A DNA stretch of 63,612 nt, counting the filler, from Olpidium bornovanus S191 (taxonomy: Eukaryota > Fungi > Olpidiomycota): NCBI GenBank assembly GCA_017911155.1. It is 26 parts of 26 records of this genome, joined end to end, with 100 filler letters (N's around TTAATTAATTAA, not from the genome) between each part and the next. Parts side by side here need not be neighbours in the genome. Positions count along the whole stretch, not along the records: positions 44,781 to 48,079 come from JAEFCI010001870.1; 25 more parts are not named here. One strand, 5' to 3'. The notes under the pieces were generated by a model. That model saw only the letters and a program-made list of their open reading frames with translations, ran no database searches and was not told where the DNA came from. Positions 1-63,612 of the stretch are shown piece by piece. Positions within the stretch are counted from its first letter, which is position 1, and every line of letters starts with the position of its first letter. The translations under genes were made by a program, and so were the position numbers.

Positions 1-556
1 CGCCAAGCCCACTAGACACACAGCCTGGCACTGGTGTGTCTAGTCGCGCAGTCACGTGGAATTCTAGACCTAGATCCAGCTTGCGGCGTCAAGTCCATAG
101 TTCTGGCGTCGCAAGGCCATGCTCTCGGAAATTTTCCGCCATGCTGCGCCCCTCGGAAAATTTCCGAACCAAGCGCCAATGCGAGCTCTGCAGCAGCGGA
201 TGCTGCGACAGCTCGCATGGCTGCCCATATGGTGCTACACAGGACGACGCGAGCTCGCGTGCGTCCGGACGCGCGCTTGCGTCTATATAAAGCGCGTCCA
301 GCCGCGCTTTCCGGGAACTTCCGTAGAACCTTCAGACCTTCGAACTTCCAGATCTAGAACCCCTAGCTAGCTCCAGACCCAGACCCAGATCCAGAGCCAG
401 AGCGGTCAATACGAATCTCCAGACAGCGCGCAGCGCAGATTACGTACTTGACGCGTCACACTTAGACTCCAGATCCAAACCCAGAGCTAGACGGCGAATA
501 CAATCTCTAGGCAGCGCTACGCGCAGATTACGTATTTCGCTCGTTACATGGTAGCA
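1..556 (+). mobile_element. 5' LTR (partial) and PBS of a Ty3/gypsy-like retrotransposon
   Basis: Ends in ...CGTTACA at 548, followed directly by TGGTAGCA (549-556), complementary to the 3' end of an AGCAGAG-type initiator tRNA-Met. TATATAA lies near 284, there is an internal ~90-bp duplication (about 377-540), and a gag-like ORF follows. Confidence 0.7.
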
Positions 557-1126
557 ACGCCCATAATCACAATCTTAGAATAAAAAGAAAAATCGCACCT
601 GCATTAAATGGCATCCCTCAACGCCGCTGTCGGAGGACAATGTGCCCTCCCTTGGCTGCCCCCCCCCGTTTTGCACCCTCCCCCCCCCGTAAAAAAAGCC
701 CGAATTGCGCATAATTCGCACCCCCCCCCCTAGCGACTTGCAACCGTCGAATAGCAAAATGAACAAAACCATACCGCTCGTGCGCGTTTCCCCGGAGGAC
801 GGCTCACGACTGCAACTCCCACGGCAGAGGGCGGCAGCTCCTTGGGGCTGGTAAGGGTAGGAACGCGAGAGGCGGCATGAGCTGAGTTCCTTTTAGAGGT
901 TTCTTTGAGCCTTCCTTTCGAGGTCCCTTCGAACCCTCCTCGGTGCGGGCATAAACGGCGACAGGAGAGGCCATCCGACACGGCCGGATGCCTTGCAGCA
1001 AGAGCCCCAGCTGTCCCTGTTTTCTCCCTCCTTTTTCTCGAGGTTGGGCCCTTTTAGGCTGACAATTGGCGCTCCCGGGCAGGACCACAGGGGCAAGGTA
1101 AAGTCCAACACCGTCCGCAACTGGCC

Positions 1127-1712
1127 GTGGTCATGACAGGAACCCTGTCACGGTCGCCCGCGCCGCCGCAGGAGGTGCGCGTACCGGCGTTTGACGTTCG
1201 TGCGTTGGCCGAACAAATGAGAGCGGCCGAGGTGCGCGCCGCGGTTATCCAGGTCACAAAGGAACACAGGGTGTTCAAAGATGAGAATATTTCGTCGTAC
1301 CTAAAACGGTTTGAGTGCGCGGTGCGGCAATGGGAGCTCACCGACGACGAGTACTTTCGGTATTTCAAGCTAACGGTGCACGAAGTTTGCGACGAGCAGT
1401 ACGCACCACCACCGAGAGGCGCTCATAGACTCAGGCAAAAGAGCGTCTTCGGGAGCTGTTCCAATCCCGAGACGCGTCTCGAATGACAGCCCAAAAGTTC
1501 GCGGAATGGGTGGAAAGCAAGCACGACATGGACGACGTGGAAACCATTCTCAGGGCATTTGATAGAAAGTACAAGCAGCTCGACTAGGGCACGTGTGTTT
1601 GACAAGACGGAGTACCTGATGCGCGCGTTGCCTGCGGACCGCCAAGCCAAAATTGCGAAGGAACTGCGAGATGGGGAGAACTTTGTGACCGACTGGAAAC
1701 GTGTCACCACGG
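1127..1712 (+). pseudogene. Degenerate retrotransposon gag (capsid-like)
   Basis: DENISSYLKRFE...WELTDDEYF continues after a frameshift near 1400-1485 as MTAQKFAEWVESKHDMDDVETILRAFDRKYKQLD*...DKTEYLMRALP. There is an in-frame TAG near 1586, and the sequence is cut off by an LTR at 1713. Confidence 0.6.
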
Positions 1713-1829
1713 TGTAGTGTGCCCCTCTTGATGTCGACTGGCACGTGACCTGTACCTATATAGCCAGTCGGGCCCCCGGGCACACCAAATAGACTCTGAA
1801 GTCCTTCCTCCCTTCGACGTCTCACTACA
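1713..1829 (+). mobile_element. 117-bp LTR of a second element nested in the gag; its internal region probably continues to 3399
   Basis: Termini TGTAGTGTG...CTCACTACA form an 8/9 inverted match. TATATAG lies near 1757. No flanking TSD; followed by AAGTGGGG and a repeat-rich leader. Confidence 0.6.
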
Positions 1830-1880
1830 AAGTGGGGAATCCGAGGAAGAACCATCCCTTCCGACCAGCCCCTTCGATCT

Positions 1881-2040
1881 CCGCTCTCCGCCGCGCCCGC
1901 GCTTCGCCCTCCGCTCTCCGCCGCGCCCGCGCTTCGCCCTCCGCCGCGCCCGCACTTCGCTCTCCGCCGCGCCCGCGCTTCGCCCTCCGCCGCGCCCGCG
2001 CTTCACCCTCCGCCGCACCTGCGCGCCGCCTCCGCTACGC
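1881..2040. repeat. About 6 imperfect ~23-bp tandem repeats (CTCCGCCGCGCCCGCGCTTCGCC)
   Basis: Directly visible; the long ORFs over this region are low-complexity artefacts. Confidence 0.9.
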
Positions 2041-3399
2041 CCGCGTTCGGCTCCCGCCGCACTGCCTTCCGCCGCGCCGCCTTCCGCTGTGCCATCCGAG
2101 GTCCTTTCGACCAAGGAAAGCCGCGCCGTCGTTCCTCGCGTTCGACGCCGCGCGCTTTGCTTTCTGCGCCGCTGCGTTTGGCTGCTTTTCGCAGCACTTT
2201 TTTTTTCTGCGTCGCTCCGCCATCGTTTTGCCGCAGCACCCGTTTTCGCGCTTGCTTTTTCTGCTTGTTTTTGCACTTGCATTCGTTTTCGCGCGTGCGT
2301 TCGTTTGTTTTCGCCGCCGAAACGATGACCGTTTTGCGTCGTCTTCGAAACGCCACTTTCCCGTCGCTTTCGCTTGCTCGGCCCCCGCCGCGCCCACGCT
2401 CCGCCCCCGCCGCTCCTGCGCTCTGCCTCTGCCGCGCCTGCGCTTGACCTGCCGCCGCGTTTGTTTTTGAGCTAATTTTTGCTCATTTTTGAGCTTATTT
2501 TTGCTCACTGAGCTTATTTTTGCTCTCCGCGCTTTCGTCTTCGTTTACTCCATTGCTTTTGCCGTCGACGACAGCCGTTGACGATGCCCTCGCCGCGTCG
2601 TCGACGCCGCAAAGGCGCGACGCCACTGCCGCTGTCGCCCCACGTCACGGCGACTCGCACCGCTCTCTCGCCGCCGGCCATTGCGCAGTCAAATCATTCG
2701 GCCGCGTCGTCACCCACGCCCGTCGACCCCGCCGCCGTTGTGGTGTGAACGTTGTTCACTTCGATTGTGATTTTCCTTTATTACTTCGCTTTTATTCTGT
2801 TTCGATTTTGATTGTACTTTGGTTGATTTCGATTTGTGAACTTTATTCGCTTCATTTTGATTTATTCCGTTTCGATTTCAACTTTATTTTGTTTCGATTT
2901 CGATTGTACTTTATTTGCTTCGATTTCATTTTATTCCAGTTTGATTCTGTAGCCTTCGATTGGAGTCTGTCTCCTTCGAGTCGCCTTTCTATTTCTTCTC
3001 GATTTTGATTTACGCGTAGTGATAGTTTACGCGTTCAACGGCTGTACGCAGATGGATTTTCTTTTTCCCCCCCAAGCTCGAACGCACCAAATGAACGAAA
3101 CTGAACGTAGAATCAAACGCAATAAAAGCAACGAACTCACGATCTTCTCAAAGGAAACTCGGGCCATTGAGTGCTCGTTTTCCGCACCTCATCTGGTGGC
3201 CTCTGCGAGAACGCAAGAGCGGTTACGACGAAAAAGTCTAGAGAAGCGGAGTGTTCGACGCCGGAGAGCACTATCGACGGTGCTGGCATCGGGACACTAG
3301 CTTAACGACGACTCATAACCTCGACGCGTAACGGTCGAAGCGGAAACGATGGGCGCAAGGGCAGAAATAACCCCGCCACCGACATGGATGCTTGAAGGA

Positions 3400-3499
3400 N
3401 NNNNNNNNNNNNNNNNNNNNNNNNNNNNNNNNNNNNNNNNNNNTTAATTAATTAANNNNNNNNNNNNNNNNNNNNNNNNNNNNNNNNNNNNNNNNNNNN
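3400..3499. other. Artificial contig spacer (first of 25)
   Basis: N44-TTAATTAATTAA-N44. The same spacer recurs 25 times up to 62135 and places stops in all six frames. Confidence 0.98.
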
Positions 3500-3905
3500 C
3501 TTCCTCAGGGAGGTCATTTTTCTCCAACGTTTTTTCAGCCAGGTTTGTTTTTTGGGCGCCGTCGTTTCTGCGTATCTTTGAAGGGCGGTGTTTTATGCGT
3601 AGAAACTAGGCGAAATGGAACGGGAAATGGGCGTTGGGATCGAACTGCTTCGGTCCGCCGCAAAAGGCGTTCACGCGGAAAAAGTGCAGGAGTCGGAGCC
3701 GCGCCCGCCGAGGGCCCTTTGGCGGGTGCGGTGGCGGTTTGTTGGCGAAAAATCACTCGCAGTCACTTGGTTTTTCTTTTCGTTATCCCCTCCCCGATGG
3801 CGCTTTCGCGTAGCCCGGGAGTTGGTGGTGTAGTGGGGAATGGCGGCGGAGGGGAGAAGAAGGCTTGACGTGGCAAAAAAAATCCGCCCCCGCCCGTGGC
3901 AACAT

Positions 3906-4240
3906 ACGCGTAACAAGACGAGGCGGGAGGGCGATCGGTTTTCGTCGGCGGCGCGCTGACAAAAAAAAGTAGAACGCGAAAACCCCGTAGCAACCGCGAA
4001 GGATGCAACTGACGCGTAAAAGTCGAGGTGAGAGGGCAACCTATTTTTGTCGCGGTGCGCTACCGAAAAAAAAAAAGAACAACTTAAACCCCTAGCAACC
4101 GCGAAGGAAACAACGGACGCGTAATAAGACGAGGCAGGAGGGCGATCAATTTTCGTCGGCGGTGCGCTGACAAAAAAAAAAGAAGAACAACGCGTAAACC
4201 CCCTAGCAACTGCGAAGGAAGCAACGGACGCGTAACAAGA
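3906..4240. repeat. Three and a bit copies of a ~105-111-bp tandem repeat carrying ACGCGT
   Basis: Units start at ACGCGTAA at 3906, 4012, 4117 and 4228. The conserved core is TAGCAACCGCGAAGGAxxCAACxGACGCGTAA. Confidence 0.9.
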
Positions 4241-5567
4241 AGGGGAGCGAGCTCGGCGTGGGGGGGGGAAGGGCGGGGTGGGTGGAGGGAGAGGGGGGTT
4301 GCGCGAAAAAAAAAACGCTCAACCCTCCACCGCACCACAAAAACTTCCGGCCGCCGCACCCGGCGCGTAAACCCCTCTGGACGTCCAACCGGACACGTTC
4401 TGAATCCCTTCCCCAACCCCCCCCCCAGCGGCTATAAAAGGCGAGAAAAAACGAACAGAAAAAAAGGAACGAAAAAAAAACAGGAAGAAATAAAAAAAAG
4501 AACAGAAAGAAAAAAAGAAAAGAATAAAGAACGCGTACGGGTTGTGGACGAGAAGCTACCTCCCCATCTCCCGCCACCACGTGTAAGTCAGTTAAAGCGG
4601 AGGTTTGGGATTTCGCCGGAAACCAGAGCGGAGGGGGGGGGGGTGGGGGTGGAGGAGAAGAAAGAGGCGGGTGAAGGCAAGACATCAATTAGACATTGCG
4701 GGGCATAAGTTTTGTTTGTTCCCGGATGCTGAGGGAAGGAAAAATTGCGAGGCTGATCGAGATTCAACTTTCTCATCTCTCTCCGCGCAAGGGCTCAAAG
4801 AGCTCCCCACCTCTCCTTCTCCTCCCCCCGGTTGCTCCGACTTTTTTGTCAAAATTATCTCCCACGATTCCCCCACCCCACCTTTCCCCGCCTTCNNNNN
4901 NNNNNNNNNNNNNNNNNNNNNNNNNNNNNNNNNNNNNNNTTAATTAATTAANNNNNNNNNNNNNNNNNNNNNNNNNNNNNNNNNNNNNNNNNNNNCATGA
5001 GCTGCGCCCGCCAGGGAGAACGGAAAATATCCGCGGTATCGGTAGGCGAGCAAGGAGAACGCAGCCGGACACAATAGAATGACCGTGAAGACATTGTTGC
5101 AGAAAGCGAGAGCGTAGACGTAAATCGATGCACTGCAGCCCCCGCTCCTGTACACAAAACGGTCGACGACCGAAAAGCACGGCTGCAAATCGTAGGGGTC
5201 GGAATGTGCAACCACGGCTGCGAACAGTTCCGCGTATCGCGGAGACTGACGCGTGGCACGCGCCGTCAACAGGCCGAGGCTGCTCGGCCACCCGTCGAAC
5301 CGTGACGAGGAACAAGGGGCGCCGTCGACCCGCGTTCCGCGGGCATTGTCCGTCAGAGGGACCAAACTCGACCGACCAGAAATGTGCAAGGCGCCGCGTC
5401 CCGCGGCCAAGGAATATCCGCGGCCGAGAGCCCAGCACACGCTTTGCCCGGGACCGAGAAGCGGCACGTCGATCCGAATCCCGGCCACGTTCGAGGACAT
5501 CGAACAACAAATCTGTCTGACGGCTTTGATCCGCTTCACACAGGGTATACCCTTGCCACGTCGTCGA

Positions 5568-6418
5568 CTAGTGCGCTTCCAACTCCTTCGCCTTCTCCGG
5601 CGCGCCGCCGGCCGGGCCGATGGCGTCACCCGTCCATGCCTTGACCATGTCAAGCACCTTCCGCTGGCCCTCCATGTAAAGCTCCCTGTCTTCGGCAAGC
5701 TGCAGGGCCTTCGCGTGCTCCAGCTCGGCTGAGCGGCGGAACATCTCCTCGAACACTGAGTTGTACCTGGCGATGCGCTTGAGATTCCGCCTCTTCAGCC
5801 ACTTGCGCTCGTGGACAAATTCGTCGATCACGCCCTCGGGCAGCGGCGGCTTGTCTATTGACGGCTGATACGTGATCGCCTCAGACAGCTCTAATTTGGT
5901 GTTGTGCGATCCCAGAGTCGCTGTGCGTCGCAGCCAGCTTTAGCAGACCCGGCTTTTCGCAAGAAAAGGGCGGGCGGGAAAAGGGGGACGCGAGAAAACG
6001 CACCCGGCTGGCCGTAAACTCCGAAGTCGATCGGCCACGGGACAACGGTGTGATCGCCGCAGGTTTTGCGGAGAAAGTTGCCGTACTTGTCCCGCTCGTC
6101 GGAGAGGTAGACGTTCGTGGGTTGCCTTTGTGGTCGCGGGGGAGCGGAGCGCGCAAGCGATTTTGAACAGGCGCCAGGTGAGCTTTGCCCGCGTCCGGCA
6201 GAGACGGCGGCAACGAAACTCCGTCGGCGACGCGGCCGACCCAGGCCTGCACGTCTCTCGGCGGCTTTCACGCAGCACGACGTTCGGTCCCCTGCTCACT
6301 GCGCGAACAAAAACATACCCGGTCCCGGGGTGCACCAGGCGCACATCCCTCAGCTTGATAAGCGCCTCTTCAGAGAAGTGCTCTACCTTTCCCCGCACCT
6401 TGTTCGTCTTCTCGACCT
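5568..6418 (-). CDS. Mitochondrial ribosomal protein uL24m (yeast MRPL40-like), 5'-partial, multi-exon
   Basis: VEKTNKVRGKVEHFSEEALIKLRDVRLVHPGTG resembles the uL24 EAPIHxSNVxLV motif. Also RKTCGDHTVVPWP and ITYQPSIDKPPLPEGVIDEF, which resembles the fungal PPFPxxVIDEL motif. GT-AG introns; TAG at 5568. Confidence 0.6.
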
Positions 6419-7262
6419 ACACGACCGTCGGGGCGCCAGATTTTTTTTTTTTCTGCGTTGTCAACAAGCAAAAAAAACATGNNNNNNNNNNNNNNNNNNN
6501 NNNNNNNNNNNNNNNNNNNNNNNNNTTAATTAATTAANNNNNNNNNNNNNNNNNNNNNNNNNNNNNNNNNNNNNNNNNNNNAAAAAAAAAAAAAAAACGA
6601 AACAGAAAAGAAAAGAAAATTTCGTTTCTCGCTGCCGGTTGCGCCCTCTCGCGTCACTTCGGCGTGGCGAATGCCCTATACCCGACAAATTCCCGTGGGA
6701 GGGGGGGAAGAGATGGGTGTGAATTATCTTATTATTGCTCTCCCTCAAGGGCCATAGTATCTTATCCTCGCCTCCTCCACTTCTCCTCCCGTCTCATCTT
6801 TTGAGCCTCAACGCCCCGCCCCCCCATGTCTCTCCTCTCACGGGTGCTTCCTCGGCCGTACTTTTTTTTTGTCTTTTTGGGCCACCATTACGATATACTC
6901 TGGTTTTTTTCTGCATTCGCCCATAATATATCTGACATCTCTTATAATCTGATTCTTGTCAGCTGAACATCTTCACCTTGCGGAGTGGAGAGTGGTCGAC
7001 TGAAGAATGCCCAAATGCCGCCGAGGTGGGCAGTCGTGCTTCACGTTACGGTTTGCGGAACGTCCACCCCACGAACGCACCCCTGCACTGTTCGATCGAA
7101 ATACCGTTTTGACAGGTGAGAGGTGCAAACCGATTTAAGTCGGTGTCATTTCTAGGATGAGACTGGTGACGGTCGCAATTCTGCGGGGCGAGAAAGGGGC
7201 CAGAACTTGCCGGAGATGCTCAAGAGGCGTTGGTCTACCTCAAAAGAGGCACTTGGAAGACC

Positions 7263-8039
7263 TCAGCATTGCCGGCGGGCGGCGGTCTCGCCATCTCTTC
7301 GTGACCGGTCGTTGGTCGAGGCGCCGTCTGCAGAGGTTCCTCGGGCCAACGGGCGGTAATCGTGGATGTTCTTGTCGACCTCGACCTTGCCCTGCATCAT
7401 CTTGACGAACAGGGCCGTCCTCTCGCCGGGGGTCGAGGCGGCGTCCACCCTCTTAAAATAGGCGTCCACCTTGCGTTCGACGGAGTCGCCGCCGGAAAGC
7501 CCGCCCTCTTGGTCCCCGGTCCGCGGGCCTGCCGCCGGCTGCGCGCCGCTCTCTCCCACGCGCGCGCGCGCTCGGCGGGCGCAGTCCTCCTTCTGGATCC
7601 GGAGCTCGTTGAGCTGGTCGGCGTCGAGGGTGAACGGGCGGCTCTTCTCGCTCAGCCGGTACAGCAGCGCGACCCCGCGCCTCCTAGGGCGCGGGTCGCC
7701 CGCGGTGGAACTCACGTCCGGGTGGCCGAGGTCCCTGGACTCCTCGACGGTAATGTACCCCTGCTCCCGCAGAGGGGCGAGGACCGCGCGCTCCAAGACG
7801 GTCGCGCTGAACAGCTGCCGCGGATACTCGTCGCCGTACTTCGCCACGAGGCGCTCGGCCGAGATCCCGCGCAGCTCCCGGCTCAGCAGGTGCTTGGCCA
7901 GCGCGACCGGGCCCGGGTACGGCGGTTCCGAAAACCGCGCGAGCACCGACGGCGCATAAAAGTGCTCCAGCGGCGCCGCGACGAATTTTGGCGGCGTACG
8001 CTTGGACAGGAGCGTTGGGTACTTCACCTGAATCCTCAT
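7263..8039 (-). CDS. Hypothetical protein (~258 aa)
   Basis: Long ORF with normal amino-acid composition and GC3-biased codons; no family recognised. The ATG may instead be intronic (TTCAG acceptor at about 8028). Confidence 0.6.
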   Translation of the reverse strand: MRIQVKYPTLLSKRTPPKFVAAPLEHFYAPSVLARFSEPPYPGPVALAKHLLSRELRGISAERLVAKYGDEYPRQLFSATVLERAVLAPLREQGYITVEESRDLGHPDVSSTAGDPRPRRRGVALLYRLSEKSRPFTLDADQLNELRIQKEDCARRARARVGESGAQPAAGPRTGDQEGGLSGGDSVERKVDAYFKRVDAASTPGERTALFVKMMQGKVEVDKNIHDYRPLARGTSADGASTNDRSRRDGETAARRQC

Positions 8040-8265
8040 TTTTCTTTGTCTTTTTGCCTTTTTTTTTTTTTTTTTTTTTCGTCCTCCCGTCTGGAATTCG
8101 GGCGTTTTTTTTTTCTTTTTTCATTTTTTTTTTTTTTCCTCGCGGGGGGTTTTTTTGCCCCCTTCCCCCCGCACTCCTACACAGTCGACTCCCCCCGACA
8201 TCGCTCGACATCATTAAGGGAGATATGTCACCTGATGTCACTACGCAATGTCATCTAACACGGCA

Positions 8266-8490
8266 GGAGGTCGATATCGCGTTTTATCACGTCAGGACAC
8301 AACGCGCGCAGCGATGTCGGACAATGTCACGACCCGATGTCATCTGTCACGTCCGGAGGTTGATATCGCGTCGTATCGCGTCGGGACACAACGCGCGCAG
8401 CGATGTCGCATGATGTCATGACGCGATGCTGTCTGACATGCCGAGATGTTGATATCGTGTTGTATCGCGTTGGGACACAATGCTGTCGAG
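8266..8490. repeat. About 2.5 copies of an 89-bp tandem repeat rich in GATATCG/ATGTCA
   Basis: Units at 8266 and 8355; the G(T/C)TGATATC/GTCGATATC core recurs at 8270, 8359 and 8448. Confidence 0.85.
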
Positions 8491-8657
8491 AGAAAAAGCC
8501 CTTTTCGGAAGGGATAGCAGGCTGAATCGGATGGCTTGGGCCCTTGCTGCACAGTGGNNNNNNNNNNNNNNNNNNNNNNNNNNNNNNNNNNNNNNNNNNN
8601 NTTAATTAATTAANNNNNNNNNNNNNNNNNNNNNNNNNNNNNNNNNNNNNNNNNNNN

Positions 8658-10349
8658 CCCCCACCATCTTAATCCTCATCTTGTCTTCCGCAGCTGTCGA
8701 AGACAACGACGGCGTGCGGATCCGTGCCGCGGAAACCTGGAAACCTGCCGCCTCGTTCGGCGCCCCAGCTTGATCTTTCTCAATCGCGCTCTTGACACAC
8801 GCCGCAGTTCGATCCCGCAGTTCACACAGCGACGACCGAAGGAGGTCGTTTTCGGCCATCAGCTCATTCGCCCGGTTCTCGTAGTTTCCCAGCACCATTT
8901 GGTACATTTCTTCGTCCTATGTGAGCAAGATATCCGGGGCGCGACGTGAGACGCCCGGATACAGAATATTGAACCTGCAATAAAGAGTAGACCGCCCCGT
9001 CCAGACCCGATTCCCGGCTGACCTTGTTTTTCAACCGCGGCGACGCGGCTACGTGGGGCCCGGGCGCGAGGGGACTTGCGAGCTTGAGGCCGATCTTCGC
9101 GTGCTTGTATTGGTCCGCGGCCGTCTTCTGCAGCCGGTCTTTCAGTCGCCGAGTCTCCCCCTCGCGCTTTCTTAACTCGTGCTCGAACCCGGCGTATGTC
9201 AGCGGGCGGCAACTCAGACATCGTGCGGACAACGGCCAAATGCAGAACTCATCTTACAATAAAATGCGTTTTCGTCGACTGCATGTTGAATTTGAGCAGC
9301 TTCACTTCCTCGCGAAGAAGGCGGTTCCGATTTTCCTGCTCTTTCAAAAGAGCGTCAGATGCGCTGTTTCAACGCGCGCGGAAGTGGTGATTTCGCCACG
9401 GAGGGAGAATAGGCGGCCCGTTGCGTGACGTCAGGACGCCTGAAGGGCCCACGCGTGTGTCGCAAGCGGCGGGAATGGCACGCACAACGGACGTGCTCGT
9501 TTCTTTTTGCACACGCTACCTGAGCTTGGCACCAAGAGACGCAATTTCTCTGTCCGAAAGGTCGAGATTCGCCTTCACCTTCGCCTGAACGCGGCACGAT
9601 CGAATTCGACCGCGTAACACGCGTCCGGAGATCGGGACCGTTAGTGCGGCGGCAAAAACGGGCAGCAGAAAACAGCAGGCCCGCACCTGTCCGTCGCAGG
9701 CCAAGTGAACCTCCTCGGTAAGGGCTCTCAGCCGCTGCTCCGTCTCGCTCCTGTACTCAACGTCCTTCTGTCTCTGCTGTAGGATGGTGAAAAAGCAGTC
9801 GACGATCTTAACGGCAGCATCGAGGGCAGAGTCGCCGGAGTTATTTTCTGTCCGAAAGACTCCAAAAGCCGAGTCGAATGGTAGCGGCGAAGGGCACCCG
9901 AAGCTTGCAAGCTCGTGGTTGAGATACGCGCAAGCCTTCTGAAAGGCCAACGCGCCCTCACTAACGTCCGCTGCCCTGTTGCGCACACCCGGCGAACGCG
10001 CAACGGTGAGTAACTCCGACGCCGCGTTCTTGCGCTTGCCCTGTGCCCTGAAGCCACCCTTCACCCGCACCATCCTCCGCACCACCACCCTCATCCGTCC
10101 GTACCGCTCCAGGCCGGCAAGTCCGCCAACGTTCTTGTGATCGGTTCCACCGCGGTTGGACGCTATTGCGGGCTGGGACGGCGGCGGCCCCGCGTGTTTG
10201 CGGGCCAACGGGGACGCCTCGTCGCGAGGAGCCGCCGATACCGGGGGGCACGGGGTTGAGGGCTCGCAGTAGGAGGCAAGGTCCGCTTCGAATCCGGCGC
10301 CCCCGCCGGCGGGGCTCCCTTCGCCGGCCTCGACGAAAGTCGCAGCCAT
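8658..10349 (-). CDS. Afadin/alpha-actinin-binding (ADIP; SSX2IP/Msd1-like) coiled-coil protein, 3'-partial, multi-exon
   Basis: YLNHELASFGCPSPL...AVKIVDCFFTILQQRQKDVEYRSETEQRLR; ELRKREGETRRLKDRLQK; MYQMVLGNYENRANELMAENDLLRSSL. Confidence 0.72.
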
Positions 10350-11392
10350 GTGCGTGTTCTTTGCTTCTTTATCCTTTTCTCTCCGTTTCGCCTCGCCGCC
10401 GGCCAGTCGGGGACGCTGGAAGGAGCAGGTTTCGCCGCCATCCCGAATGATAAATGCCACGTGCCGCGCGCCGCAGTGCACAGCGGAGGCAGGCGAGAGA
10501 ATGGATCTGTAAATAATCCACTCTGCTGTACAGCACACCACCGCACCACGCCTCGGTGAGCTCCTGCCCCCTCGGAGACGGCGCACCATGGTCCGACTGC
10601 TGCACTTTTGGGTCCCGACCAGCGCTTGTCTTGCGATCCCGACCTCCTCGGCAGTCCGAGGTCCCAACCTTTTCCAAGCTTTCGCTGACCTAGGTTAGCG
10701 TCGTTTGTTTGTCCATTGCGCTGTGCTGCATTTTCAGGCAAGGGAGTACACAGCCGTTTCCCTTCGACATTAACGCGAAATACCTTGAGATGTATTACGG
10801 CCTCGCACAGTGATATCGCGCGGCATCACACACAATGTCTATGCAGCAATTATACTTTCTTTGGAAGCCTTCAATCGGCCCTGGAGCACAGTTTTGGGCT
10901 TTGGTTTCTTTCAGGGCAGCCTGACAACGCCGCGATTATTTTATTTCGTGCAAGGCAGAGGTTTGGACCGGCGAATCGTTTACGTTTACATTTCAGTGCT
11001 TTACCACTAGGCAGGCCACCTTGCCACGTCGCTTCCAATGTTTTTCGTCCGTGTGCGGCGTGCGCTTGGCTTATAAACTCGTGGGCACACGCTTGACTAT
11101 CTCACTTTGAAGTTTAACTAAGTCATGATGAGTCTCCAGGAGGAGCTGGACGATATCATCCTGTGCGTGGGTGCTTGTTAGCTTGCGGGATATTTGCAGA
11201 CTGTGTTATCTCACGGCATAATATCACCTTTTGCTGCTGTTTCTTTTCCTGCGGCTGGTCACCGTCATCGTCGCCATCTTCGCAGCGGTCACGTTTCTGG
11301 CCTTTGACAACAGCGTTGTCCACGGAGAGGGCATACTGGCCGAGTGCAGTGGTAGACTTTCTTGCCCGGATAACTGAGTGAGTTAGCAGACA

Positions 11393-12058
11393 CGTCGAAA
11401 AGCTGAGGGCAGGAGCTGGCTTGGAAAGTACTTACAAGCCTCACTTAAAATTAATTGATTAGGAGTTATTACGCCCAGCGCTGTGCTCTTCTCTTTCTCT
11501 CCCCTCACAAACTCTCATACACAATAAAAGAACGCGGACTTCTTTTGACTGGTTATGAGCCCACACGGACTCTGACGGCCGACCCCCGCCGCCGCTGCGA
11601 GGAATTACCGCCTCCGCCGCCGCCGAGCCGTCCGTGACGCGTGAGGATTCACCGCCTCCCGCCGTCATCCCGGAGAGCTCACAGCTCCGCCGTCATCCCG
11701 AAGAGGACTCACCGCGCCTCCGCCATCGACCGCGCTCGCCACCGAACGATCTGCGCCGTTGCAGAACTAAAGAAATCAAACCTTAAAGCAAGACTCCTTT
11801 AGCCCCCGTCATCCTTTGCGAAGGACACGGGGCCACCGGCAAATGCTGTCCTGTGCCAAAGAGTGAACACGTGCTAAATACAAAGTTACGGCATTTAGTC
11901 GTTCACTATATTCTCGTACTTGCTCGTTCTCCACCACCATGCCACTCGGACGTTCGCCTCCTCCCCTCAGTCGAGAGGGAGAACCCGAAAACGAACACCT
12001 CCAGCAGCAGATTCAGGAGAAAGCACGTGCCAGCGGCACGTGCGTACTCACCACCGAC
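11393..12058 (+). mobile_element. Ty1/copia 5' LTR (~158 bp, degenerate ends), PBS, leader and possible gag start
   Basis: GGTTATGAGCCC at 11551-11562 is complementary to the tRNA-iMet anticodon stem-loop. Termini are CGTCGAAAAG...CTTTTGACT, with AATAAA at 11523. An ORF starts at CCACCATG (about 11939; MPLGRSPPP...). Confidence 0.65.
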
Positions 12059-12181
12059 NNNNNNNNNNNNNNNNNNNNNNNNNNNNNNNNNNNNNNNNNN
12101 NNTTAATTAATTAANNNNNNNNNNNNNNNNNNNNNNNNNNNNNNNNNNNNNNNNNNNNAGGGGGCCCGAAAAAAAAAAAAA

Positions 12182-12224
<43 letters not shown>

Positions 12225-12948
12225 AAAAGAAAGAAAGAAAAAAAAAGGCCGTTGTTCATGGGCCTCCGTCGACTTCCCGGGGGCCATCCCTGTCAAGAAG
12301 TAGTTCTGCGGTTGACCGCTGACTGGGCCTTCAAACTTCCTCCCTTTGAGGCTCGGAATGGGTTTTCAAACCCCGCGTCCGGCGATCTCGCCGGCGACCC
12401 ATGTCTTGTTTGTGGTTTTCTCCCGACAGCGGTGCGCGCACCCGCCCCCGTTTCCAACGTGCAAAAGTTCATACCAGGCAACCGGGAACTCGTGGTGCTC
12501 CTTCCCGAAGCTGAAGCTGTGCGTTGGCAGATATGGCAAGGTCGCACCGCAAGAGCGTGGCACAGAGATTCTGGCATGTGGTGTGTGGCATCGGTGGCTG
12601 TTGAGGAGAACAAAGGGGGGAGAACGCGAGGGACGAAAGTGGGGTGGGGATGGAGGCCGGGTGGCGTGTGTGCAATTTATCTCCTGCGAGCGCCACCAGC
12701 GGCGTTCGGAAAGTTACGGTCGTCCTGGGGGACTCGTGGGCGTCGGTAACGACCAGTGCAAGGTGCCCTTTACTCCCGGTACGACACCCCAAAGTTTCTA
12801 TTAGAGCCAATGTTTGACACGTTCTAATATGCATTCCGTGCAATACAAATACAATACAATAAAGATACAAACAGGTGAACGAAAACAAGAAGAGAGGAGG
12901 GTCTAAGGGCGGATATGGTGGCGCGAGGGGTCCGGCGGAGCGCGAAAC

Positions 12949-14168
12949 TTACGCGCACGGTGCGCAGCAGCCGAAGTGGAAAGAGTGGCTTTCTAAGCAC
13001 CGCGCGCTCAAGATCCTCGTCATCCGCTTCTGGGCGTCCACGCTGCCGGCGCTCCCGGCCGCCTGGTAAAACCTGACCGCCTCCTCCAGGTCCGCCTCGC
13101 AACCGACGCCCTCCTCGAGGCATCTCGCGAGGCGGAACATGGCGTCGACGTGGCCGTGGCGCTCGGCCGCCCGCCGGTACCACTGCACGGCGAGGACGGC
13201 GTTCTTTTCGACGCCCTGCGCGAACTCGTAGCAGACGCCGAGCTTGTACTGGGCCCGGGCGTGGTTCTGGAGGGCGGCTTTCGCGTACCACTCGGCCGCC
13301 GTCCGCGGCGACCGCGGCAGGCCGAGGCCGTGCGCGTAGCAGTAGCCGACGTTGCACTGGGCCCACGGGTTGCCCAGCTTCGCCGACTCGAGGTACCAGT
13401 GCGCGGCCAGCTGCAGGTTTTTTTCCAGGCCGACGCCCTGCTCGTAGCAAAAGCCGAGAGTGTTCTGCGCGAGGGGGTTGTGCTGCTCGGCGGCGAGCCT
13501 GAAGTACGTCGCGGCCAGTTCGTCAGACGCGGGGACCCCGGTTCCGTTCCGGTAGCAGTACCCGAGGCTGAGCTGCGCGGGCGCGTGGCCGGCGTCGGCG
13601 GCCTTCCTGTACCACGACACCGCCAGTTCGTGGTTTACCGGGACGCCGATCCCGTTCTGGAAACAGTAGCCTAGGGAGTGGAACGCAAAGATGTTGTCCT
13701 GAGCGGCGCTCGCCGCGTACCAATATACAGCCTGGTGCGTGTCCTGCGGGACGCCAATGCCGTCCTGGTAGCAGAACCCCAGGTTGTGCTGCGCGCGCGC
13801 GTGGCCCTGCAAGGCCGCCTTGGCGTACCACATGGCCCCGATGACCGGATCCTTCTCGACGCCGATGCCGTTCTGGTAGCAGTAGCCTATGTTACACTGG
13901 GCGCACGGATATCCTTGCTCCGCCGACATGGTATACCAACCGGCCGCCGCGACCTTGTCCTTTTCGACGGCGATGCCCTCCTCGAAGCAGTACCCCAGCG
14001 AGTTCTGGGCAAACGCGTTCCCCAGCTCTGCGGCTGCACGGTACCACTTGACGGCCTCCTGAGGGTTCTTCTCGACGCCAATCCCGTCTTCGTAACAATA
14101 ACCGACGTTGAACATGGCACTCGACTCGTTGTGCAAAGCAGCGCGCCGGTACCACTCGAGCGCCATGG
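12949..14168 (-). CDS. Sel1-like repeat (SLR) protein, 5'-partial
   Basis: About 10 consecutive 36-aa repeats of the form AQxxLGxCYxxGxGVxKDxxxAxxWYxxAAxQG; no introns in the visible part. Confidence 0.95.
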
Positions 14169-14268
14169 NNNNNNNNNNNNNNNNNNNNNNNNNNNNNNNN
14201 NNNNNNNNNNNNTTAATTAATTAANNNNNNNNNNNNNNNNNNNNNNNNNNNNNNNNNNNNNNNNNNNN

Positions 14269-15334
14269 CATGACCTTTCGTGACCCCGATAACGTCCATC
14301 ATCTCATCACTCTCGAAAACGGACCCAACGTCGACCGCCTTCTCAAAGTGCGCGCGCGCCCAATCAACCTTCTGGGCGACCGTGCCGCCGTTGACCTGAA
14401 TCTCCATCAAGTGGGCCTTCTTCTGGCCAATCTTGACCTTCCGAATCTGAGTGTGCGCAAGCACGCGGACGACGGAGCAGTACTTCTTGATACGCTCGAG
14501 CTCACGAACGATAGGCTTGCCGCCGTCGGCATGCTTCTTGGCGGCCTTGGTAAAGGCCTTCTTCTTCGAGCGGTACCAGTTCCTGTAGAACCGGCGCTTC
14601 ACGTCGTCGCTCAGGTGCTCCGCCCACACGGTCGTCAGCGAGCGCAGACCACGCGGGGTTTCGACGTAGCCGACAACGCCGACGATGACCATGGGCGGTG
14701 CCTCGATGACAGTCACAGCCTCGACGATCTCCTTCTTGTGCATCTCTGATAAGCGGGACGCGCAACAGCTCCGTTTGAGCATCCCAAACGTCCCAAAACA
14801 TGCACGCGCCCCGTTTCGGCGGACCCGAAGGAAAGCGGCGTTCGGGCGGCAGGTCCCCATAGTTGCAAGCGTGCGTCATACTCACTGGAGCCCGGACGGT
14901 CAAGGTCGCGCACAACGTGGGTCATTCCGGCCTTGTAGCCAATGAAGGCGGTCAGGTGGACCGGCTTGGTGGGGTCATCCCTGGGGAACGACTTGACCTT
15001 TCCACGGTGACGGGCCGCACGCTTGCGCGGGAGGAACCCGAGGGACCCGTACCGAGGAGCTTCGAACTTGCGGTGGGACTGTCGCCGACGAACGGAATGC
15101 GTTAAGGACGGGCGCGCGGCGAACAAAAGGCGTCTTTCGGACGAAAACAAGCGGGAACAACGGCGCCGACGGACACGACGCTCGAAGCAACCGGAACGTT
15201 CCGGCGCGCGGGGCCGGAGGGGGGGGGGGGCTCCCCGGGCGCAAGGAGCGCGGGACTTTTTGGCGTCGGACGGCGGCAGGATGGACGAGCAGACGGGATG
15301 GGTGGTCGGCGTCCGAGCCGGAAGCACGCACCAT
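14269..15334 (-). CDS. RPL3: 60S ribosomal protein L3 (uL3), 3'-partial. Exons: ATG 15334-15332, 15078-14886, 14745-14269
   Basis: M|[20 protein letters not shown]...[18 protein letters not shown]|[15 protein letters not shown]...IGVTKGH, with GT-AG introns. Confidence 0.98.
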
Positions 15335-17888
15335 GGCTGGGTCGGAGTGTGTCCAGGAGGGAGGGAGGGAGGGGGGGGGGTTTTCGGAGGAAGGGCGAGG
15401 GGGGGCGCGGGGAGGAAGGGGAGGCGGGGGCGAAGGGGGCGCGAGAGGGGCCGCCCCGGTTTCCCCTCGCGACCGCACCGCAGCCCAACAACACGCAGGT
15501 GGGGGCGGATTCAGGGGCTTCAGAGGCACACTTCCCGCGCTGTCGTGGCGTCACTTCAAAAATACTGTATCGAATTGCTTCGCTGACCGCGGTGGCCGCG
15601 GGCGCACCGCGCGCGCACGCTTCAGGCGGGGGTACGCACAAGGAAAAGGCAACAGGGCAACGGAAAGGTCCTTGCCCGAGCATTCCTCGGCGAGGGGTCA
15701 CTCCGCTCCTTCTCCACATTTCTTCAGCACCGTTTCTGTGCCGGGTCATCCCACCGCTTGGGGTCCCTCTGCATTGCAATGCGGGTTGTTCTCATGNNNN
15801 NNNNNNNNNNNNNNNNNNNNNNNNNNNNNNNNNNNNNNNNTTAATTAATTAANNNNNNNNNNNNNNNNNNNNNNNNNNNNNNNNNNNNNNNNNNNNCATG
15901 TATATCCCGGCTTCATTCCTCGACCGTCGCGGCGGTTCCACCACTTTCAAGTTTCATTCCAATTTTTCGTTTTAGATATTCCCATTAACTTTCCCCGTGT
16001 TTGGTTTTGTTTTTTCCCGCTTGTATCCACAGAGGCGGTTCATCATCCCGGTCTGTGGTCGGACAGGAGTTTGGCGTGGGCCCCAGGTTCGGCCTCCGCA
16101 GAATTCGTCCCGTACCCCGCTGTTGACTGTTGCTGGCTTCGCGTCTCATGTCTTTTTATTTCTCCGCATGAACGTAACGCCACATTGACGTAACTGGTCC
16201 TGCTGTGGCGGCTGTCCCACCCGTTGTTGGGCAGCCGTCGGCGTCAGAGATTGGAAAGCCGACCGGAATAACGGAGAACGAGAGAATCAGGCGCACGCGG
16301 GAGTCCGCCGTCGCACAATGGGGGGGAGGGCCAAGTTCGTGTGAAACGAGCAGAAGGGAAAGGACACGAGAATATTTCGAAGGGACGCGAAATCTACCGG
16401 GCCGCCAGAAAGGCAAGCTCGGCGATTTGCCTTTCCCTCACTTTCCCTCACCATCAGAAGCCCGTCCGAAAGCAGCGCGGGCCACTCGCGCGCGCGAAAA
16501 AATCCGGGGGGAAATAACCGGTAGCAATACCGGGTGTCCCTAAAAGTATGGGTACGAGGAGGTGGTGGTGAAGCAGGACTCCTATACTTCGGGTGTCCCT
16601 AAAAGTACGGCTGTTCGAACGTGGTGGTCAGTCAGATGACGAACAGGAGACGAACCGTGCCGGCGCGCCCGGCCGGGCGAACGCGTGTGCAGCGGCGCGT
16701 CCGCGCGACCCCTGCCACGAGTCGAGAAAGGGAGGGGACCTGCAGGTCTCCAGCTGGAGACGGATGAGTCTTGACGAGTCGATGCGTTTTGAACCCGTCT
16801 GCGGCGACCGTCTTCGATCGGAGACCTTTCGCGTTTCATCCTCGGCGCCAGCCCGTTTATCCGGCGACCCGACCTCGCTTCGATGTTGCTCACCTCGGCG
16901 CCGATTTTTTATTTCGCGGGAACACCCTCGGAAGAGTTTGTCCGTCCCTCCGAGAGATGGCGGAGTCATCCTGGTGTCGGACCCGAACAGCTCGCGATGT
17001 TCGGCGGCGATCAGGTCCCGCGAGGTCGTCGGACGACAGGATGCAGACCGGACGCCTGGGGCACCCCCGCACAAATATCAGGTCACCCCGCGCTGATGAC
17101 AGGATGCCGACCGAGAACGCGAACACCCCCGCACAAATGTCCTGACGTCTTCCGGCCGAACACCAACGTACTCTACGTGGGATGCCATGGTGCTCCTGCG
17201 ATGTGTTAGATATATTTTCGGAGTACGTATCGCCCTTCTTGATTTTCTTTATGATTTTCTTTATCCCACGAGGCGCGCCACCAAAATAAACAAGCCCGGT
17301 GCACGCCCTCATCTCTTCCCCCACTTCTTCCCCCCTCTTATCGCCCCTTTTCCGTTCTCTCTCTCTCTCTCGTTCGCGCGTTTTCCTCGTCACCACAACA
17401 TCAAGGTCTGGGCCTCGTCCGTCCTTCGAGCNNNNNNNNNNNNNNNNNNNNNNNNNNNNNNNNNNNNNNNNNNNNTTAATTAATTAANNNNNNNNNNNNN
17501 NNNNNNNNNNNNNNNNNNNNNNNNNNNNNNNCAGTGTGATTCCCGTTCGCGCGGTTGTTTCCCTCCGAGCTTTGAGCTCCCGGGAAAACTGCCTGAGGCC
17601 AGCGGCGTTCTGAGGATTACTTCGCGCCAGTCGGCGACTGCTGTTGCCATGGTTGCCGACCAAGTCCGAAAGAATTCTGTCATCGGTTGCCAGGTGCCGT
17701 TTCCTGATGGCGGGAACTTCGCCGCGTTGGATGCCGGCCGCCAGCCCGCCCGATTTCAGAAAAATGACCGGCTCGGTCATTTGCTGCCGCGGAAAAGGCG
17801 GACTTCAATGCGCCAGAGACGAAGCGTCTTTCGTTCCTGACAGAGCCCCGTTCGCCATTCTCGCTGAATCGCACTTTTCCCCGAAGCA

Positions 17889-20800
17889 ATGAAGGGTTCG
17901 GCCTCCACCGTCTGGCCGGAGGGCGGCATGTCCCAGCTTTTGTCCCGCCTCTCGAACAGTTACGTGCCTCATTACCAAGAAGAGGCGGTCCGCACGGTGC
18001 TCACGTCCAAACCTTCAAAAGGTGGAGGGCGGAGGGGGAAGGGGGGAATTGGGTGGGGGGGGGGGATTAGACATCGACGGCGCGTCGTTGGCGTCGATGT
18101 TGCTGCTCGGGCAGTTAACAGGTTCTCCGACCGCCTTCACAAGGATGGAAGTTTGTCGCAAGCGCCCAGGACGTGTTGCGCCTTTCCACTATTCTGCGAC
18201 TCCAGGAGGTTCGGCTTGCCGGGCTTCGAGCCACACAATGGATCGCAAACAGCGGTAAACCTGTGCGGATACGTCGAAAATAGCCCGCTATCCGCAGCCT
18301 TACCTTTCATTCTTGCCGGCCCCAATTGCGTCAACCCGGCTCGTCCCAATGAAGAGGACAACTGCCAGCTTTTGCTAAACAAAGGCGTCATCGACCTTCT
18401 CATCGAGTACCTCACGTTCAGCGACAGAGAGCTGCAACGAGAAGCCGTTGGTGCGCTCCGGCGTTTCATCAAAACCCACAGTACGGTTCTCCGCCATTTG
18501 ATGGGATTGTTTGGGCATCGTCGCCGGGCTGGGTGTGAGCGGGACTCAGCACTAACGCGTTTCAACGACCCAGGTCGGTTTGCCGAGTACATTGCGCACT
18601 CCGACAGCGCACTTGCTGCGATGGCCCGAGCTGTTCAGAAGAGCGACATTCACTTCCAGGTGATCGCAATAGAGATTATGCACGTCTTGGCGAGGAATCG
18701 TGAGTGCCTTCCCCGGGTGGGGGAAGGGGGGGGGGGTCGTGAAATTCGGTGCTACATCCGGGCGGCGACGCTTGCCCGATTGGTAGCATTCCGCAAACGC
18801 CGTCCACGGGCCACTTCGAACGACGCAGCCGAGTCCAGGCACCAGCTAGCGCGGTCCGGCGGCATCCGCTCGGCGCACACGTTCATTAGTGGCCTTTCAA
18901 AGCAGCTTTCGGAAGCGACTTCGGCCGGTAGTCGGCGGATGGTATATGAGATGCTGGAGACAGGTGGCGCTCTGGCTAAAAACCTGACTGCTCACTTCGG
19001 TGCGAATCCTCTTAAACTCGAGCCGGTCGCCCGCGAGCCAAGGACCCGGTCCTAATACCACGAAGGCCCGGTTGGCATTCCATCTAACAGAAGAGCTGAA
19101 GCTGGAAATGCTGCAAACAGGAATTTTAACCGACCTTGTAAACATTCTAGTCCTCACTGGCCGCCGGCCGCCGTTTCCACCGAAGTCGATAGAATCGGCG
19201 GCTGTGCACGAGCTGCTGTGTGCTCTTACGAACCTCATCATAGACGGTAAGGGTGCGACCTTGTTGATGTTCCAGTAGGACCCGTTTGAACTTGGGAAAG
19301 GAGATTTTGAAAAAGATCATGCTGCGGCATCTAAACCGAGGCACACCGCTCGGCCGGTTCTGCCTGTCCCTCGAAGTTCCCGCCGTGCGGGAGTCTTTCC
19401 AAATGATCGTCGCAGGCGTACGGCCTTTTATTGGAGCGGAACAGGCGGACAAAATCCGTGAGCCCGCCCTCGCCACACTACAGAACGCAGTGTACAGGAT
19501 CGGCCGCGCCGCGCAGGAATTGGTGCTCAGCGAGATCGGCACGGAAGTCTTCTTGGACTGCTTGAGACCCCTTCTGTCGCCGGTGGACGGAAGCGCGAAC
19601 GCGGAAGAGGTTGTTGAAAGGTGATGCGGAGGCGTGGGGGGGGGTTTCTTCATCTTCCGAGACTGCTAGCTCACCCGGCTCGTTTTCGGTTGATGAGGAA
19701 AGCCCAGGGCGCAATTTGATCCGAGAGCGAGCCGCGACGATCATCCGGAACCTCGCGAGTGTCTGCGAAGGACCGGCCGCCGATGAGCTTGCCGCCAAAG
19801 CCGCGCCCGTGCTTGCCGCCGTCTTAAGCGAATCCGCCAGTCCTATCACGAGGCAACTTGTCTGCGCCGTGTGCAATTTCGCTTTCCAAGGTCCGTGACA
19901 TCCGCCGGGAAGGGGCGAGGCGGGGGAAGCAGAGCTCCGTTAGACGTGTTTCTCGGGAGTTGGTAAAGTTCCCGCTTTCCAAAAACAGACGTCAACGCCC
20001 CGCTTCTCGTTGAGGTCCACCAGGTCCTCCCGCTACTGACGTCATTATGGCCTTCCCTGACGTTGACGGACCTGGCTGACCTCCTCGGTGCCTTGCGCAA
20101 CCTGGCTTGCAACGAGCTCGCCTGCGAGCGAATCCACCACCTCGTCGGACCGAGGGTCGTCGAAGCGCTACTCGAGGCGACCGTGTGCCGCAGCGTAGCT
20201 CCGTTGGACGTGAGCGACCTCGACAACCCGGACGGCGTGAAGTGCAGGCAACCGCGCGCGCAGGCGGCGGTGCCCGTGCCGCTTCATGCCACTGAACACC
20301 GCATTGTCCAAACACCGTTGGCTGAAGCCACAAAGGGACTTAACACGATCGCAACGTCGTCACCGAGTGAAGAGGATCGCGCGGCGGCTTCCGTTGCGAG
20401 AAGCCGCAGAAACGCCGTCGTTCAATTAAAGGACGCCGCGAGCAGGTCGGAGGGCGACGCTGTCGCGAACCAAACGGCAGGGTCTGACAAGATCATTACT
20501 TCGTTACTAAGCGAAGAGGATCGCGCAACGTCTTTAGCTCTGAGAAGCCGCAGAAACGCCGTTGTGCAAATAAAGGAGAGCGTCAGCGGTACCGAGGGCG
20601 ACGCTGGTATAAGCCGAACAGCTTTAGACGACCTCAGGGGAAAGAGCGAGGCGAACAATGCCATGTCCGTTGCCAAGGGGAACCGGCATGCTCTGGAAAA
20701 AGATGCAAACCATACGGCGGAGGCTGTGCGCAGGCGGAGAAGCGTAACTATCATGGAAAAGAAACACTCGGATGCGAAAGAGGATGCATCGGAACACTCG

Positions 20801-21839
20801 GACACACCGGTGCACGCTCGTCAAAAGAGCTCTATTGTCACGCCGTGGGAAAGGCAGGCCAGAAATTACGAGGAGCCGCCGCATCCCGTGCGGAAAGTGG
20901 ACGTCTCAGACATGGCCCGACTCGATGCAGTTTATGACGACGTCGGCAGGGAAGCACTTAGTTTGCTCCGAAACATGGTCGTCTTTAGGTGAGGCAAAGA
21001 AAGGGATTGCCTCCTTTTGGGACAAGCCGTGGTGTTGGCAGTTTCATAGGCAACAACGCAAACATGTCGTAAACCACTAAATGACATTTTTCTCATACTG
21101 TGATTTCGCCCTGCAGTAACTGCTGCTGCGACAGCCTGACGCATTTTCCTGGTTTCGTAACCGAGATCCTTGCGCGTGTGGCCGGCCCCGACGAAATTAC
21201 GCAGTTCTACGCCGTCGAAATCGTGAGCAGGCTGGTGCACCGGAACAACGGTAAGCCTCCCTGGAGACGCCTCAGGACGAGAGTTGCCGTGACGTGGTCC
21301 CGACAGACTGATCAATGTTTGCTTCCCTACTGCTTGCAGACGATGTTCAAATGGCGCTCCTAATGGAGGACGCAATGGGTTCCCTTCTGTTGCCGATAGC
21401 GAAAAACAGCATTTCGAGCGCGCTGGCCGCCGCAGCTTTTGAGGAGCTACAGAAGCACGGTAGCTGTCGCGATTCGATCGCGTAGTCTTTGATTTTACGG
21501 ATCGGCTTCACTGAGTGCTCTCCGTCCCGATCAGAATTCCGCCTTAGATTCGGGCGCCAGGACCTGTGGGACCGCCTTCGGCAGAAATGGAAAGCCTTGG
21601 ACTCTGCGGCCCGCAAGCTGAAAAAAACCGAGAAAGCTTTGCGCGACGTGGCAGAAGCAAAGGGGGTCCGCGGAAAAACGAAAAGGCCACGGGCAACGAA
21701 GGCCAGGTTAAATCCTTGGAAAAAGTTTGGTTATTTGCGAACTCACGCCGCGCACGTCTCCACCGCTGGTAAATCCAAAGCGGTGACAGGTGCCAGGGTC
21801 GTGACGAGTGGATGGTTTTTCCATACGAGAAAGTTTTAG
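17889..21839 (+). CDS. Large multi-exon armadillo-repeat protein; exact exon bounds uncertain
   Basis: ARM-type helices: LLLNKGVIDLLIEYLTFSDRELQREAVGALRRF; LKLEMLQTGILTDLVNIL; LIRERAATIIRNLAS; ADLLGALRNLACNE; VGREALSLLRNMVVF. Separated by GT-AG introns. Confidence 0.72.
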
Positions 21840-24800
21840 GAAGCAACGAATCTTTTGTCAGCCACATGGGACGGATTCCCCGGTCCGACACTATTCCCGA
21901 AGACTTTGGCTGCCCGATTGCTGCCGGGTCAAGCTAACGGCTGAGTGAAGAAGCGAACCAACAGTTTATCTTATGTCCGTCCACANNNNNNNNNNNNNNN
22001 NNNNNNNNNNNNNNNNNNNNNNNNNNNNNTTAATTAATTAANNNNNNNNNNNNNNNNNNNNNNNNNNNNNNNNNNNNNNNNNNNNAGCAGATGCCCTGTC
22101 CTGACTTTCTTTATCGTCCCCTCGTCAGTGTGCGCTCTAAACCTGGGGTTGATGCTGCCGCCCTCGTCCCATTTGCCAAGTCGCCTATCGCGGGGAAAAA
22201 GTCATGAATCCGGCAATTCGGGCTCCGCTGGGACGGAATACTGGAGCAATATGCGAAATTTGCATGCTGATCAAGCTCCCCGTGTCTGCCGGGATGAATG
22301 CGATCAAGCGTCGGATCCTGCCATTTGAACCAGTTTTTATTTTATTTTATTTTTTTTTATAAAAAGGAGGGGTATCATAGGTGTGTGTGTGGTTGTGAGA
22401 AAGAGGGGGTGGAGGAAAAGGGTTACGGGATTTTTGATTTCAACGGCACAACGCGTTTATTTTTTTTCGTCGACGCCCGCCCGGCTGAAAACCGGGGCTG
22501 GTCCGGAGGTTCCCCCCCTTGGGCGCATCGGGTTTTTACAAGCGGGAGCGCCGTTATCTCGTCCCGTCCTGCCCTCCGCACATCTCGTCCTCCGCATCAC
22601 ATCACACCGCCCCACACACACACACACACGCACATCCTCCGCCGGGCGATTCGCGTGAGGCGGCCGACGGGAGTCGGCTCCGGCCGCCCGTTTCACGAAG
22701 GAAGAGCGGGAAATCGCTTTCGGAGGGGCCTCGCGTCCTGATCACGACGATCTTGCGACAGGTTACGTACCACCCCCCCTCACGGGAAAAACGTCTGCTC
22801 CGTAATGGTCCGCGGTGCCGAAAGTTTTTCCGTGGGGAGGGGGGGAGGGGCTTCTCCGTCTTCAGCCCCGTTTCCGCACGCGCTCTTCAAGCGAGAACGG
22901 GAAAGCAGACCATCCCGCCCGCTCCCCCCGCGGGGGAGAATCCGCGCGGTCGTCCCGCGTTGGCCGACTCGTTATCGGCGAAAGCCCAAAAAGAAAAAGG
23001 AAAAACTAAAAATAAAAGCTGGCAAGCGCGTGGCCAAATTCAGCAGACCAGAACATACCAAGCAGGCACTGCGCACGCTCGCTCGTCTTGTCGCATGTGC
23101 TGCACGCTTCGCCGAAGTCTTCGATGAATGATCAAACGACAAGGAGAAGTGGCTGAATGCGGAGATCCTGAAGCAGAGAAGGGGAAGACAGAGGGGGGGA
23201 GGGCGGGGGATCAATGTTATCGATCTGTCGTTCGCTTTGGCAACACAGGAGGCGGATGCAGTACGGGGGAAGAGGGGAGCGGGATTAGGGGAATTCAATC
23301 ATTTATTGTTCCATTATATATGGCTGATGGACGGTCAATAAAATAAAGAACGTATGGCAAAGGGATGGGCGAAGTCTGGACCGAGGATGCACGATGTTTG
23401 CCTCGGTTTTACAGGTGTAAATAACGACGTTTCTAAGAATTCCTCGTGAAACCTCGGCTTTCCGCGGCTTTGAAAAGTTAAAGGATGTTTTAGTACGGCT
23501 CACCATGCTATAGTATAATATAGTATACAATTTCGTGAATCCCCGTGCATCCGATGATGCACTTGTCCCTGGGCTCGTGGTGTATGGGATACCTTTCTGA
23601 GCTTCTTGTCGGTTTGTGTGCGGTCCGGCTTCGCCGCGTTCTCCTGACGCTGATACAGCGACCCACAGCGTCGCTCTTCGGTTGGAGATTTGCAGGCCAT
23701 GTGACCCGAAAGGTGGCATTCATCCAACGCTGCTCTCCACCCCTCCTCGTCCGTCTCCGTCTCCGCTCCGTCCGTGTCCTCCAAACTGGGTCGCCTCTGC
23801 TGCCGTGTTTACCGGCTGAGGCAGTCGACGGAATTGCCAGATTGCGCTCCGGCGTGTCTTCGCGAAGAGCGAGGTCTTCTGCTAACGTGACATCTTGCTC
23901 ACCCAAGTTGTCATACTGGTGGTGCCGCGTGCCCTCGGACATTACACTGTAAAGGCCTTTCCGAGCCCGTTGGGACCCTGTGTCGCACCGCTGTGGAGCG
24001 GCTTGTGCCGCTCGGACCCTCGCAGTGTTTTGCCCGAACTTCCACACGCCGGAATTTTATCGTTGGACTTTGGAATTGCAATCCTGTGCGCTGTCCTCAG
24101 CACACTCCTGTTCCAGCGCGCGGCGCGTCGATGAAAACAGCACGGGCAACTTGTTGCCGGGTGCACAGCAACAAGTGCACCACAAAAAAATGCTTTGATG
24201 GCGTGCGCCGTCGGCGCCAGATTGCCCATCTTTCGCGCGCTTGAGTGCGGCCGCATCCTGCGGAGGTGCAATCGATTCGCCGCTGTGGAGGGCTTCGATT
24301 TAGCTACTTTTCGTTTTTGCTTGCACCTTGCAGTTTTGTTTTACTTTCGAGGAATCGCTATAAAAAGCCTTGCCGCCCCACCGATCGATCATCGCCGATT
24401 CCCCCATCACCTTCTCCTCCTCGTCGTCGTCCTTGTCGAAAGTAACAAAAACCCGAAGGTTTTCGGCGCGACTCTCGGTCCAGCGCGCGAAGACTCCGGC
24501 CTGCCATTCGTTTTTCCCGCTCATTGTCGTCGCGCCCCCCCCCCCCCCGCTGTCTCATTGTCTCTGTCGCCATGCCCGCCGCGACTGAAACGCCGAGGAG
24601 ACTGCCGGGCGATCAATCGAGCGCGGTTTCGAATGACTTTGACGCCCCCTCCGCTCGATTGATCACCCGGAGTTCTCGGCGGACCCGCTTCACCGCCGTC
24701 CGGCCTTTCTCCCCGGCGGCCTCCGATCATCAAGGTGAATTGATTGGCTCCAAAGCGGGACAGTAAAGCAAAAGTGAGGGGAGCGCCGGAGCGCGAAATG

Positions 24801-38512: not shown

Positions 38513-39515
38513 GAAACGGAGCGGCTCATCGCCGACCCAGCCCCGGGCATCAGTGCGACCCCGCACGAGGACAACCTTCGTTATTTCGACGTCGTCATCG
38601 CCGGCCCCACCCAGTCGCCGTTCGAAGGTCTGTGGGCCGGTGTTCAGGTCGGCGTTCGAATTCGCTCAGCTTCCCCCTCCCCACCCCCAAAGGGCCCCGC
38701 CGGGGTGCCCAGCAGAGAAATGCCACGCCGGGCCGCCGTTTAGGCGGCAAAGCAGAAAAATCACCTTTACCCGCTTAGAATCTTCTTATAATGGGATGGC
38801 GGCGACTTACGTGAGTTGATCGGCCTCCCACGGTGCTCCTTGTTTGGGGGTTTTTTTCTTTGTCATCCTCGGTTGCGCATTCCTTCCCATCGAGCAGGTG
38901 GCGTGTTCAAGTTGGAGCTTTTCCTTCCCTCGGAGTACCCTATGGCACCACCCAAAGTCCGGTTCTTGACGAAGATTTACCATCCAAATATCGACAAGCT
39001 TGGACGAATATGCCTTGACATCCTAAAAGGTTTGGGGGCCGACCCCCTTATCCAGTGTACTGCAACCCGGCTCCACTGTTGTTGTGACAGCGCGAAACAT
39101 GCCGGGTTTTTTGCCTTTTTCCTCCTGCCCCTTCCCCCACTTCTTCGTGTACTGCGGTTACAGAAAAGTGGTCGCCGGCCTTGCAGATTCGGACAGTGTT
39201 GCTTTCGATACAAGCCCTGCTGTCCGCGCCAAACCCCGACGACCCACTTGCGAACGACGTCGCCCAGCACTGGAAAGAGGACGCGAACGCCGCCATCGCA
39301 ACTGGTGGGTGGACGGCCCTTTTGAGTAGTGTGACACGCTGCTCCTAACTTGTCGTTATCGGGGAAAAAGGGCTGAACAATCTTCTTGCTTCTGTTTCGT
39401 GCTGGCAAAAACGGTTTCGCAATTCTGTTCAATTTCGACTTTCTTTGGCGACCTATATGCCACCCACCCCGTCCCCCCAGCCCGCCAATGGACAGCGAAT
39501 TACGCCCACGACTAA
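38513..39515 (+). CDS. UBC13: Ubiquitin-conjugating enzyme Ubc13/UBE2N; 4 exons seen, exon 1 not located
   Basis: [39 protein letters not shown]|[43 protein letters not shown]|[34 protein letters not shown]...|[11 protein letters not shown]. Confidence 0.95.
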
Positions 39516-39888
39516 AAAGAGGTAGGGACGGACGTTCCGGGGAGGTGTCCAGCCTCTCCGGGCCCTAAACACTCCGACGCCTTGGGTGTCCCTGTGGATT
39601 CGTTCACGGCTTTTAGCACACCCCGTCCTTCACCCCTCACTCCTCCCCCACAACCTCATCGTTCACGCTTCCTTCTTGTGTGCGCGTCGGGGTTTTTGTG
39701 AATCCCGCCCACCGCAGGGCATAAACGTGATCTCGAGTATCGAACAGGAATTACAAGTCCGCCTCACTTTAATGATGCCGGGACGGGGTTGTCTTGGCAC
39801 TTTCCTGCCTGGGATATTTACCAACATTTCTTCGACGGCCGTTCCTGCAATCGTCTCATTTCTCCCCCCACCCCCCCCCTGCCTTCCG

Positions 39889-39975
39889 CCCACCCGCCTC
39901 CTCACTTCCACTCCCAGCCTTCCCCCACCCGCCTCCTCACTTCCACTCCCAGCCTTCCCCCACCCGCCCTCCTCT
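39889..39975. repeat. 36-bp pyrimidine-rich direct repeat (2 full copies plus a partial)
   Basis: CCCACCCGCCTCCTCACTTCCACTCCCAGCCTTCC at 39889 and 39925. Confidence 0.85.
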
Positions 39976-41255
39976 TGCCCATCCTGTCCTGCCGGACGTG
40001 CCGTGGCTTCGCTGTCAAGGCGGGGTGTGGGGGGGGGGGGGGGGGGGGGGTTTGAGGGAGTTACCGTTCGTCTTTCCGAATGGAACCCGGCCGGTCCGCC
40101 ATGATTTTCCTGAAAAATCTAGGCGAAGTACATATCGTGTTTCTGGTTGCCTCCCCCCTTCCCTTTCCATGGCAAACAAAATTCTTTTCCTTTTCGGGCC
40201 GCCGCCGCCGCCGCGCGCGCGCGTGGTGAGGGGGCTCCCCATTACTTTCGCCGCTTTCGACCCCGAAACGACCGCACCTTCGTAAAGGCAGAGAGTGCGT
40301 TTGTCGCCGTTTTTTGAGGGGGAAGGGGGGGGCGGGGGGGCGGGGGGGCGGGGGAGCTGTTCACGAAGATATGATCGTCCGTTCTAAGTCCACGGAACCT
40401 TTGTTTTTTGTATTTGGCAGACGGGGAGCGCAGAATGTTTCACCTCATTTGTGCTCTGCCCATATTTCAACACCACTTCCCCCCACACGCCCTCCACCCT
40501 CCCCTCCCTCCCCTCCGCCGCCGTTGGACACTTGTTCTGGATACTGGTTTTTTACCCTGCGTTTGTGCGCTGGGGCGTATCCCCAACGGTCAGTTCTGCG
40601 CGAGTGCAAAAGAAAAAATGAGGAAGTAATGCTTCGGCCAAAGGTCCCCCCCCCCCCCCCCCCCCCCCCCCCCTGGGAAGCTTCCGTCCGGGGCCCTCTA
40701 CGTTCCGCGACGCCGCCCGAAGCGCGGCGCGGCTCGCGGCGCGTTCTGTTACGTCGAAAGAAACCCCGGTCGGGCGGCTTCACTGAAAGGCTCAAAAAAC
40801 GCATCCGCCCCCACTCCAACCTTGGCGTCCGACCTCAATCCTTGGCCCGTCCCTCACACACCCGCCGAATACAACGAGCTTCCAAACCCAAAAGCGAACA
40901 AGCCAATTTGCCTTCTTTGTCATTCGGGGCAAAGATCACTTTTTTTTCTTTTTTTTTTAAGTTCCCGAAATTGGAGTTATTCAGTGTACAGTAAAACCAG
41001 TAATTGCCGTCTTCGCTCTTCGGATCGCCGAATCCATGTTTTTCAGCAATTGCCGTCTTCGTTCGTCGGAGCAGATGTCCGACCTAAGATTCCCGAAGTT
41101 CAACGTTTCATCATCCGATAACATCTCCTTGAGACGCGCGACTTTCCTTTTCGTCNNNNNNNNNNNNNNNNNNNNNNNNNNNNNNNNNNNNNNNNNNNNT
41201 TAATTAATTAANNNNNNNNNNNNNNNNNNNNNNNNNNNNNNNNNNNNNNNNNNNN

Positions 41256-42314
41256 GGAACGAGCAGCACGAGCAGGCACTGGAGGGCTTGTCGGGGCGAG
41301 GTTCCTCGCACTGGGAGCAGGCGTCCCCGCAAGCCGTGGAGTATTACTCGGGGACCCGGTAGTTTCCACCGCAACCATGGCTGGGGTGTTCCGAGCCTCG
41401 TTGATGGGCGACCGAGTGATTCGGGCCGAGTTCGCGAAGCCATCTGGCAACTCATGGCGGCTGAGGTGCAAAAGCTTGGAGACCTCAGTCTCTGCTAGTG
41501 CAGTGCGCGGATCAGGATTCATCGTGAGAGACTCAGGAGCCGCAAAATTTAAGCAGGCAGCGCCATCAGAATTTCCCTCGGTACTTAGCTTAGGGAAAAT
41601 ATTCTCGTCAAATATGCAGTTGTCGAATCGGGCACACAGCAACTATCCAGTTGACGGGTCCAGGTAACGGATGATGCTCGGGGAATCAAATCCGACATAG
41701 ATGCCCTCTCGGTGTCGGGCGCGAACGTGCGCGACGGCGGCTGCGCGGCGGATGGCGCTTCCCGGTGGCGCGCGGGCGGCGATGCTGCTTGTGGTGACGG
41801 CGCGGCCGAGGCGCGACGGCGACGGCGGCCGTGACTTTCTCTCGGCGAAGCTTCTGAGGGCGAGCCCGGCGGAGAGGGCACACGGTGAGCAGGAAGCAGC
41901 GGGAGAGCGGAATGCCGACGCACACGGCGGCGGTGGCGGCGGCTCAGCGCAGCGCGACGGAGGCGGTGGCGGCACAGCGGTGGCGCGGTGGCGGCGGTGG
42001 CGGAGCGTGGTGCGGCGGCGGAGCGTGGTGCGGCGGCGGCGAAGGCGGAGCGACGATGGCGTGGTGCGCAGCGGCGACGAACGGCGGCGAAGCGCAGGGG
42101 CAAAGCTATGGGCGCTTGGCAATGATGCAGGCGCCGGCAATGGTGCTGATAACGTGTTGCGGTAAAAGGGGCTCTCTCTCTTCCGTCTTCCTTCCTCTCT
42201 CCTTTTCTCTTCCGTTGTTTGACGGCGGGAGGAAGAGCTCCAGGGGGAGCTCCCCTCCCGGTCTTGGCATCTTTGATCACGTGCCCGTAGAGCGTACTTT
42301 TTCGGTTCACAACA
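41256..42314 (-). mobile_element. Internally deleted Ty1/copia element (Bianca-like): 160-bp 5' LTR, PBS, leader and integrase C-terminal pseudo-ORF
   Basis: LTR 42314-42155 (TGTTGTG...CCGCAACA); PBS CGTTATCAGCACC (42154-42142); EGIYVGFDSPSIIRYLDPSTG*LLCARFDNCIFDENIFP...DPRTALAETEVSKLLHL...LPDGF, with an in-frame stop at 41643. Confidence 0.8.
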
Positions 42315-43659
42315 AAACCTAACATTTGCCGCACAGCCGCAGGACCGCGACGACTCCGTGTAGAAGCGTTGTCGAGGGAAAGATCCCTTTGAGACCGAAT
42401 CCGGGTCGCTAGCCGCAGTTGCGACCGTGGGGACAAACGATCGCTGCGAAACCACGTTCTCTCTCTGTTACGCGCGCAGATGCGGGGGTGGGAGAGCTAG
42501 TCTTCCGCGCGAAAAGGGACGTTAGGGAAGGCGCGACGAAGGCTCTGAGTGCGGGGTTGTGGCTGCCTGGGGAGGTCTTTGGAAGTGGGCGGCGAGACTA
42601 ATTTCGCCGTACACCGGGGTAGGACTTGTTTTTCCTTCGACGCGTTCTTTGGGGTGTGGAGCATTCTGATGATCACGCGAACCGCCAAATCGCACTGTTC
42701 ACAGCAGTTTACACCCGGAACACAGTTCGTTCGTTTTCGTCCGTTTTGCTCACGGGGTCTTTCGCTGCGCCTCCGCCTCCTTTCCCGGTCTCCGGAAAGC
42801 CAAAACACACGCGGAGAAAAAGGAAGGAGGTTGGGGGGTGTGTGTGTGTGTGTGTGTGCATTACGCGGAGGAATCTTGAGGGAATCAGTAAAACGAGGGG
42901 GGAAATCCCCCGAGGCGTAAGCGCGTGCGTGCGCTTCGGCGGCATTCCCCCCCCCCCCCCCCCGCCGTTTCCGGTCTCCAGAAGTCAGTGGGTTGGGGAG
43001 GGATGAACCCGAAAAAAAAATTATAGTTCATGTATCACCCGATCTGATTCTGCTTCGCATATGCCCCACATGGTATGCGCCAGACATGGTGTACGATTCC
43101 GAATACTGTGCAGTTCCAGGGCCCCGTGGAAGGGGGGAGAGAGGTGCGGTGGGGCGAGGACGTGTTGAGGTGTGCAGCAGCTGTTGCCGCGCGGCGCGGA
43201 GACACCTTGGTTCACGGTTGGTTTTTTTTTTCTCACCGTTTTCTCCCTCTTTCTCCGCCCGCCCCGCACCGCACACCCCGCGCAACCGCCACGCCCCGAC
43301 TCTCCACAGAGGGTCCTTCCCCATTTCCTTCCCCCCGGATTTTTCGCCATCTCTCATTCTCTGTCTTACCTCCATCAATCCCCCTCCACCCCCCCCCCTT
43401 TCCTCTTTCTCTCACTCTCTCACTCTCTCGCTCTTTCTCTGTCTTTCTCTCTCTCTTTCTCTCTCGCCCCCCGGGCCGCAGGGACGCGCACGAGCGCGCG
43501 GAGCCTGGATTTCTGTCGGGAGGCGGCGCACCAGCGCGCGGGGTAAGGCGGGAAGGCGCAAAAACAAAAAACAAAAAAAAAAAAAAAAAAAAAAAGAACG
43601 GCGACGCTCGACGGCCGGCCGGCCCAGCAAGCAGAGGCGGTGCGCCGAGTACCGAGAGG

Positions 43660-43910
43660 ATGCGCGGAAGCCTGCTCGAGTCGGTCGTGCCGGACCTGCA
43701 GGTGGCGAGAGAGGCGGCTCTGCTGGGCCAGTACGACAACTCCCTCGTCTACTACGACTCGGTCCAACAGGCCGTCCAGGGGTGCGTCGCGCGCGGCTCC
43801 AAAAGAAGAGGGGAAAAAAAAATAAAGAAGAAGGAGGCTTTTCCGCGCTCTCGGGACAACCCCCGCGCCATCCTCGATCCCCGCTTACCGAAGCGGGATC
43901 TTTCGCGGCC

Positions 43911-43942
<32 letters not shown>

Positions 43943-44680
43943 CTTTTTTGCTGGACGCGGTCTGCGCCGGAACGCGCGCGCGCGCGCGGCCTGCCGCCGC
44001 GGGGTTTCCCGCAAACCCTCGGGGGAAAAAAAATCAGGAACATTCCCACGATCGCCGACCCGGAGACGAGGGTGAAGTGGCAAAAGCTGAAGGAAAAACT
44101 CACCCTGGAAATGCAATACGTGAAGGACATCAACCTCGAGCTCGCCAGTTTTAAAGTCGGTGTCTCCCGCCCTCTCCCCCCACCCCCTTCCGCTCTGGGA
44201 ATCGGATTCCGTCCGGCCGAAGTTCCGCGGGGCGAAAAACCTCCGGCATTATGACTTTCCCCCTCCTCACCTCGGCGCTCTGCTGATGCCGGTTTCCCAA
44301 ACGCGCTATTGCTGTCAGCGCGTGGACTACGGTCCGCGATTTTCGAGTTCCCGGTCAACGTCTTTCGACAGGCTTGACGCGTACGACGATCCGGACGTTT
44401 GGCCGCCACCCACGCCTGTCTCCCAGCCGACAAGGCCGGTACCGAAAAAAGGCGAGCGGCAGCAGGAAATCCGACATATCCGGCCGGCGCTCGGAGCGGG
44501 TTTCGCAGAAACGCCGCCTTACATTTTGTTTTTGCACGGATTTTTTTTTTGGTTTAGACAACACCCCCGCTTGGGCGAGAAACGCCAGAAACGCGGCGGC
44601 GGGAACGACCAAAGCGGGGACGCCGCCAACGAGACCGTCTAAGGTTAGAAAACCGATATTTTTCCTGCCTTCCCGGTTAA
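43660..44680 (+). CDS. KATNA1: Katanin p60 catalytic subunit, N-terminal part, 3'-partial
   Basis: MIT-like AREAALLGQYDNSLVYYD...RVKWQKLKEKLTLEMQYVKDINLELASFK, the hallmark DPDVWPPPTP, and PAWAR. Confidence 0.9.
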
Positions 44681-44896
44681 NNNNNNNNNNNNNNNNNNNN
44701 NNNNNNNNNNNNNNNNNNNNNNNNTTAATTAATTAANNNNNNNNNNNNNNNNNNNNNNNNNNNNNNNNNNNNNNNNNNNNCATGAAAACGGCCGTCTGAC
44801 GGCGTAACTAAACTTCGCTTATCACCAACGACTCTTCCCTCTCCACAACAACGCCGCGAGCGCGAAGCTTTTGACGATAGCCAGTCGGAGAATTCT

Positions 44897-47430
44897 TCAA
44901 ATCTCCGCGCCCCTCCCCTTCTGCCTCATCTGCCATTCCCACAAGCTCCTCGGCTCGACGTGGCTGCCCCTGGACACCACAAGCGCGCTCTCTCCTGGAA
45001 ACGTCGGACGGTGCTCGGGACCCACGTTGCCGACGACGAAGTGGGACGCGAACGGTGGGGACTGAAACGTGCATCGCCTTCCACAGGTCCAAAACACAGA
45101 AGAAAAAAAAAGGAAGGAAAAAGATATTAGACCTCAACCTGTGTTCGCAAGTTGGCTTTCGCTACAAACGGCGAGAAACTTATTGATCAAAACAGCGAGA
45201 GTAGCAAAGAAAACAAAACAAAAAAAAGAGGAAAGAAAACAAAAGAAACCGAACGCGCCGTCTAAAACGTACCGACACTCGCAATTCCAGTACACGTGGA
45301 AAGCACCTGGTCGCATCGGAACAGACGAGAGTTGAGCGGCTTTTCCGCACAAACCCTCCTTTCTCGCAGCGCCGGGTAAGACGCTTGCGGGCCGTTCGCC
45401 CGCTCCTCCCCTCCCCCCCCCCACCCCCCGGTGATTGCGCGAAAGAGAAAACGACGCACCGGCCCACCCGTGACCGGTGCCGAGGTAGCTTCTGTTCATG
45501 CAGTTCAATTGGCCGCCGACGCGGACGCAGTCGTACAAGATTCCCGTCGCCCAGCGGTGGTGCGGCCCGGAATCGGCAAAGTCCTGCTCGCTGATGCAGT
45601 CGACGAAGGCGTTTGGCCCCCGGACCTGAAGAAATACATCCGTACCCCCCCCCCCCCCCCCCCCCCCCAACCCAGCGCGCAGGCCTCATTAGTCCACCAT
45701 CCGGAGATCGCGGAGCAAGAGAAGTCATAAAGCAAAAGGTCTAAATTTGGAACCCGATTCCCGTCTCGTGCATGTCCTCCCCGCACCTTGCTGCTTGTGA
45801 CGAACGCGTGACGCGCCAGCCGCGATCGGCACGTCCGGACGAGGATTTCCGTCCCATCAATCTCAAACCCGTAACGCCGGCCGCCTTCGTATCCGACAAA
45901 TATTTGGATTTGGCCGCTCTGTCAGCCACCCGTGTCCCACCTTGCCCGGCGGTCAAACAAAAACGTATTTCGAAAACCCTTACCAGCCAGTTTCGAGACT
46001 GCCCGCGAAGAATCGCAGTTTTTAAGGCGTGCAACACGCGGCAGAAATGAGTAGAATGCAATTTTCGACGATGAAACGTCCGAGAAACGACGTCTTAAGA
46101 GGCTAGAACCTACCAGGATCGATGAACAAGCAACTTAATATTGTGCATCTGCGCGCACAATAACCCGCTCTGAATCCGGACAGGAAGTGGGTGGCAGTCA
46201 CGCTGCGGACCCAGCAGTCCTGACAGTGATCAAGCTGCACGGCGAGCTTTCCGCGTGCACAAGGAAACCCGGCGCCAAAGTTACACCCGGGACCGGCCAG
46301 AGTTGCTTGCTCGCTTCACGGCTATATTTTCCAACACCCGCCCCACCCCCTCCACCCCGGTTTCCAAGACGTTGACGGCCTCTTATCGGGCTTCCTGACC
46401 TTCCGGTCAGCACACAATAAAAATAACCCACAGTGCAATGGTCCTCGTCGTCTCTCTCGCGTCCGAGCTCGTACTCTGAAACGAGTTTGATGTTTTCCAC
46501 GCCTATCATGTTCGCGGGCACGGTTGGCGTCCACGCGCACTTGTAGACAACGCCCCCTCCAAATGTGTCTCTGAGGTCCATTGCCAGCCCCGGTTCCACA
46601 TCGACGTACTCCCTTCCGCACGGTTCTCGCCCCATTCCAACAACTACCCTCTCTTGTTCTATGCCGTACTTTTTTGCGTCCCACTGGGTGCTGGGTGCGC
46701 CGTTGTCGGGCCGTGGTGGGATAGCGTCCATCCCGATGGCGTGAATCCACTCAGACGTGCCCGGTCTGGATACGACCAGATAATCGCCGACTTTCAGACC
46801 GGGCACTCTTTCGGCGATGTGAAGGCGGCGCGAGCCCACGGGCACATGATTGTCCGTGACCGGCACCTTTTTTGATATTGGCTGCAGTTTACGTCCGGCG
46901 GGGTCTGACCCGACGGCGATCAGCGTCCTCCGGGACCTGCCGGTGGCTATGATCACGGCGCCATCTTCGCCCCGGAGGACAACCCCCGAGTGTCGGACAC
47001 TGATGGACGACGAGACGCGGTAAATGCCTGCGCGCAGCAGGACTGTGCCGCGGAAGTAACCCCTCGGGCTCAGGGAGCCGGCCGCGTCGATGGCAGACTG
47101 AATCCGCGCGGCGTCGTCGCCGCCGCCGCAAGGTGACGCGGGGCACACCGTGCTCGCCACGGGGGGCAGGGCCGAGGGCAGGCGCGACCCCGCGCGGAAA
47201 CCGCAGGTGGCGAAGTCGGGGAAGCGGTTCCCGTACGCGTCGCGCACATCGAAGGGGTCGTTCGGGCCGTTCACAGCAGCTGCGCCGGGGGACGCCGTCT
47301 CCTTTTCCGGAAGCAGCGGCCCCGTTTCGCCGCAGTCGCCACCCGCATCTGCGTTCGCCGAAGGGCTTCCAAGGCACCCGTCGGCCAACGACGAGGCAGC
47401 GGCGACCAGCGCTTTGACTACCCGTTCCAT
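44897..47430 (-). CDS. Pectate-lyase-fold (right-handed beta-helix) protein of a bacterial-type family, at least 5 introns; possible extra 5' exon near 47690-47900
   Basis: PDFATCGFRAG; GDDAARIQSAID; GTVLLRAGIY; GVVLRGE; EDHCT|LAVQLDHCQDCWVRSVTATHF; GGRRYGFEIDG...RHAFVTSSK|VRGPNAFVDC; SGPHHRWATGILYD; NRSYLGTGHGWAG|AFHVYWNC; QSPP...SLWEWQM*. Confidence 0.8.
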
Positions 47431-48179
47431 CGGTTGGCGTTTACGCGTTCAAGCGCAAGTCACTCTGCGAAAGCACTCAGTCCTGTACGCGGGCCGGCCC
47501 GCTCGACGACCTTTGATCCACTCGCCGATTATTATTATTATTATTATTATATTTTTTTTTTTTTTTTTTTTTTGTGAGGGGAAGTTTGTCGGAACCGCTG
47601 TGGAATGGGAGCCCGCCACGTCAGGCGGACGGTCCGCGACTGCGTCACATCGGTGAACTCGCGCGTTGCGTATCTGCAAAACCTTGGTCATCCGGTTAGT
47701 TTACACAATTCAGAATAAAATTGCAAGTACAAGATGTTTTCCGTGTTGGTGGCCAAAGGCTTATAACTAAGTAGAAGGACAAAAGACAGAAGGACGGAAG
47801 GAAGCCGGAGGTAACGGCACTTCCCTCCGCCAGGCCCACGCTTTCTCTGGTGCAAAGAACGAATGGACTTCACGTGCTTTGCACACGCCACATGGCAAAA
47901 CAAATAAGCGATTCCGCAAGAAACTCCAAAATATTCCGACCACGGGACTGATGTTTATCATGTGGAAAAGCAACTGCTGGCATCAAGTTGGGCCCCACAG
48001 GGGAAACAAACACCCCTCTCCACACAATATACGCCACTGTCGGCAGCCCGAATTATTATCAACCGACGGGATTAGTCGANNNNNNNNNNNNNNNNNNNNN
48101 NNNNNNNNNNNNNNNNNNNNNNNTTAATTAATTAANNNNNNNNNNNNNNNNNNNNNNNNNNNNNNNNNNNNNNNNNNNN

Positions 48180-50022
48180 CATGCATCGCCCTGTACGACA
48201 GAGTTTTTGGAGTCTTTCGCTTCGCCTCCGTTGCCTTCTTTTCGGCTTTTCCCGTGCCGCATCTGTTCTGCAGCGACATCGAGATTATTCTGCTCCCAGA
48301 GCGCGGGAATCAAACCTTCTCCTTGCGGCTCCTCGCGCGAGTCTTTGGCCGGATCCGTTGCGCTGACAACTACCTCTTCCTCAAGGTCATCGCCGACCAG
48401 ATTGCGAAAACTCTCTTCGTCAAAAAAAGTACGTTCGGTCTCGGGAACGGCGTCGGCCCCGCGGTATCGCAGAGACGCCGCCGCCGGACCGTATCCGGCG
48501 GGCCGTTCCCAAACGACCTCGCCTCCCTCTCCTGTTGGCGGATCACCGCCCTCGCCGACTTCGGCCTTCCTACGTTCCTCATCAGCCCGCCTCTGCGCTG
48601 CGGCAGCGGAGGATGCCATGGAGGCCGAGTAGGTCGTGTCGCGGTGACGCAGGTGCCGTGTTCGCGCGTGCCGTCGCCGACCGGCGCGACCGACGTCCGG
48701 CAGCAACGACAGCCCCGAGTATTGTCTGGAGTGCCTACCTCGTCGATGGCTATCCGGAAGGCGGTTCGAAAGCACCGGCTCCGAATCGAGGTAGGACGTA
48801 ACCGAGATGGTTTGCGTGGGCAGATCTGACGCCTCGTACAAGGGCCTGTACGTTCCTCTCGGCGGCGTCAGGCTAGAGGCGACCTCCGCTACTCCTGTCT
48901 TACCCGGCGGTTCTGCCATGTCCGCGTTTGCGTCGGGAAGCGCTAAGCCTTCGGATTTACCGCCATTCTCGGTGGACTCGGGGACAATATGCACAACGGC
49001 GGAACGCGGGATGGACCCAATAGAAAATAGATCCTTCGTTGCCAGCGTCCCCAGTGTCCCGCTCTCTCCGACATTACTGGCAGTTGGAGGAATAGGCGCG
49101 CTTTCCGGAGGCATTGGATCCGTAGACACTGTAGCATCGCGTACGGTCGGCGCAAGCAAATGCGGCGGAAGGAAGACAAAAGAGGTATTCGCGCTGCGTT
49201 CCACGGTCTCGGGGCGCAGTAACGGGCCCACAGCGTTGTCGTTTTCGTGAACCGGCGCAAATGCGTTCCCGCTCGGTTGCAAGAACGTCGTATTGGTCCC
49301 GACATCCAGGCAACGTACTTGGCGAGTTGGTGTGACAGCATAAGCAGCGCCATGTGAAGAGACAGCCATCAGCTGCCGTCTCAGCGTCTCCATCTGCTGC
49401 TGCAGCAAGGTCAGACAAAACTGCTGCTGCACCAACATTAACTCTGCAGGAGTGTTGTTAGCCTGAGCGGACATGCCGTTGTTGGCGAACCCCGGAATCG
49501 TCATGTGGGGAAAACCCTGGAACGGCATCTGCAGGAAATTAGGTGACGGCGCGGTTTCTTGGGGTACCGGCGGTGCGTGGCCAGGCGGATTGTCTGGTGC
49601 CGGAACAACTTCAGGTAACGTTGTGCCTTGGCCGTCGAGAGGACTCGTAGAACGATCATTTTCGCTAATTTGCGGGGACTCATGACCTCCTTTGTCATCC
49701 TCTTCCGTTTTCGGATTATCGGCCGCACAGGTTTCCGGGAGAGTTCTGCCAAACAGAATTAAACGTTGAAAGCCTTACAGATATTCTCAATTCGAACGCC
49801 TCACTTACAATCCCCAAACTTGCTTCGCCGCCGCAGCGAGGGGAAGGTTGCATCGAGCAGGGAGTGGAACAAGGCGAACACTGGTTTCACCCAGCGAAAT
49901 CGAATTGTGATTCTCCTCAGCCGCATCGTCCTCGACCTCGTCGCCTTGACGCACCACAGCAGTGTCTTCTTTTGTCAGGCTAGACTGAGTGACAACGCCT
50001 CCGTCGGTATGAACAAAACATG
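48180..50022 (-). CDS. Internal fragment of a large, mostly disordered hypothetical protein with a short coiled coil
   Basis: An open frame of more than 450 codons (48180 to ~49750) and an upstream exon ending at a GTAAGT donor near 49810; QQQFCLTLLQQQMETLRRQL. Confidence 0.6.
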
Positions 50023-50781
50023 NNNNNNNNNNNNNNNNNNNNNNNNNNNNNNNNNNNNNNNNNNNNTTAATTAATTAANNNNNNNNNNNNNNNNNNNNNN
50101 NNNNNNNNNNNNNNNNNNNNNNAGACAGTACTTCGTTTGCTCCCACGTGCCCGTTCGATCTCGACGTTCTAACGTGCGATGTGCTGCAGAGATAAACACG
50201 TTGCTTTCTGGAATCGAAAAGCTCACGTCCCGCCATCTCATGGTCAAATTTCGAAAGATAACTCTTGCGTATTTTTTTGTGATGGAAAAGCCCTCGTCCC
50301 TGTGACTCTCTCGCGCATTGTGGAAATCGCCCCAGGACGCCGTATCATCTCTGCCGGGGCTCATTATTGACGGGCGGCCCTGGTCGCACTGTCAGCATGG
50401 TCGAAGACACAAGCGCAAACAGGCACTCAAGGAACCACCCAAGCACCACCTCAAGCCCCACTCTCGCGCCCTCGCCCCGCGCAAGCGCCAATCGTCCAGC
50501 TTGGTCACTGCCCAAATCCTAACGTCCTCAATGAGGAAACTCCAACCCGCGTCATCTTGAGAGGCTCGCGCCCGGCGAGGCGGCGCGAAAGACAGGCCCT
50601 TCGCCGGACCTTTTGCAAACAGCCGACAAGTTTCGGCGGGGTCGCACGCAGCATCCAGATGCGACGACGCCGGTTCCTGCCTTCGCGTCCTTTGGCACGC
50701 CCTCTCGCGCATCTGCGGAATCATCGCCCCGCGAGCTCAGCGTTTGACATCGCCTTCAATCTCACACCTTTTTCGACCGTC

Positions 50782-50826
<45 letters not shown>

Positions 50827-52190
50827 CCCCCCCCCCCCCCCCCCGCCTTGACGCGCGACACCACGTCTTGCTCTCGCGGACCCTAGTCGCTACCAAACTC
50901 TTCGCGTCCGACGGGTCCTCGTCTTCTTTTCATGTCGGTTTTTCGCACGCACCAATGTAGAATTCATCAGGCATTCCACTTGCACCCCGTGACTTTGGAG
51001 CTGCTGGATGCCCGGCAAACTTCTCGGCCGTGACCAGCACGGGTATGACTTTCATGATCAAAAGCAGTTTCTCTGCTGAGGTCACCCACCGTGAGGCGGC
51101 TGTCTCCAGAGAGATCGACATCTGATGCAAACCACTGCCGGCGCTGCGCTTCATTACATACCGGAAATGGGGCTGACGTGCCTTTTTCCCGCCGTTTGTG
51201 AATGCCTGATTGAATTTGTGCCCCCGGGGAGCGCTGAAAAGAAGAGTTGTTTGAAAAATTACTGTCTCTTCCCTCCTTTTACCTTCCTTCTATTATTTGC
51301 TGTATCCCTCCAATGCGGGTTTCCGCACGTTCTACCCCTTTTGCTATCAATATTCCGTCCGCGTGTGGAAGAAGGGGGTGATTATTGTCGATTCCACGCC
51401 TGCAGTACTTCGCCTTCTGCACTACGCCACGCGAAAACAGAACGAAGGAACCTGCGACTCCTCTGACAACGAAAGGAGTCACATCTGTGCAGCATTGTGT
51501 GTAGAATTGGGGGTGTAGGCAAAAAGGAATGTGAAATGGACGGCGGGATCAAACGCTCTGCACTTTCGGCTTTACGAAACTTCTTCCACTTTCTTGTCAT
51601 AGAATCTTGTCAACATCCAGATGACGACGTCGGGCGTGTCAGGGTGTTATGCCGTAAGGTTGGTCCCCTCCCGCCCCATTCCACCCAGCAGCCACGCCGC
51701 CGGCCTTCTTTATTTTTGTCCTTCCTACTCTTCACGGACGGCCGCGGCCATGCNNNNNNNNNNNNNNNNNNNNNNNNNNNNNNNNNNNNNNNNNNNNTTA
51801 ATTAATTAANNNNNNNNNNNNNNNNNNNNNNNNNNNNNNNNNNNNNNNNNNNNAGAGTCCCTAATTGGTTCCTACAAACCTACAGGCTGATCGCGTTTCG
51901 GCTCGAAGCCCTGGAACTGACTCTCATTTTGACGGTGTTGCCAGGTGGGTCTCGAGACGTGTCGACGCTAACCGATGTGGCTGAACTGCGCATAACTTGA
52001 CGGAGACACGCTTTTGGCGCGACATTCTTTCACACCAAAATACACAGCGCAATCCAAAACCAACAACACCACCGTGGTGTCACACACACTGGGTGATCCC
52101 AGGTCCGGCGATCACCCATCGCCTCACGCAACCACCCTATAAGCGTGTCGGTCGCGGGGGCGATTGGGCTGGCTACTGTTACACTGAATT

Positions 52191-52416
52191 CCGGGATGCG
52201 CCGGATTTACCGGATTTGCTGGAAGTATTGGATTTGCCGGGTTCGCGGGATTCGCGGGATTTGCCAGACTCCACAAATTTGACGAATTTATGCAGTTTCG
52301 AGGTCGTATGGGCGGATTCTTGATTGACGACATTCGTGGGATTTGTGGAATTTGCCGCATTCGTAGGATTAACCAGATTCGCAGGTTTCTCTGGATTCGC
52401 GGGATTTTTGGAATTC
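52191..52416. repeat. About 25 imperfect 9-bp tandem repeats (consensus near GCGGGATTY)
   Basis: 9-nt periodicity is visible; one minus-strand frame reads ...ANPANPANPANP... Confidence 0.8.
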
Positions 52417-52813
52417 TTAGTTTCCCCTGATTTGACGATTCAATTTCTTGAGCCGGCCGCTGGCATAATTTTTTTTCATTTTACTTTTTTGACCACCGGC
52501 CTGCGTTTGTTGTTCGGTAGCCGCCGGTGCCGTATATTTTTCTGTTTTCACTTGTTTTTCTAAACGGCCACAAGTACACTTATGATTTCTTTTCTTTTTT
52601 TTTTTTTTTTTGACGGCCGAATTTTTTTCTGCCTTTTTCTGAAGCCTGTTTGCTTCGTTTTGTTTTTTTTAGGAAGCTGCTGAAGTGCATTTTTCCCTAT
52701 TTTCTGACATAAGAGTAAAGGAAAATCTGAGTCTTAGTGATTAATATATCTATTACTATTAAAAATATTGCTATATATATAATTACATACATATACATAT
52801 ACATATATTATAT

Positions 52814-53845
52814 TGTCGAGGGTTTTGTAGATCACGTGACTTTTATGTATACTACACCTGGCTCCCACTACTAGCTACCACCGAACCCGGAGAAGAAACA
52901 CAAAAAGAGAAAAGAACCGAAAACTGTCAGGTTATGAGCCCAACTCGACTCCGCTGAAAACCTTGCATACCATCCTCCCTCTGGAGCGCCGCCATCCATC
53001 CTTCCTTCGGCGCGCCGCCATCCTTCCTTTGGCGCGCCATCCTTCCTTTGCCTTTGCCGGCGCGTATCCTTCCGCTCCGCCGCCGCCGCTGCGCTCCCGC
53101 AGCCGCCGCGCCACCGCCGCCGCCATCGCCGCCGCCGCCATCGCCGCAGCCGCCGCGGCGCCCTACGCCGCCCACGCCGCCATTGCCCCAGCCGCCGCCG
53201 GCGCGGCGCCCTCTGCCGCCGCTCGCCGCTGTCAAGGGAGCCTTCCGCCCATCCTGAAACATACTTCATCAAGTTATGAGCACAACCACATCCAGCGCGT
53301 GCCCTGCGCCGCCTCGATGTCCACCCACCAGGCCTCGTTGACAGCTTCTACAACTACGTCGTCGGCATCAGCGTCAAATGACATTCAGCTTCCCACCGAC
53401 ATCGTTAACCGACTGGTACAGCCCGCCATTGAAAATGCTGACTCTACTCCTTTTACTTCTTCTTCCTCTGTTGCTGCTAACCCTCCTTCCAGCTTTGTTA
53501 CTTCTTGTGTTCACTGCAGGAAAAAAGCCCCAATTTTGACCCTCAGCGCGACCCTTACGCCGGCACTGACGACTACAAAAACCACTCTGACCTTGTTACA
53601 GTACGAGGATTAGCTCATTCTCCTCCACCAAGAACTTCACCATCGCGATGCTCGCGAGGCCGCCAGTGACGCCCAACACCAAGAGCTGCTGAGTGCCTTG
53701 CAGCTATGTGACCAACAGCTGTCTACTGTTTTAGCGCAAATGACCACCCTTTCCTCTTCTCTGCTTCAGCAACAACAAAAGAACTCTCTTCCCGCCCAGA
53801 CTCCTCCGCTGCCGCCGGCCCCGTTTTCTCAAGATTATGATGTAT
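52814..53845 (+). mobile_element. Ty1/copia 5' LTR (116 bp), PBS, leader and degenerate gag N-terminus
   Basis: TGTCGAG...ACTGTCA (52814-52929) followed directly by GGTTATGAGCCC (52930-52941). Then a CCG-rich leader and a frameshifted ORF (MSTHQASL...; ...HQELLSALQLCDQQLSTVLAQMTTL) that is interrupted at 53846. Confidence 0.72.
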
Positions 53846-54509
53846 TGTTGTGGGTGGTGTGTCCGGCGAAGGTTTCTTGTGTTTATTAGAAGAGGGGGGA
53901 CACCAGGGGTTTACGTACTGGGGCCCCCCCTCGATTGGGGGCCCGAACAATAAGGAGGTGCGGGTGGTACATCGAGCTCGAGCGGTGGGTATCAAAATCG
54001 GGCGAAGAGCATTTGGGATCGAGCAAAGGGCTTCGAGGTCGAACGGAAGGCATTGAGATCGAACGGAAAGCATCGAGGTCGAATGGTACATCGATCGAGG
54101 GCGGTGCGTTGGGCGGAGGAATGATGGAATAATAGAGTGTCCACTACAATCCCCCCGTCACGAAGAAAGCGTGGCCCCGCGCGAATTGGGGCTAACTTCG
54201 AGGGGCGGCAACGATGAGTCGGTGGGGCTACAGAAAGGAGGCTAGCCGCATTAAAAACCCGTCTGGTCGTGTGTCTTCTTGCCCGAGCAGGAAAAGCGTA
54301 CTAGCAGGAGAAAGAGAACTATGGTGTCAGCGATCGGCGAGTCGACGCCGGTGTTAGTCGACGGCGGTAGCTATCGGGCCGTTGCGATGCATTTTGATGA
54401 AAGCATCGAGGTCAAGCGATGTGATTGATGCAGCGGCCGATGGACGGCGTACAGACGAAAAGAAGCGATGTAGAGCAGGAGACAATAGGAGTCTCTGGCG
54501 TGCTCATGC
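53846..54509 (-). mobile_element. 3' LTR (303 bp, 54148-53846), PPT and 3' region of a gypsy-like element inserted antisense into the copia gag
   Basis: On the minus strand, PPT GACGGGGGGAT directly precedes TGTAGTGG...CCACAACA (7/8 inverted termini); AATAAA lies in the LTR. Confidence 0.75.
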
Positions 54510-54919
54510 NNNNNNNNNNNNNNNNNNNNNNNNNNNNNNNNNNNNNNNNNNNNTTAATTAATTAANNNNNNNNNNNNNNNNNNNNNNNNNNNNNNNNNNN
54601 NNNNNNNNNCATGGCGTTCCGGAACCTGGCTTCGGGTGAGGAACACGCCGTTGTTTCGATTTTTTTTTTTTTCTTTTGGGTTTTGTCGGGGATGTTTTTT
54701 AATGGTTTTTTTTTTGGAGAAAAATTTTTGTTTTTTTTCTCTTTTCCTTCTCTTTTTCTTTCTTTGGTGGTTTTTATTTTTTTTTTGGTTTTCTTCTTTT
54801 TTTTTGCTGGTTTTCTCGACGGAAGGGGGGGGAGGGGTTGGGTGGTGTTATTTTTTGGCTTTTTTTCCCCTGCATTTTTTTGTTGTTCTTTAGGGGTTTT
54901 TGAGTTTTCTTTGTGATTC

Positions 54920-56001
54920 GGATTGCGAGCCGGACGCGGGGGCAGAGCCTGGTCCGGTCGCGCTTTCGCGTAATCCTGCCAACGGCCGTCGGCGTTACCC
55001 CAACGCCCCCTGCACAGCCAAGTTGCCCACGCTCTTCGACACGATCGTGGAACACGGCGTCCCCGACGGCTTCGCCATGCAGCTATGCCCGACCGACGGC
55101 GCCTTTTCCGCGGCCGACATCCCCCCTCCCGCCGCCGCCGCCGCCGCCGCGCCCCCGCTGGCGGCGGGCTCCCGCCGGCGCACGGGGAGCCTGTGGCTCG
55201 GGGGAGTCGACTCCTCGAAACTGGCCGAGCCGTTCCGATACGTCCCCCTCGTCGCGCGCGACTGGTACCAGGTCCGCCTCGACTCCATACGGCTCGGCGG
55301 GCGCGACGTCCCGAACCTCCTCCCGCTCAGCGACCCGAAGGCCATCGTGGACTCCGGGACGACGGACATCATTTTGAGCAGCGAGGTCCGGCCGGGGGAG
55401 GGGGTATCGTTACCGGCGGTTTCCTTTCCCCCCCCCCACCCTTTGACATCGGCGCTTTACGGACGACCCTCACAAACGGAAGATTTGATGGGATTTTTTT
55501 TTTAATCTCCGACATCGAACGTCCTCTTTCCCCTCCCCCTCCGGCCCCGCCCCGCCCCCCTCTCTCTTTCTCTCCCGGGGCTTGCGCTCAGAACTATCAC
55601 TCGCTGGTCTCCGCGCTGTACCACTCGGACCTGGTCAAGTTCTCCCCCCGCGTGCCGAAGCAGTACGTGCACGACTTTTGGTTCAAGGGCAACTCGCTGC
55701 GCCTGCCTTCGCGCGAGTACGCCGTCGACCCCTCGGCCGGACTGGAGGTCGTCGTCGACGGCGTGGTCATCCCGATCGACGTGGCCAACGTCGTCAAGGT
55801 CACGCCCTACGGCGGCAGCCCCGGGTACGTCGACATCTACTGGGCCGGGTTCAGCCCCGGCGGCGCGCAGGGGTCCGGCGTCGGGACGATCCTCGGGGAG
55901 ACCCTGTTCGTCGGCAAGGTCGTGTTCTTCGACCGCGTGCCCCGCCCGAACGCCCCGCTCGGCCGGATCGGATTCGCCGAGGGGAAGGACTGCTACGGTT
56001 C
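54920..56001 (+). CDS. Aspartic protease (pepsin family A1, BACE-like), C-terminal lobe, partial
   Basis: FAMQLC, GSLWLGG, WYQVRLDSIRLGG, catalytic AIVDSGTT, ILGETLF..VVFFDR...RIGFA; intron at about 55386-55591. Confidence 0.9.
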
Positions 56002-56268
56002 GTGGGTTTGTCGGGGCCCCCGTTTCTCTCTCGGGTTTTACCGCCGCGCCGTTCTTTTGCTCCGTTTTTTTTTTTCTCCCGCCGCCCGCCCCACCCCCCT
56101 CCTTTTTTCCTCTCTCTATCTCGCCCCTCCATCCCTGCCCCCGCCCGCTGCGCCGGAATTCCCCCCACNNNNNNNNNNNNNNNNNNNNNNNNNNNNNNNN
56201 NNNNNNNNNNNNTTAATTAATTAANNNNNNNNNNNNNNNNNNNNNNNNNNNNNNNNNNNNNNNNNNNN

Positions 56269-57490
56269 CATGGACTTGAGGCTGGCGAACGCGGTGACGG
56301 CAAGACCAACGTTTTTCTTTCGCTCGAAGCGGTTTATCGAGAGAATAATGCGGCGCATACTGGATCCGAACAAAGGGACGGAGCAGTCGCGCTTGTCAAT
56401 AATTGCTGAGGAGGTCGACACCAGGAGGAAATGCTTGGAATCATAAAGCGAACAGTCCGGCGAACGTTTTTAGAGGTTGGACGTCTTCTTGGTCCTCGTC
56501 CTCAGGCTCGTCATACGCCTCCAGCCTGATCCCCGGGTACAGCAAACGCGGCGAGTGGAAGAGCGATGGGAACGCCTCCCTGTATGTTGCGGCCGTAAAT
56601 CGGCTGTTCACAGCGATCATGTCGGCCATTCCTGGTCAAGCATTATCTGAGATTTCGAATATTGGCATTGCCAATGTGTAGGAAAATTTTTGGAGAAGGA
56701 GGCATGGAGCGGTTCTGGGTGTACCTGTCGTGTACTCCTCCAGCATGTCGAGTGGCCACCGGTAAATCCTCTTCAGCAAGCTATCGCGGCGGGTAAGGAG
56801 CTTGTCCGGGAAGTGGCAGTAAAAGAATATCTGCAAACCATCGAAGGGGACACGCGTTCCTCGTCAGCGTGTCTGGCACGCATTTTGCGGTTGGGCAGGA
56901 TGTCCAAAGTCGGGGTAATTTTTCTAATGTTTGAAATCAAATCCACACCTTCGCCTTGCCCAGCCGCAGCAACGGTATCGACGCAGATTGTTGGTCCACG
57001 AAAATGACGTCATAGTCATCAGGGTCGAAAAGGATCCGGATCGCCAGGTGGAGGCTACGAAGAATGGAGCAGACGATGTGGAACGCGCCAAAAAGGGACA
57101 CAGGAACCACGTTCCCTCGCACGCGGACTTGCAATGTGCCTGCAAACATGCGTCGCAGACACCCTCAAAATTTTGCCGGTTGCGTCTGAAGGAGGCGTTT
57201 CCCTACGGCCTCGAATGCAAGCAAGGTGGCCTCTAACCGCGTACCATCGCGGGTCTCCTTGAAGCAGTGGCTGCGATCATGGTGGGAGGTGTAGATAACG
57301 ACCGAATGGCCGTTTGACTGGAGGCCACTTGCGGCGTCTACCACAAGTCGTTCCGCGCCGCCTGCATCCGTAAAAGGGAAAGTCTGCGTCGGTTCGTCCG
57401 TTCGATCCCACCTACTCAACGCCGAGATCGGCGAGAAGCCCCGTCCTCCCCACCTATCCCCAAGTCCGGGTGGACAAAAGCGACGCGCAT
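56269..57490 (-). CDS. ALG2: Alpha-1,3/1,6-mannosyltransferase Alg2 (GT4), 3'-partial, at least 6 exons
   Basis: [12 protein letters not shown]|[11 protein letters not shown]...[16 protein letters not shown]|...|[12 protein letters not shown]...|[11 protein letters not shown]...LYPGI|[12 protein letters not shown]. Confidence 0.95.
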
Positions 57491-58106
57491 GTGCGATTTC
57501 GGTCAGGCTGCTGTTGCGACTGCGTCCGCCGTTGCGCGTTCAGCTGCCCTCCTTTAGCCTCGTCCACCGGCTCCGAGGTGCGCGCAGGGGCGAAACTGGA
57601 TGAGGGAAAGCGGGAGAACACGGTAAGACGCCGGAGTTTTCCGTTTCTAAGAGGCGCGCGCCACGCACGCCGCGGAAGAAGAATGGAGGAGGAGGAGGAG
57701 GAAGGCGGACGCGATGTTTCCTGCCCGCCCCTCGGCATTTTCCCTGTCGCTCCGCTCTGCTGCTTACTTATGCGTGCAGTCAACGAGTTGCGCGGCGGAC
57801 AACGCGCCAGTATGTCGTCCAACGTCCACTCAAATTGGTGAGTGTTCGTTCTGCGCCTTCGTCGGGCTCGCAGGGCAAACCACCGCCAACGACGACAAAG
57901 CTCGAAGCCGCCGGCCAAACCAGGCCAGCCCGTCGCGTTCTCCCAGGAAAACGAATTCTTGTGTTGCTGCCGACCGCCGTCGCGGAGGCTGGGAAGCCGG
58001 CCGCAACAGTCCAGCCGGGAGGAGAACTGACGTTGGCTGTCTAAACGCCGTGGAGCGGGAAGGTTTCCTTGTCGAATCGACTTGGCGTCCTTTGACGCGG
58101 GCGGCG

Positions 58107-58841
58107 ATGGGGGAAGCGGCGGGGCAGACAGCCAAGAACGCGGCCCACTGCGGCACGCGGCGGTATCTGCTGATCGCGTTTTTCGCCATATGCACCCTGT
58201 CCCTCATTGCGTTTTTGCGGCGGGCGCCGAAGCTACAGCTGCCCCCGGGTCGGGCGCGCACAGCCCCGTGGCCGGTCGTTGCGGACGATGACGAGCTTAC
58301 CGTTGCTAAGTTCTACGGGCAGATTGCGCATGAAGTGCTGCCGTTCCGGTCGCGACCGCCTGACGGCATGGTCGCCGACTTTACCAAGATCGAACACCAC
58401 TGCCGCGTCCCCGAGAACCCGCCGGAGGCGTGTCTGGAGTTTCTCCGCCATGATTTCGCGCACCTGGTCGCAGCGGAAACGAAGGGTGTCGCCTCGCCTC
58501 CGCCGTGCCGCGAGGGCGCGGAGCCTATGCTTTTCCACGTGTACTGGGAGGGCAGATGGGAAGAGCACATTGCCCTGATGCTCAAGTCGTATGTCCTCAG
58601 CCAGCCGCCAGAATGTTCCCGGCTGTGGATCTGGACAGAGGCCGACCCTGCGGGCCTTGCAGCAGAGGACAGCACTCGGACCCTGCAACGCCAGTTGGAA
58701 AGGGGCGTACACGTGAAAAAGTGGAACTCGGCGGAGCAGCTGAGATCGGCCTTCAGATTGGTCGGGATGGAAGCAAGCCCGCAGGTTGTCCTGACGCGGC
58801 TGGCCGAAGCCGCCCGCAAGCCGGTCGCGTTCAGCGACATG
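58107..58841 (+). CDS. Type II membrane glycosyltransferase, probably GT32 (DXD) family, 3'-partial
   Basis: Signal anchor RRYLLIAFFAICTLSLIAFLRR; LFHVYW; LMLKSYVLSQ; RLWIW; ends in VAFSDM, at the position of the SDxxR motif. Confidence 0.7.
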
Positions 58842-59116
58842 NNNNNNNNNNNNNNNNNNNNNNNNNNNNNNNNNNNNNNNNNNNNTTAATTAATTAANNN
58901 NNNNNNNNNNNNNNNNNNNNNNNNNNNNNNNNNNNNNNNNNAAAAGCAGGGCGCGAAGCGGTCTCGAGAAGGACGCACCCGGGACCGGTCCATGCCTACC
59001 CTTCCACCGCGTCTGCCGACGGGGCCGGCTGTGGCGTTTATGACAGTCGGGTGGAAGGGGGAGAAGTGGCACCCTGGGGCTCTGACTGCCGTTATCGAGG
59101 AGGCTTGACTCGTTCA

Positions 59117-59172
<56 letters not shown>

Positions 59173-59489
59173 AACGAAAAGAAAAAAAGGAAAGAAAGAA
59201 AAAACTGTAAAAGAATAAAAAGGAAAAAAAAAGAAAAAATGACAACCAAAAATTAATGAAATGAGAAAAAGAAAAAAAAAAGGAAAACTAGAAAAAGAAA
59301 AAAAAGTAAGAAGAAAAACCAGAAGAAAAACAAAAAAAAATGGAAGATAAATGAAAGAAAGGAAATAAGTATAACAAAAAAGAAAAAACGGAGAGAAAAC
59401 GAAAAAGGAGAAAAGGAGTAAAAATGGGAAAAGAAGGCGGAAAAAGGAAGAAAATAAAATCAAAAAAGGAAAAAGAAAAAAATCGCTCC

Positions 59490-59754
59490 GGCTTCTTCGC
59501 TTACGTCCAGAGGTGGAACAACACGGTCGTAGGCGGCGCAGTTCTGGGTGAACGCCGCGGCAGCGAGCAGCAGCTCCGGCCCCGAGATTGGCCTCGTGCG
59601 GATCGGCGGGAGCTTCACAGCGGGGTGGGGGTGACAGCAAGGCCGCGGTAACGTCGGCGGCAGATGGCGGCCGGGAGCCGCCGCGGGCGGCAGCAGTTCG
59701 CGCGCGGACGAAGCGGGCGCGGAAGGGTCGCAGGGCGATCCGGTCATGGCGAGC
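59490..59754 (-). CDS. Possible first exon of a hypothetical protein
   Basis: MLAMTGSPCDPS...ELLLAAAAFTQNCAAYDRVVPPLD ending at a GTAAGC donor, followed by a long T-rich intron-like tract. Confidence 0.35.
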
Positions 59755-60164
59755 ATCTTTTCGAGCAAAAGGTCTATGCAGGATCTGGCCGAAACAAACA
59801 CACCGCCCGGCGCGCAAGGCCCCCCGCGGGTTGCCCGCCGCCCACCCTTCCCCAACGCCACTCCGCGCACCGCGCACCGTCAATTACGGGCGAGCGCGCG
59901 CGCGCGCGCGGCCGCCGCAGCCCCGGCGCACCCCGCCAAACGCCACACGCCCTTTGGTCGTTGCGCGCGCCCGCGCCACACGTGTACACGCGACGCACGC
60001 CCCCTCTTGCCCGCCCCCTCCCGCCGGCACCTCTAGACGGGCTCAGCCAGCCTAGCTGCCTTTTCCCTCCGCGTACGCGGCGGGCGAGGCCGACAGCGGG
60101 CAGACAAGGAGGTGGGGGGAAAGTGGGAAGCGGACAGCAGCGGCGGGGGCGGCAGCAGCGAGAA

Positions 60165-60217
<53 letters not shown>

Positions 60218-60218
60218 T

Positions 60219-60262
<44 letters not shown>

Positions 60263-60875
60263 TTTCTTCGGGAAAGAGTGGTGCGTCCGCCGCCTTCGCT
60301 GCGGTGGGGGATCAATTTGAAGCGCCAAAAAAAAAAAATTCGTTTCCCGCACGGAACTCGCTGTCGGGCCGGAGGGGAAAACCCTGCGCACCCGCCAATG
60401 CTGTGGTCACGTGAGCGCACGGGAACGCGCGACTATAACGTCCCCCCAAGTCATCAGCCGAATTCCCCCGCGCACGCGGCCGCCTTCCCCTTCCTGCCAC
60501 TTCCTGCAAAAAAGGCTAAGAGCGCAATGGAGAAAAACACGGTTCTCTACGGAGCCTCGTTCTTCTACAATCCGCGCTTGGCGCAGCTTCCGCTCTCGTT
60601 GATTATGAGCCCAAACCGTGGGCCAAACCCTGTCCACCAGAGAAGAAAAACCGCGCCGCATGCGCGGGACACTGGGAATCGCCTGACCTACGACGGGCAG
60701 GAAGGAGCTGGTGTCGCGGCTGCGCCGTCAACCCTCTTCCCTGCGAACCGTCAAAGCAACCACGTGACGTCATCCCGCGCCAAGATAAGCAGCCGTTGGC
60801 GCCGCGCTGCGCCCGTTTGCGCTCAAGCTGCGCCTATGCGCTCAAAGCTTCGCCCGCGCTGCCCAATCACGTGAC

Positions 60876-60960
60876 GTCACCAAGCCCAAGGCCACCAGAC
60901 ACGTTCCCAGTGTGTCTGGTCGCCCGTCACGTGACTCTCCAAACCTAGACCGAGACCTAG
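60876..60960 (+). repeat. Diverged copy of the sequence at 1-80 (LTR-derived)
   Basis: CCAAGCCC...CAC(T/C)AGACAC...GTGTGTCT(A/G)GTCGC...GTCACGTG...CCTAGA is shared with positions 3-75. Confidence 0.75.
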
Positions 60961-61774
60961 TGTGCGTAGTGAAAATGACATACGTGGGTTCCTAAATGGT
61001 GGCGACATTATTGGAAAATCGCCCCTTTGGAATACTCTTAGAGCCAAGGGCCAGCACCAGGCCCTACGTTCTGACGCGCCCCACGCCGCGTCCCACGTAG
61101 GCCCGCTACCTAGACCACACCTCTTGAACGAATTTTACCCCGCGGGCGCGAGCCTCTCGAAGGGTACGAATCTCCGGTCAAGTGTTTTTTATTTTTTCCT
61201 TTGCCCGCGGTGGCCGGCATGGCCGACGGGCAGCAGCCGTCGGGAGCCGTTCAGAAAGAAAAATTCCAGAAAACAGAGCTGTGACCGGGGAAAGTTTCCG
61301 GTCAACACAGTGTTTTCGGGGAGAAGGAAAAAAAAAAAAAAAAAAAAAAAGGAACCGGACGGGGGGTGAAGCAGCGGCGGGAGCACGGTCGGGCCGGAGT
61401 GTCGACGCGATCAGCAGCAGCCGGTGACAGGAGGTGGTGGCAGGCAGGGGGGGGACGCAAAGGGGGGGCGAACGCGGACGAAAAGAGTAAGTCTGGCGAC
61501 TGCGACGACGGCGAAGAATTTCGCGACCGCGGACGACGAGGAAAGCCGGCGGGGGCGCGGAAAGCAAGTTCCCCGACGTGCGCGGGACTGCGGGTCTTTT
61601 CTGCGAGGGGGGGTTTTTTTTTTCCAGGGAAAAAGAACAACAAAAAAACAAAAATAATCAAAAAGTAAATAAATAAATAAATAAATTTCTCTGTTCGAAA
61701 AAGCCGGGGTCCCACCCGCCCCGGCCCCGCCTTGCGCGCGCACTCTGCTCTCTCTCTCTCTCTCTGCTCTCTCT

Positions 61775-61805
<31 letters not shown>

Positions 61806-61947
61806 TTACCTCTCGCTCTCTCGCTCGTGTCCTCCTCCTGCCTTGCCTTTGGCCTGCCTGCCTGCCTTGCCTGTCTGTGCCTTTGGCCTGCCTGCCTGCC
61901 CGCCGCTCTTCCACGCCTAACCCCACCCACCCCGGAGCGAAGCGCCC

Positions 61948-62035
61948 GCAAAAGCCATTTTGGGCGCCGACAACGACACGAAGGGCTACCTCCTCCGTAA
62001 AGCCCTGTATGGGCTGAAGCAATCCGCGCGTTGTT
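61948..62035 (+). mobile_element. Ty1/copia reverse transcriptase fragment
   Basis: KGYLLRKALYGLKQSARC(W) matches the copia RT motif LxKSLYGLKQSxRxW. Confidence 0.8.
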
Positions 62036-63612
62036 NNNNNNNNNNNNNNNNNNNNNNNNNNNNNNNNNNNNNNNNNNNNTTAATTAATTAANNNNNNNNN
62101 NNNNNNNNNNNNNNNNNNNNNNNNNNNNNNNNNNNCATGGTTCTCGAAATGTGGCGGTCGTGGCGTCTAGAGGGGTTTACCTAAAAAAAAAAAAAAAAGC
62201 AAAAGCACCTTCGCGTTTGGCCCGGCGGGGGCCGCTTTCCCCAATCAAGCTATGACGAGTATCCCTTCAACAAGCAAAACGAAACGTAGCGCATCCCGGA
62301 AAGAACAAAACAAAATATGCTGGCGGAAGCGACGGTGGTGGGAGCCCGGCGACGAATTTCGTGGGAGAAATGCCGGTGATAATCAACCCCTGCGGCCGGC
62401 GGGAAATGCGACTCGAAAAAAAAAGCACGACGGAAAAGTAAAACGAGGTTTCGTAAGGACAAACTTTGTCGCCGATCACCCGCGCATCCCCTTCGTATCG
62501 CGGAAAAAAAATTTCCGGGCCTCAGTTTTTGTTTCATAATGATCTCATCCTTGCCCGCGCAAAAGCGCGGGTCACCCGGCCTGTCCGTCGTCAACACCGG
62601 CACGCGGGCACAATGTCTTCCGGGTCCGATGGGGAATGAGGACTGTCGTCCCGCGTCGCCTCTGCTTCCTTCAACCGTCAAAGACAGGAGGAGGAGCTAT
62701 CCGCGGAAACAAAAAAAGAAATGTCGTGCCGGCCTTTGGTCGCTAGCCAACAAGTCTCCGGTCCAAGCAACCCAAGGAGAGGAAAGAGACGCTGGTTTCT
62801 TTCCCCCGACGGCCACCGTTGATATTTTTTGATCTCCGTCCGGCCTTACGGCCCGTTTCAAACCAATGATAGGTTTGCGGCCAAGCTAATTCGAACGGTG
62901 GAGAAAGCTTCCTCCGTTTGCCCGCTTTCCGACGGCGTCCCGAGGAAAACAGAGGAAACGGAGACGCACGGAACCAACCCCCCCCCTCTTCCGCCGGAAG
63001 ACACTGCACGCGTGTCCGTTTCGGATACGAAAACAGCCGGCAGGGTCGAACCTTTTACAATGTCTCATCACCGGCAAACGCTGACTAAAGTCCGTTGTAC
63101 CTTCCTCACCTTATTGTTTTGCGTTTTCGGCGTCCGAGAAAGTTCTTGCCTTCCGTATCCCGCTCTAATCCCCCACCCCTACCGCCCCCACCCCCCCGCC
63201 TCCACGGGGAAGTGAAGTCAACGGTCAGGGGGCGCTGAAGGGAAGAAGCGGAACGAGCTGTTTTTCCAGTCGGGACTGTGGGGAGAACATGCTCGTAACG
63301 ACGCTCGCGACGAGGAAGAAGGCTCGCCGTGCGTTTTTTTTTTTTCTTGGTTTCCCTTTTCGTGTATAGCCGTTTTGCAGGGTTTGTGTTGTCAACGCCG
63401 CGGGCATGCACTTACATGGTCACGTGGTCAAATCTGCGCCACACCCTCCCTGTCTTGGGGGCCTGGAAGCAAACGTAAAAACAAAGTAGAGTCATGCCTC
63501 GGACGACTATCCCTCGGCTCACGCCCTGGTTACAAGTTTAACAAGCTTGCCCCGTTCCGCGCGGTTATTTCCTAGCGAAATTACGAGCCCGACGTCGGAA
63601 GCGGCGGCCCTC

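Follow-up and report, generated by a model that had tools for sequence, protein, structure and literature searches.

The gene studied here raises the question of how a protein-coding sequence of bacterial type came to lie, interrupted by introns, in a contig labelled Olpidium bornovanus. It was found in the window (the whole stretch of DNA that was analyzed, 63,612 nucleotides), in a part that corresponds to the whole 3,299-bp contig JAEFCI010001870.1 (positions 44781-48079) and contains a single gene, on the minus strand. An earlier note on this DNA had described a continuous protein across at least five GT-AG introns, eukaryotic rather than derived from a bacterial contaminant, and had proposed that a polysaccharide-degrading enzyme was acquired from bacteria. 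The first of these claims was borne out, with six introns and spliced contigs from two studies, while the second requires a different timing, as described below.

The coding sequence runs from the ATG at position 47430 to the stop codon at 44897-44899, in exact agreement with the interval 44897-47430, and comprises seven exons and six introns with GT..AG at each junction; bounds, phases and splice sites were checked. Exon 1 (46432-47430; 999 nt, 333 codons) is followed by intron 1 (46247-46431; 185 nt, GTGGGT..AG, phase 0) and by exon 2 (46114-46246; 133 nt), which covers the residues L-A-V-Q through F-I-D-P and has a phase-1 end. Intron 2 (45999-46113; 115 nt, GTAGGT..CAG) and intron 3 (45885-45983; 99 nt, GTAAGG..AAG) enclose exon 3, a micro-exon of 15 nt (45984-45998) that encodes V-S-K-L-A, including the split codons. 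The motifs GGRRYGFEIDG and RHAFVT are located in exon 4 (45787-45884; 98 nt), which is separated by intron 4 (45626-45786; 161 nt, GTGCGG..CAG, phase 0, with a long C/G homopolymer run) from exon 5 (45460-45625; 166 nt, ending in phase 1), where GPNAFVDC, SGPHHRWATGILYD and GTGHGWA are found. Intron 5 (45307-45459; 153 nt, GTGCGT..CAG, phase 1) precedes exon 6 (45273-45306; 34 nt), with A-F-H-V-Y-W-N-C-E-C and its F-H state, and after intron 6 (45078-45272; 195 nt, GTACGT..AAG, phase 2) the coding part of exon 7 (44897-45077; 181 nt including the stop) contributes the C-terminal helices, formed by T-F-Q-S-P-P and P-R-S-L-W..Q. The exons add up to 1,626 nt, or 542 codons in an open frame, corresponding to 541 residues and the stop. 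Six-frame translation and tblastn with homologues recovered every motif that had been listed for this gene, in the same order and on the minus strand.

Splicing is shown directly by transcript-like contigs from two studies that skip the introns exactly at GT..AG. Two of them, of 1,866 and 1,901 nt, come from runs X1 and X2 (study P1) and display precise CT..AC (equivalent to GT..AG) skips, and shorter spliced contigs from run X4 (study P2) also map onto the gene with precise intron skips; in run X4, intron 6 has in addition a low-depth alternative acceptor at 45061. The micro-exon is represented in three runs by 14 letters between the two sides of the alignment joint 45885/46114, and its residues fit the pattern D-P-V-S-x-I-[ST]-G seen in homologues. 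A direct junction of exon 2 to GGRRY was considered and rejected: it leaves a gap of five residues relative to the homologues, and it is there that the transcript contigs place the micro-exon. A second candidate, the VFWTC just upstream of exon 7, aligns to the WNC block of the family but is non-coding and lies in the polypyrimidine tract of intron 6; according to the transcript contigs, the genuine WNC sits in the 34-nt exon 6. The micro-exon had escaped the earlier note. The NCBI protein BJ554DRAFT_4338 reads through introns, skips four exons and likewise lacks the 15-nt micro-exon, and the structure presented here corrects this public gene model while providing a case of a 15-nt micro-exon that restores a conserved loop. 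The locus is an expressed nuclear gene of eukaryotic structure with a product of 541 residues.

On the 5' side, the untranslated leader (47431-47519, minus strand) is delimited by transcript contigs that end at 47510 and 47519, and it has no ATG upstream of 47430. Beyond it, the upstream flank (47520-48079) consists of a (TAT)n repeat and a T run (47520-47584) followed by 0.5 kb without transcript-contig coverage. This flank contains the hydrophobic open reading frame (about 47770-47830) that had been suggested as a signal anchor, a role we rejected: the stretch lies outside the transcript contigs, with zero coverage, and the leader offers no ATG before 47430. On the 3' side, the untranslated region occupies 44781-44896 (minus strand), and the transcript contigs extend about 45 nt past the end of the genomic contig. 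Rfam and tRNA scans of the 3,299-bp contig gave no match.

The organism to which the gene belongs deserves separate consideration. The assembly was obtained from non-axenic material and binned by tetranucleotide composition (PMC7865070), so the Olpidium label of the contig is not proven. The contig could come from another eukaryote present in the zoospore wash and binned with Olpidium by its base composition, and its small size (just 3.3 kb, with a single gene) and the related pieces, 90-99% identical, in soil metagenomes (run X8) are compatible with such a source. Against it, runs from two or more studies that carry a single organism label contain near-identical spliced transcripts, as would fit a recurrent associate such as Olpidium, and no data point to another named organism. 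We consider a foreign source very unlikely and refer to the gene as that of Olpidium in what follows.

The protein belongs to a family whose scores stay below the cut-offs of all Pfam and NCBIfam models, except that a few distant members match DUF models. At E<=1e-3 the family comprises at least 2,157 clusters (50% identity), mostly bacterial, and exon 1 alone, searched with phmmer against the members, reaches E-values of 1e-40 to 1e-74. At least 533 loci were confirmed in a bacterial genome collection; the 80 that were kept represent at least 13 phyla, and the holders include Verrucomicrobiota, Latescibacterota, Bacteroidota, Planctomycetota and others. The proposal that the gene belongs to an uncharacterized family of Bacteroidota and other bacteria therefore holds for what is an overwhelmingly bacterial beta-helix family. 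Its motif series is GDD..RIQ, GGRRY, RH, GPN.F, SGPHHRW, GxGHGWAG, WNC, Q.PP and PRSLY, and the exon pieces of Olpidium retain conserved columns along its whole length.

Comparison with named domains gave matches below their thresholds. The Pectate_lyase_3-type start recognized earlier does exist as an N-terminal resemblance, although it remains sub-threshold: exon 1 scores 13.3 bits (E 0.073) against PF12708 (Pect-lyase_RHGA_epim, formerly Pectate_lyase_3), whose cut-off is 27, and the homologues score 23.9-26.0 bits, also below that cut-off and over the N-terminal cap region only, where the GDD..RIQ..ID helix of the family produces the match. For DUF4955 (PF16315, cut-off 25), the C-terminal open reading frame of Olpidium scores 12.9 bits and most homologues 16-17 bits; a few distant members pass DUF4955 or DUF6298 (PF19815, cut-off 28.1), such as P0084 with 28.4 bits and P0066 with 64.1 bits. 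No papers on DUF4955 or DUF6298 turned up in a literature search. Enzyme discovery could sensibly be directed at this very large family of secreted beta-helix proteins, which escapes the Pfam and NCBIfam thresholds.

For the searches, the structural model and the trees, the Olpidium queries were exon 1 or single exon pieces. The exon 1 product begins with an N-terminal hydrophobic helix, probably a signal peptide of a secreted protein, judging by eye and by analogy with the family. Residues from about 19 to 54 form a disordered linker, which leads into the GDD..RIQ cap, the initial turns of a beta-helix and an inserted beta-barrel (about residues 185-300); a D-E-D-H motif lies at the end. In the predicted model of this product (pLDDT 84.7), residues 185-300 form a separate beta-barrel, in addition to the N-terminal cap and the opening turns of the helix. 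A full-length bacterial member, P0007, which is 41% identical to exon 1, was modelled with a pLDDT of 94.5 as a right-handed parallel beta-helix. The P0007 model aligns with enzymes of the pectin-lyase-fold superfamily at Z 23-29, including 29.1 for an alginate epimerase/lyase and 27.4 for GH28, and the exon 1 model aligns to the same N-terminal turns. These predictions agree with the beta-helix fold expected from the motifs and suggest that the Olpidium protein is a beta-helix resembling carbohydrate enzymes.

The systems most similar in predicted architecture are the Klebsiella K1 capsule-specific polysaccharide lyase (7w1c/7w1d) and the phage LKA1 tailspike gp49 (4ru4), which combine a right-handed beta-helix with an N-terminal inserted beta-barrel, as the family does. 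7w1c was the best Foldseek match of the P0007 model (E 6.6e-12; VIA-align Z 26.9 over 335 aligned residues), and for the exon 1 model of Olpidium, too, the K1 lyase ranked first (Z 11.0, 187 residues aligned). Both known proteins differ from the family in being trimeric phage tailspikes with extra domains, and their identity to it is just 10-18%, with an rmsd of 4-5 A; kinship with them was not detected at the sequence level, the family search giving only E 0.98 to 9k4a, a related K1 capsule depolymerase. The highest Z values (28.6-29.1, rmsd 2.3, 271 aligned residues, 16-19% identity) were obtained, for the overall fold, with the A-modules of mannuronan C5-epimerases (AlgE4, 2pyg; AlgE6, 5lw3) and with an alginate epimerase/lyase (8jaz). 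With exon 1, proteins of the AlgE type align over the N-terminal cap and first turns at 27-29% identity across about 100 residues, and with the family profile they give weak matches (E 0.04-0.06) confined to the N-terminal 60 residues; unlike the family, they are devoid of the inserted beta-barrel. GH28 polygalacturonases and rhamnogalacturonase A (1bhe, 1rmg) have the same fold (Z 25.6-27.4, 12-13% identity); the family conserves G-H-G-W, with L-Y-D about 20 residues earlier, and the catalytic motifs of GH28 were not identified.

Another resemblance concerns PL29, whose member BT3328 of Bacteroides thetaiotaomicron is a chondroitin/dermatan/hyaluronan endo-lyase (PMC9067506). Bacterial members of the family match the NCBIfam BT_3328 model (NF058554) over about 200 residues with E-values of 1.6e-9 to 2.6e-11, as would suit two groups of secreted glycan enzymes, but they score 31-42 bits against an equivalog cut-off of 1,100 and only positions 407-629 of 840 are matched; Olpidium exon 1, P0092 and Basidiobolus gave no match to this model.

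The bacterial gene neighbourhoods bear on what such a protein may do. The best hits lie in neighbourhoods that are bacterial, with genes for pectic acid lyase, sulfatase, BNR_4 and sugar ABC transporters, as well as a hybrid two-component regulator and a secreted F5/8 type C protein; some members are themselves fused to F5/8 type C domains. A carbohydrate-active role, as had been suggested, fits both these neighbourhoods and the predicted fold, and we infer that the protein acts as a polysaccharide lyase or hydrolase. The fold does not fix reaction type or substrate, since the matches of the P0007 model form a flat list that descends from Z 29 to 23 over 50 entries. The protein would be secreted through its N-terminal hydrophobic helix and would cleave an extracellular, probably acidic, polysaccharide, by beta-elimination as a lyase somewhat more likely than by hydrolysis. 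The chemistry could be carried out by a conserved set of Asp, Glu, His and Arg residues in D-E-x-H (end of exon 1), GGRRY, RH, PHH, LYD and GHGW.

Beta-helix adhesins such as PfbA also appear among the fold matches (Z 25.7), and the C-terminus of the sister sequence P0092 consists of a Ser/Thr-rich linker with a hydrophobic tail resembling a GPI-anchor signal, which would suit a surface or adhesion protein without enzymatic activity, for example for attachment to host or substrate. We regard this function as highly improbable, given that charged and aromatic residues are near-invariant across more than 100 diverse members and are kept in Olpidium, as is typical of an active site, and that the bacterial neighbours are genes of glycan degradation and sugar uptake. 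The exon pieces of Olpidium cover 83 of the 88 strongly conserved family columns (>=85%), with 76 of the 83 identical and the remainder conservative, and a soil relative differs from the Olpidium gene by 16 synonymous and 7 non-synonymous changes. The retention of 76/83 columns and the few non-synonymous changes in the soil relative suggest that function has been kept in Olpidium. In an obligate root parasite that is also a vector of plant viruses, the product is a candidate for a secreted enzyme acting on glycans. The earlier note suggested that it might be used on host cell walls or mucilage; a host-specific role is disfavoured by the presence of the same gene in Mortierellomycota, which are soil saprotrophs.

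The named eukaryotes in which members were found are limited to Mortierellomycota, Basidiobolus and Olpidium. Many Mortierellomycota and two Basidiobolus species have intron-bearing homologues surrounded by ordinary eukaryotic genes, and the introns, together with neighbours such as PRP1 and G6PD, identify these homologues as genuine fungal genes. The distribution is that of a horizontal transfer, with a small eukaryotic group, patchy in fungi, beside a broad bacterial diversity. Because the tree is unrooted, the direction of transfer is inferred from this distribution, and a bacterial origin is favoured by the contrast between one small fungal group and a very large bacterial diversity.

The trees, in which the Olpidium row is exon 1 only, recover a group of Olpidium, P0092 and Mortierellomycota with support of 94 (UFBoot) and 89 (SH-aLRT), and a group of all eukaryotes with 77/47, present in 71-82% of the bootstrap trees and recovered also under the site-heterogeneous LG+C20 PMSF model. 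In Mortierella sp. GBA30 and Linnemannia zychae, an intron coincides with intron 5 of Olpidium in position and phase (phase 1); roughly estimated, chance alone could produce one such coincidence among six introns in about 1-10% of cases. In addition, the F-H and F-Q states, carried by Olpidium in exons 6 and 7, are found in 22/34 and 29/34 eukaryotic rows and in 0/352 bacterial rows.

These results bear on a recent transfer from a soil bacterium into the Olpidium lineage, unconnected with the copies carried by Mortierellomycota and Basidiobolus. The top identities of exon 1 are to bacterial and metagenomic proteins (40-46%) and exceed those to Mortierellomycota (34-37%), and no close fungal relative was found; a search with P0092 likewise found no close kin. 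On the other hand, identities to bacterial proteins stop at 46%, which leaves no recent donor in view, and a fully eukaryotic gene structure with six introns and a micro-exon also weighs against a recent arrival. Together with the position of Olpidium among other eukaryotes in the trees, the phase-1 intron common to Olpidium and Mortierellomycota and the motif states missing from the 352 bacterial rows, this leaves a recent event with only a slight probability. An acquisition specific to Olpidium is not supported, given the fungal homologues, the 94/89 grouping, the shared intron and the F-H and F-Q states absent from bacteria. The bacterial origin claimed in the earlier note is retained, but not as an event particular to Olpidium, since the homologues of Mortierellomycota and Basidiobolus group with it; the evidence agrees in part with vertical descent, which had been named as grounds against a transfer, in that descent within fungi is indicated while the wider distribution still favours a bacterial source.

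The eukaryotic stems and tips are all long (0.9-1.5 changes per column), so that the eukaryotic grouping could be inflated by long-branch attraction. Related bacteria would then have passed the gene separately to Olpidium, the organism of P0092, Mortierellomycota and Basidiobolus, with these copies drawn together as an artefact, and the moderate support of the all-eukaryote group would be in keeping with this. Basidiobolus, in particular, has neither the signature states nor the shared intron and possesses a different intron set of its own, and for Basidiobolus alone an independent transfer is plausible. For the whole set we judge such a history improbable: the eukaryotic group is still recovered under LG+C20 PMSF, and independent transfers would not readily produce the F-H and F-Q states or the shared intron. 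The most likely history is an ancient entry from bacteria into fungi, and not a recent one in Olpidium.

A survey of early-diverging fungi has described genes transferred from bacteria, 17 of them with six or more introns (Evol Lett 2024, PMC11291939). It covered 44 genomes, without Olpidium; the words 'pectate', 'pectin' and 'Olpidium' are absent from the paper, and the family is not mentioned. The genes of that survey and the Olpidium gene have in common that they are bacterial-type and secreted and have gained several introns in an early-diverging fungus. Unlike them, the Olpidium gene appears to be common to two or three fungal phyla.

Taken as a whole, the reading of the locus that we prefer, and hold to be rather probable, is that of an expressed gene for a secreted enzyme acting on acidic polysaccharides, derived from an old bacterial transfer that is common to early fungi or was later passed between lineages. 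A bacterial donor would have provided the gene before the split of Olpidium and Mortierellomycota, or the gene would have moved later between those lineages; introns would have been gained after the transfer, and the gene would have been lost in most other fungi. More tentatively, as a possibility that we consider doubtful, this may be a new family of polysaccharide lyases or glycosidases, one branch of which passed from bacteria to fungi before Olpidium and the terrestrial fungi separated and has persisted in Olpidium and Mortierellomycota over hundreds of millions of years. If this were true, the enzyme would act on an acidic glycan from algae, plants or bacterial biofilms, and the gene would be a datable marker for the transition of fungi from water to land. 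An intron-sharing gene of this kind would be a further character tying Olpidium to terrestrial fungi, and it would exemplify an old transfer fully adapted to the genome of its fungal host.

Window positions 44781-48079 correspond to one complete contig of 3,299 bp, whose minus strand carries all the motifs listed in the earlier note, in the order given there, as seen by six-frame translation and by tblastn with five homologues. The motifs are scattered over different frames with stops between them. Splicing was examined by aligning the contigs of four public runs to this piece. Two runs of one study (X1 and X2) each yield one contig, of 1,866 or 1,901 nt, that spans 44781 to 47510/47519 and omits five blocks bounded by CT..AC (GT..AG when read on the strand of the gene); the sixth joint has 14 additional letters, located at 45985-45998. 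A run of a second study (X4) has identical joints in shorter contigs. Together with one ambiguous G, the 14 letters form a 15-nt micro-exon (45998-45984), preceded by AG and followed by GTAAGG, which with its split codons encodes V-S-K-L-A, corresponding to the D-P-V-S-x-I-[ST]-G loop present in all homologues. A first splice model without the micro-exon lacked this loop and was replaced.

According to the transcript contigs, the minus-strand gene is composed of exon 1 (47430-46432), exon 2 (46246-46114), the micro-exon as exon 3, exon 4 (45884-45787), exon 5 (45625-45460), exon 6 (45306-45273), and exon 7 (45077-44897), which total 1,626 nt, or 541 codons and a stop, with phases that agree at every junction. 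Because six introns are exactly removed within one contig, the only reasonable reading of the X1 and X2 contigs, whose runs are labelled "RNA?", is that they are cDNA. The gene is confirmed to be intron-containing, and its model is improved. The product of exon 1 is 100% identical to the public protein BJ554DRAFT_4338, named "MAG: hypothetical protein, partial [Olpidium bornovanus]". This NCBI model (507 aa) is mis-spliced: it retains introns 1 and 5, leaves out exons 2-4 together with part of exon 5, terminates in intron 6, and carries extra upstream residues without support in the transcript contigs. In X4, one contig of low depth (2.9) splices to an acceptor lying 16 nt into exon 7 (joint 45061/45273; window 45061-45077), which would alter the reading frame; it reflects a minor splice variant or else a misassembly. 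Introns 4 and 6 (45634-45680 and 45197-45254) and the sequence just upstream of the transcript start (47520-47584) contain long homopolymers and simple repeats, namely C/G runs of about 20, A-rich tracts, and (TAT)n with a T run after it, and contigs seem to be cut at all these sites.

The transcript contigs include 80-89 nt of leader before the ATG at 47430, with no second ATG in it. Since 47531-48079 has zero coverage in the transcript contigs of the examined runs, the upstream hydrophobic ORF at about 47770-47830, previously suggested as a signal anchor, is not part of the mRNA in those samples. In the model of exon 1, the protein start M-E-R-V-V-K-A-L-V-A-A-A-S-S-L-A forms a helix, followed by disorder in residues 19-54. 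Considering this helix and the clear signal peptides at the N-terminus of other family members, the Olpidium protein is probably secreted.

The Olpidium assembly was obtained from non-axenic zoospores in a cucumber-root wash, with contigs binned by tetranucleotide composition (PMC7865070), so the species label of the contig depends on the binning. A soil metagenome run (X8) contains genomic pieces 90-99% identical to the gene, intron sequence included (window 46356-46951, with part of intron 1, and other pieces), which indicates that soil samples contain close relatives of this organism. The 16 synonymous and 7 non-synonymous changes between this soil relative and Olpidium point to purifying selection on the gene. 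When each exon piece was aligned separately to the family profile, the pieces spanned 83 of the 88 columns conserved at ≥85%, and Olpidium was identical in 76 of these, the other seven being conservative changes. One of the seven is at window 45043, in the Q/S-N-W/F block of exon 7, where the window encodes His at a position that is nearly always Asn in the family; because Asn is found both in the transcript contigs (three runs) and in the soil relative, this His is either a strain variant or an assembly error.

An exhaustive search with exon 1 retrieved 2,157 clusters (50% identity) at E≤1e-3 and 1,292 at E≤1e-10, and no close member passed any Pfam or NCBIfam model. Sub-threshold matches were to PF12708 at the N-terminus and to DUF4955/DUF6298 at the C-terminus, while bacterial members scored 31-42 bits against the BT3328 (PL29) lyase model (cut-off, 1,100). 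The best matches lie in plainly bacterial neighbourhoods, with LptC/LptD, with ribosomal protein S16, TrmD, and L19, or with sulfatase, BNR_4, and sugar ABC transporter genes. When bacterial genomes were scanned at one per species, at least 533 loci were confirmed, of which 80 were kept; these belong to Verrucomicrobiota, Latescibacterota, Bacteroidota, Planctomycetota, Armatimonadota, Acidobacteriota, Binatota, Bacillota, Myxococcota, Lentisphaerota, and others. These results support the bacterial character of the family, which the earlier note had rightly described as an uncharacterised one of Bacteroidota and soil bacteria. One bacterial member, P0086 (955 aa; L004:8001-10868), has the whole domain twice in tandem, the copies being mutually nearest in the tree.

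The proposed beta-helix fold is supported by two models. P0007, a full-length bacterial member 41% identical to exon 1, was modelled from a 116-row alignment with a mean pLDDT of 94.5, and its Foldseek and VIA-align matches are all right-handed beta-helix proteins. The best Foldseek E-value (6.6e-12) is to the Klebsiella K1 capsule lyase; the highest Z scores are to an alginate epimerase/lyase (29.1) and AlgE4/AlgE6 (28.6-28.8), followed by GH28 polygalacturonase (27.4) and K1 lyase (26.9), with a smooth fall to 23. The predicted beta-helix is clear, and the matches do not single out a nearest enzyme family. In the exon 1 product modelled alone (pLDDT 84.7), residues 90-180 and 300-333 align with the first turns of the same beta-helices, and residues 185-300 form a separate beta-barrel, of the same kind as the barrel inserted in K1 lyase and GH110 enzymes.

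Across the family, a set of acidic, basic, and His residues is conserved alongside the beta-helix and inserted barrel, and from conservation alone we propose these as candidate catalytic residues. Bacterial neighbours and fusions are typical of glycan breakdown: pectic acid lyase, sulfatase, BNR_4, sugar-binding proteins, and an enolase-superfamily gene, together with a hybrid two-component regulator and F5/8 type C modules. Pectic acid lyase (PF09492) is directly downstream of the family gene in two Opitutaceae-type loci (L002:9504-10991, L014:4423-5985), and BNR_4 is a neighbour in two phyla, at one Verrucomicrobia and one Bacteroidota locus (L003, L059). We infer that the protein would be a secreted enzyme cleaving an acidic polysaccharide. 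Given an architecture like that of K1 lyase, the weak link to PL29, and the abundance of conserved Arg and His, we lean, tentatively, towards a lyase, at somewhat below even chances; a hydrolase is a somewhat less probable option, and an epimerase or a non-catalytic binder appears unlikely.

In three large searches, the only named eukaryotic members were from Mortierellomycota (at least 10 genera), two Basidiobolus species, and Olpidium. Three to five introns interrupt each of the Basidiobolus and Linnemannia/Mortierella genes, and the Linnemannia zychae gene adjoins PRP1 and G6PD genes; these homologues are real fungal genes. Mortierellomycota have two groups of copies with entirely different intron sets (L007:6001-8358, L008:1001-3701, L009:1001-2886), one with three conserved introns and the other with introns at P-D-F-S-Q|V and G-P-H|D-R-W. 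In one Haplosporangium entry (P0239, 1,072 aa), leucine-rich-repeat and F-box domains are joined to the family protein, probably because gene models were merged. The closest eukaryote-like relative, P0092 (L005:203-2062), is an intronless gene on a 2.25-kb metagenome contig, whose protein has a eukaryote-type signal peptide, N-glycosylation sequons, a Ser/Thr-rich tail, and a hydrophobic C-terminus resembling a GPI signal; it has no close kin among 5.8 billion proteins.

Searches and trees were based on exon 1 (333 residues), the remaining exons being compared piece by piece. In the exon 1 tree (106 rows, LG+C20 PMSF), Olpidium and P0092 are sisters (93/82) and together group with Mortierellomycota (94/89); Basidiobolus is adjacent, without a resolved position, and a single group of all eukaryotes is recovered in 71% of bootstrap trees. 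In the full-length-column tree (100 rows, Olpidium represented by exon 1), the eukaryotic rows, 17 in all, group together (77/47; 82% of bootstrap trees), in the weakly supported order Olpidium, Basidiobolus, then P0092 with Mortierellomycota, which agrees with the accepted species order. Two lines of evidence are independent of exon 1. Olpidium intron 5 (phase 1) splits the Gly codon after G-H-G-W-A, and in the main Mortierellomycota gene group a phase-1 intron occupies that profile column too, a match whose probability by chance we estimate at about 1%, perhaps up to 10% with biased insertion sites. F-H after G-W-A-G-[AV] (Olpidium exon 6) is found in 22 of 34 eukaryotic rows, and F-Q before [SD]-[AP]-P (Olpidium exon 7) in 29 of them; Olpidium has both, and none of 352 bacterial rows has either. 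Basidiobolus has neither the intron nor these states, so it may have branched off earlier or acquired the gene separately.

The eukaryotic members form a small group next to bacterial members of very large diversity, and most fungi lack the gene; a bacterial origin explains this pattern best. The horizontal transfer previously proposed is thus supported only in an older form, shared among early fungi, as the trees, intron 5, and the F-H/F-Q states indicate: it would precede the Olpidium-Mortierellomycota split, or the gene could have passed afterwards from fungus to fungus with the intron already in place. Against an old shared transfer, however, Olpidium has higher raw identity to bacterial sequences, the eukaryotic branches are long, and tree support is only moderate. 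Bacteria-derived genes that gained many introns have been documented in early-diverging fungi (PMC11291939), so the phenomenon itself is already known; that survey included neither this beta-helix family nor Olpidium. As an old gene of bacterial type in early fungi, the present one is a fairly ordinary but solid case, and its protein family is worth characterising.
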